Origin: Dimorphilus gyrociliatus
Lineage: Eukaryota > Animalia > Annelida
Assembly (NCBI GenBank): GCA_904063045.1
Contig: CAJFCJ010000004.1
Location: 675,713 to 739,712 of the forward strand
Direction of reading: 5' to 3'
Length of the DNA: 64,000 nucleotides
The notes under the pieces are model-generated. The model was not told the DNA's origin. It did not search any database and was given only the letters and a program-made list of their open reading frames with translations. Position numbers and translations under genes: made by a program. How positions within the stretch are numbered: the stretch's first letter is position 1; each line of letters begins with the position of its first letter. Below are positions 1-64,000 of the stretch, piece by piece.

Positions 1-44
1 TTTTAAATAGAAATAGTGAAATAATGATATTATTTAATAATTAC

Positions 45-305
45 CAGCCGTTCTTCTCATTATGTTTAGATGATCAACAGTTAATTCTAATATTGCAGCC
101 TTGTCTAATTTACATAATTTCGGATTCTGCATAAATACAATTGAGAGATAAGATATAATTTAATTTAGATTCTATAATAATAACAATTAAAAAGTGCGAA
201 TCTTACTTTTCTTTGTAGATGTTCGCCCAAAATCATCAGCTTCAATTGAGACAAACACTCATTTATTCTCGCTCTTCGTCTCTTTTCCATTAAAGGTTTA
301 GCAGT
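45..305 (-). CDS. Hes/hairy/E(spl)-family bHLH repressor, two internal exons (305-207, 126-45); gene continues past the left edge; first coding exon not located
   Basis: Spliced translation TAKPLMEKRRRARINECLSQLKLMILGEHLQRK | NPKLCKLDKAAILELTVDHLNIMRRTA matches the Hes bHLH signature (KPIMEKRRRARIN...KLEKADILEMTV). GT-AG boundaries at 307/306, 206, 127 and 44, with the typical Hes exon phases. Confidence 0.92.
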
Positions 306-605
306 CTAATTAATGATAGAAAAGAAGCATATTATAAATAGTTGTGGTAAAATATTTTAATTTTATATAAATTAATTGACACGTTTCAAGTGATTCTTCA
401 ATTAATCTTTTACGTTTATTGAAGCGTGTGTCGTTCAAGTATTGAAAAATTTATCTTAAAAATCGAGCTATTCTATTTAAAAATTTTGACAGATTAGTTT
501 CTTTCCTTTTCCTTTTTAAGATAGATCTTAACTTTGATGGTAAATTGTTCAAATATATGTTCAAAAACTTTTGTTTGAGTTGTACGCTTGAAGAAATTGT
601 TCAAG

Positions 606-622
606 CACGAGTTGAACGCGTG
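606..622. promoter_or_regulatory. Inverted pair of Hes-binding motifs (N-box CACGAG and class C CACGCG)
   Basis: CACGAG at 606-611 (+) and CACGCG at 622-617 (-), about 300 nt upstream of Hes exon 2. Confidence 0.45.
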
Positions 623-820
623 CTGAATATTTGGCTTTTTGAAAAATCTTTCCAACTGAGCTGAATGGCGTTAACAAGCCGTCGCACCGTCCGGGTCAAA
701 GGCGTCCGATTTTATGAATAGTGCCGTAACACTCTACTGTCAGGACTTTTCTGAGGGAAGTTTCAATTTGAATGGCCTATGAGAATTTATAAATTGCTTA
801 TTATGATCGGACTATTAGTT

Positions 821-828
821 TTCTCACG
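821..828 (-). promoter_or_regulatory. CSL/Su(H)-type site CGTGAGAA
   Basis: Exact YGTGRGAA match upstream of a Hes gene, a canonical Notch target family. A single 8-mer is weak evidence on its own. Confidence 0.4.
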
Positions 829-1421
829 ATCCAGGCGTTTTTCACATTCCTAAGCCTATATTCGTCTTTTCTCTAGAGATTTCACGGCATTATGATGTTC
901 TTGTTAAAGTACTACTATACATATAAGTTCATGTATACCATATACAGTATATTACCGTCCACTAAAGAAACAAAATATTTATAATACTCTATCTTTAAAA
1001 AGACTCTTATTTTTATATTATGTTCATATCTCTATGTAACATATTGTGTAAAATTTATAGCATATAATCAATTGAGTAACTTTAACCTTATTGGGGACAC
1101 CCGCATAAACTTTGAAATTTTATTATATCCAAAGATTCCAATTGCACGTATCTTCTAAACGTACTATCAATACGTTAAAAGGGAAATTATTTATCACTAA
1201 TCCACAATATTCTGATCATATATTAACAAAAAGAAGAAAAAAAGACGGATTCCAAGGGTCATTAGGCAAATGTAACGAACACTGAGAATTTTTATAACTT
1301 TTAATGGTGTTTTTTTTAAACGAAAAGCCAATAAAGACTTCTTTCAGCATTAAATCATTTACTGAAAAGAAACGCCTCCGTCTCTAACTGGGATATGTCC
1401 CACTTTAACGCCTTAAATTAT

Positions 1422-1424
<3 letters not shown>

Positions 1425-1452
<28 letters not shown>
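1425..1452. repeat. (TC)14 microsatellite
   Basis: Directly visible dinucleotide run. Confidence 0.95.
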
Positions 1453-3156
1453 CTTTCTTTATCTATCAAGGCTGACAGTTTATCATTGAAATTGAATATA
1501 AAATAAAAATTAAACGCCATATTTCGTAAAGCTGATGACATTCTGTTTTCTACTTAAATAAAAGAGACAATAGTAAAAATTTGTATTTATCTTTTTGATT
1601 TTGTACAATGAAAAATATTCTATCGATAATATTTTTAAAGTATTTAAATTCGAGTTGAATACTCTGAGGTTTTGGTGAGAAAATTACTTGTACAGACTAT
1701 ATTTACTGTAAGTAAGCGGAGACGTATAGTATACACTTCAATGGTTACAGTAATTTGAAACTTTCTTGTAGCTTTTAGCACAATGTTATGAAGATTAACA
1801 TTAAAATATAATGATAATATTTAGAAAAAGATTCAAATAAACTTCAATATTTTGTTGATTTTGATTTAATTAAAGTTAAATCTTAATCTATAATTCTTTA
1901 TCGGATAATATATTTTATAGATATACAAACTTTGGTTACTGTGGATACGCCAGCGTTTTGTTCGTCATTAAATTCCTCATTATCGTCTAACATTGTTAGT
2001 AGAACCTGCTCAAAAACTGTTCTATTCAAATTTCACCTTAAAAATGCAATGAAAACAGATTGTAGCTTTCATATTTAAAACGATACCATTGGACGTTGAT
2101 TGGTTGACCTTTTTTCTTAGCTCCTCCTTTCGAATTTTATTGGCCAGTGTAAACTTAATCTCTATCTTTTCATAACGATTAAATTACGTAATTCTACCGT
2201 TTTTGGTAATTATTTTCATAAAAATATTAATCTCTTCTGGAATTTTTTTCATTTAGGAACAAAAGTTCAGTCATTTTTTGACATCTTGGAGTAGAATTTC
2301 TTCTGTCAGACGTTCATTTCATTAAATAAAACTACAAGTATATAAACGAAATCTAATTAACCTTATCGTTATCATAATTATAATGAATTAAGAACGTATT
2401 TTTGAATTAAAACATCATTTTGAGTTACTGTTTAACGAAATGTATTTACACTAAGAATAGCTTGGTATAACTGTATTTATGTTATTGAGGACAAATTTTG
2501 CATTGAATTTAGACGTTATTTATTAAAGTTGAGCAGCCAAATAGATATAAAGTATTCACGTTCCGCATCAGAAAGTTCTATTTATTGAAAAAGTATATTT
2601 TAAATGAAATGCAGAAGAGAGAATATTTGAAACTTTTACGATTGCTGTGGTTTATTTGACTCCTCCTTATTCATTCATATGTCATCAGTCGTAAAATTTG
2701 GATAAAAATCATAAACAAATGAAATGTTTACAACGGTAATAAAGACCCTTAAGGTAGAACGTGCGCGTTTGTAAAAAAAAATGGTGCATTCTATAAATGT
2801 CTCTTGGAAAGAAAGAGAAAAAATGACATATTGTGAGCTGTCGACCTTCAATTGAAGAATTCTGAGGAGAAATAGAATATGATAAGTTACGTCTTGAAGA
2901 GATATGAAGAAGGGTAGAATGCGGGATCTAGTGAAGATGCCGCCGAAATGACGTAGAAGAACCGACCCCTGACCTAAAAGCCATGGATACTGGCCATAGG
3001 AATTTTGCGGCAAGGAAATAGCGTCTGTTAAATAAGAAGAAAGGTGTTTCAACGGGCAAAAGATGAAATTTTCAGCGTCGTTTACATTTTATGATAGGCC
3101 GACAAAGAAGGCGGGTGTAAACCGTTAGATTTCAGGGCTATTCCGTTCGCATAAGC

Positions 3157-3165
3157 GGCACGTGC
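3157..3165. promoter_or_regulatory. Class B E-box GGCACGTGC (E(spl)/Hes high-affinity type)
   Basis: Matches the GGCACGTGY core, in a CpG-rich patch upstream of the Hes gene. Confidence 0.35.
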
Positions 3166-4680
3166 ACTTAACTTTAAAAAGGGGTGTATGTATGTCTTCA
3201 ACCCAAGATCTAAATGTAATTATGCCTAATGTGTTCCCTAAATTCTTTCTTAATATTTGTCCAATTTGTAACTTCTTAAGGGTAATTTCCTCCCTCTTTT
3301 CGCAAAATAGACACGATCCTTAATTTTTCGCAAAGTGATTAGACTGAAACATTATTTGTAAGTTAGTGATCTCTGTTAGAATTCTGTATGGCATATATAT
3401 AATGAAACCCAATACAAAATGCTTGGAATTGAGTTGCAAGTTGATGCCGACCACCCGGACTTTTAAGGAATATATTAAATGAACAATAATTTCCCTCTCT
3501 TTCGATGTCGACAGCCATTCGAACGTTTAAGGGACAAAACTGTCAACCAGCAGGAAAATTCTCTGTTAAATACATAAATTTTTTACTTTTCTTCTCTATA
3601 ATTAGTTTTTGGCTTAAATTTCATTCAAACTTGTAAACTTTGATTCTAAAGTTGAATTCTCTTTTGATAATTCGTTCGAAATATTAAATGATATAGAAAA
3701 GAAGGTTCTTTAGATAATCATCAATCAATTTTATCACGTACAAATGCCTTTAAATAGAAATTCTCTCAAACGATCAATTCATGTGTGAAACATATGGATT
3801 CAAGACGATTATGAAGGTTATTTGATGAATTTGGGCGTATTTTATTTTAAAAGGTTGCTTTTACTTGAAAAAAGTTGTAAATACCGTCTTTTACGCATTT
3901 ATCCACTCCTTTTTTTCACTCTAGCCGTAAGATATTACAATAAATTTGCATAATTTCCCCAGGTTTTTTTAGAAATGTTTATTCGGAGGAAATAGCCATT
4001 AATTTTACATTTCTTCGTATGAAATTCTCCTTGTTAGAAGGAGTAAAAGTTAAATATTCCTAAAGTGGGTGCTAATTAGGCCGTTTAGGCGGCATATATC
4101 CCGAAACTTTGATGGCCATTTACTCAATACGGAAACCTACGAGTAGTGTGAAAATGCCTAAAATCTTTCTCTATTTCCATTTTATTACCAACCGACAAAA
4201 GACTTGAAATAAACAGCCTCTAAACCTGAATATGTTAACAATTAGGACAAATTCTAAACATTATTTCCTATTCCTTTTGTTTCTGTATCCATAGTCAATA
4301 TTTTCCTTTTCTTTTATTTATTAATATTACAAATCTAAGCCTGTTAAAGGAGATAAGCAAGATATATATATATATATCTTTATGGAAGGTGTGTTTCAAA
4401 ATACTTGAAATAATTGAATCTATTCATCTATCTTCAATTGGCAGTGTAATGTATCAAATTTTATTTTTTCATCTCCTTCAAGTTCAAAGAAAACTGAAGA
4501 TTTTATTTATTCTTCTCTTTCTTATTTAAATTCTTTAATTTTAAGAAAACCCCGCAATCCAACTAGGAAGACTTAGAAAGCACGAATTTGGTCGGCAACT
4601 TTCTCTCTTTACAGAAATTGCGTATATAAAAAAAGATATTTAAAGGTGACGTTTGAACGGTCATTAACTTTTATGTAAAC

Positions 4681-4758
4681 TGTGAGAAACTTCCTAATTG
4701 GTAACTTTTTGAAGTGATAGTGAAGGTTAGCGACAAGAGGGCACGCGCCTGCACGCGC
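4681..4758. promoter_or_regulatory. Candidate enhancer: CSL-type site plus tandem class C Hes sites
   Basis: TGTGAGAA at 4681-4688, GGCACGCGCC at 4740-4749 and a second GCACGCG at 4751-4757. Confidence 0.45.
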
Positions 4759-5353
4759 TAAAGAAAAAATACAGAATATAGAACCAGTCTTTCAGATTCT
4801 CCCTTCGGCAAAAAGCTTTGGGAGAGATTGGAAGAATGAGAAGGAAAGTTGGGTGCTGTTCAAGTGTGCTCTGTTGACGGGACTTGTCAAAACGTTCGAA
4901 TAGTGTCAGAATTCCGTTCGAACACCTGCAATGATTCAATCAAGCGATCGCGGGGCGAGACCGTTCTGCTCGACCAGGCGTGGCAGGACGCCTAAAGTTA
5001 AGGCCTTTATTTTTAGTGTTCTATTCAATTTGTCGATTGATAAATTATGGTTTCTAATTCGCTGCTCTTTTCCATTCCCTGTGGCTTTTTTTTTTAACTT
5101 TTACTAATGAAAGATGTCTCGTTCTTGTCATTCGGAGCAATATGGTTATCTTATTACTAGACCCTCTTTATACATGTCTCGTTTTGCGTGTCATACGAAA
5201 ATGTCTAAATAATAGAAGAACTTTTGCTTCACTTGTTGCAGGTTTTCTTTTAAAGTTTTGAAACTTAAATGCTTATTTTGATAAGTTATAAAAGAATGTA
5301 TTTACATGTTAAAATTTAAGCATCAGAAGTATACTACGAATTACTTTTATCAC

Positions 5354-6232
5354 TTACGTTAAAGTAAAGTGACTAGAATGAGTTTTCAAATGTTCTCCTA
5401 TTCTTTCCTTAAGAATGTTATTAATATTTCGACAGCCTTCAACAGCACAGTCAAGTAGCTTTTCCAAATGATCAGCGTGTAATCGACCTTTCATTTGCAT
5501 GTAAGCAATTTGTTCATCTTTTGGTAAAAGGCCAACAATTAGAACAGCACTACCAGACGATTCCTCTACATAATTTACATCCACAACTGATTTCTCATCT
5601 ACTATTGTAGCAGAGCAGCAGGTGACAATGTCCTTTAGAGCAATACCTAAAATTTTTTTGTTCGTTTAAAATAGAGTAAATAAGAATTACATTTAAATCC
5701 TTACCAGCGTCAATTAGAGCTAGAGTTGAAGCATTAAGACAAGCACAGAAGTCGCTTCCATCGGATTGAACTATTTCTACGTATACATCAATTTGACATC
5801 GCGCGTATAAGTGGGACATAACAGCAGCATTTAATGCTTGAACCAAGTGCTATAAAAGAGTTAGCAGATGCATCAGATCGTCCTAATATAAAGAGCCTTA
5901 AAATTATATGAAATAGATAAGTGATGTACCTGATTCGTTTCGCTGGAATTTCGACCAAATTTCATATGAGTCTTTCTCTCAGAACTACTAAATGCACTCT
6001 TGCTAAATTGACAATTGATAACAGCTTTATCGGGATTAGAACGTCCCCTGCCGCCCTTAACTTCATGAGGTCCATAGACTGTAGCTAAAACTTTTGTGTT
6101 ACCCTGTTCTAGGTAGGCAGAGCCATCGGCGTTGGGAAAGACACCCAACCTCGTTTCTATACGTCTCAATTCTGTTGGTTTTCTTCCATCAAGGCGAAAG
6201 TTTTGATCTTTCAAAAGTTCCCATGCAGCCAT
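5354..6232 (-). CDS. EXOSC4: Exosome complex component RRP41 (3 exons: 6232-5930, 5849-5705, 5646-5354)
   Basis: RNase PH-fold motifs: FRLDGRKPTELRR, ADGSAYLEQGNTKVLATVYGPHE, QIDVYVEIVQSDG, NASTLALIDAG. All introns are GT-AG and in frame. Confidence 0.96.
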
Positions 6233-6690
6233 GGTAAATTTATAATATCGCTCGGGACACCGTATTGCAACCGGCAATTTGGAATGGAACAGTCAGCGAT
6301 TCTAACCTAGATAAAAGTCACAAATACATACATTTTGCAATTAAACTTTTTGATTAAAAGTTAACTTAAATATAGTTATATGTCAAATAAAAAAAAGAAA
6401 AACTCGATAATTGAAAACAATTAAAGATTAATAATCGAATGATGTATTGGTTCTGATGGAAATTTGCTACAAGATAAGAAACTTGTGAAAGCCGGGAAAA
6501 AATGTAAAGCTTTCATATTCTGTTTTTTGAAAAGCCCAAAAAGCTAATTTTATCTTTTTGAGCATCATATCTCAGCTTTTTTTCAGAATACATGAAACAT
6601 AGTTTCTGACCTTCCAAAAATATATTTTGTAAGGGGTTATGTATATAAATATATGATACTAAATACTTGAAGTTATATAAAAGCTCTAAA

Positions 6691-7914
6691 TTATTTGCTG
6701 TAATGTCTAAACTCAGGTTTCAATTCCCACATATTCTTGTGTGGAGCTTTCGTGTTGTAAATGCAGAGTTCGTTTAGTATTTCTTTCAGAAAAGCCTAAA
6801 ACCAAAAAAGATATTTAATAAACTACATATAACTATAAAAAATATATTATTTACAATGGGTTGTTGAGTGAGAGTCTGTAAATCCTTGATATTATAGTAT
6901 TGATGCTTTTCGAAAGCCTGTAAAGGAATTGAACTTGAATATAACCACAAAAAATGTTTCGTATTTTGTGCGTACCGCAAAAAGTCGTTCTTGAACCTGG
7001 TCCTTTTCTCCTCTGACCTTCTTTGTAGTGTCTTTACGACTTGTCTAAATTAATAAATAAAGCAATTATTTAGCTATGAGAGTTAAATAAGTATGGAGGT
7101 GTCTTATCTTACATCGTGAGATGAACGACTGAGAGGTTTAATAACACAGACTTCATTCGTTTGTATAACCTTTCTGATTGGCTCATTTCTCTTCAGAACT
7201 TGCTTACTATAAATATTTAATATTAAAATATTTAATCGAAACAAGTTGACAAATCTTACGATTTCATTTTCAAGTATGTATTATCATCACGCATTGGCAC
7301 GCCATCGGCTTTCTGCTTTATTCGACCAGTGATAGCTACTCTCTCTGAAATTGAAATTTATTGCAATTTATTGCAATTAGTTTCATAACTGATTCAGGCT
7401 ACCTTGATATTGAAGAAGAGTTTTTCCTGAGGCATCTAAGAACAGAATTATTTAAATTAGAGCCTGGAGATAATTCGTTTACTAACCGTAGCAGGGAGTC
7501 TGACTCATTGCATAAAAGTGTTCATTGTTAAACGTATTCATGTTAAACTTTAATTCTTTTGGGATTTTCGAATCATCACCCGACTTTCCGTTTACCAGTT
7601 CGTCTTTTAGGTGAAAACGCACGTCAGATTTACCATTTTTATCACTGTTGAAAAAAACCAGACTACATTTATTTAAACGGTAAATATCAAAATACCTTGG
7701 CTTTTTAACAATCAGAGTCCCTACTTGGCCGTCTCCTGAAGAACTTTCCCATCTATCTGAGACATACTTTGGAATCTAAAATTATAAATGACCATGCGAT
7801 ATTAAAGATGAGAACGAATAAAATAATATTTGCCTTAACAAGCCATAAGCCTCTGTTTGAATTAGTAATGTCGACTTTTTTAGGATCGTGAGCTTTATCT
7901 AAGGGATCTGACAT
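6691..7914 (-). CDS. GTF2F2: TFIIF beta subunit (RAP30), multi-exon
   Basis: Spliced product begins MSDPLDK...GLWLVK|IPKYVSDRW and ends LFA|AFEKHQYYNIKDLQTLTQQPI|AFLKEIL...HKNMWELKPEFRHYSK, matching RAP30 (VWLVKVPKY; AFEKHQYYNLKDL; WELKPEY). Confidence 0.95.
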
Positions 7915-8050
7915 AGCTGTTTTAGCGAAGAAGTCGTTGAATCCTCAGTTTTTCTCTAAAAATCTATTTTTTTCACTTTACGTAAAAAGAATAACTGGTA
8001 GAAAAATTAATGGGTATTACTAAAACACATTTCGCCGACTTGAGTTATAG

Positions 8051-9170
8051 ATGGTATCTATTTTATATGAAATCATTTGAATAGCATTATAAAAATCTTC
8101 TAATCTAAAATTTTTTTTCGTTGTAAACAGGAGCCTTCCCTTCTGACTATAAAGGCCATTATTATCCTTGATAACAATGGGAAAAGGATAATTTCAAAGG
8201 TATTTGCCTATTATCGCCCATCACATGATTTAGATTATCCTATTTAAATGTATTTGATATGTCAATCATATTTCTTTTTTTATACCATTAAAGTTTCTCA
8301 TAAAATATCCATAGAATATAGTGTGACTTCGTAATTCGAATATTATATATATAATTGTTTAGATACCGTATCTAAGATATAGCATATCAAGATGATGCAT
8401 CATTTATTCCCATATATAATTTCTGAATGAATACTAATATTGCTTATGTGCTTTATTTTAATACAAAATTCTTGGTAACTAAAGTATTTAATTAATTTAA
8501 TCTTTTTATTCGAAGAATAGAGTTTCAAAATATGTATTTATTTAAAAAAACAAAGCTTTCGTCTTTTTGTAATCTTTAGATATATTAACTACCTCTTGCT
8601 AATGCTAAATCTCAAAGGTTGTTTGATATCATTAAAGTCAACTTCTTTTTTTTCAGTATTATGATGATACATTCCCGTCTATAAAAGAGCAAAAGCAGTG
8701 GGAAACTAAGCTCTTCTCAAAAACACATAAAGCCAATTCTGACATTACAATTCTAGATCAACTGACTGCTGTTTACAGGAATAATGTTGATCTCTTTTTT
8801 TATGTTGTTGGAGGTTCAAGCGAGAATGAGTTGATTTTATCACACGTTTTATCTACATTTTATGAATCAGTTAGTTATATTCTAAGAAAGAATGTAGAAA
8901 AAACTGAGCTTTTGGATAATTTAGATCAAGTGTTTTTAATCCTCGATGAGATTTGCGATCAGGGGTGAGTTTATAGTTTACAATTACTTTTGTAGGGTAT
9001 GAATTCTCTAATTGCTTATATGTTTCAGCATAATTTTGGAAAGCAATCCTCGGGCCATAGTTGAGAGATGTTTAGTTCGAGGTGATGAAATTCCACTGAG
9101 CGAACAAACTTTAGGTCAAGTGTTGAAAAATGCGAAAGAACAAATTCAATGGTCATTACTTAAAAGCTGA
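8051..9170 (+). CDS. COPZ1: Coatomer subunit zeta (exon 1 is ATG only; then 8131-8199, 8657 to about 8964, about 9030-9170)
   Basis: M|EPSLLTIKAIIILDNNGKRIISK|YYDDTFPSIKEQK...RKNVEK...DEICDQG|IILESNP...LSEQTLGQVLKNAKEQIQWSLLKS matches zeta-COP. Confidence 0.95.
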
Positions 9171-9622
9171 AATGTAAAAGTGACATACTATCGAGGTCTT
9201 TCGAATTCCGGAAATCAAACTGCCTTTGGCAAAAAACGGAATCTTGCCGATGGTTTTATTCTTACATTTTTAGGCTTACTTTTTAAGTACAAGTCATTAT
9301 TTTATTATCTACATCATTATTCAATAAAAATGTAATCGCAATTTATATTTCTTATTGAACATCAACTTTTACAGGGGCATTGTTTTATCAATATGTCTAT
9401 TAGTACGTCTGTTGTTGGTAACTTGTAGGATATAATGAGATTTCTACTTCAAATATTTAAATGGAAAAGGCTAAATATATAAATGACTAGCCCCGCTAAA
9501 GTCCTCATTTGTGGATATGCTAATTGTTTTTCTTCGACTGTCTTAAGTTAACACTTCCTATCGCGAAAACGAACAACTTCTCTAATTCATCAAATAAACA
9601 TTTATTTTTAAACCATCATTTC

Positions 9623-10289
9623 TTACTGAGGTTGTCCACCACCGCGTCCGAATCCTGATCCTCGTCCTCTGAATTGGAAATCTTGGGTAGATCCAGCGCC
9701 GGCTTCAGCGACCTTATCTCTTCTGTAAGCTGATCTTTCAGCATCAGCGCTAGCTGCGGCTCCTGATCTTGCTGCTTCTGGTTTCGGTCTTGGGCGAGCG
9801 GTCTCGGGTCTATTTTGTCTCTTCAAAGTAGCAGGGACGATCTCTGGTGGTAGACCCAAATAATCACGTAAATATTGGACACCGTCGTTGGTGAGGTACC
9901 TATAGAATGAAATGTCGTTGTAAATACTTTCTTATCTAGCAATGGGGCAAGACTTTCAGTTGACAATTAGTTGAACATTTTATGTTACAGCGCAATGTCG
10001 TCTGAGCAATGGAGAAATGCAATAGCACTTACCAATAATAGTGACGCCAAGCAAATTGTTCGGTCACGTAACCTCTAGATTTCAAAGACTGAAAAATAAA
10101 GAAATTGGATTTGAAGCTTTAAAAAAACAAATTTTCATTTCCACGCACTGTAAGAGCTTTGATAACATGAAGGTTAGGGACTGCCACATCCGGGTGCTTT
10201 GGGGAGAAAAAATCCTTCTTGGCAACCATAACACCTTCGTTGAAAAGGTATTCGTATATAAGTTGACGATTCTTCTTGGGCATCAACAT
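9623..10289 (-). CDS. RPS10: 40S ribosomal protein S10/eS10 (3 coding exons, introns about 10148-10089 and 10032-9900, plus a 5'UTR intron 10486-10291)
   Basis: [26 protein letters not shown]...[11 protein letters not shown]|[19 protein letters not shown]|[27 protein letters not shown]...[13 protein letters not shown]. Confidence 0.97.
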
Positions 10290-10514
10290 GCTGAAAAAAT
10301 ATGTCATTACTACATGTTGGGGGCGATAATAGGAAGAGGTGGTAACGTGTTGTATTTTTACGTAAAAACTTCACAAATTTTTAAATATTTCTGGTCAAGA
10401 ATATGTGTAATGTTATATTATACACAAAAAATGACTAAAATTTGAGAATAAACATGCGTTAAACTGCAAAATTTGTCATAAAGTACCTGACGGCGTGCAA
10501 CAATCCGAAATCTC

Positions 10515-10528
10515 GAGAAAAAGGAAGA
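10515..10528 (-). promoter_or_regulatory. 5' terminal oligopyrimidine (TOP/TCT) tract of RPS10
   Basis: Minus strand TCTTCCTTTTTCTC lies about 30 nt before a CAG|GTACTT donor at 10486. This is the typical arrangement of a ribosomal protein start site. Confidence 0.6.
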
Positions 10529-11351
10529 TGGACGCCGTATTTCCACGAGACTTAAAAATTCCACGTGACCGGAAAGAACTTGATGGCGCGAAATACGGCG
10601 AATGCAAACCTGGCATTTCCATCAACTCGAGATACTGCTTCACAAGAAAGTAATAATAATTTGGATAAATTGAAATAGATGGATGCTTGATTTAACAATC
10701 TCTGAAACCAAGATACTTATCAACTATGGTTTGTGTAATAAGGTATTCCGTAACTTATATAATATCCAGCCAATTGTATATAAAGAGTCGGGCGAAACCG
10801 GTTAATTTTTGTCCTCCACCGGTTGTAGCGTAGTCAATTCCATTTAAGCTCTTAATAGTATTCCACTGAAAGGATATGAATCAGAACACTGTTAAATATT
10901 TTCTATCTTTAAGTGCCTTAAAGTCACGAAGCTGTTATTTTTTTCACGAAACCTAACAAAGTAAGTTTGGACGTAAAATTTTTTAAGGGTTACTATATTC
11001 TCTAATTATAAGAGAAAAAATATGGTTAAATGCCAATATAAGTGTCAATGTAACAAAAAGTAATTGCATTAACCGAAAGAAATGGTTTATTGTTGTTTTC
11101 TGTTGAAAATAGCAAAAGTGACGTGTATTGTATATGTGCAAAACGACATGCTTTGCTACAGGTTTATTGTTATTTTCTATATTAAGCCTATATTGCTAAA
11201 GCGTCAGTGCTTCTATGTTATATGCATTGAACCCGGATATATACGAAAAAACGCAGCATCACGTGACTAGCCGTTAACCGCCATGTTATTACGTAAAGTT
11301 ATATAACCCATTCTGTCAGTCTCTTTTTCACTGCACATTCCTGCAATACTC

Positions 11352-11368
11352 TGACCTTCTCGTTACCT
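11352..11368 (-). promoter_or_regulatory. DR5 RARE-like element AGGTAA-N5-AGGTCA in the RAR 5' region
   Basis: Plus strand TGACCT tctcg TTACCT: one perfect and one single-mismatch half-site with 5-nt spacing. Confidence 0.45.
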
Positions 11369-11858
11369 CTGCAATATTATTTTTTTTACAACATGATGGT
11401 TGATTTTTCTGATGTATAATAATAAAGGTAAGCTGCAAGTAAAATGAACGGATTCTACTATGACTCAAAAACGATTTAGACATTCGAGTCTATTTACCTG
11501 TCAACAACTAAATATAGGCTTAATTTTTTTGTTTAAAGCTATGGAGAATATAAGTAATTCGTAAATATGATTGCATAACTGATAGAACGGACAATTTTTG
11601 GCGAAATATGCAAAAATTGGCTCTGTTTTTATAAATTCTAAAAATAGTACATGTAAACGAGAAGGGGCGTCTGTAAACAGAAAAAACGGCGGTGTTTGAA
11701 AAGTGAAAGTTTTTTCGACCAGACTTCACACAGCTGCGATTCTTATCTGGGAAACAGTCTATTTTTTCATGGTGAATTGGTGAGAGTACAGAAGAAATTT
11801 TTTATTAGCTTCGAGAGTAATTCATCGATCGATGCGCGTACGCAAGATGACGTAATAA

Positions 11859-11870
11859 CGCGCATGCGCA
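11859..11870. promoter_or_regulatory. NRF1-like motif CGCGCATGCGCA, next to TGACGTAA (CRE/bZIP-like)
   Basis: Matches YGCGCAYGCGCR in a CpG-rich patch just upstream of the RAR ATG-containing exon. Confidence 0.4.
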
Positions 11871-11943
11871 GTTTCGTTTATCTTTGAAATATTATTATTA
11901 ATATTAAAAAAAAACTTTTTCCGACAGATTATGACCGTGGAAG

Positions 11944-14913
11944 ATGTATCAGCATGTTAGTGAAACAGGGAATGGAGCGGATGCTCAGCCAAAACAACCT
12001 GTAACGAGTACAAACGTCTCAACAGGTAAGGCAGTTTATCTATTAAATAGTATTAACACTGGACAATATATTTAAAATATTTCAAATTCGCAATATGGTA
12101 GGGCTACTTGGGAAGTGTATCATTGACATTAAATTTCATTCATACTGTTTCTATTCAGGTGATACTATAAAAGCCTTGTATTTCTTCAATATACATGTAC
12201 ATTGTAAAATACTCTATGCGCCATGTATGCATTTGGAATTTAAGGAATGCAAATGGTATTAAATTCTGAAAAAATTTCAACGCCTCATTGAATTAAAATC
12301 ATTAATATTCTATGTATTTAAATGAAAATTAGAGATTTCAATTTGGATAAGGGAGTTTATTAATACAGACCTGTCATTGAAGTACTTAATTCACTATACT
12401 TAGACTATTATTTGTAGCAAAAGCTTTGTTTGTTCGAAAGTCACCATGTATATTTCTCCCACGGTTAAAGTGTGCTCCCTTCAATTTGAATACTATTGCA
12501 TTGACCCATGAAGGACGAGACATATTTTGAAATATATCTGTAACCCCAACAGAGAAATCGGATTCGCAGACAGGTTTTACGTTTCATTGCCAAAGTGACA
12601 GCAATGCTTCTTTTCATCAAACTCCACCACAATCACCCTACTCTACAAATCATCATACTCCTGTTGCAATGCAATCACCTGAAATAATTTTCTTGCCCAA
12701 CGATGATACGCAGTCGTTTGATCTTAGTCATTTCTCCAATACTGATGATTCCCAGCTACAAATGCCTACAAATATGCTACCTCCACCAGTCCCTATTAGT
12801 CAATCGCCTCCACCACCTCCACGGATATATAAACCTTGCGTAGTGTGTGGGGATAAGAGTTCTGGATATCATTGTAAGTATTCAATTGTATTTTTACTAT
12901 GTTTATTGTTTATGAATAGCTATTTGTATAACTATTAGAACTTAACACTTTGATAAAAGACGGATAATTTTATTTGCAAATTCGTGCATTTCTTCAACTG
13001 TTATCGGTAAATGTACAAAGCACATACTTTGCGTAAACAAATACGCTCTTATTTGTAAATGCTAAGTCGGAAATCTACAGACAGTGCTCTGTTGTTAAAG
13101 TATATACACTAAGAGAGTATATACAAAAGTTTATGACTGCCATCTGGCGTCTCCACTCTATTCTGTCGATTGGAAATTGCTTTATTTTTTCCAGACTAGA
13201 GCAACTGTCATCTTTCTATATAAAATTACTATACCCGGAAGGTATTTTTCGTAATATCAACGCCAATTTTCTTATCAATATTTCTTATTCGTTGGAAAGA
13301 AACTGGCAATTAGTTTTCAAACAACTACCTTGTACATAGCTGTATGCTTTTACCTATAACTTAATCCAAATTCCTTAATTAATTCTATTACACTTTTCAC
13401 CAGATGGCGTATCATCCTGTGAAGGTTGCAAGGGTTTCTTTCGAAGATCCGTGCAGAAAAGCATGCAGTATACTTGTCATAAAGAAGGAAAGTGTCAAGT
13501 TAATAAAATAACCAGGAATCGATGTCAGTATTGTAGATTTCAGAAATGTTTCGACAAGGGAATGTCAAAAGAAGGTATTCTATAATTCTGTTTGTAGTCA
13601 AACTGTACACTAATCTTATCGATCTTTAAGCTGTGAGAAATGATAGAAATAAAAAGAAAAAGCAGTCAAAACAAGAAGGAGCCATTTCTCAGTCAGCGGA
13701 AGATTTGAGTCCAGAGGAAGAGGAGATAATTAACAGGGTACAATTTGAAGTGTATTATTTTTGCAAACTTAAAATAAATAATTTTCCATTATAATTATCA
13801 AGGTAGTACAAGCGTACGAGGAAACGATTTTAAGCGATGATATCGGCTCATTTGATGAAGAAGCGTTAGGAACCACAAATGGAAATGGTGCTCATCGAGC
13901 GAATGGTGATAAACCATCAAAGCTCAACGTCAAAGATCAAGTGGATGAAGCTTTGGAGAATGGAACCTTAGTTTGGGGTGTTCTCAAAGAATTATCCACT
14001 CGGGGACTAGTTCAAATCGTTGAATTTGCAAAAAGAACGCCATCTTTCAATTCCATTACAACAAGTGATCAGATTGTGCTTATAAAAGCTGCCTTATTGG
14101 AAATTCTGGTTTGTTTTTAGTATTTTATTGGCAATCTTTTTAATGATTTGATAAAGCAGTCTTTTATCTTAATAAATGAAGTTGTAAATTTAAGTAGAGT
14201 TTTTTGCAAACTACGTGCGAAAGAATAAATAAATATATCTAAGTATATTTAAATAATAACACTTAGTTGATTGTACAGATTATAAGACTCATCAGCTCTT
14301 ATTCGGATCTGGATAATGCACTCTCATTTGATGGTGGCGTGATGTTGACAGATAAACAAGCTGCTGCTTGTGCTTTCAGTCACGTAGCTCAAAATATTTT
14401 CCGTCTCGCCAAACAATTTAGCAATTATGATATGGATTCAACTGAGTATGCTCTCATCTCTGCGTTATGTTTGTACAGTTCAGGTGAATAGTAAAAATTT
14501 TCATTTCTATATGTTTATTTATAATTTATTTTATAATTATCTATAGATCATTATACATTAGAACAATCGGATCAGATAGATAAGATTCAGGGACCTATTC
14601 TGGCTGCATTTAAGCATTATTCAAGGAGAAAGAGAAGGAATAAACCTCATATATTTACGGAGATGCTTTTAAAATTAGCCGATTTAAGAGATATCAGTAT
14701 AACTGGTAAAGTTTATAGATATCTTTTTTTTACCAACCTTTATTTAATGATAACATTTACAATTTTTTAGGTGCAGAATGCATTTTAGATTTAGCTCGTG
14801 AAAGAAAATTTGAATTACCTGCTTTAGTTAAAGAGATGTTTACTAGAAATGAAAATGTCTCACTACCTCCACACGTTATTAACAAAGGTCTTTTATTCAA
14901 ACCGTCAGTATAA
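11944..14913 (+). CDS. RAR: Retinoic acid receptor (NR1B), about 8 coding exons
   Basis: [21 protein letters not shown]|[26 protein letters not shown]...[24 protein letters not shown]|[12 protein letters not shown] is RAR-type from the pre-DBD region through the T/A box. The LBD contains [32 protein letters not shown] and AF-2-like LPALVKEMF. The start ATG is inferred. Confidence 0.92.
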
Positions 14914-15850
14914 ATTGTTACTTGATTTTATATATAGAAGCTTGTATTATTAACTTTTCAAAAAATGTTACAGGTCTTTCAAGCCCATTAAAAAGGAAAC
15001 AGGTTGACCTGCATGTAATTTTAAAAAATATTTTATACAATACTGATATACATATGCTTATATCTATGTATAATGTGAGAGAATTATTGTTTTTCAAAAA
15101 CTCCTTTTTGATATTTCGTTTCATGGTTTTCCATAGATATTATCAGTACAACAGGGTATATAATTATCAACTGCAATTTTTGACCAATTTTAGTGAGATT
15201 TTTATATCATATAGAGGACCGGTGATTAAATTATACATGAAATTTAACAAGTATATGGTGCACAATTACTATACTTTCTACCTCATATTGTACATCTTAT
15301 AACTTAGTCTCTTTTTATATTTTGCTAAATAAACAAGAATTAATTTTATTATGTTCTTATTGCATATTAAAAATTGTTAGATTTTTAATAAATCATGCAT
15401 TTTCTTTTCTTTTATACTTTTCTTACTTGAATTAAGAAGAGTTTTTTTGTTATCTTTCTCTCTATCTCACCCTCTCTCTGTGAATTAATGGATATGTAAG
15501 TTAAATAAAAAAGAAGTTGCATGCGAAATTTTTATAAAAGAAAGAAGTATTAAAAAGAGATAACACGGCTATTTTCCGCATTTGAGAAAGTATGCTTTGA
15601 AGTCTTTTTTCTTTTTTTTTGCACTGATGAATTAATTGTTATTCGTTTGAAAATTATAGCCTATATTGATTTCTTTTTACTTGTGTATTATCTTTTTTTT
15701 ATTAAATATATTTAGTACAGGTGACTTAATTAATCCTTTTTGATTATTCTGTAATATTCAAATGTATTAGAAAACATTTTTTTATGGACGGATTAATAAA
15801 TTTTTGAGACAATATATAAAAATTGTATAAAGAATAATAGAAATAGTCTT

Positions 15851-18800
15851 TTACATTCTTTTTGGTACTAGTGAAGCAATAAATATCCATACACTTAATA
15901 TATCATTTGGATATGGATGAATATGAACAGCAACCGCAAATTCAATATGTTGATTTTCGTATGCATGAATTCCCGTTGCTCTAACTCGTTCAATTACTGC
16001 ACTTTCTCCAGAATATGCCAAATTAATTGGAAAACCGATTAAATAATGACCGCTTTCAATACTTTTTAGTTCGTTGCTTAGCAGATTTTCATAATTACCA
16101 GACATATTTCTTTCTAATCCTTCCAAGATATTCCTAAATGTTTGCAAACAATATCTATTCCATCTCGTTATTTGTCTGCTTCTCCAGCTTTCAACATTTG
16201 CCCTTATCTGTCTTTCTAAAGTATCTTTAAGGTTGAGTACTTTCATTTGATCAGTTGGTTGATAATAAAGAACTTCAGGCTAAAGGAGAATCATAGATAT
16301 TAAATATTAGTATTAGAAAATTAATGTTAATATTACTTGAATTGATGGCAAATCATCACCAGTTGAGAGGAACGGTTTCCAAAGGCTGGATTCATTTATT
16401 TTAAAATTTAATCTAAATGGTTCGTCGAATCGTTGAATATTTGCCCATATCTATTTATAACAAAAAACATTTAGCCTAAGTGTGAATGAAAAAAGGATTT
16501 AAAATAAAATTACATTCTTATCCGATACCAAACAATCGATCCTTTTTAGAGCGCAACGTTGATCACAAACATCCCATACTTCTCCTGTACTGGCATTCCA
16601 TAACTTGTCTAGTTTTGTACTTTCTCCAGTTAAAACGTATGCTGTTGGCCCTTCAGGAATGGCTAAACCTGTAAAGCAAGTTTTATTATTTTATCGTTAT
16701 GATTTTCTATCAAGAAAAATTACCCAGAACAAGATAAGCAGTCACGCCTAGAGATAAGAAGTAATTGCAAAGTAGAACAGCGTGTTCTTCTTCATCACCT
16801 TCTTTCATAAGCAGAAATTGCTGTAGTTGTCAAAAAATAAATACATTGAAAAACGGTTAGCTGTATTCCTAAAATAAATACTTCGCAAGTAGCCCATATA
16901 TCACACATTCCTGGGAATACAACGCTATCAGGAACAAATGGTATCATAGAAACGAATTTTGCTATTAATCTCTGTAAAAAAATGTATAAATAGAATAAGC
17001 AATAGCGAAAGTATGACAAACCATAGCTTCCATTTTTGAAGAGCCTTCAGGCACAACGTCTGGGGGAGGTGGTAATGGCTTAATAAACCTTGTTATCATT
17101 GTAGATTTTCCATTAATATCTATTACAAGTGTCTAAAAAGGACAAAAATGTATAATTATTATAAATTTTCGATAATTTATTATATGAATAATAAGTTATA
17201 TGTTTGTTTTACCTTATAACTACGTTTAGGATATTTAGATTCTAATTCTTGAAGCCATCTTTCAGAAGCTTCAGTCCATTTAGGTTCTTCGTTACTTTCC
17301 AACTGCAACAGAATTTAATGTAAATAAACGCAATGAAAGAGATAAATAAGTATAAATGAGAAAAAATATAATCATTATTGGTGTACTACTAAGAATAAAC
17401 AAAAATTGCGTAAAAAATCATAAACTATAATATTGATATTTATAATTAGGACCAATAATTTTATCCATCCGATTCTTTAAAAAATCATGCAAAACATGCA
17501 AAATTTCTTAATTAATTGAAACGAATTAGTGTATAATATACAGTATATAGGATATTTTGTAAATCATGGTATTTTTTTGCTATTTCACCTTTAAGAGGTT
17601 TTCATAAACCTGTAAAAAAAATTCAAATGTGCATAGCAACAGAATATTAGAAAGATGAAAAAAAGAAAATTTATAAAAATGGCTTAGACAAAAAAGTATA
17701 GAATGTAAAGTTTGTATGAAAAAGTTAGAGTTAAGATAATAATATAATCTATGTTGCATACCCTATCTTTGAATGGATCAGGCCTATTTAAAAGAGGTTC
17801 CAGGGTTATAAAAAGTGTAATGTAAGTATCCTTTTCTCTTGGATCTGCATTCGCATAGCCCAATAGTATAGGTGGTTTACTCAATTTAAAAGTTCCATCA
17901 ACCTTGATGTAAAAATAGATTAAAAACATATTTCTCTTCAATTTTCTATTATTATAAAAAAATATCTCCTTACTCTTCCATTGAAATAGACAGTTGTAAA
18001 AGGGATTGTTAAGCTACCTAGACATCTTTTTTCAGTGATTCTTTGCACTCGATTATCACTTTGCTAATTATTAGAAAAAGACAAAAGTATTATTAGCACC
18101 TTTTTTCGACTAATATTATAAGACTCTAATTACCTGCTGTTCTTCAATAATGCATTCATCAAAAATACTTATGATAATACAGTCTTTAATAGTTTGGAGA
18201 TTTGACGGACTATAGTTGTTATCTGGCGGTCTATTAGAGAAACAATATAAAGAACACTGTTCAATTCAAAAATAATACCACGGTTATACCTAAAAGCTAG
18301 CTCTTGTTGCTCATTCCAGGTAGGATTAGAACCTTCTGCAACTGTTGTTGCATAAGATCTTCCTTGAAACAATATTTGTACTAACGGTCTCACGGCCACC
18401 TATTATCAGTAAAGAAAATATGTAAAAATACTTGAAAATAAATCAACACTTAACGTATAGAGAAAACTCTAACTAACATTCAAACTCATTACAGACATTT
18501 AACTAAATGATAATTAAAATACTTTACATAATTATCCTGTATCTTTTCAAGTTCATAGAAAGAAAAGATATAAAAGAATAAGATTAATAAAAAGGTGTAG
18601 ACTAGTATATATATTATGATATAAATGCTGTTTATTATTGTTTGATTTATCATTAAAAAAAGACTAACCATAGGGCCACCGTCTCTTCTAGTCATACCAC
18701 CGCCAAATTGGCTTCTTGCAGTTCCCATAAAAGTACCGCCTCTAGTAGTTGAATCCGGTCTTTAGAGGAAGATGAAAGTGAATTTTAATTTAATTTTGTT

Positions 18801-21800
18801 AAGTTTGAGGTTTATCTCAATATAGATCGACCTATAATCCTAAAAGAAATGACTTACACTGGAGGCTCTCTAATGGGATTTGATCTTACAGGAATATTAA
18901 CCGCTCTGATAATATTTGCTAATAATTTAACATTTAAGCCTTGGAGAACTTGTGGTGGTTGTTTCTTTAATGGTTTCCTTGTTACTAAGAGTTTTCTTGT
19001 TCGAGGTTTAAATACGTTCTTTATAAACGGTAGTAAATTGCTAGGAAAAAGATTTGTTTTAAGAAATCATTTTCAATAATGAAGAGAATACCACTATCTC
19101 AACTTACTCAACTGCTGGCATAGGATCTTCGCTTATAATATCCTGAAAGGTTTTTCGATGAGAGGCCATTTTGAAACGGACCATAATTTGTTCTTTAACA
19201 GCTTGCATATATTGGCTAACTTGACTACGCTGTTCTTCTCTTGGTTTCTTTTCTAGATGTTTTCTATCATCGTAACTTCGGAATACCTCATCTTTAATTT
19301 CCCTATCGAACGGTGGGATATTTTTAGAGTTGTGAAATTCTTTAACTTCTTGCTCTCGAAGTGAAATTAATCGAAAACGCTTTGAACGTTCAATATCTTC
19401 ATCATCCGCGAAATCAAATTCGGTCTGTAATTGATCTAACCGGAAGACTTGACGTCCAATATTAGCAGCAGTTTGATTTGGAAGTTGTTCCTAAACATAA
19501 AAACATACTATTTAAAACGCTCATTATCAAATAGTAAATAAATTTATTAATACCTTTTTGTATAGCATAAGATCCGCATCATTCGGATCGTTTGGATCAA
19601 GACGAGCATTAATGATCCATTTACGAAATTTATCCATATCAGCAATTCCTGCAGCACCAATGGCCGAAATAGGATCATTTCCTTTTGAAATGTCTCTGAA
19701 AGAAAGTTCTCATATGTATAATTGTAATTAAAAAATTGATTTCTTCGAGAGAATGACGATATGAAAGGAATATTCTTGCAGAGGTTACTTTTCGGTTGTA
19801 TAATTTTCAATAGGCTTAGTCAATAGTTATCGTATAAATATTTATGGAAACTAAAGAAGTAATTTATCTATCCAGGCACTAAAAAGAAATACACAACATA
19901 CCCGTATCCACCAGATGGAGCGGGTGAAAGGACATTTCCATCCTCATCAACAGCCCACGAGACGGATGCCCAAAGGTTACCCGTGGTATTTAAATTAATG
20001 TAGTTATTACTATTAGAGCCAACATTGATTGGGTGTCCTTTATTAGGAAGGAAAAGTTTCATTTATTCAGAATGAATACTAGTGTAAAAATACAAAATAT
20101 TCATACCACTTCCAACTCCCTCGTGATTGTATGTAAATTTCAAAACACTACTAAACGAATTTTGGTCCAATTGGACATTTTCATTAGTTACATTTGCCTC
20201 TGGAATACCAGTAAAAATCTGAGTTAGCAGATTTGTCGTTAATCTGATAGTTTCGTAGACATCTAGACGTATATTCTCTGGCCATCTTACAATCCTTGTC
20301 TCAAAAACTTGAGCAAATCTTATGGTAAATTCTTGACCTAATGGCCTTTACAAAATAGAGATATTAACAATCATCAATAGAAGTAAACACTTATTACTTA
20401 CTTTGAGGACGTCTTACAAACTTCCTTATTGTCAAAGTAGATTTTAATGTATAGTTTGCATTTGTCAACTTCATTCCTTCGCAGTTGTTCACTCCTGTAG
20501 AACAAGAATATTTTAAGACTATAAATTAAGAGATAAAATAAAATAAACGAACTTTGGACAAGTATTTGTAGCGGTAATAGTTCCAGAGGAGGAGAGTTCG
20601 GGATGAAGGATATGTTCGCCTTTTGTGAAAAGCAATTAAATTAGTTATTGAAATAATATTTCAGAATTAAACCAAGAATCATACCTGGAAGTCTTCGGAT
20701 TTTGGAGTATAAATCCAAAACTTTTTGTTTTACATCTTCTTGATCAATAGGCGACGGTTTTATTGGCTTTTCAATTTGGGGAGCATTAATTATGTCCAAA
20801 TCCTGTCTTTCTTGTTCCTTTGTTAAAGAAAACAAAAGCTGATAAGAAATTAAAATTTTACGGTGACCTAGTTCAAAAGATATTCAATCTATGACTAAGA
20901 AAAGAAACGTGTATTTTTTTTATTATATAGCTATTATTCACAATCATCTATATTAAGAATAAGAGACTATTAAAAGAAATACGATTCATATAATTGCACT
21001 AATTCTACATATTTGAAAGATAAATATTCGCATTTTGTTCATAGTGTTTTCTTGCAGGAAATAAATTTAGAGTATTTGGATATAGATGATTTTCGTCAGT
21101 ATTTTTTTTCAAAGCATATCGTATACCATAAAGTGCTGTTAATGCTAAACATAGAACGCCTAGAACGCTTATTATCATTGTAAGAGAATTCAAATGGGTT
21201 TCTAATTCTTTTATAGCACTAATGAAAAATGTCACTTTGTCATTATATATATTACTATGCTCAGGAAAGAACGTACTCTTTTCTAGGAAATTTCAGTAAT
21301 GAACTTTGGTTCTTTGAATTTTGTAGGTTAACTTTTGAGTCGTGACTTAAGTTCTCTTTTTTAGATAGAGAATTTGTAATATTAGTCATGTTTAGATTAA
21401 CGACTGTTGAAGTTATACTGGTGCTCTTTGATTTGTACAGATTAACAATCAGAAAGAAAATCAACAGCACCATTGTGATTTTCTCAAATACAGTTTTTAA
21501 AAATGAATAATACGTCATAACTTATTATTAAGTATAAGTAGTTAGTTACCTCATCTTCTTCAGTATCTATCGCCTCTTCTTCTTGCTCTTCTTCCCCGCG
21601 TTTCTTTTTGGTTTGGCGTTTAAGACGTTTCTTTTCTCTTATCTTTTCTCGTTTACGAGCTTCTTTCTATTAGAATTGAAATTGCAACAATATGAAAACA
21701 ATTCAACATGAATCAGTATCTTTTAACAAACTCTAGCTTTTGCTTGTTCGTCATATCTGGCTCTCTCTTCTTTGTATTTTTCTAATGCTAACTTGTAATT

Positions 21801-24652
21801 TTCTTGGCGTCTTTCGACAATTTCGGCAACTTCCTCATCAACGTCAAGTTGATAATTTGCATTGTCAGCTTCCTTGTCGACTTCCTCTCTATTGGAATAT
21901 TGTAATAAGAAAGTTAACAACACCAAAAAGTGATATTTTTATATACGTACTTGTGAATTGTCAATTTTGTTGGCGTAGAAAAGAAACCTTGAGTTTTCCG
22001 AAGCTCTTTCAAATCTTTCCAAGTCTTAATGATGCTCCTAATTAGCTCTCTATCAGTTGATAGTTCTGAATGCCATTGTTCTCGAGTATACCTGTAGCCA
22101 TGAAGTTTTTAAAATGAAGCATAAATATAATTTTTAATAGGGATACTTTAGCTCTTCTTTATATTGTTTAAGACGATTTATATGATCTGTAGGAGTTTTT
22201 TTCTTTGTTTCATTCGCTTCTTCAATACTTCTCTCCAAATGTTCAGTCGCTTTTTTCAAAGCTTTTATCTAATTTAAATATGATTAATTGTATAATACAT
22301 TTCTTCATCTAAATTCTTACTTTAGATGAAAGGTAGTCACTGATTTTCTGCTTTGATCTCTCTTCGTATGCTTCGCAATACTCAGTTAGAATAGATGCTA
22401 GTACGTGTTCCCTTGAAAACAGATGATGATGCGTAAATCTTATCGTGTTGATATCTACGTTAAGTTGGTATTTTCCTGAATTTGATGAAATTCCCCTATC
22501 ACTATCTATAATTCTTTTGTCCATATCTAACTTAATGGTCTGAAACATAATATAATATAAATGAAGGAGTGTGTAAATTTTTCTTTCAAAATATTTACAG
22601 GTTGGTATCCAGTGGTAAATCCAAGGTCAGGATCGTCTGGAACAAACGGTTTTATAGGGTTGGACTTAAGTGGATCAGGGAGCATAATAAGTCTGCCATC
22701 TTCTCCAAACCAATTTCTTCCCTTTTTTCAATTAACAAAAGAAACAATTAATTGAAAGTAGAGTTCATTAGACTTACTTACTTGATCTTTTTGCTTCAAT
22801 AAACGATTTTCCATGCGAATGAGATTTCCTCTGGAAATAAACGGTTTTTTTCCAACAAAAAAGCCTTCATCTTCAATAAAACGTGGTTGTTCGACATCAA
22901 ATATTCGATTTTTGATCGGTTCTAAGAAATTTTATGTTACTTCTATTCGTGTATATGATAGAAATACCTTCAACAGCGTTCACATAGTGATAAAGTTTAC
23001 TTTCTTCTTCTAATCTCGACTTTAACGGCACATAAGACGTTCCAGTCAGTATACTAAAGCCAGATATTTTCTTTTCTGCAGCTGATTTGTCTTTAAGATA
23101 AAAGAATTTGTAGACCCTCTATTGCTATTAACATGTAAAGTCTATTACAACCTTCTTTGGGTTGCTCTTCTGGTCTATCTCCAGGGGGTTCTTCTGTTGC
23201 TTCTCTTGGTTGATCAGCTTGTGTTTCTGTTACTTCTTCAGATGGTTCAACGGGGGCAGCAGTTGATGGCTCTGGCTCCGGTGGAATTTCTTCTTCTACA
23301 TCCTCTTCTTGATATATTTTTGTAAAAAAATTATAAGCTTCTTCCCCAGTTGGTACTAGTGGATCTTTAGGCTGCAAAGATACATTTTCAGAACTGTTTA
23401 GTCATTTGACAATTCTATTACCTGAGTATCAGTTGTTTCTGGTTTCATTGGTCTCCATGTACGTGGTTCAGAATATAAATCCTGTTTAATAGAAGCAAAA
23501 TGGCAATATATAATTGATTAAATATAAACAATTATTTTATACTTACATCATCAAACCTTGTACTTCTCATTGCATTCCTTGTAAGTCTTTCAGAGGATTC
23601 TTCTTCTTCTTCTTCTTCTTTCGATTCTACCTCCTACGTAATTAAAAGATAAATCCCGAAATCAATTTGCTAAAATTAGTTACTTTGGCCATCTTTTGAA
23701 ATCTCTTTCGATATTTTTCCATTGTATCAGTTCGAGGCGATTTTAATGTTAGACTTGCTTTTCCTAGAAAATTAACAGTTGTTTAATATTAGAAATAGTA
23801 TATAAAAAACAGTGATAATTACTGGGCGATGTTAGAAGGGAACTTCTAGCGCTAGCCGGTGGTGAATAATCATCGCCTTGGTCTTCTTCTTTGGCCTTTC
23901 TCGTCTGTAGTAAAATTTTGTCTCGTAATCGTGAACGAGCAAATGAAGTAGTTTGTCTAGCATCGGGAGCATCTTCACCTTCCGAGTCAGGTGTTTTCCG
24001 AATCTAGAAATATGGTATTTTTAGATTATAATGTAAAAGATAGGTTTCAAATAGGATTCGTACTGCTTTCTCCGTGGCTTTTCTCCTTCTTTGAAGTTGT
24101 TTAACTAACATTTCGCTATCTTTATTATCTTGGGGCTGTTGTTAAAATCAACATGGATTGTTTTAAAATACGAAATCAGTTAAAATGTACCGCTTCTTCT
24201 ACTTCTTCCTCAGAATCATTTTTAAATTGTTCAACCTATAAGAAAAACATTTATATAAATATAAAAAAAAGAGTATAAAAAGTTTTTCTTACTGCGTTAT
24301 TCTCCTTTTCAATAGCCGTTTTCTTCCTCATCGCTTCCATCCTAGCCCGTAGCCGGCTTCCGACTGAACTGTTTATTTGATTATTTGATTAAAGCAGGCA
24401 CATTTATGGAAATGAAGAAAAACAAATGAAACTAGGTTATTTCATATTTAAAACTTTTCAATTAATTGTGAGAAGAAAAATGTCAATTTCGTTCGTTTTT
24501 CGTGCTCTTTTTTAAGTATAGGCCTAAGTATACATGTTTCAACGCGTTTTAAAATAAGCATTCTATGTAAACTATAAACATTTATATACATTAATTTTAC
24601 TACTTAACCTAGAAATATTTTATTATTACCTTGTTTCATTGTCTTGGCTCAT
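15851..24652 (-). CDS. CC2D2A: Ciliary transition-zone protein CC2D2A/MKS6, more than 30 short exons
   Basis: C-terminus ITRWNRYC...GFPINLAY...[26 protein letters not shown]2 segment [46 protein letters not shown] and a long acidic/coiled-coil N-terminus. Start inferred from MSQDNET|[17 protein letters not shown]. Confidence 0.92.
21005..21473 (-). CDS. Putative nested two-exon gene (21473-21277, 21218-21005) encoding a type I membrane protein of about 136 aa, inside a CC2D2A intron
   Basis: A 58-nt GT-AG intron (21276-21219) joins two ORFs in frame. The product has a hydrophobic N-terminus, an S/T/N-rich region with NxS/T sequons, a TM helix ([19 protein letters not shown]) and a basic RYALKK segment. 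AATAAA lies about 80 nt after the stop. Confidence 0.6.
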
Positions 24653-24946
24653 TATTGTTGAATTTTGTTATTTAAAAAGTAACTCATTTATCACTCAAAA
24701 AAATGTAAAAAGTAACATTTGTCTCGTATTTAAGAGATATAATAACTTTCTAATAACAAAGCATGTTACTAGAAAAATCAGTTTGTAAAATATCACATTT
24801 AAACTTTGATTGAAGGAAAAGTAGATGAAAATTAAATAAAAATAAGAATTTTATAAAGAAAGAATCCGACTATAGTGGAAACTGGTAAATAGTTCTCCCA
24901 GTATGCAATTTTAAAGTAAAACATTAATCATCGCCACGGTTTCAAA

Positions 24947-27932
<2,986 letters not shown>

Positions 27933-28873
27933 GCATTTCTGTGATTTATAGACTGCTTTTCAAAAATTACTGTATATACTGAATAATTGTTTAAAAAAAA
28001 GATTAATAATTGTGCCTACCAATCAAACATGTTGGCTTTTAAAGGGATATATAAAAAAAAGATAACTTAAAAATATGAATAAGAAAATCAAAAACTTTAC
28101 TTTATTAACGATTTACCAAAAGCTACATGACGGTTTTACTTTGAATTATGTTATCGAATTATAATAAATTACGATTAGAGTTTATCCTGCCTGTCACATT
28201 AATTAAATAGTGAGTTAGAGTGAATTTCTTTCCTACGATGACTGTCAAGGTATAAGTTTGAAATTATTTTTAACACTTTCTTTTATTTTCTCACCGAACG
28301 TTGTTTTTTATTCTTTTAAGTTTTTATTGCTTATCTTGATTAAATGTTTATGTTACTTAAATAATGAATGTATTCAGCAAGTTATTAATATGACATTTTT
28401 TTGACAATACTTTTCTAATCCAATTACACTTGTTGCTTTCAATGTTAATTGACAAAATAACATGAAAAACTAACTTCTTTTTTTTATTAATAAATTAATT
28501 ATGTCTAAAATAGTTAGATCTTTTTAAGTAATGAATTTCATAATATGTGTTAAATTATGTACCAGTTATAGCTGAAACTTAAATTAAGCATTTACATATC
28601 AATCATTTGATTTCGCTTCAAATGGATTTAGTTATCACATTAATATGCAAAAGACTCTTTTTCTATTTAAGGAATTTTTCACCCCCTCCCCCACTCTCCG
28701 TATAGATTAAAATTAGTTCATTTTCGATTCTTTTTGGAGTAAAAGTCTTAATCAAATGAAAAAAGATAACATTTTATTTCATTTTAAATGCCTAGAAGTT
28801 ACTTTATTTAAGTATTTAATAAGCAATAAGCAAAAATGGGTACAAAAAACACTTTGTGAAATTTACAACGATG

Positions 28874-31800
28874 TCAAGATCTTTTGGCTGTTGTTGGTCT
28901 TGGTGCTCTTGTTGCAGTTACAGGCCTAGGACCTTGTTTTACTCGTACTGCATCCCTGAAGGCGTGTAAAGTTTTATCAATATGTCTTCTCTCTTCAATT
29001 TCCGCTATTTTCTTTGATAGATTCTCGATTGATTTCTTCAAAAGAGACACTTGAATATCTAAAGCCTTTATAGCTTGATTTGTAGTAGTAACTTGGAGAG
29101 ATGAACTATCTTGTAGTAGAGAATTTGAAACAGTAAACATATATCTTTCGATATCATCATTCCATCTAACTCTATTTCTCACAACTCCTATCTTTTTAAG
29201 AGCATTTGACAACCACGGTACAGATTTTTCCATTTGAAGAGCGAGTTTTATGCTTCCTACCCGCCACGTGCTGCCCTCTCTTGCCTTTACAGCAACATAA
29301 GAGTCATTCATCATAGCAATAAGTAGATTCAGTAGAATTATAGTGGCCAGAATAATGTATATTAAATAAGTAATTCGAACCGTCCATATGGTCTTGTTTA
29401 CCTGTCGAAGAATATAATTAAAAAATTTGAATTATTCCCTTAAAACCTCTTATATTTACTTTCTCGTATTCTTTAACTAGTTCATCTCCTTCAAACAAAC
29501 TAGACATGCCAATCATCATATTAAAAACTGTAAATATTGTATCCCATTGAGAGGTGAACGTACTTAGGAGTCCAGGAGCCATTAGAAATAGAGAATGTAA
29601 AGCCAATGAAAATGCTAGCAAGACGAATATATAAAGGAAGAGAAATCGAATTATATCCCTAATAATAATGTATTTAAACATTATTGAGAAGGCAAAAATA
29701 GCTTCAAAGCCCTGCGTGAAACTTATTGAAAACATCCACCCGAATACGTAAGCAACGGCTAAAGGATAATTTCTATCGCCACTGGAAACTCTATACAGGA
29801 TATACCAAGCAATCAGAGAAGCAGAAAATATCAAACATGTTATTTGCGACATGTAATCTATTACAAAATCTAGCAGTCTAGTAAAGATATTCCTAGTATC
29901 TTCTCTATCCGATTTCCAACTTTTCCTAAATTTCTTTGTACAATTTACATAGACTTTCTGTAGACCGTAATAAAATACGAATAATAGTAGAATTACCGGC
30001 CATATCAGTAACAAACCTAAAGAAAGGTAAAATATGTAGAAACGATTTATATAATTAAATAATTTACCAGCAAGTGATGAAACATCATTTTTTTCGGAAA
30101 ATTGAATACCAAATACACTCAGAGTAGTCATATAGCCTATATGGATGACCATAAGAATAACGAATAACCATCTATAAGGAGCCCAGTAATTTACAACCAA
30201 TTGTGCAATTGGCGTCATCCGAAGAATTTCGCTAGAAACGTTTATATCTTCAATATTGCAAATAAGATCTAAACAAGATGGTTTATTAGGTGTATCTTCT
30301 TTTATTTGGTTCTTTTTAGAATTAAAGCTTCTATTTATTTGTGTATTGGGAGTAAGGTTGCTTACATCAAACATAGTAGTTGTTTCATCTTTGAAGACGT
30401 ATACGTCTTTAAGATTCAAAAGAGATGCTAAAATATTTTTAGCGCCCAATTTTGCTGCAAACTCTACAACAGATAAATCACTATTATTTAGTTGACACGA
30501 TGTTAGATTAATTAATGAAGCCCTTCTGTATTCATCATACAAGTCTGTATCATTATCAGGCAGAGTAAGGTCGTTTACAACGCACCACCATCTTGTTGAT
30601 CCTTTTATGATTTCGTTTAGAGTAGGCATATAATCTATATTTGTTGATATAGACGCTTGTACTAAGGTATGTAAAACTGTATTTCCTCTCTTATCCTTTA
30701 AAAGTAGATTGCAGCCAGCCTTGAGCAATATCTCAACATGTTCATTCTTCGCAAGTTTTGCAGCTGAATTTACAATAATCAAATTAGCTTAATTAGAGTA
30801 ATAAATTTTTTGTCAAACCTAAATGTAAAGGAGATTCTCCTACGATATTTTGAGCATCAATTGGCAAAGATTTAGCGTCAAAAGTTCCAAGTAGGATTTG
30901 TAAGAGGTTAGCGGAAGCGTATCGAACAGCCACGTGAACTACAGTATCCCCATCTCTATTTTGAGCTTTTGGATTAACAACATCTAAAGTTTTTAATAAA
31001 TCAGATCTTTCAAAACGTGCAGCAATATGAAGAATTGTGTTTCCTTGCTTATCACCGTTGTTAACATGAGACCAACTAGCCGTTTTGACTAAGACCTCAA
31101 TTAAAGAAGAGACAATTTCCGGCGATGACGATTTTGCAGCAACATGAACTACACTTTCTCCTTGTTCATTGTAAATGCTTAGTTTAGACTTTTTTAATAA
31201 AACTAATAGTTTAAAGGTAATCAATCGTTGGTTAGATCATTTTATGCTTTACATACAATATATATGTTTTTATTATAAAGAGTAATTCAACAATTGATTA
31301 CCTTTAACAGACTCGCTCAGATCGTATCGAACTGCAACATGTAGTGCAGTTTCACCATTTTTACTTTGTAAATCTACTAGGCTGTGGTCTAAAAATTCTG
31401 AAAGAAATTCGGAATGATTTTCCCTTGCTCCAACGTGTAAAATAGTATTTCCATGTTCATCGCAACCTTGTAAGTCAACCCCATATTCTTTGAATTCTTT
31501 AATTGCCGATACAGAACCGTAATAAGCTGCTATATGAAGTGGACTACGTGTATTTTCTGGAAATATTAATTTCGATAAGCGACGTGTTTGCATGTAAAAT
31601 TGAATAAACAATTCCAATAGAGTTGTATCTTTCTTTTCAATTGCTATATGCCAAAGAGAAGTTCCATCTTTGCTGCTATGATCCAATCTTGCACCGTTCT
31701 CCAAGAGGAGGTTTACTATTTCACAATGATCACCCATTGCAGCTAACTGAAGAGGTGTTTCTCCAAGTTCATTGAGAAAGTCAACACTCGCACCTTTGTT

Positions 31801-33017
31801 CAGGAGTATTTTGGCACATGTTGTATGGCCGAGGGCACTTGCATAGTGAAGGGCAGTTTCATGTCCGTGTATTGTTGTGTCAACATTGGCGCCGTTTTCC
31901 AAGAGAATTTCAAGAATTTGGCTATAACCCATGGAAGCGGCTAAAATTAATGGCGAAACTAAGCCTAATTTACGGGTTTGATTTATATCAGCTTTCCCCT
32001 CCTCAATTAAGACCTTAACCATGTCTGGAAAACCGTAACGTATTGCCCAATACAAAGGCGTGGATCCTTTATCATTCTGATGTTGCAAATTGGCTTTTAA
32101 TGTTATCATAGCCTTAACTGTTTCTATGTGATTCCATCTGTAAAATATTAAAAAATTTCTTTCATAATTAATCAACATAGTTATTATGATTAATTTCTCT
32201 AAGAATGTTATTTATGATATTATCGAACATAAATATTAAATATAAATTTGATAGTAAAAGTTTGTGTTCACCTTGCCGCCCAAAGAACTGGTGTATCATT
32301 TTTGTTGTTAGTTAAATTCACCGACATTCCAACTACTTCAACTAGGTATATGACTAATTCAGTATGGCCATGAAGAGCCGCGAGATGAAGTATTGACAGT
32401 AATCTTGGCCTTTGTCCAGCGATTTCAGTTAGGACAGTTTGATGAATATACGCTTGTTTGTTGTATTTGTTAGTTTCGATAACTGATAGAACATATTTAA
32501 TAGAATCTAAGTCACCATTCTCTGCTAGAATGTGTACAATATTCTTTTGAGATTGTAAACCTTTTACATATATATCAAAATTTTCTAAAATCATCTTCGG
32601 ATGATTATTCAAGATATAAGTAGTTACATCCTTCTTTTCGAGTAAAACTGCATGATGTAATAAGCTTTTCCCATTTAATTTAGCCGAAACTAAATCAGAA
32701 TTTTGTAATAAATTCAAGTTATTCTTTTCAACCGCGTCAAATAAATCTGAATAGTCAGTTTTATCTTCCACCGAGCCATTTCCGGCAATCTTTGAAATAG
32801 TTTTTAGTAGTCGTTTTTTTCCTGAAATCGGTCTGTCACATGTTTTCAATTGTTGTAGAAGAGCTATGTAATCTCCATCCAAATTAGGGTTATCAGGACT
32901 CTGATCCTTTATAGTTGATGCAGACAAGATCATTTCTAAATTCAAGTTTTGAAAATATTGACTATATTGAACAGCTCTGGCTTGTTTATATAAGTTGCTA
33001 GGTATTGGTTGAGGCAT
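28874..33017 (-). CDS. TRPV-type cation channel with an extended ankyrin-repeat N-terminus (about 6 exons)
   Basis: About 17-18 ankyrin repeats; TRPV-like DKRGNTVLHTLV; S4-S5 GWMFSISFTQGFE...IIRDIIRFLFLYIFVL; pore NMMIGMSS; S6 LLNLLIAMMNDSY; TRP-helix STWRVG. Confidence 0.88.
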
Positions 33018-33624
33018 ATACAATTCAATGAAGGGTGAATTTTATCGATATTTCTTGAGAATATTGTGTTCAAGTTATATTCGCAATAAAAATATGTATT
33101 AAAATATCAACCATTGCGTAATAGTTATAAATAATAAACATATGATAGTAAACGGTTTACTGAATTTTAAAGTATATAATATATACATATATATACTTAT
33201 AAATTTATATTAAAAAGAAAACCAGTACTTACCAAACTTTTAGACAAACAATAATACAGGAGTGAATGCTTTTTAATAATTTCATAAAGAGAAATAATTG
33301 CAAATTATTAACGATTAATATGAATTATCTTAAATGCTCAGATATAATATGATTCAGACATTGTATCAATTTTTTTTAAACAAAATTAAACAAAAAAAAG
33401 ATATATATATATTCAATTAAAACGAAAAGTAAGCATATTCTTAGCATTCTTGAATTGTATGAAAAAAGAGCTTCTTATGTGTTTATTGTCAAGAATCCAT
33501 ATTATAGACATATAATAGCATTTGAATACTATAAATTCTCAACTGTCATTTCTATCTCTTAATTTTTTGCATAAATTTATAATTATATTTTTTTCGTTGA
33601 GGTGGATGGAAGAATTTTTGTGAA

Positions 33625-36104
33625 TTAATTCAAAACTGGTTTCATATCCCATAACTGCAATAAAAAAGTCTTTTTTAGTGTACTATAATTTCTATTATAA
33701 ACATAATTAACCTTCATTATTTTGTCTTTTCCCACAGTAAGGAGCATCTTTGTTCTACTTGAATAGCTTGCATTTACTATATGATGTCTCGAATCGTGAA
33801 AGAAGGCTAATGGTTTTTTATCACTATCAGATATTGACTCGTCGCACCTATCGCATATTCTAACAGCGTATTCGAATCCTAACAACGGTATTGTTGTTCT
33901 TCTAGTGCTGCAGCTGTCACAAAAGGCAAGACCACATTTTCTGCAATGATGCTGTAAATAGACATAGATTACAATTAGCTAAAGCATTTATTATAGATTA
34001 TTGTTAATTACCTGGCGTCCACCTAAGGTTTTTTGTTGCCACATTGATTTGAAATTCCAAAAGAAAGGTCGATCGCATTTTTGGCAGTCATTACTTTCAG
34101 CCCATTCTGGACACTATTATTAATTAAAACAATAAATGAAATGTAAGTGTAACACTAATAACTGTCTTCTTTTACATACTTCATTTCTTTGAACTTTTAA
34201 ATCCCAAATACCAATTGTACAATCATCGCTTGCAGAGACTAATACTTTAGATTCAGGAATGTAAACAACAGATTGAACTTTTTCTCTGTGACCTTGAAGT
34301 TCGAAGGCGGTACCTTTCTGACCTCCAATATCCCATACGACTATACTTTGATCAAAGCTACCAGAAAATAACAGCTGCTTCTGCGAATCCCAACATAGGC
34401 AACATATACTTCCAGAATGGCCTTTTAGAGTTGTAACCAATTCTAAGCCTATTATAAAAAAAAATTTCGTTACAACTATATTGTAGATGGCGTAAATGCG
34501 TTTATAGCCGAACAATATTTAATAAAACCATTCAAATGAATCCAGAATTACAACTACAATAGTCTAAAGTTTCGAAATCATATAAAATTTCGTTGTAAGG
34601 ATAAAGATAATCATTTTTTTTCTGTGTTTCAATAAAAAAGAGCGTGTTTTATTAAATGTAAGAATAGTACTATAAAATATATATAAATATACTGTATAAT
34701 AGATTGTTTAATATATTCTGACTCTTATTGAATTGTATAAAGATATTTTCGTATAGATAATACTGTAATTTTTCGTGTAGCTATTGTTATTTTGTTATCG
34801 AATTTTGTCTTACAATAAGGACCATTTTGTATTATTTGCTCTAAATGGCAGCTCTATTCGGAAAGCTAGGTACGTATAAGTGGCTACCATCTCAAAAGGG
34901 TATTTTACACTATACTTTCTCTTAATTAATAGCTTTATAATAAGTTCCTTAAATTAATTAACTAATAAGAAATAAAAAAAATATTTATAGATTTTACCTT
35001 CATTACTTGTTAGTTTTAGTAGAGAGACGTTTCCAGCGTAATCGCCAACGAATGCATACTTTGCTTGTGTATCATACCTTGAAAAAAAACGGTAAAAAAG
35101 AGTAAAAGAGCGTTACATAATTTAACTATATAACTAACTGTAAACAAGTACACCAAGCGTTCGTAACATAGCCACCCAGTCTTCTTCCAGTTTGAGTGCA
35201 ATGCCATTGAAAGTTTTTATCTCTGGAGCAGCTTAACAACCAATTATCAGTAGGACTAAATTGAACACTCGTGACTTTGAGTATATGAGCTAAAAAAAAA
35301 ATTATGACTATACGTTACATCGTTTGACAAGCAGAGAATAATAGATAGTAAGAAAAAAACAATATTAACAAATTATGTAATAAATAAAGAAATAATAATA
35401 TTACCAAGATAGTCACGTTCCTGTTTTAAACTATTATAGTCCTCTGAAACTTTGTACTCCTAATGAAACAAAATAGAAGAAATATAGACGCAGTCTTTTT
35501 TATATTGTTATTTATTATTATCTTTTTTTTTTGCTCATTTCGTATTTAGATTAAAAAGAAGGTGTTAACGAAAAATCTATCTATCTTATTTTAGAATATT
35601 TTGAATATACTTACGCTTATTGTTCCATTTTCCATTCCAATAAATAATTTATGAGTAACGTGTTCATATTCCAGGCAAGTTGGTATTGCTGTTCAAAACG
35701 ATTTCAAAAATAATATATACACATGTAAATAAATATATGTAATTGCTCAATTGTTAATTAGGAATGGATGTATTTACCAGGTAAATTGTGACAAATGCTA
35801 GGCCAATATTGACCAGTATCTCTTTTTAACCATATTCGAATTGTTCTGAAATTGTCATTCAAGTATTAGTCATTAGAGGCGTCGTTGCAATATTATACAC
35901 TATATATTAACATGTAGCAAGAGTAAAGAAAAAAAGGGTCGTTTACTTGTCATCGGAGATGCTAATCAATCCATCTTCATTTTGAATCAAAATAGCCATA
36001 TTTATATTATCCTCACAACTATCAATTTTTCTAAGTAATTGTAATTTCATTGTGTTATTAGGGTCAACACCGGGTGGTAGCGAATCCTTAATTTCAGCTG
36101 CCAT
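33625..36104 (-). CDS. WDFY2: WD repeat and FYVE domain protein (WDFY1/2 orthologue), about 10 exons
   Basis: MAAEI..., [27 protein letters not shown]...[48 protein letters not shown]...RQ|HHCRKCG...RICDRC. Confidence 0.94.
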
Positions 36105-36118
36105 GTTGCAACACTTTT

Positions 36119-36133
36119 CCCATAGATGGCGCT
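36119..36133 (+). promoter_or_regulatory. CTCF/YY1-like motif in the WDFY2 / 7TM bidirectional promoter
   Basis: CCCATAGATGGCGCT resembles the CTCF core (TAGATGGCGC) and the YY1 core (AGATGGCG). Confidence 0.35.
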
Positions 36134-36294
36134 GTTTAAACTGATTTGTGTTCCATATGATATTCCGGTGCCAACCAGACTACTTCCTAGAAATTTAGAG
36201 TTTCTCAACTATTTCACCTTTTATTTTGACGTAGTCGAATTGTTAGCTAGTCGATTGCTAACAAATTCGTTTATTGATAAATAAAGAAATCAGT

Positions 36295-38783
36295 ATGAGA
36301 CGTCTGGTGATAATATTCAGTTTCTACGCGTTAATATTTGTCTATTTGGCCGACTGCCGAATTTATAGGAAAGTGATCCGAATCTATTATAATAAAGAGG
36401 GTGCTCTGCATGACAGATTAATGGATAAAAATTTTGGATTTGAAGCTGGAGGTACTGCATCTGTCGACTTGGATTGTACTGATTCCAAGGTAAGAGAGCG
36501 GAAATTGTTTAATTCAATGACTTGCTATAGTAACAATAAAACTATAACACAAAAAGAAAAGAACATTTTCACTAAATCTTCTTTGATTACTATTATTTTT
36601 CTTGATAAATATATATTTTTCAAATGAAAATCTAATTGTTAACATTTCGGTAAGTTTGAAACTATAAAGAGAATATAATATAATACTCCCTTGTAAGATT
36701 ATCATTTACGTAATACTAAAAGAATGATGAAGATTTCTTTTCAATATTCTTAACAAAACTATTCTCTCTTAATACTTTCAATAGAAAATTATATTTCTAT
36801 TGAAATTTTCTCAAATAGATGTGATTTCTATTAATAGATTTGATATGTTGATCTAAATTATAGTTATTATACAATAGACAATCAGTGTGCATCTAACAAA
36901 CCATTTTTACCAGGTATGTAGAAAATCATTACAAATAGAATTCCTATACAATTCATGTACAAAAAGACTTTTATTGTACATAAATAAACTTGAAAATAGA
37001 TCTAGTTTGTTTAAACTATTTATACTAGTAATAATATAAAACTGAACATTTTTAAAGCTTCAATGTTTATACTATAATCTCTACAAACTAACTATGCAAT
37101 CACAGAGTCAAAAGCTTTTTCAAAGCAATAAATCTGTTAATTTAAATTCTTAAAGCCGTTCTCCAGTGACTTAAATAATTTAGTGGTCATGAAAATTGAG
37201 GATGAAGGTGTCTATTTCTATATGTCTGCATTCGTGTCTCAAATTTGGTTCTGTACTTTGTCGCCCACGCGCTCATAATACTCTAGAAAGATATGATTTA
37301 TTTTTGTTTCATGACTTATCCGATAGTTGCAAAACTTCTTGTTCTTTTCTCCTTTTTTTCTTCTATATTGCTTTGTTTTGCATACTTTTATGGATTCTAT
37401 TATATATATATATATATAAGGAGAGACAGATAGAGAGAGTAAAGAATATTTGATTTTCAAGTGTAAAAAATCCATAAATATAATCTATACGATAGAGTCA
37501 TATTCTAATAATAATAGGTGATACTATAATATATAATTTTAATAATATTGAAACTTTTTAATAAAAGCTTCATCTTTATACGTAAATTGTGTTTAATTTT
37601 GTTTTCTTCTCATCCCACGCCTTACCTTTTTCGCTTAATTAGTACGAGTATGAAAAAAAAGGAACTGAATGAACTCATCATACATTACAATAAGAATGTT
37701 TTACTTTAATGCATAAATCATGTCTCATTGTTGATTCGTCGTTTAATTGTAAACTTTGGCAAAAGGTTATCGCTGTTTTCTATTAATTGGCTTATATCTC
37801 CCACCAAATAAGGAATTTTGTAATAAAAAGTGCCTCCTTGAAAGGAGCAACAGATTCGTCTCTTTTTATCTCGTTTTCATACTTTTAATTAACATTTATA
37901 TTATTACGTCTAGACATGAGAAGACGCAGTCAGTTAACATAGTATCTTGTAAAACTGTAGCTATTAAACCTACTTTATAGTAATATTTTTATGATAACTA
38001 TTTTTTTGAAGGAATTATTACTTTTTTTTTTAAATATTTTAATTAGTAGAATTCGATAAATTGTAATAAACATGAGCGTTTATTCATTCATATACAATAC
38101 GCATTATGTATAATACGTGTACTATACATACGGTATATGTGTTCATTTTATAAAATAAACTCAAACATATAGTAAAATTGCATATTTAAATAGAAAGCTT
38201 TCCAAACAGGTCGAATTTTGCGAAAGAATGTATTTTTCGTGTTATAAATTATAGTAAAAGTTTACGAATTCTATGCATATTTTCTTATTATCTACAGCAT
38301 ACCTTTTTGTTTTTCAGTTGGCTTCACGTTATCCTGCAGCTGTTAAGCCAAACTTGTGGCTAATTGTCTGCAGCATTTCAGAAGGCCCAGTTACCTTTGT
38401 AAGTATATATACCTCTTATATACTGTATACGTCTATAATAAAAAAGCAAAATTAATTATCTTTTCTTATGTAGCTAGATAAAATAACCTTCTAAACCTCA
38501 AGATCTTTTAATATCTAATTAAACTTAAACATAGAAAGTAACATTATTATTTATTTATTCGGTATTAAGATGCTATATAGCTTTTTTGTATGCAATATAA
38601 AGTAAGTCAAATTAACTTGAAATAGGACAAGATACAATGGTTTTAAATAAGCTTCTTTCTTTTCTGTTTTTGTTTTTATCTAGAATATAAACTTGTAAAT
38701 AGTAACATTAAATAAATAGGTCGATGACAAAATTTAGTAACCTGATATATAAATACAAGATAAATAGACCTCTTCCAATGGTT

Positions 38784-38831
<48 letters not shown>

Positions 38832-41800
38832 CTTAAGCTCTTTTTCTTTTCATAAATCCGATAAAAATAAACAGTTTGAGAGTAAGATAAAGATACAAGT
38901 AAAATTCTTGCCCGTTTTAATTAGAATAAAAGATAAAATAATCAGAATAAATACTATCAGTACTTTTTCCAGACATATAAACCAACAGAAAATGTGTGTT
39001 ATTGTTTCAAATATGATATAAAACAGGGAAATTAGCAAATTGTTTTAAAGAATATATAAAGATTAAACAGAAAATCAACTGGACATATCATGTTAACACA
39101 TTACTATTTCCAATCTTCTTATTTTTTCTCTATAGTATTTCTTTTCTTTGAACAATTCTTCTTTTCCTTCCTTAAATAAAGAAATTAGAGTCAACACAGT
39201 CCATTGAAAAATGAATGATTTCTTTTCTTCTAGTATATACTCTAATATGCATTATATATGTATATATTTCAAGTATAAGTATCAGAATATATCTATCATA
39301 TGCTTCAAATACTGTATATAATATATTAGAGAAATTATTTAATCTCTCTCCCTTTCTTTCTTCCTCCCCTCTCCTCCGCGCGTTCTCTATATATCTCTCT
39401 CTTAACGAAATTAAAACCAAATGCTTTTTTTTTCATTTCACAAAAATTTAAAATAACATAATAATGTTACTTTTGACCTTTTAAACCAAGATTTCGAAGA
39501 ATTTAGACCTTATCCTCATTCTTGCAAACAAGAGACCTTAGTGTTCTTTCCTTGAACTAATTATTTATAGAGTTGTTAATAAAAAATGTTCTTTTTTACT
39601 AAGCTAAAATTATTCTAATTGTATATTTACAGTTTTCATCAGCCAGTCCTCCATCAACGCTACTTAGATGTAATTATCTAGAAACGAAACCTACTTTGAC
39701 ACCTGAATCAGGGTGTGTACGGGAGAGATTAGTTAATAATGAAGCAAAATTAACTGTTTTAGAAAGGAAATTTCATTTTGTTACGCTTGCACAATGTCCA
39801 GACTCAAACGTTAATAATCAAACATACAGTTGGCCTCAAAGATGCTCAGCTAAAGTAACTCTGTTGAATTTGAATGGGAATCATTTGAGTACTGATGAAT
39901 TTGCAATGCCTCTGATTTATACTGCTTTATGTATTATATGGCCTGGTCAACTAACTATATGGTTTTTCAATTTTTTCCTTCATTTCAGGGTAAGCAACAA
40001 CACATTTTATAAAAGTATTGTAAAATGTTTCAACTATTATATAACCTACTTTTTATAATAAAGTAAATATGAAGGGAAAACTTTCTTTTTTTTTTCATCT
40101 TCTCAATTGTTTCCCTGACCTAAACTAATCATTTAAGTATTTTGTTACCTACAATTTTTTCCTTCTGACATCTATAATCTATATTATATATCAATTTTTT
40201 GTATAATTATATTAAAAGCACTTTTTATCAATCTCCTTTTTTCATCAATTCATTTTTTAAATATTCACAAGTCAAATTACAAGAACTAGTCTGTTAGAAT
40301 ATTAGAACGTATTTATATATTATACGATATATATATTAAAAATATATAAAATTTTCCAAGGATGATAATTGATATCTCTTCCAGATTTCACTAAGATCTA
40401 ATTAGCAGTCATTCTCAAAGAGTATAAAAAGCATATTTGCACTTGTATACAAATTCTATGCGTTCATATTAATTTTCCTGGAAATAAAAAGAACGATTTG
40501 GTTTCTCTGTATTATTCTTGTTGTATTTTAATAATTATTGATAAAAAGAAGAGAATAATATATACTGTATATATATCGTATAGAAGTTATCGTAACTCGT
40601 AGTTTTTTTATTAATGTACAAATGATAGCTATAATTTTAATAATGAATTTTTCTTTTTCAAAATCTATACAGCATTCAAATCGAATTCATCAATTGCTTA
40701 CCATAGCATTGTTTCTGAAGTTGATTTGTGTAGCCGTCGGGCTGTTGCAATGGCAAGATAGTGTTAGTCAAATAGGTATATATATATATATATATTTCAT
40801 TTCTTATTTCTCAATTATAAATGATATTTGTAAATGAAAAATATGAACTTTTTCGAACGTAAAATAAAATAACAAACATTTTTTAAGTAACTCAAAACAC
40901 TGAAAAATTTTTATCGATTATTTCTTGAGCAGGTGAGGAGAGAGATGATTACACTACTATCAATCTTTTGTGTTCTAATTTGGAAAAATCTCTATTATTT
41001 ACTCTAATGTTATTAATTAGTGCTGGATGGGCTATTATAAGAGTATACATCGCCAAAAATAGATTTACTGGCTGCTTAGGTAAGTAAAACTTTATTTTTA
41101 AAATATATGTTTTGTTACATATACATTAGCATATGAGGAATAAATAGTTTTGCGGAGAGGGTGGAGGGCGGACGGGTTTTAGTGAGGAAAGAGGTTAAAC
41201 AAGTGTTATTTGATTATTCTGTAGAAATACCAAAAATAAAAAAATAACCTTGAAAAGGGTAGAATTTATTCAAAGTGCACTGTAAATTACCATAAAAGTT
41301 CGCTTAGAATTACTCAAGCGTCAGCTTCATACGACGTTGGAGGCATGTCATTCAATTATGAATTTTAATAAGAATACTTTTAAGAAAAAATAATAGATCG
41401 AAACTATAACTTAAGTAATTAACAAAAGGAGATAAAATTAATGAATAGTCTATTTTTGACCTTGAAGTAAACAAACTCTTTCTTTTTCAATTTTTCAAAT
41501 AATGATCTTATTGTTTAGTATTATTATATTTATTGATTTCGTAACACAGTGCTGTTTCTTCTCTACTTTGCGTCCGTTACTAGTGCAAAGCTAATACACC
41601 ACTACGTAATGGTAAGTTGATCGATAAGTTATTCCTGTCGAGTTGTGTATATTTCATACTTTATACAATGAATATGTGCAGTACATAATCATGCAAAAAT
41701 TGATATATTTACAAACAAGTACTTCTTTTTTATAATAAACAGGCATTAACACTTTGCTTTACAATGTTCTCCATGTACAAAAGCATGAAATGGTGTTCAG

Positions 41801-42366
41801 AGAGCCTTGAAATTCTTCGAAAGATTCGTTCCAGATATCGACGTTTAATTAATCGTTTCAATTTGCGCTATCGATTTGGAACCATTACGATGGACCAACA
41901 GTTGGCAGCGAAGCAAAATATTCTGTCCGCATTTAGGAATATTTGTGCAGCTTATACTTTTGCATTTAGTCTCTTAAGATGTATCGACGCCATCTTTAAG
42001 GTAAACTTTATAAATCTGTACTTTTTTACCGCATTATGTTTTTATAGTGAAAACTTTAAAAAGTTATCTTATTTCAATAAACAGGACGTTGCGTACGTAA
42101 CGCCGCTTACTCAAGAACTCCCTGATTTCATACTTTACGTTAGTTTAATGCTATTATTCCGTCTAAGGAACTTTGATTCCTACGATAGAGTGGAAATGTT
42201 GGCTCAAAAGGAAGATGTTGCAATTATAGATCTTCCGGACGTCTGTGAATTGAATCCTCATTTTGTATTAGGAGTTCCTCTGTATAGGAAAGTTGAAAAG
42301 CAGACACAAACTCCTAATAGAAGAACTTGGTCAAGAACAAGACGATATATTAGTACTCAACTTTAG
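36295..42366 (+). CDS. Divergent GPR107/GPR108/TMEM87-like (GOST/LUSTR) seven-TM protein, about 8 exons
   Basis: Signal peptide, Cys-containing luminal domain, LLNLNGNHLSTDEFAMPLIY (cf. YLSAGEIPLPxLY), LLFTLMLLISAGWAII (cf. LLFxxIxLIGTGW), and final helix ELPDFILYVSLMLLFR. Exons near 36295, 38319, 39632, 40672, 40933, 41551, 41743 and 42086 join in frame. Confidence 0.75.
38787..38830. repeat. (TA)22 microsatellite in an intron
   Basis: Directly visible. Confidence 0.95.
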
Positions 42367-44105
42367 ATAAATCGAATCTTGTCGCTAATATTACCCTCCT
42401 TCTAAATCTAACACTAGACAGATAAAAGTAGAAACACAATTTTTATTCTCGGATTCATAAATCCTATTGCTGCCAGCGAATATCATTCAAAATGAAGAAG
42501 GCAAAAAAGAAATTTTATCACTTTTGAAATCATCTAGAGAATCTTCTGAATATTTCACTAGACAAGCAAATCCCCTCTCCCTCCTCTCTTACTAAAATTC
42601 GTGCATTATTTGTTTCTTTTTTGTAGCTAGGTACAAGAATGATTAAGGAGGGGTTTAAAAAAGTGGGTCGGGAGTCGACAGGGTAGGATATTTATTAAAG
42701 AGAATATGTGAGTTATTTACATATTTTTTCCATGGATAATCCAAAGAGTACCATTTGTGATAAATCATTGAAGATAGAAGAAATGATTTTTTCATCAGAT
42801 ATCTTCATATATATATTTTATTTAAACTTAAACAAAATTCATATATATTGAACATTGAACATTTAAAAAGGAAACACTGGAATCGTTAATTGTATTTCAA
42901 AGCAAAATTATATCTATTAATGAGACGTAGTTTAGAAACAAATAATATAAACTGTAACGCTTTCAATAGATTTATTAAAGAAATTCAAAGAATAAATGAC
43001 CATGACGGTGATTAAATGACAACGACATTAACGATAGCTATGATAGTGATCAAGATAATGTAATAAAAAGAAATATAAGAAATATTAGGCCAATTAAAAA
43101 AAATTGTAAACTGTCCTGGTCTTTATTTTTAGAACAGCTATATCCTTTCTAAGAGAATATATTGAAAGAAAGAAGCTGTCTAATATGTCATTATCTATTA
43201 CTAATATATATATACATATATGTACTATATACTGTCAATTAATGCAGTATATTTAAACTTAATACAAATATTTTTACTTTGTTTATTTATAATATTGATA
43301 ATAATTGTCTAATAACTGCTGTCTATAGCACATCGTATGTATATAATGCCTCTGTATATATTTATTTATATTTTTATTTGTTCTTGTTGTTTATTCTATT
43401 AATGTTTTCTTTCTATTAAGTCCTAATGAGAGCAAAATTAGGGAGAGAATAAAACGAGTCAGAGTGAGAGAGAAAAGGGGGGAAGGGGAATAGGGGAATA
43501 GGGGAAGAGTGAGAGAGTGAGAGAGTGAGAAAGAAAGGCAGACAAAGAGAGGGAGGGAAGAATATCAAGAGAAATAGTAGGTCTATAGAAACAAAAAAAT
43601 AACAAATAATACTCTGCATCGACTTAATAACTGTGATCAGTTTAGGAATAATAACTCTTTATATATACATTATTATATATATATATATAAATTTATATAT
43701 TATTATCATTATTATTGATTTTATCAAACTTTAAATAAACTATTTGATTAATAGAGTCTAATTTTATATCATACAGTATATTAAAATTTATTACTTAAAA
43801 GTAAAAAGATGTACTGATACAATAGCAGTAAAATTGATCACGTATCTTCTTAGGCATTAGATTTTTTTTTCTTTTTTTAAGTACAGAGAGTAAGAAAAGA
43901 TGAGTTAGAAAGATGTCTTTTTTTGGAATGGAAAAAAATAAGACAATATGATAAATAGCGATTGCAGGACTAGTTATGAAATATATATTCGCATATTATC
44001 ATTATGTGAATTTTGTACATCAGTATTTACTTTAGATGTTTTATAAGCAATTTATTATATCGCCGCGAGAAATATAAGAGGCAGGATGGGATTTTGAATA
44101 ACTAA

Positions 44106-46844
44106 TTAATGCATTATAAAGGACGCATGACGTTTTAACATTTTCAATTGCCCTTTCAGCAGCTCAATAAACGTAATTGGTTGAACAACAATAGATATAT
44201 CTTGACCAACAGCTTGTAGCCTATGTTCAATCTGAAAAATTATTAATGAATACAATGAGCTATAACTGGGTACAATTATTCTATAGGCTGTTACTTCCTT
44301 CATTAATAAAGAAATTACAAAACTATGTAATTTGACTATATATAATTATCTCAATGTTATACGAACCTCATCTCTCTTGAAGAATAAATTAAGTGGCCGG
44401 TCATTAATTTCCGTGAGAAACCAATTACATTCCTGCCCTCCGAAATGAGCTGACACGGATAACCCATAGCGATTAGCAAGACTGTCCTGTACTACTGAAA
44501 TTATTTCTGCTGTTCCACCTTTTCGAACTATGCCCAAGTCTTGCGATTCTTCTCGGTTTGAAATTACAAAGACTGTAGCGTACGGAATACGCCTTATAAG
44601 AAAAGTGACATTAGCGTCATCTTTAGTTCTTTTTATTAACTGGTAGGCAATTTTCGAATTTTCAACTTTTTGGCCATTTACAAATAAAACTTGATCTCCT
44701 ATGTGAAATACTTGTTTAAGATATGGTCGTATTGTCGTATGCCACCCGGATATCCTATGGATTTGCATTGAAATTAATTAATATGCGTTTAACAAATATA
44801 ACTATATTTTACCAGACAGAGTCAAGAGCGTCGACCAAAGCAAGACAATGATAGCAAATGGCTTTTTTGAGGATAACCTGAAGTTGTAGTATTTCAGAAT
44901 TTTATATTAAGTTTATGTTATATATATATATACAAGAATCTAGTACAGATAGTAATTTTCAAGTTCAAAACACGGGAAGTATATCCTGATGTGTTATTTT
45001 AAACTAAGCAGATAGTACTATAGTATCATCTCAAAAACAGCTACTTTTCATGAAACAGTTATTTTGCTAGTTACCTTAACTCCACCTGTACAATTTATCT
45101 CGTCTTTTAATTTTTCTACTTGAAGTTGTTTTAAAGATCCTACACCTTTAGGTGCAATTGGTCCCATTGCTCCTCTTTCATCATATTCAGGTGGTGTATC
45201 ATAATCCGACGGTGCAGCTTCCCATCCAAAAACAGCATCCTCTCCATCATATTTAATAGGAAGTTCATTGTCGCAAACAACTTCTGAGTTTCGGTAATCA
45301 GAAGATGTTGACTGCCTAAATGTTGGGACATTTAGAAGCTTATAGATAGGTAATTAAGTGAAAAATGAATAACAAAACTCTCCGCAAATGTCATATATTT
45401 ACATTATTAATATATAATTAATGACTGATATTTACAGTATATAAATCCTAATTTTTGTCTATCATTTATCTCAACAACAATTATTATTTATTTAAAGAAA
45501 ATAAGTACAATAATGCCATTTACCAACCTAGAGTGGATACTGGTAGGTGTATCAGGGGCAGGAATGACATCTTCACTGTCTGGTAACATTGGGCTTGTAA
45601 CTATTGCTTCTCCGACTAAAGACTGCCGATGAATAAATGAACTAGTGGTCCCAGGGACAAATTCCAATGATCTCGATGCAGATTCTGTAGAGGACTGCCT
45701 TGTTATTGGCGACGTAGCCTCTACTAATTCACCAGACCATAAAGCTTCGACAACTTCCGGAGCATTCATATTATTTTCTTGTTCATCTTCCGAACTGTCT
45801 TCTAAATCAGATATCCTAATATTTATTGGTCTTTCTAGTCTTCTAGGTACGAAATCTACATAATCGTTAGATTCTTTTTTCTGTGTGAGATTTTTCACAA
45901 TTTAGGCCGAATATTATTACTGAACACCATATTGAGATAGTAAAGCCTACGTATAATATGAATATGAATAAAGATACGTAAATTTAAAAAGTAAAGTATT
46001 ATTTAGAATAAAGAAAACTGTCTATATCATTATAAAAGTTTCTCCTTTACAATACTAATTTCTATATTTCTACATGAATAAATTGATTAATAACATAAAA
46101 ATTATATATAATTACCTCGGTAATTCTCAATTGTTGTAAACAAACATTTATTGTCTGATACCAATTCTCACTTTCCTCACTATAATAAAAAGTAAAAAAT
46201 TATTGCTTTACTATCTTTTCTGAATGTTTAAATATATTAATTAATTAATTTAATGTTCAATAAGTTTGAATTAAAGTAAGAGAACAACTCTATAGTCTAT
46301 CCTGTTCATTAGTCATAATTCGTTCTATATAATATCATTGCTAACTGAGCTGTTAACTTACATGTTAGCAGTTTTAAATGAAAAGATATCATCTTGAACA
46401 TGAATTCGTACAATTCCATCAATGTCGTTGAAATAAACGTAATTTGATAAAGATAAATCAAATTCTTCATAGTTCTTTCTTAATGACGCATCTTGAACTT
46501 TACGGAAGCATTCGAGAACAGGTTTACTTTCACCTTTAATGCAAAAAACCAGAAAGATGTTTTTGCCTGTTTTAAATCTTTTCTTTTTGAATAAATCCAT
46601 AAATCGTCTCTGTTTAAGTCATGTTTAAAATTGTATTATTAATATAAATATCCTCTTTCGTTTAACGATAAATTTGAGAAATATTTTATTATCTAACCCA
46701 GCATCTCTCACTACTTCGGTGGGCTTTTACCAGGGATACTATCCCTTGCTTCTTGATTATCACTGACATTGATAATCTACGGTTTTCTACATCTGAAGTT
46801 TCAATATCACTTTCCGGTTGTACACTGTGTGTCGCTTCAGACAT
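44106..46844 (-). CDS. Uncharacterised scaffold: N-terminal PH-like domain, Ser/acidic Tyr-motif linker, C-terminal PDZ-like region (about 8 exons)
   Basis: Exons join in frame via GT-AG introns. PH-like C-terminal helix EESENWYQTINVCL; PDZ-like segments VFHIGDQVLFVNGQ and LTEINDRPLNLFF. Domain calls are by eye. Confidence 0.75.
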
Positions 46845-47384
46845 GACTGATTTATGAATACGCAGAGTTCAATCACGTGAATGACCTATACATTTTAAAC
46901 TTCCCGCTCTTGGCTTATATTTGCATTTGTTAATCACCGCTCCAAGTAACCGTTCACTGAACGTTTTGTCACGTTTGTATTTTATGTTTATACGTTTATT
47001 CACAGACAAGGATAAGGTAGACCTCTCATATCTTTTGCAATTTAATTACTAGTAGTAGATCACAAATTCAAATTCAATATTGAGTTGCTTTCAATTAAAT
47101 TAGAATGATCTTTCTATCATCTTTCTACCACGTGTAGAACACGACCATTTTCTAACTAATCTTTAATTTCGCAACTTATCTGCGTAAAATAGATTAGATT
47201 TCGCAACATCATGTGAAAAACACCATATTTTAAAATGTATTAAATACAATGGAAAGATCTACGTTACTAATTTGTCATATGACTATTGTTTCGCTATCAA
47301 ACCAGAAAATAGGCCTTATGAACTGGCCTGTATCTTTGGTATAAAATGAGAATAAACTGATGCAATAACTTACTTTCAGCCATA

Positions 47385-49156
47385 ATGTTGACTCGCTTGA
47401 CGATCCAAAGCTTGCGCTTAAAAAGCACTGCAGCTAGCACAGCAGCATTAAGAAAGGTAAAAGTTAATTGCTATAATAATTTAATACAAAATTAATTACG
47501 TGGTATTTCATATTTTAGTTCTTTCTCCCCCCTCCCCTCTCCCCATCCCCATAGTTTTTGTTAGATAAAATAAATTAGTTGAACTTCTTAAAAGACAAAG
47601 TATTATTCATAAGTTATTCAAAAATTATAATTCCAAAATTCTAAAGTTACTTTTACGTTTCATTCGCAGCTGTTTCATGATGCTTTTCAAAAGTATAATT
47701 AACATTGTGACGTATATCTCAAACTCTCTTTTTCTCATTTCACAAATTTGATTTGAAATCACCTCTCTGTAATTTTGTTGTAAATCTTTAAATAATCTTA
47801 TCATAATTGGTAATGTTTTTATATCTACTATTTTCGATTAACTTAAACAATTCTATATCTCTTCAATTTAACAGGCTTTAACAGTACTTAATGGAAGATA
47901 TTTTATCTCATTGCCTTGAAATGTTTTTTTTGTCAATTTAGATTGGTTCAAGATCTGAAGAAATATTTCATCGTGAAGACAAGTATGGCGCCCATAATTA
48001 TAAACCCCTTCCTGTTGCGATTGCTAAGGGTGAAGGTGTATTCCTTTGGGATGTGGAAGGAAACCGTTATTACGACTTTCTTTCGGCCTATAGCGCTGTA
48101 AATCAAGGCCATTGCCATCCTAAAATAGTTGAAACTCTAAAGAAGCAGGCCACTACGTTAACCTTGACATCTCGAGCCTACTATAACAATATTTTAGGGG
48201 AATTTGAGGAATATATCACAGGATTGTTTGGCTATGATAAGGTTTTGCCAATGAACACTGGCGTTGAAGGGGGTGAAACAGCTATAAAGTTAGCCAGACG
48301 ATGGGGTTATCAAGTAAAGAAAATTCCCGAAAACATGGCAAAAACTCTTTTCGCAACTGGAAATTTTTGGGGCCGTACTATGGCTGCCGTTTCCTCCAGT
48401 GACGATTCTGATAGTTATGGCGGATATGGCCCCTTCATGCCCCGCATGGAATTGGTACCCTATAACAACTTACCAGAGTTAGACAAAGCTCTTAGCGATC
48501 CAACAGTGTGCGCATTTATGGTTGAACCAATTCAAGGAGAAGCCGGTGTTGTTGTTCCAGATGAAGGTTACTTGGCAGGTGTTAGAAAGCTATGTACTAA
48601 GCATAACGTACTATTTATTGCTGATGAAGTACAAACTGGTTTGGCCAGAACTGGAAAGAGGCTTTGTGTTGATCATGACAATGTGAGACCTGATATTGTC
48701 ATTCTAGGTAAGGCCTTGAGTGGAGGTGTTTATCCGGTGTCAGCAGTATTAGCTGACGATGACATTATGTTACAAATTCAACCTGGTCAACATGGATCTA
48801 CTTATGGTGGAAATCCCTTGGGTACCAAGGTTGCTATTACTGCGTTAGAGGTTCTTGAAGACGAAAAATTGGCCGAAAATGCTGACAAAATGGGAGCTTT
48901 ACTGAGGAAGGAATTATCTGAGCTACCGAAAGACGTTGTATCTGTTGTAAGAGGAAAAGGTCTGCTCAATGCTATTGTTGTGAACTCGAAAATTGACGCA
49001 TGGCAATTATGTCTGAAATTGAGAGATAATGGTGTACTTGCGAAACCAACTCACGTTGATAAGATTAGATTCGCGCCACCTTTGGTTATCAGCGAAGAAC
49101 AGCTTCAAGAAGCAGCAAACATCATCAAGGAAACCATAATGGAATACATCAATTAA
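47385..49156 (+). CDS. OAT: Ornithine aminotransferase, mitochondrial (exon 47385-47457, possible 9-nt microexon, large exon 47942-49156)
   Basis: Basic presequence [14 protein letters not shown]; [14 protein letters not shown]; [18 protein letters not shown]; [10 protein letters not shown]; IADEVQTGL; PLP-binding lysine in LGKALSGG; HGSTYGGNP; IRFAPPL. Confidence 0.97.
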
Positions 49157-49417
49157 CTTTATTGAAAAGTACAATGATGTGATTTTACTTGAAAATTCGT
49201 TCAATTAAATATATTCTCTTGAGCAGTTTGTAATTTGCAAATGAATTAAAAACTATATAAAATCAGAAAAAACTCTATGTCATTTATATTTTGCGCTCAC
49301 TCTCTATACCAGTTATCACAGTTTCTTGAATGTATGTTTCAAAAAACTGCTAAACGCACATGTACGCTTCCAATTATACATTATTTTAATATCTATTAAG
49401 CGATCTTATTTGTTAAA

Positions 49418-52400
49418 ATGTTTAACGATGGTGATTTAATGATAAATTTTGTTACAAGTGGACCCAAAAAAAAAAATGTTGAGAAAAAACCTACTAAGAA
49501 ACCCAACATTGAAAAGGTTAGCCATTTTTCGAGCAAGTCTTTCAATTCGATTTAATTTAATTACTCTTTAAAACTTTTCACTAAATATATTTCTTTTTTT
49601 AACCTCAAGAAAACTGAACTAAATATAATCAGCAAGGCAAAGCCTCGGCCTGTCAAAACTAATTTGAAAAGGAAATTAGTCGATAATAAAAGCTCAAAAA
49701 ATAATTCGATTTCCAATAAAAAGCAAAAACCAAATAAGGGAGGACAGTTTATTTCATCTCTTTTTACAAAGAATCCTGAAATTCCCAAGATCGAAATGTA
49801 AGTTAGATGATTAAACGCAATGAAATTATTAAAATAATTTTGTCAACAGCACAAAAACAACTGTCGAACCTGAAAAAGTTTTTGCACCAAATTCATTCAA
49901 TAGTTTGAAAGTTCACAAATTTATTATAGACTATGTTCAAAGTAAAATGGGATTTACAGAAATGACAAAAATTCAAGAGGTGGCTATACCAAAACTGTTA
50001 GAGGGTAGTGATATATTAGTCAAGAGTCAGACAGGATCTGGTAAGTTTTTATGCAACAAATATTGAATTTTGCTATAATTTGAGTTTTATTTTCTTATAA
50101 AACAATGTTAGGCAAAACTTTGACTTATGCTATTCCTATTCTCCACAAATTGCAAAGTATAACACCCGAAATAAATAGAAGTAATGGAGTTTTCGCCATC
50201 ATAATGCTGCCCACAAGAGAGGTAATTATCAAAGTTGTTTTTACGTTTAAACAATGCGATATTAAAACTTGAAGTTTAATTATTTCAGCTTGCTTTGCAA
50301 ACTTTTCAAACATTTCAAAAGCTTGTTCAGGTAACTATATAAAAAAAGGGGGACTGATAAATCTATATAAATGACTTGAATTATTTTCCAGCCTTTTATT
50401 CGCATTGTTCCCGGTTTGATTATTGGTGGTGAAAAGAGAAAAACAGAAAAAGCAAAGTAATTATTTGGAATTTATTCTTGTGTAAAATAAGTAATAGCTG
50501 TATAATTATACATCTTTTAATAGCATTCGTAAAGGAGTGAATATCCTAGTAACAACGCCTAAAAGACTAATAGACCATATAACGAGCACAAAGTCATTAA
50601 ACCTGCAAAATGTCCAATATTTCGTGATTGATGAAGCTGACAGGTTTTTTTCCCCTTTTGTATAATAGTAATTATATCCAAAGTGATCTTTTCCTTTTCT
50701 TAGATTGCTAGAGTTAGGTTTTGAAGCAGACATAAAAACTATAATAGAAGCTCTTGATAAAAGATCTAATCCTTCTCTAAGGCAAAATATCCTTCTTTCC
50801 GCAACACTAACGAATAAAGTGGAGAGTATGGTGAGCATTGCTTTAAAAAAGCCTTTGAAAATAGACGCTGAAGAATCGAATATGGAGAAATTCTCCACTC
50901 CTATATCTTTGAAGAATTTTTGCGTTATTGTACCATATAAGTTAAGATTGGTAACTCTAACAGCCTTTTTATTGGATAAATGCAAGGTATATAACTTTTT
51001 GTCTCTTGATGTTACATAAGATTTTTAGTGAATGAACTATTAATAGATTTCCAAGAAGAAAAATAAGGCTATCGTATTTTCTTCTACTCAAGATACTGTT
51101 GAGTTCTTGTACAGATTGTTGGAGTATACGCTGAATAAAAATGTTGAAGATGTTGACAAATTACAAACCGAATGCGATCTTTACAAACTCTATGGCAATA
51201 TGGAACAAAAGGTGCGTCTAGTAGCGGTATTTTTTATTATTATTCTTTAAAAGAGCAATATTAATTGAACTTTGAGTATAAAGTTCATACTTCTGTTTAT
51301 TCACATGTATAATATCATTCAGTGAACATTACCATACGAAAGTAAGACCGCTAAACTTTCGTTAAACGTTTATCTTTTATGTAGTCATTAAATATTGATA
51401 TTTCCCATAATTTTGCTTAGGGACTAGGTATAAATGTAAACATATATACTGTATATGTACTCAAAAGAGATTAAAATCAATTACTTTCTGATTTTACTAA
51501 ATATATGTACACTTGTTATATAGTTTGCTATTTGAAAGTCAATTATAAATTAATTAATCATTGAGAATTATCTATTTAAAGACTGGATTTAATATTGATT
51601 CGAAAAGAAAGAGAAAAAAATACAATAAATCGTTTTTGAGGTGAAAACATATAAAACGGTTCGATATAGCGAATATTTCATTAACCTTTTTTCTAATCTA
51701 TTCAACTTCTTTCGAATTTTAAAACTAAGAACGTCAATATAGGTCTTTTTTTTAACTCTACTATATTCTATTCTACAGGAACGAAGTCAAGTTTATGAGA
51801 AATTTAGCAAATCAACTTGCGGAATTTTATTATCTACCGTTAGTAATTAGCTTAATTACACTTGTCTGCTATAATATTTATAATATTATGTATTAATAGG
51901 ATGTTGGGTCAAGGGGACTTAATCTTCAGGGGGTCGATTGGATAATTCAATATAATCCAGCCACTTCAATTGAGGACTATGTTCATCGAGTTGGAAGAAC
52001 AGCTAGAGCAGGTGCTAAAGGAAACGCATTAATATTTCTAGCTCCATCCGAAGTTGGCTACTTAGATATGTTGAAAGAAAACGATATAGGGTTAGCCTAA
52101 TTATTTAAAACAAAAAATTTTTCTAGTATAATTATAAGATAAGTAAATCATACTTATATCTTTATCTATATGTTAAAAAAATCCATTAATCTCTATGCCT
52201 ATCTGCTTGGTCTATTATACAATCTTATTTAATTGATAATATTCAAATGAATTTATTTTGAAATGTTAATGAAAGTTTATGGCTATAAGTTGTTGTTTTA
52301 GATATAATTTTTGCTATTTTTTTGCAGAATTGAATCATTAGAAGTGAATGATATTCTGAAATGCTTATTAATCTACTTCGCTAACGATATCAGTAAGAAA

Positions 52401-53010
52401 CTTAAAGGAGAAAAGGTTGATTATATATTCTATTGAAGAATGTTTCTTAGTTGTATTCTTGTAAAATATATAGGCTGTAGAGGTTGCGGCAATAGAATTG
52501 CAGAAGGTGTTTGAAACGGCATTAGAGGATGAAGACTTGAAAGAAGCTGCAAAGAAAGGTATATTGTATTGAAGATGTAGATATTAGCTTTATTAGGTTA
52601 ACTATTTCATATTTTTTCCTTAAAGGCTTTCGAAGTTTTCTGAGAGCCTACGCAGCTTATCCCGGAAAATTAAGAAAATTCTTTTTTATTAAGAATATAC
52701 ATATTGGCCATGTTGCCAAGAGTTTTTGTTTAAACGAAGCACCCAGTGACATTAAGTTTGATAGACAAACAGCTGCTAAAGGTTCCTTTAATCCAATGAA
52801 AGTTTATGGATATAAATTTGGTTTGAAGGCATCAATTAAAAAGTATGTGTACAAAATTTCATAAAACAGCCTTAATATTATTTGATATTTTCTCTGAATA
52901 GAGTGAACGCGTTAGATGAATTTGATAGTGGACTTGGCAAAAACATGGTTTCAAAGACTAAGCCAAACGCTAATAAAAAAGGAAAAAAACTAAAGAGATT
53001 ACGAAAGTGA
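49418..53010 (+). CDS. DDX31: DEAD-box RNA helicase DDX31/Dbp7, about 13 exons
   Basis: KSQTGS|[75 protein letters not shown] and C-terminal EFDSGL fit the DDX31 subfamily. Confidence 0.88.
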
Positions 53011-54184
53011 AATGTTATGGGCTAAAAGTATTTTCTTGTCTAAAAAAATCTAATTAGTACGAAATCTATAAATATACAACCAAAGGAACCATATTCCTTG
53101 CTTATGTGATGCATGTCTATACATTTTATGTTCAGATACTATATTTATATATACAGTATACGTGTAGTGTATTGTATATAGTGTATTTAAATGTATAATA
53201 TACAGTATATTGATTTCTCTCAATTCTTAAGTTTTTCGTCTACCGAGGATAATGCTGAAAAAACTCATTGAAATTGAAAATGCAAAAAAACAACCTCAGC
53301 AATTAATGGTCAATTTTTAGGCCTGTAATTAATTATTGACATTATTAAGTGGGTGAAAGTTGATTTCTCTTATTCTTTTCATCTAATTTAGAAACCTTAT
53401 GCCTTCTATTCTTGTGTTTTATGTTTTTTTTTTGAAGTAAGCAACAAAATCGGGGTTTAAAAGCTTTTTCAATCAGTTTATTTATCGTTCAAATAAGCTA
53501 TTAGCAGTGTTTCTATATCGATTTTCTTCATAAATTGAAAATTTTTTTTTACGATACTTTATTCTAACATTTCTTTTCAAGAAATGGGGAAAAAAAGAGG
53601 GGGAGTAAGATCCTATCTTGGATAAAAATCTTTTTTTAGAAAATATCATAAGTAGGGAGAGAATTAACAAGTAGATAGTCACTTTTTATTATATATATGG
53701 TTTCATGAGAATATTAGAAATGGGGACTAACCGGCTTCTCAGAACACTTTTATATTTTTCTCTGATAAGTGAGGGACTTCATATAAATTCGTTGGTGGTA
53801 TAATTATTTAACTAACAGAGTACTCTACTAAAGTTTGAATAATCCGTTTAGTCCGATTAGGATACAATTTAGGAAAAGATAATGGAAGTTTCTCGTCGAC
53901 TTAATCGTTTAATTTGCAAATTTCATAAATATAAAAGCTCTCACGGAATTCTTCTTCTACTCCTTGGAATCATAACCAAAACTATACGACCTATCAAAAT
54001 AATTAGATACAAACCCTTACATTGTGTACTATGGCCTTTTCTCAGATTATTTTCCAGGATTTTATTTCTTATTCACTCAATTTAAATAGATTATTAAGGT
54101 TTTGCTAGAGGCACTACTGCATAATTAGATGAAATTCATTGCTGAGATTTTATATTACATAATTCTGACACCACTAGGCGTGAA

Positions 54185-54256
54185 GACTCCGTGGCGCAAC
54201 GGTAGCGCGTCTGACTCCAGATCAGAAGGTTGCGTGTTCAAATCACGTCGGGGTCA
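54185..54256 (+). tRNA. trnW: tRNA-Trp (anticodon CCA)
   Basis: 72-nt cloverleaf with acceptor stem GACTCCG/CGGGGTC, anticodon loop CTCCAGA and T-loop TTCAAAT; a downstream T-run serves as Pol III terminator. Nearly identical to eukaryotic tRNA-Trp. Confidence 0.98.
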
Positions 54257-56530
54257 ATCATATTTTTTATTTTTTTTTTCCATTAATTATTCTGTAATCA
54301 ATTATTTTAATTTAAATATTCTAGTACAGCTGATTAGTTAATTAGAACACACTGTAATTAAATTTTCCTTAGACTGTTCATCTACTGAAGAAAGGGGGTA
54401 GTGCTTCAATTTATATCTTTTTTCAACATTAATTATTAGATAAATAGTGTAGACGTTTTACTTTTAAGCCTATGCATTTAATACACTTTTTCTACATATC
54501 TATAAAATACTATATGGAGCAAATAGAGTATTTCGAATGAAGAAAGAATTGCATTGAAAAATTCGTTTAAAGGAACATTAATGACGAATAAGATGCTGTC
54601 GAATTATTAATGGTCCAGGAGAACTAACTCTCTTCCTCCTACTTTATCCGTTAAGTTTTTCTAACCCTATACCTATTTTAGTTAAGAAGGAAGACTAGCA
54701 TTTACTTTTTATTCAAATATAATTTTAATACTAAAAGGAGGAAGTCGTAGATAAAGTCTAATGTACTAGAGAAGAGAAATATCTTCCTCAGTAAATTGCA
54801 ATCGATGTTATCTTCTTTTTTATGCTTTACACGATTTCTCGAAAGAAATTTTCTTCTATTTCGTAAATCGATCATTAGTTTGTTGCTTTTTTTTCCTTTC
54901 CCCTCCTCTCCACTCCTCGCCGAATGAAGAGGCAAAACTAGTGTAAAAAAGAATAGCAAATGCAAAGATAATTGATCAAAATCATATTTAATCATAAAAA
55001 AAAATAACAAGCAATGACTAGAATGGCTTATTTTATTACTAAATATAGAATAATAATAATAAATGAAGTATATTTAAAAATTAAAATAGTTCTATAGCCA
55101 AAAAGGAAAAAAGAAACAAAACCCAAAATACTATAAAAACTATAGAGAAACTGGTGAGGAGAGTTCTTTTTTTGTATTTTGGTTTAAAATAAGTAAGAAT
55201 TGGAAATATTTACTTATTTATGAATTCACATTTAGTTAAAATGGTAATTATATTTTCTATTTTCCCAAGATATATACAAATTCTATCGAAAGGTATTAAT
55301 AATTAAAGAAATGGACAAAGAGTGGGTGATCCTCTTCTTTTGTTACACTTCACCTCCAAGCAAATTAGAATAATCGTTACTTTTTATTTATAATGATATA
55401 AGAACAATGGAGAAATGTGTCAATTGTCATATTATTAATTGATTAAGCCTTATAATAGTCCAATACTAGAAATTAGTGTTTAAAATTTAAAATTTATCTC
55501 CTCTTAGCTCCGAGAAAGTGTATTTCTAGCTTTTAAGCAAGCGTTATAAAAATCTATATTGATAAACATTAGTGAATACTATTTGTATATATATATATAG
55601 TATGTATAAGCAATAAATAGAAATTATTCGACGCTCGAAGCAAATCAATTATTTTCTCCTTTCATACACAAGTTGCTTACTTGTATCAGGTAAGCATCTG
55701 TTAACTATTTCTCTATCTCTTTTCCTTTTCTTCTCTTGCCTTTAGTTTAATACGATGGGATTATTATATTGTCAATATAATACTAAGCTGTTTTTTTTCT
55801 TTTTTGACCCTTTCGTTATAGCGCCACCTGTATCAAAGAGTTTACTGGAATAAGAAATAAACATATACCCGCCGAAATAAATATAAGTAGTAAATACAAT
55901 CAATTGGATATACTGTAAATGAAATTAATACAATATGGTTTGTACTTTTCTTTAGTTTATATCTTATTAGGAGATGGAAGAAATTAGACGAATTACTGGT
56001 AAATATCTGTGATTTTTCGCAGTTTTTTAATTAGATACGTGCCTAAGCTATATCGTGGTGATATTTTACCAGTCAATAGACCGAAATTCTATTTATATTT
56101 ACAGACTGAATTGCTGTAAGTAGATCCGATCTATTAAATAGGCCTATTTTAAATCGATGAAGCTTTAATTGGGCAATCAAAAGCCCTAAATAAACAAAAG
56201 TAAGATTCAAAAGTAATAGAAAGGCAACTTTTGTGTTTTAAAGTTTCGACTCGTTATTTTTGCAAAGATGAAAGGTTAGCGGAAAAGAGAGACATGTCAA
56301 ACATTGACATCATTGCCCTAGAGTCTTAACAGGCAGAAAGATTTCTCAAATTATCTGTCGACGAGAATAAAGTTTTTAAGGCATTGTTTTAACATTGCTT
56401 CTAAAGCGGGATTATCCTAAGTCTGTGAAATTCCCATGAAGTTTTAAGGTAAAGTAAATATAAAAATTGTAAGGCTTTAACCACAAGTTAGTATAGCAGG
56501 GAAAAAGAAGGAAAGAATAGAGAGGGAGTG

Positions 56531-56548
56531 AGAGAGAGAGAGAGAGAG
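56531..56548. repeat. (AG)9 microsatellite within a purine-rich tract
   Basis: Directly visible. Confidence 0.9.
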
Positions 56549-58582
56549 TTAGAAACGGAGAGATAGAGAGGGAGAGAGATAAAGTATATGTACAAACTGA
56601 AGAGGTATTTCCAGATAATTTTAATATTAATAATATGATTTCTTATACTTATTAATATTTCTCAATTGCCCAAATCATAGGGATATTGTTTTGTTATATT
56701 GAAACTAAAGTTTGGTGTTAAAAACGATTCTATTATACTTTTTCCAGTTTTCTAAAATCATTACACTAGTTTGCTTCTTTCATGTCTAAAAGACAATTGA
56801 TTTCCGCATGGATGCAGACGGCTTTTCTTGATGAATTACCTAGCAATGAATGTGTCTAGGAAGACAATTTCAACCATCCAAAGAGGATTTGAAAGGTGTT
56901 TTTTAGAAACCTTTATCCATCCTGGAAAGTATCAATTGGTTGATAAATTAAAAAGCGTAAAAAATCCAGCCAATTCTCTCTCTCTCTCTTTTTTTTTAAC
57001 TTCTTTTTCCACCTCATAAAGTGAAACTTTATGCCATTTAAACACCATTTATGTATAGTATACAGTTTATATGAATAATATGACAACTTCTAATACCGTA
57101 GGAAAAAAGTTTCCTTTTTAATTTATATATTTCTATCAAGCGGAAGCATCTATTATCTGTGTAAATAGACAAAACTGTTGTATGCACATAGCAAAGATAG
57201 ATATAACAATTAATTATACTCTCGTTTTATTAAACTTGGTAAGAAACACCTCATATTAGAAATTGGTAAGCTTTCTTTATTTATTTTTTATCTTGACTTT
57301 ATAATGATGAAGCTTATTAGAATATTTTTAACAAGATTAATCTTTTATTTATTCATATTCGGTGTGTTTATTGCCCTATTTTGTAAATTTACTTGTATAT
57401 ATTTCGTACTTGTGTTTTAAATAAAAATTATAAAAGAAATAGTAGCCGTAAATGCTGATTAGCTAGAAGAAGCAGATCAGCATATATATCTTTTTCACAT
57501 CATCATTATACTGCGTATAAGCAGTTATAAATGATAAAGATAAAAAGAAATACTGATAATTCTATTCTCCTGTTCCATTTACATCATTTATGCTATAGAT
57601 AGCGAAAGAGAGATGTCATCATGGGGCATATTAAATAGAATTTCAATATAAATTACTAAAAATGATGAAATTATAAAAAAATTATACATTATTAACAAAA
57701 TTAAAAAAAATGACTTTAATTCTTCAAAAGCATGATTTAAAAAAAAGGGCATATTTCTATCAATATTTACCAACAAAGGGAAAGAAATTAACTCATAAAA
57801 TATGCTGAAGTACCATTAATTGCGTTGGGGTTCTCGTTTGTTTACTCTGTAATTTGTCGTTATATTACGTATCTTCCAATACAAATCAGTTCCTCCTTGC
57901 GTTAGAAAAGAGTGGACAAAGAGACAGGAGAAGCTGCAGAAAGGAAGGAGAGGAGAGAACGAGAGAGAGAGAGAAAAGGGTTTCTTTTAAAAAAAGATAA
58001 AAAAAATTGGCACCTTAAATTTCCTTCTCTTTAAATATAATTCTAATATTTACAGTGATCGTATGTCTGAGGAATTTATTTTCTTCTAATAATAGGCTTT
58101 TATTTAGGCAATTTTTTTGAGTGAAGTGATTATTGATGTTCCAAATGAAAGAGATGATTTCTCTTTTTTTTGCAATTGTAAAATGAATATATTGGGACGA
58201 CAGCGTTTAAAAAGAGATAGAATATTTCTGAAATAGTTTTAGCTGCGCAAATTGTCTTTTCTTTCACTTTTCTCTCTTTAATTTGTCTTATAGACTTTTC
58301 TATAGATTTTTTTATAAATGAATACATAATTTATCATGTTTTACAAAGAGAAAAGTACGAATATACTCTATGTATATTCATCTTTTAGGCCTAAAAAAGG
58401 CGTATACAGGTACTCGCCGTTATAATCGATTTTATATTAAAGGTTAGACGCCCCTTTTTCCACTGAAAAATACGTTTTGACCAGTAGTGTTAATTTACAT
58501 AAATTAATTATTTTATTAGTTAAAAACTAGTATTTTAGTGTGTTAAACGCAAAAGAAATAGAGTATAAAATCCGATTTATAG

Positions 58583-58595
58583 TTTGCTAGGCAAC
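58583..58595 (+). promoter_or_regulatory. RFX X-box-like motif TTTGCTAGGCAAC
   Basis: One mismatch from GTTGCTAGGCAAC, at the left edge of a GC-rich island. Confidence 0.4.
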
Positions 58596-61500
58596 GAGCC
58601 ACCTTCTTTCGCAAAAATACTTTTTTTCACAAAGGGCGGCACTGCAGGTAGCTATGCAGTTTTGCAGTTGGCCAGAATAAATGCGGAACTATTCGTTGCA
58701 GTTCCTCGAACCACAATTGCCAGCTTTCGTTCATTCGCAAGCTGTTCGTGGTGCAATTCGAACTGGAATCGAAACGGTTTACACAGCGGCTCCAGATAGC
58801 GGTTGAGTATCATCCTTTTATTTAACATTAACCAAGAGAAACTTAGCAGCACACGTAATTTATTTTACAAGAAAAACTTTACAATAGTGTTTTCTTTTCC
58901 TTTTCTTTATTTCGCCCTAGTTTTTATTATTTTATATAAGAGTTTATAGTACTCTATTCGTTCTGCAAATGATAAAAGATTGATAAAAGTATATACCTAT
59001 TTATTAATATTACTTGTATTATATTCTATTTAAAATTAGAATATTTGTTGCATTTTTTCTTTAAAAGAGAATGATATACCCCAATTATTTATTTATACAT
59101 TAATAATTCATCATGTTTTATATGTTTTAGTTTTACAAAATTGAATCATTGCAGACTTTTATTCTTGACAAAATGTACTTTTAAAATTAGCTTAACAAAT
59201 TATTCTAATTAAATTGCTACTTTTAAATTAGTTTTTATGACCTTGAAATGTTGGATTTACTGAAATACGTATTCTTAGGCCTAGCTGTGAGAATAAGCTT
59301 GTATTGATTTGTATTAATCTATACCTAAACATTTTTGACGTTAAGTCTATAGCTAAAAATATCTAAATCATTCTGTCTTGATTATTACGTAATCGTCATC
59401 CAGAAGGAAAATAGAATAGAGGGAAGGAGAGAAAGAGAGAAAGAGTATGAGTGGTACTGAGAGTCCTCATTTCTTAGCCAATTAAATTATAAGGATTTTA
59501 GAGCGAACAAGAAAGGGAGTGAATGAAAGACCAGAGAGAGAAATATAGAGAAAATGAGTGAAAAACGTTGGGTAGGAGAGAGTCAGAGAGGAAAAGCGTC
59601 GTGTAAGGGGATTTGAGGTTGAGCGAGAAATTGGTTGTACATACCTTTTTTTTTAGCAATTCGAGGCGAAAGGGTACACGAGGAGAAAGAGTGGAGTAGA
59701 TCAGGTAAAAGATAGAAGTATGATAAAACGCCTTAAGACTCCTAATCTGCAATCTATTCTGTATTTTCTTTTTTAAAGAATTTTTTGGACCGTAGTTCTA
59801 TTGATCTTTATATACGTGACTTGTATATACGCTTAAGGCTCTCTTATCCATAGTTTTCTTGATATCTACTCTGCCTGATCCTCTTTTTCTCTTTTTAACG
59901 GAGGCTTCGATTCATCTAAACAACACATTGATCCGAATACTCTTATTTTCTTTTCCTTCTTTAAAGTATTTCTTTGAACAACGAATAGAATCTGATAAAC
60001 ACAATAACTCGTTAATAGTCTATTTTTACTGGTGTCCATTAACAGTTTAATTTGCTTTAAAGTTGTTTATCAAGATGCCACTTATATATTTGTTCTAAAA
60101 GCTATTTTATATCAAGAATATATTCGAATAGGCTTTTAAATAGAAGAGACAAGAACATAACGAAAGAATGTGTGTAGAAAATAGAGTGTACCAAAAGCTA
60201 ATAGCATTTGTTTTACTTTTAAGGAAAACAACCACATCCCATTTACATCGAAGAATGTTTAATATTATAGTACTTCCTAATTAGATATATGCAAAGATTA
60301 CCTTTTACATTTTATAGACTTGTTACATATTCAGTATATATAATAATCATTTAAATATTTAATTATATAATCCCCATCTTATTTATTTTCATCTTAAAGT
60401 ATTAAATGAATAGATAATTATTTGATAATTAGCTGACTATACATAGAGATAATAAAATGCGTCTGGCGCCTTGAATTACAACTAGATAATACATCCGCAA
60501 ACGCTTTCTATATTAACATTTGTTTGAAAGTTAAAGGAAGCAATCCTATATTTAATCTTAAGTAAGAAATATATAAAAAAGAGAATTGAATAGCAAGTGA
60601 ATAATATTTATTTATAAATTAATTTTTGTATAAATACTTCTAACGTTTTATTAGTCAGCCGCTAAAAATCTATTTGAATGCAATTCATTTCACAAAAGAA
60701 TTTGTGCCACTTGAACAGTTGAATATGAAATTAATACAGTATTTATTTTTATTCTTTTGAATGACTTCCTTAATCGGCAATTTTTTTTAAACGAATGAAT
60801 TATCAGCACAACTACCACCACCACCACTGTTATACTAGATGATACGACTTCTCTATAATATTTTCTTTTCCCTTTTAAAATTAATATATCTCTTTTTCTA
60901 TTACAATATAATAAGCAACTGACTTTTTAATCTTTATCGTATTATCTGCAGAATTTAACCTATTAACCTTACGTTCAATATTTTATGTTAACCAAAAAAG
61001 GAATTAAAAAAAGAGAGGAAATTGATTATTTTTTTTAAGCCTAAATAGCTTCGAAACTGTCCTATTATTTGTAGTATATAGTTTACTGATTTAAAGCAAT
61101 TTTTCACTTTTATTCCGTCTAGCCAAGAGGTAGAAAAAAAAATATTAATTTTGAGGCTACAGCAATGTTAGCAAAGAGACACAGAAAGCTGAGGTCATTT
61201 AGGTAATTTGTATGCGTCGAATTCTTCTAGAGCTACTCAAGACATACTCCGTAGAGAACCTTATTTTTCTTTTATTTGTTGACAAGGACATTCTATAGTA
61301 GGCTCCTTATCCTATAAACGGGTACTGTTGATATACATAATATGCGCAAACTGATAAGTTTCGTTCTGGAATGATCTATTTAAAGTCCATACAATACATA
61401 GTATTTTTAGTGCACTTTACAAGGTCCTAATGCTACGAATTTATCTTACTTAAAATACATCATGGGGCTCTTATATAGAGCCTGGATAACGTAATAGTAT

Positions 61501-62580
61501 CGTATATAGTTCTTTCCCACCTGGTGTATATCTATTTTTTCTGTTTGACTAAAAATCGTAACCTCTCCCCTCCCCTCTCGTCCATCTATATTCAACCCTT
61601 CCTCTCCTTTTGCCCTCATTTTCCTAATTCCTTTTTCCTCTTAATATAGGAAAGTTCCTATATTCGTATATTTTTTAGAAGAACTTTAAAACAAGAAGAG
61701 AAAAAAAACTAGTTCGTGTGTGTTTTTTTTTATTTTAAAGAATTATATTGGCTTCAAATTTTGAGCTTCAACTATTTATTATACACGAAATGCGACGATG
61801 CGAAGTCATTTAATGTTTGACTTTGATTTTTTTTTTGAGAGAATTCCTCTATACTAAAGAAAAAAGAAAAAAACGAGGGAGAGAAAATATATACGTTTAT
61901 ATCTTTGTGAATGACACAAAAGATGAAAAAAACAAAAATCATGAATATTCATTAATTAGGGAAAAGACTAGCAGCTTTTAAGGTTTACAAAATATAGTAA
62001 AAATATTTTCTTTTCTATTAAAAGTGTAAAGCAAACATAAAAAACTTGGAAAAGTTAAAAGTTTTCGATAGAAAATCGTTAAAACGTTAATTTTTTTGAA
62101 ACGAATTTTAAATTCTTTTTCCTTTAAAATACTGCCAGCGAAATATCTATATATACATTTATATATATTTTTTAGCTAAATAAGAATAAGATCGTAGAAT
62201 AAACAAATAGGAAAGGGAAGAGAGTAAAGAAGAAAAGTGTTTGAGAATTGTATCACCTGCTTTCTTTGTTAGATTTAAAAAGTAATGTTTTGTAGACTTT
62301 CCTCCTAGTAGACGCCTGTCTCTTGTAATTTATTATTCGGCGTTGACGACTTTTCCCAATGTTTAATTGAGTAAGAAGTCATGTTTTAGGAAAATAGAAA
62401 CCATGTAAGAAACGAAATATTAAGATTTCTTAAGAGCTAACAATGGAGTTGTAATATACAAACTATAAGTAAATATTGCTTATAATGATTTCAACAAAAG
62501 GTAAAATGGATTTACTTAAAGAAAATTACATAAATATAGAAAATATACTATTCTTTCTAATACAATAATTGTATTATACA

Positions 62581-62581
<1 letters not shown>

Positions 62582-62613
<32 letters not shown>
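62582..62613. repeat. (TA)16 microsatellite
   Basis: Directly visible. Confidence 0.95.
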
Positions 62614-62614
<1 letters not shown>

Positions 62615-64000
62615 TCTATATAGTAAATATAACATATACTGTTTATATTATATAGACTTTCCTGTTGATCCTCTTCAACCTACACGGATACTTGGAAGCA
62701 TACATTTATTTTGAGCATTTCCTAGACATTAAATAGCCTCAGAATGATAATAATAATGTACTAAATGCAATGGTTTGCCCTAGAGTGCTCTGTCATCAAA
62801 ACAGAACATAAAAAAGCCTTTTTTTGCTGGATAGGTGTCAATCGAACCCTAAGTAGGAAACAATCGATTTATAAGCATACTCTAGTCTACATGTTCTAGT
62901 TATTATGTAGAGGAATTATATTACTCTTCGATTAATCTAAAGTATTTTCTCCTTCTCTACATTATTGTATTTTCTTCTTCTCTTCTTTCTCTTTCATTAG
63001 GAAATTACGAATTACTTGATTAATTTCTTAATTAATCTGTCGCTCTTTTTTTTTTTAAACTTCTCTTTCTTTCTCTCTCTCTCTCTCTCTCTCTTCAATA
63101 TAAATCTAAAAGTCATACAAAAAAGTCTTTACATTTTTCTAATCAAGGAGCATTTAGTGTTGATCTTAATTTTATTTCATTTCTCACTAAGTATTAACTT
63201 TGAAGTCAATAAATTGACTTAAAAAAGCATTACCAGCATGTCACACTAACACTTTACTTCCTTGAAAATTGCTATTTCTCCAGGTACAAGGTCTAATTGA
63301 AATTAATTAACGATCTTATAGCATGCCAGCTGGTTTTAAGAGCAATAAGAACAGTTTAACCAGGGGCTCATACATTTTTCATTAGAAGCTAGTTTGCATT
63401 AAAAGGACAGAATGAATATCTGGCAGAATTCTTTTTGATAATTGTGAAAAAAGTCAAGTGATAAAGCTAGCTTTTTTCTGCACGACGGAAGAGGGAAGTA
63501 GATAATTCTGAAGGGAACGCAAACTGTCAATCTTAGTAAGTAAAGAAAAGAAAACGTCAGGGCCAATATACCAGCAAACATTTTATTATAAAAACTTTCG
63601 TCAAATCCCTCCCACATCTAATTAATAATAATACATTTACTAGTTGATTCAAAAGAGATTTAAAAGCTTTATTATAACTAAATGAAGTAAATACTCTTTT
63701 TTATCTCGTGTCCTCTTAATCATTTAGGTTACTTTTTATCTCACGTAACTACCAAACTAATCAGTAAAAATATTCTATGCATATCCAATATACATTTACA
63801 ATACATATTTATATATAAGAATACATATATCTGTCATATATAATTAACTAAGGAGTATAATCAGGTAGGAAACATCTGCAAGATTGATAGAATATCAAAC
63901 AAACTGTTTTTTTTATTATTATTAATAATCTATACATTTTTCTTGTTCATTTTAAAAAGACAGAAACTTTGATTAAGTCAATAAAAAAAAAACAATAGAC

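Follow-up and report, generated by a model that had tools for sequence, protein, structure and literature searches.

Both residues that hold the carboxylate of retinoic acid (RA) in chordate RARs are replaced in the single transcribed RAR (NR1B) of the miniature marine annelid Dimorphilus gyrociliatus. This receptor is most likely, though by no means certainly, RA-insensitive like the tested mollusc RARs, acting without RA and serving at best as a very weak retinoid sensor. The gene lies at ~11.35–15.3 kb on the + strand of the stretch of DNA that we analyzed (64,000 nucleotides of contig CAJFCJ010000004.1, positions 675,713 to 739,712; hereinafter the window, in which all positions below are counted), and is spliced, expressed, and single-copy. 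Its product would be a DNA-binding-competent, sequence-specific transcription factor, most likely partnered with RXR on direct-repeat elements, in which the high-affinity RA-binding mode of chordates would be impossible and which would regulate genes without RA as its ligand.

Gene structure and expression

We delineated the gene using two public, independent transcript runs, namely X1 (contigs of a 2024 metatranscriptome, unrelated to X2) and X2. The 3′ part of a 5′ UTR exon (11396..11427) was recovered as the consensus of the loose ends of X1 and X2 before 11926 (equivalent to window 11396–11425); this exon probably starts near 11351, with 77 loose letters there in X1, and has its donor GT at 11428. 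It is followed by the exon with the start codon (11928..12025; ATG at 11944), which in both X1 and X2 is connected by a GT..AG joint (12019/12025 to 12547/12553) to an exon encoding the A/B domain and the first part of zinc finger 1 (12553..12873). The latter is joined in X2, from 12873 to 13404, to the exon of the DNA-binding domain (DBD; 13404..13574), which encodes the P-box CEGCKG and is recognized by the Pfam zf-C4 profile (E 3.6e-23) and by its identity to RAR DBDs. An exon coding for the T/A box and hinge (13631..13737), placed by transcript joints and BLAST matches to RAR hinges, leads to the exons of the ligand-binding domain (LBD): exon 4 (13803..14108; transcript joints), which covers helices H1 to H4/5 and ends in KAALLEIL; exon 5 (14279..14483), which begins at 14279 after a CAG acceptor and runs from helix H5 through the β-turn to H8, with both carboxylate-anchor positions inside it; exon 6 (14547..14705), with helices H9 to H11; and exon 7 (14771..14903), with helices H11 to H12. 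An optional last coding piece (14974..15007) is reached by the splice 14903|14974, whose joint is present in X2 only and which results in the tail SFKPIKKETG, a stop, and a 3′ UTR reaching to at least 15307; if the last intron is retained, the frame continues to a stop at 14914–14916. At its own 5′ end, the gene has a DR5-like site.

All introns are of the GT..AG type and are spliced out in a 1864-nt contig of X2 and in the X1 contigs. X1 departs from the window at four coding positions, three of them synonymous and one exchanging Ile for Val. Since a spliced transcript with the same codons at both anchor positions is found in two independent runs, they are not explained by faulty assembly or by a pseudogene. 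Searches of the genome found no second RAR and only a single copy of exon 5; the NR1H-like genes on C7 and C1, considered as a possible second RAR, were ruled out by their EcR/LXR-type DBDs.

Relationship to other RARs

On sequence grounds, the gene is the RAR (NR1B) orthologue of D. gyrociliatus. Its DBD exon is 75–84% identical to RAR DBDs, in agreement with the high conservation of this domain asserted in the original prediction, and it is followed by a T/A box of the RAR type. When this exon was searched against 1.84 billion proteins, the best single-domain full-length matches that we looked up were named RAR or were annelid RAR-like proteins, and came from annelids, nemerteans, molluscs, and tunicates; against representative proteins it retrieved no identical protein. 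The LBD is likewise closest to RARs, both in BLAST searches against 150 representatives and in searches of the PDB, where the best RAR match of the three main LBD exons stands about 12–16 bits above the next family. For instance, exon 4 recovered RARs first (37–41 bits) with the ER as the next family (26 bits), and exon 6 recovered RARs at 40–45 bits, TR at 29, and Rev-erb at 19. For exon 5 the top match was the Platynereis RAR 6eu9 (E 3.1e-09, 40 bits), followed by vertebrate RARs (23–25 bits), which are only 2–5 bits above TR (21 bits). Exon 7, too short a piece to give a significant match in the PDB, shows 48–56% identity over 32–33 residues to lophotrochozoan RARs and carries the C-terminal end typical of protostome RARs, E-M-[LF]-x-R-x-E-N-V-x-[IL]-P, which corresponds in the alignment to EMLDRAENVCIP in the RARs of annelids, molluscs, brachiopods, and priapulids. 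A tree built from short, separate exon fragments without a TR outgroup placed the fragments of exons 4, 5, and 6 within the RAR clade (SH-aLRT 81) and left the DNA-binding fragment (exon 2) unresolved. In a search with the Ridgeia LBD, the D. gyrociliatus RAR was absent among the best 120 of 1157 matches.

Replacement of the carboxylate anchors

In chordate RARs, the carboxylate of RA is held by the salt bridge of an arginine and the hydrogen bond of a serine (R276/S287 in RARα; R278/S289 in RARγ). The chordate-type clamp of Arg278 and Ser289 is lacking in D. gyrociliatus, which has Ser (TCT, 14297..14299) in the column of the arginine and Asp (GAT, 14330..14332) in that of the serine, with identical codons in X1 and X2. 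A phmmer search of the PDB aligned exon 5 without gaps to the Platynereis RAR 6eu9 (ILRLASRYDDKEDTMSFSNG) and to human RARα, β, and γ, with the Ser below the anchor Arg, the Asp below the anchor Ser, and matching Tyr, Phe, and Gly residues flanking them; a MAFFT alignment with 122 other RARs assigned both sites to the same columns. The codons named in the original prediction are thus exact, and the multiple alignment, gap-free here, has Ser and no basic residue at the anchor position. Two further substitutions that it listed, AGFG to CAFS (AGFG/GGFG in RARs) and GAERV to GAECI, are borne out by the sequence and the alignment.

Across the 122 RARs, the Arg column contains R in 117, K in two, C in two, and Q in one, with Ser in D. 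gyrociliatus only; the anchor Arg is also missing in Owenia and Reishia, both of which have Cys. The Ser column is looser (S 104, A 7, T 4, N 2, M 2, P 2, G 1) and varies across protostomes (A, T, N, M, P, G), with an acidic residue, Asp or Glu, in D. gyrociliatus only. Since the Arg is retained in Platynereis, Capitella, Ridgeia, and Lamellibrachia, and the Ser in all of these except Capitella (Thr), the loss in the D. gyrociliatus lineage would be independent of that in molluscs. A protein search with exon 5 found no matches, and no relatives from Dinophilidae were retrieved.

The known properties of other RARs give these changes their context, and the literature sustains what the original prediction stated of it, namely carboxylate binding by R276/S287, the low affinity of the Platynereis RAR, and the unresponsiveness of mollusc RARs. 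The Platynereis dumerilii RAR, the only annelid RAR with a solved structure, is likewise an annelid NR1B protein with the same domain layout, ranks first in the PDB for exons 4 and 5, and shares, at the Phe230 position, the small residue typical of protostomes; however, it keeps Lys236, Arg278, and Ser289, where D. gyrociliatus has Arg, Ser, and Asp. It binds ATRA and 13-cis RA at micromolar levels, and in its crystal with ATRA (PDB 6EU9) the ligand is rotated by ~90 degrees, with no hydrogen bond between its carboxylate and the conserved R/S pair (PMC5821490). Hence, the low-affinity annelid mode could persist without the anchors. The tested mollusc RARs (Nucella lapillus, Reishia/Thais clavigera, and Crassostrea gigas) do not bind RA: Reishia, like D. 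gyrociliatus, has lost the anchor Arg (to Cys), whereas those of Nucella and the oyster keep it and yet do not bind, a loss attributed to a few other residues of the pocket. Mollusc RARs differ from that of D. gyrociliatus in that none is acidic at 289. The Priapulus caudatus RAR, with Ala at Ser289 and Arg at Lys236, responds to retinoids at 1–10 µM and with low affinity (PMC6947571); it resembles the D. gyrociliatus RAR in having Arg for Lys236 and a residue other than Ser at 289, but retains Arg278 and has a demonstrated retinoid response. The RAR of another annelid, Owenia fusiformis (P0182, 'unnamed protein product'), for which our literature search found no functional test, shares the loss of the anchor Arg (to Cys) but keeps Ser289.

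Divergence of the ligand-binding domain and its pocket

We compared the LBD with 84 columns that are near-invariant in RARs (at least 95% conserved) and found 31 of them (37%) altered in D. gyrociliatus, as against 0–13 in other invertebrates: 0–2 in molluscs, whose LBDs are otherwise conserved, two in the conservative LBD of Owenia, and 13 in Priapulus. Given this rate, and with the Ser289 column conserved at only 85%, both anchor sites would be changed with a probability of ~0.14 or more; the two altered anchors alone do not exceed chance. A negative BLOSUM62 score applies to only six of the 31 changes, Arg to Ser among them. LBD identity to any RAR is 39–46% (~45% to the annelid RARs sampled, Capitella and Ridgeia), whereas other annelid RARs are 65–75% identical among themselves, making this the most diverged LBD among the lophotrochozoan RARs sampled. 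The anchor changes are part of an acceleration across the whole LBD. The proteome is not fast-evolving in general: compared with the human enzymes, the ALDH2-like gene reaches 688 bits and the ALDH1L gene 799. The Brachionus RAR-like receptor is similar in being spiralian, with an RAR-like DBD and a very diverged LBD; however, in the tree the rotifers group apart from the canonical RAR clade, whereas the D. gyrociliatus LBD fragments fall inside it. Only three of 25 pocket residues are conserved in the rotifer receptor (PMC6947571).

Amid this divergence, the DBD, the T/A box, and the AF-2 helix are intact. The AF-2 core LPALVKEMF (14815..14841), with its charge-clamp Glu, is retained as originally predicted, and the charge clamp as a whole is complete, with Lys in H3 and H4 and Glu in H12 (EFAKR, LIKAA, and LVKEMF at conserved positions). 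Near the carboxylate site, two further basic residues are also kept: an Arg at the RARγ Lys236 position (CGG, 14001..14003) and the Arg at the RARγ Arg274 position (AGA, 14285..14287), which is invariant in the 122 RARs. Over 25 positions that we take to line the pocket (a list based on the RARγ structure, only some of whose positions are cited in the literature), ~15 have the usual residue, including W227, L233, S234, L268, L271, I272, R274, L275, F288, F304, G393, L400, L408, and M415. In the alignment the pocket is not systematically filled with bulky side chains, which is consistent with a pocket still in use. Its net charge is down from +3 to +1, and the position of Platynereis V356 holds a bulkier Leu.

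Alternative explanations and evolutionary implications

Chordate-mode RA binding is not expected, because there is no longer a salt-bridge partner and the spot that the carboxylate would occupy now has an acidic side chain. The original prediction read the changes as an independent loss of RA binding or as a switch of ligand. It holds insofar as both canonical anchors are replaced and AF-2 is kept; an independent loss of binding does not follow from two residues alone. We consider it unlikely, though worth weighing, that the protein is instead a low-affinity retinoid sensor of the Platynereis type, with loose van der Waals contacts, the carboxylate between H3 and H6, and Arg and Ser dispensable. 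This would accord with the Platynereis crystal, with the micromolar response of the Priapulus RAR despite its Ala289 and Arg236, with the retention of the majority of hydrophobic pocket residues, and with the carotenoid oxygenase and ALDH1/2-class genes in the genome. It is harder to reconcile with the 31 altered LBD columns, the Asp gained in the pocket, and the Leu at the V356 position, where V356F strongly reduces activation in Platynereis (PMC5821490); moreover, other annelids keep the Arg, and most the Ser, despite their non-use in the crystal, which suggests that these have a role in some state. Insensitivity to RA itself has points against it, in the Arg residues kept at 236 and 274, the ~15 of 25 usual pocket residues, and the BCO and ALDH1/2-class genes.

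A retuned pocket, in which Asp289 with Arg274 (or Arg236) forms a new polar end so that the chemistry has changed rather than decayed, appears distinctly improbable. Such a receptor might read a non-acidic ligand (a retinoid alcohol or aldehyde, or another neutral, hydroxylated, or basic lipid), or the Asp might itself supply the carboxylate that the ligand would otherwise bring, fixing the receptor in a single state. Acid/Arg pairs read a hydroxyl in steroid receptors, and the acidic residue unique against 122 RARs, the reduced pocket charge, the lack of bulky residues filling the pocket, and the retained AF-2 and charge clamp would all fit. However, the Ser289 column is variable in protostomes, the change lies within the general drift of the LBD, and the exon 5 search retrieved no relatives that share the Asp; the switch to a neutral or basic ligand raised in the original prediction is compatible with the Asp but found no test result in its favor. 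That the locus is no working RAR at all, whether through faulty assembly, decay into a pseudogene, or membership in a different NR1 family, is largely refuted and scarcely credible. The Ridgeia RAR LBD does score NR1H-like genes of this genome about as high per exon as the D. gyrociliatus RAR, and the DNA-binding fragment is unplaced in the tree; but both independent runs show an open frame with correct splicing, three of the four differences are synonymous, per-exon identity to RARs in the Ridgeia LBD comparison is 45–47% versus 39–40% for the NR1H-like genes, and the latter have EcR/LXR-type DBDs, while RARs are the top PDB matches of three LBD exons and the gene has a RAR hinge as well as the C-terminal motif of protostome RARs.

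A transcribed, most likely RA-insensitive RAR would add a further case of RA insensitivity, which is already known from snails and oysters. Whether RARs began as low-affinity retinoid sensors, and how many times ligand binding was lost, is a matter of debate. Annelids have so far provided one receptor that responds, that of Platynereis, and one complete loss of the gene, in the leech Helobdella. D. gyrociliatus would represent a third state, with a RAR that is kept, expressed, and predicted to be DNA-binding-competent, and a strongly remodelled pocket from which both canonical anchors are gone. The Cys that Owenia has in place of the Arg likewise suggests that this anchor is evolutionarily labile in protostomes. 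This fits the pattern reported for the D. gyrociliatus genome, in which ligand sets are simplified and receptors retained. Taken from sequence alone it is one more diverged invertebrate RAR; the animal is culturable and has a small genome, which makes functional work practical. Our literature search turned up nothing on retinoids or nuclear receptors in Dimorphilus, and the genome paper and its supplements are silent on both.

Retinoid pathway genes and RXR

The genome encodes three members of the RPE65/BCO family (carotenoid oxygenases) and two ALDH1/2-class genes, of which one (C29) is ALDH2-like and the other (C28) is 56% identical to it; PDB scores do not separate RALDH from ALDH2 for either, and a literature search for channel-signature residues that tell the two apart found nothing. 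Given these genes, retinoids may well be made in this animal. After grouping ~47 P450 loci and picking the least paralogous for comparison, we identified no CYP26 among them, which is not evidence of absence. Of two motif probes that we presume to be characteristic of CYP26, FGGGxRxCxG retrieved two non-CYP26 P450s and GGHETT none. One P450 (L074) has CYP3A4 as its best match, and the C-terminal piece of another (L088) is uninformative on this identity. An orphan P450 (L063) looks CYP26/CYP120-like by eye and in the Atlas, with cyanobacterial P450 fragments as its nearest matches there and weak or non-significant PDB matches; as a CYP26 candidate it is only a lead. A search for RXR gave a strong single-exon LBD match at C7:3019586.

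Identification of an expressed RAR orthologue in Dimorphilus

The window is animal DNA, rich in AT, whose introns are short and of the GT..AG type. A nuclear-receptor gene, initially read by eye, lies on the + strand at ~11.35-15.3 kb. Its predicted introns are skipped exactly by public reads, namely one 1864-nt contig from X2 (a run of 2017) and four contigs from X1 (an unrelated coral metatranscriptome of 2024), which join the exons at end/start positions 12025/12553, 12873/13404, 13574/13631, 13737/13803, 14108/14279, 14483/14547, and 14705/14771. The reads also extend the model by a + strand 5′ UTR exon that ends at 11427 (loose-end consensus 11396-11425), and, in X2 only, an optional last + strand intron (14904-14973) that alters just the tail past helix H12 (...FKPSV* when retained; ...FKPSFKPIKKETG* when spliced). 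The start codon lies at 11944 and the product has ~505 residues. Two short upstream reading frames precede this ATG, of which one (11394-11420) sits in the 5′ UTR exon and reads ATGATGGTTGATTTTTCTGATGTATAA, and the other (11931-11960) overlaps the main start codon. X1 carries the mRNA at ~99.6% identity (window 11926-14878), and a Dimorphilus-like worm was evidently present in that coral sample. The four coding differences between X1 and the window all fall within the ligand-binding domain; the only amino-acid replacement is Ile to Val, the other three being synonymous, which hints weakly (P ~0.05) at purifying selection.

This gene is an expressed RAR orthologue. The DNA-binding exon is a Pfam zf-C4 domain (E 3.6e-23). 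When it was searched against 1.84 billion representative proteins, those of the top full-length, single-domain matches that were looked up were RAR-named or annelid RAR-like proteins with 79-84% identity, from Ridgeia, Tubulanus, Haliotis, Physella, Babylonia, tunicates, and vertebrates. When the three main ligand-binding exons were searched separately against the PDB, RARs ranked first for each: exon 4 (13803..14108) scored 41 bits against RAR and 26 against the runner-up family, exon 5 (14279..14483) 40 bits against Platynereis RAR (6eu9), 23-25 against vertebrate RARs and 21 against TR, and exon 6 (14547..14705) 45 bits against RAR versus 29 for TR. A maximum-likelihood tree in which each exon was entered on its own placed exons 4, 5, and 6 within the canonical RAR clade (SH-aLRT 81), separate from the RAR-like receptors of rotifers, nematodes, and tardigrades, with the short DNA-binding fragment taking no resolved place. 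An RAR hinge is present, the C-terminus aligns to the EMLDRAENVCIP end common to annelid, mollusc, brachiopod, and priapulid RARs, and exon 5 is present as a single copy across the 77.9-Mb genome.

Searching the genome with the Ridgeia RAR ligand-binding domain additionally retrieved two genes (C7:3.439 Mb and C1:63 kb) with per-exon scores similar to those of the RAR gene; their EcR/LXR-type DNA-binding domains rule them out as second RARs. They form a paralogous pair of NR1H-like (EcR/LXR/FXR-type) receptors (L003, G000:C7:3437711-3440905; L002, G000:C1:61758-64952), whose ligand-binding domains match an annelid RAR as strongly as the RAR gene does.

Replacement of both carboxylate anchors in a divergent ligand-binding domain

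The original prediction held that this RAR lacks both residues anchoring the retinoic acid carboxylate, and the formal alignments bear this out. Gap-free HMMER alignments of exon 5 with 6eu9 and the three human RARs (alpha, beta, and gamma) put Ser (14297-14299) under Arg278 of RARgamma (R276 of RARalpha) and Asp (14330-14332) under Ser289 (S287); a MAFFT alignment with 122 other RARs concurs for both columns, and both codons are identical in X1, X2, and the window. The other sequence details given for the domain were likewise correct. Among the 122 RARs, the Arg column holds R in 117, K in 2, C in 2, and Q in 1, with Ser in none; the Ser column holds S in 104, A in 7, T in 4, N in 2, M in 2, P in 2, and G in 1, with an acidic residue in none. 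As for the remaining polar partners, the Lys236 position is Arg (14001-14003) and Arg274 is kept, as is Leu233. Judged from its sequence, the receptor is unable to clamp retinoic acid as chordate RARs do.

Protostome sequences indicate that these anchors are labile: the Arg column has Lys in Lingula and Tubulanus and Cys in the annelid Owenia and in Reishia clavigera, and the Ser column has Ala, Thr, or Asn in many protostomes. The two Cys-bearing receptors are P0182 (Owenia fusiformis) and P0195 (Reishia clavigera); our literature search found no mention of the Owenia substitution.

The ligand-binding domain (helices H3-H12) shows only 39-46% identity to any RAR, whereas those of Capitella, Ridgeia, and Owenia share 65-75% mutually and 55-59% with mammals. 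Of 84 columns conserved in at least 95% of RARs, 31 are changed here; other lophotrochozoans show 0-5 such changes, and Priapulus and Saccoglossus 13. Most of the 31 changes are conservative, with a negative BLOSUM62 score in only 6. At such a rate, both anchor columns would be changed with a chance of ~0.14 or more. Since the DNA-binding exon is ordinary (75-84% identity to RARs) and two metabolic enzymes of the genome score very high against human proteins, the acceleration seems, among the few genes compared, specific to the RAR ligand-binding domain.

Predicted response to retinoic acid

We slightly favor, as the most probable reading, that the receptor is insensitive to retinoic acid or nearly so, having arisen independently within annelids; it would partner RXR without needing a ligand, a role already proposed in molluscs. 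The receptor still has its charge-clamp lysines (EFAKR, LIKAA) and its AF-2 Glu. Unlike the worm RAR, those of Nucella and oyster retain the Arg and nonetheless fail to bind retinoic acid, which is attributed to a small number of different residues in the pocket; binding can thus be lost without losing the Arg. The survival of a low-affinity retinoid sensor, which we consider rather unlikely, is to be weighed with two precedents. In the Platynereis RAR crystal, ATRA is rotated by close to 90 degrees, with no appreciable hydrogen bond from its carboxylate (PMC5821490), so the anchors are unused in the single solved annelid RAR; the Priapulus RAR responds to retinoids despite Ala at 289 (PMC6947571). 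A retuned pocket appears still less probable.

About 15 of the 25 positions that we take to line the pocket (a RARgamma-based list, part of it cited from the literature) are kept, namely W227, L233, S234, L268, L271, I272, R274, L275, F288, F304, G393, L400, L408, and M415; the changes are of mixed size (F201I, V230L, L307V, R396C, V397I, I412V, L416F) and do not fill the cavity. Our literature search found no paper on this Dimorphilus receptor.

Retinoid enzymes and gene surroundings

The genome encodes three RPE65/BCO-family genes, one ALDH1L, and one ALDH2-like gene on contig C29 (688 bits to ALDH2, 671 to ALDH1A2). A second ALDH1/2-class gene (L043, G000:C28:20124-23573, - strand), with 56% identity to the latter and lying within ~21 kb of its contig start, is a candidate retinal dehydrogenase. 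Among ~47 P450 loci, a search including motif probes identified no CYP26, and the best match of two orphan P450s searched was not CYP26/CYP120-like. The orphan multi-exon P450 L063 (G000:C3:1910000-1912500, + strand) carries an unusual heme-loop motif (FGTSRRNCIG), and no other gene of the genome is closely paralogous to it. Its N-terminus recalls CYP26/CYP120, and by eye and in the Atlas the protein resembles these families, without the resemblance reaching significance in the PDB.

A ribosomal protein S10-like gene (9616-10307), on the opposite (-) strand, closely precedes the RAR gene. A DR5-like element, AGGTAAcgagaAGGTCA (11352-11368, - strand; one mismatch to RGKTCA-N5-RGKTCA), lies right at the start of the known RAR transcript; as it is the sole such site in the window at one mismatch, versus 2.2 expected by chance, its location is suggestive and the match itself weak.

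Follow-up and report, generated by a model that had tools for sequence, protein, structure and literature searches.

A probable same-strand nested gene for an orphan single-pass membrane protein in a long CC2D2A intron of Dimorphilus gyrociliatus

The host gene and its long intron

The window, a stretch of 64,000 nucleotides of Dimorphilus gyrociliatus DNA, carries a multi-exon gene on the minus strand. Pfam searches with single exons found CC2D2A-type domains in the expected order: the CC2D2A N-terminal C2 domain (PF15625, E 1.9e-4) and a C2 domain (PF00168, E 7.6e-3), both below the Pfam curated cut-off, and a CEP76-type C-terminal domain (PF24652, E 8.8e-12). PF15625 and PF24652 are also recorded for the orthologous open reading frames (ORFs) of a related species. 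By its predicted domains, the host gene is identified as CC2D2A.

The window is AT-rich (GC 27–36%) and its introns are very short. The D. gyrociliatus genome as a whole has 73.8 Mb and a median intron of 66 bp (PMC7854359). The exon structure of the host was read from X1, a transcriptome and the single public run found to hold this stretch. A 4113-nt contig of X1 maps to the region as 15 spliced pieces. The host mRNA contig splices 20817 to 21550, skipping an intron whose ends are CT..AC on the plus strand, that is, GT..AG on the minus strand. The initial annotation had described a CC2D2A intron of about 700 nt, roughly ten times the local norm. The contig confirms this and sets the length at 732 nt, while 13 of the 14 remaining host introns seen in contigs measure 46–69 nt and the other one 206 nt. 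The 732-nt intron is present in one copy in the genome (assembly of 77.9 Mb). The intron and its bordering exons are as follows:

21550–21666, minus strand: host exon preceding the long intron, ending ...EEDE, phase 0 (contig joints and sequence; 68% amino acid identity to the exon of the related species)
20818–21549, minus strand: CC2D2A intron of 732 nt, enclosing the entire putative nested gene (skipped exactly by the spliced X1 contig)
20685–20817, minus strand: host exon following the long intron (contig joints; 70% amino acid identity to positions 10716–10847 of contig L006 of the related species, omega 0.11)

A two-exon open reading frame inside the intron

The initial annotation had placed in this intron two ORFs, joined in frame by a 58-nt GT-AG intron and encoding a product of about 136 residues. 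We found exactly these, at 21473–21277 and 21218–21005, and the translations give 136 aa (65 codons, one split codon and 70 codons). The features of this arrangement are:

21277–21473, minus strand: nested exon 1, coding, 65 codons plus 2 nt, with a leader and then an S/T/N/K-rich segment (ORF and translation)
21219–21276, minus strand: intron of the nested gene, 58 nt, phase 2, GTACGT...TTTTTCATTAG (sequence)
21005–21218, minus strand: nested exon 2, coding, covering an ecto-juxtamembrane segment, a transmembrane (TM) helix and some 39 aa of cytoplasmic tail (ORF, phmmer, omega and codon usage)
21083–21178, minus strand: best-conserved block, TM helix and basic juxtamembrane segment, codons 14–45 (pN 0.134 against pS 0.79)
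21516–21518, minus strand: alternative in-frame ATG 45 nt upstream, a possible start that would add 15 residues ahead of the leader (sequence)
21483–21484, minus strand: AG of a proposed alternative acceptor, GAG/AAA (in frame; not conserved, and none in RNA contigs)
20919–20924, minus strand: AATAAA, candidate poly(A) signal 81 nt past the stop codon (weak)

Exon 1 starts with the ATG at 21473–21471, in the good context ACAATGG. The donor is AAGA/GTACGT at 21276 and the acceptor, TTTTTCATTAG, ends at 21219; exon 2 then consists of 1 nt and 70 codons, followed by TAG at 21007–21005. The gene lies wholly inside one intron that the host mRNA splices around. The AATAAA that had been noted after the stop codon does occur, at 20924; as a signal, however, this copy carries little weight because the hexamer is common here (2.2 per kb per strand), and the 3' flank of the related species has no AATAAA. 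We consider this locus to be, probably, an independent, lineage-restricted two-exon gene on the strand of its host, encoding a type I single-pass membrane protein of about 136 aa.

Comparison with chance open reading frames

Chance expectations for open-frame length were taken from 5000 dinucleotide-preserving shuffles of the 732-nt intron. The longest open frame in the shuffled introns had a mean of 57 codons, with P = 0.014 for one reaching 95 codons or more, and none of the 5000 yielded a pair of open frames, each of 86 codons or more, on the same strand. In shuffles with the acceptor fixed, a splice-compatible ORF of at least 50 codons beginning with ATG was found upstream of it with P = 0.004, and such an ORF with a hydrophobic N-terminus with P = 0.00025. 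Furthermore, the codon-usage score of exon 2 exceeded that of chance ORFs of equal composition (P<0.003); the codon usage of exon 1 was no different from that of chance ORFs.

The low probabilities of both ORF arrangements argue against there being no functional gene at all in the intron, in which case the frames would be chance ORFs in AT-rich DNA or an unexpressed, decaying relic, and the intron would be long for another reason, such as a regulatory element. Consistent with such an absence, X1 contains the assembled host mRNA and no contig within 20840–21509, as seen in a single transcriptome whose contigs show presence and not absence; expression of the nested gene may be restricted to a stage, sex or cell type. 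The composition of exon 1 is also what AT-rich DNA would encode, and unexplained long ORFs lie elsewhere nearby, at 14883–15299. ATAC peaks have been reported in long intronic regions of the D. gyrociliatus genome (PMC7854359). Together with the comparison between species given below, the shuffle tests lead us to regard the lack of a functional gene as very unlikely.

Two other explanations of the intron were rejected. Rfam returned nothing for the intron at E up to 1, which speaks against an RNA gene, and a repeat was ruled out: no paralogue of either exon turned up in the genome, the only other match having an E of 0.33 and a stop.

Conservation of the locus in a related species

In an exhaustive phmmer search of 1.84 billion protein representatives, the only match to exon 2 was P0001, a protein of 55 aa with 60% identity (E 1e-13). 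Its coding sequence lies on genomic contigs assembled from four public runs, all of the same related species, and our comparison rests on this one species. Its contigs L005–L008 carry the matching two-exon ORF; the longest, L006, comes from a 25.6-kb record. The surroundings are the same in L006 and the window: in each, CC2D2A has on its upstream side a GH47 mannosidase gene (76% amino acid identity) of opposite orientation, and the exons of CC2D2A can be aligned in the same order. The homologous CC2D2A intron of the relative is long too, at 819 nt, with the nested gene again on the host strand.

In the relative, exon 1 begins with an ATG and the leader-like start MKSVKFMITITLISLVES, followed by a K/N/E-rich segment with the sequons NFS, NET and NKT. 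The nested-gene intron is 75 nt long with GT-AG ends, the same phase 2 and a similar acceptor, TTTTCATTATAG, and exon 2 reads FKEETKYQSDLIMMIISILGILCLALTAIFGIRYALRKNIDDNKQYLNTKDIYNSRKFFEQNRNNFYW and then stops. The distance from the host donor to the ATG is 76 nt in D. gyrociliatus and 104 nt in the relative. In each species, a frame of 56 codons or more opens with an ATG and a hydrophobic leader and closes at a GT donor whose phase fits exon 2. For the relative, the probability that a splice-compatible ATG ORF of at least 50 codons arises upstream by chance is likewise 0.4%, or 0.025% with a hydrophobic N-terminus. The initial annotation had held that its reading would fall if relatives lacked a conserved ORF; the related species has the two-exon ORF.

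The start of exon 1 bears on a further reading, also put forward in the initial annotation, by which these exons are an alternative 3' end of CC2D2A. Here the host exon at 21550 would be spliced to the GAG acceptor at 21483 and on across the 58-nt intron, and intronic polyadenylation would yield the N-terminal third of CC2D2A with a membrane-anchored tail. The GAG acceptor is present and in frame, as claimed, and the 21550/21482 junction of D. gyrociliatus would imply an intron of typical size (21549–21483, 67 nt). A promoter within 76 nt would then no longer be required. However, the fusion could not be made in the same way in the relative, where no AG occurs in the 13 codons that stay open ahead of the ATG. 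In addition, GAG is missing from the 15 host acceptors that were confirmed, and no X1 contig has the 21550/21482 joint. What is conserved, moreover, is an ATG directly before a leader-like segment, which makes sense at an N-terminus only. The truncated, membrane-anchored CC2D2A isoform was therefore not borne out by the comparison, and we judge it very unlikely.

For an independent nested gene, this conservation is the decisive evidence. The omega of exon 2 is 0.25 (Nei–Gojobori counts), and similarity at the DNA level stands out there, with z = 10 against shuffles; the corresponding values are 0.8 for exon 1, 0.1 for the 5' flank and −0.4 for the 3' flank. Alignment of the two flanks between the species gave nothing beyond AT-richness and no conserved promoter motif. 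In the host flanking exons pS was 0.67–0.80, reflecting synonymous sites near saturation (Nei–Gojobori). Within the TM and juxtamembrane block, identity at the three codon positions was 0.78/0.88/0.50, the pattern left by purifying selection, and the rest of the intron could not be aligned. Frames that stay open in both species, and a helix that is conserved, despite near-saturated synonymous divergence and between unalignable flanks, argue for a genuine coding gene, and so against chance ORFs or a relic. We conclude from these alignments that the nested gene is real and that purifying selection acts on it, most strongly on the membrane helix. The helix consensus, MIIS[VI]LG[VI]LCLALTA[LI][YF]G, is almost invariant between the species, and the tail has the conserved motifs D-[DE]-N-x-x-Y-x-N-T and RK..EQN.

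Exon 1 shows no alignable protein similarity between the two species, which raises the question of whether it is coding at all. Exon 2 might be translated from its TM methionine (MIISVLG...) as a single-exon micropeptide of 57 aa (55–57 aa in the relative), anchored at its N-terminus with the tail in the cytosol, the sequence taken as exon 1 being a 5' leader or non-coding. Sequence conservation indeed begins at this methionine, the 13 codons before it having an omega of about 0.44; the public gene call P0001 has its start at the same place, and the chance-like codon usage of exon 1 would be expected. Against this, a splice-phased ATG ORF with a leader is found in both species, at the chance probabilities given above for each, and the acceptor sequence and intron phase of the nested gene are conserved. 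Fast-evolving, short, glycosylated ectodomains are common among type I proteins. We therefore consider the micropeptide unlikely. The same-strand nested membrane-protein gene of the initial annotation is supported by its two-exon structure, intron phase, leader and TM sequence, all of which recur in the relative.

Predicted features of the protein

The protein had been described as having a signal-like start, an S/T/N-rich segment with sequons, one TM helix, a basic segment and a tail with tyrosine, and each of these could be located in the translations. The N-terminus has a hydrophobic 11-mer in both species, at residues 2–12 in D. gyrociliatus (Kyte–Doolittle 3.15) and at residues 6–16 in the relative (2.53), as judged by hydropathy. 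It is followed in D. gyrociliatus by a segment with four sequons (NMT, NIT, NLS and NQS), all in exon 1 and ahead of the TM helix; sequons such as these four, and the three in the relative, are to be expected by chance where N, S and T abound. The ectodomain is without cysteines, and the tail has several tyrosines. As AT-rich DNA would by itself encode the residues in which exon 1 abounds (N, K, S, I, L, F), the features of the ‘ectodomain’ alone carry little weight.

A single hydrophobic 19-mer (Kyte–Doolittle 2.38; 2.84 in the relative) is followed by IRYALKKN. One TM helix with basic stop-transfer residues is thus indicated by hydropathy, by AlphaFold and by the conserved IRYAL[KR]KN. AlphaFold gave one confident helix, spanning residues 2–45 of exon 2 and running through the TM segment, with mean pLDDT values of 88, 96 and 95 in successive 10-residue blocks across residues 1–30 of exon 2.

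Searches for relatives

All searches, folds and look-ups took single exons or natural open frames as their input; the exons were joined solely for one local alignment of the models of both species. The initial annotation did not recognise the protein family, and this still holds after searches of Pfam, the PDB, the ESM Atlas and JGI metagenomes. Exon 2 of either species had no Pfam family match at E up to 10; sub-threshold noise for the nested protein, T3SS_TC at 16.6 bits and TAFH at 13 bits, was set aside. The PDB profile search gave nothing better than a TM peptide of 35 aa (E 0.27), and the top score among ESM Atlas features was 0.75, under the meaningful level. A scan of JGI metagenomes with the exon 2 alignment gave 600 pattern matches, of which 0 were confirmed.

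A word search with the 95-codon frame of exon 2 had no match and gave no protein of 52–166 aa; P0001 as the query retrieved itself only, and the ORF of the downstream host exon gave no candidates. The exon ORFs of D. gyrociliatus were not on record in exact look-ups in public assemblies, and the full-length spliced product of either species was not found among 1.84e9 protein representatives.

Proposed mechanism

The nested gene would need its own promoter, either within the host exon or in the 76-nt gap that separates the host donor from the ATG. Trans-splicing and operons are absent in D. gyrociliatus (PMC7854359), so a separate promoter is most likely needed. Transcription would end inside the host intron, read-through into host exons being possible.

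We infer the function of the protein from its pattern of conservation. The short hydrophobic leader would direct entry into the ER, exposing an ectodomain of about 50–60 aa that appears to evolve fast, lacks cysteines and is probably N-glycosylated. One face of the predicted TM helix is lined by small residues (S, G, C/L, T/A, G) that recur every 3–4 positions. Such small-residue faces are typical of single-pass proteins that work by helix–helix packing in the membrane. Accordingly, the protein may be a small subunit, accessory or regulatory, whose conserved helix packs against a second membrane protein. The tail, of about 35–40 aa, could recruit a cytosolic partner through a tyrosine motif, with the conserved motifs as candidate docking sites.

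More speculatively, the protein might found a dinophilid-specific family of single-pass accessory subunits whose invariant small-residue TM helix docks, perhaps in ciliated cells, on a receptor, channel or transporter; retention on the sense strand within CC2D2A, a transition-zone gene, despite near-saturating divergence could then reflect shared regulation. As a whole, we think this proposal improbable.

Comparison with known systems

A likeness to the KCNE/MinK (ISK_Channel) and FXYD accessory subunits of channels and pumps serves as a lead only; the searches did not bear out the KCNE resemblance. Proteins of this kind have about 100–170 aa, with a short, cysteine-free, N-glycosylated ectodomain, a strongly conserved TM segment and, after it, a basic juxtamembrane stretch that leads into a short tail. 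Membership of the KCNE family (ISK_Channel, PF02060) was rejected: exon 2 of either species had no match to it in Pfam at E up to 10, and the PDB profile search listed no KCNE chain. Membership of the FXYD family was likewise rejected, as the PDB profile search had no FXYD chain at E up to 10 and the protein has no FXYD motif. Only the general way of working is thus borrowed from these families.

The arrangement resembles that of other same-strand nested genes of animals, in that a complete small gene sits in one host intron, here about ten times the local norm, and is kept there in a relative. It differs in that the gene nested in CC2D2A has its own intron and encodes an orphan protein, and in being known here from genomic sequence. 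The nested layout itself is ordinary; the encoded orphan protein is probably unannotated. For the compact genome of this miniature model annelid, it would add a conserved gene, and it would explain one of the rare long introns, which in this genome tend to hold nested genes or regulatory elements.

With orphan small membrane proteins and micropeptides, the predicted protein shares the lack of a detectable relative outside one close lineage (among the 1.84e9 representatives) and a short chain that is mostly one TM helix with low-complexity parts. It would offer a clean case of a short orphan membrane protein with selection almost solely on the TM helix, and a tractable candidate for an accessory subunit. 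In contrast to newly arisen ORFs known from single genomes, the nested protein shows purifying selection on its helix and a two-exon structure.

Conserved synteny and the long CC2D2A intron

Both D. gyrociliatus and L006, the longest genomic contig of the related species, carry a GH47 alpha-mannosidase gene on the upstream side of CC2D2A and oriented opposite to it; local synteny is therefore conserved. Between window and L006, the first large exon of this neighbour shows 76% amino acid identity.

Window 24947-27929, + strand: GH47 alpha-mannosidase gene
L006 2860-6381, - strand: GH47 alpha-mannosidase gene of the relative
Window 20818-21549: long CC2D2A intron
L006 9897-10715: long CC2D2A intron of the relative

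The long intron is more AT-rich in the relative, with a GC content of 20.5% compared with 26.8% in D. gyrociliatus. Within its 3' flank in the relative, a 51-codon open frame starts at L006 10559; it has no D. gyrociliatus counterpart.

Other CC2D2A introns

A second length outlier among the host introns, confirmed by the spliced transcript contig, measures 206 nt (window 19696-19901, - strand), while the remaining host introns span 46-69 nt. In the relative, the short CC2D2A intron that separates the two exons preceding the long intron is in frame and stop-free. Because it is open, public gene calling on L006 joined it with both neighbouring exons as a single 134-aa 'protein' (L006 9549-9953, +), an example of how prokaryote-style calls mislead on the relative's contigs.

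Open frame downstream of CC2D2A

A Y/N/F/I-rich open frame sits between the RAR-like gene and the CC2D2A 3' end.

Window 14883-15299, + strand: open frame, 139 codons (126 aa if counted from a TTG start)
Window 14918-15124, opposite strand: antisense ORF, 68 aa

The 139-codon frame had no tblastn counterpart in L006, which covers this area only partly. Candidate readings are a chance ORF, a UTR and a further small gene.
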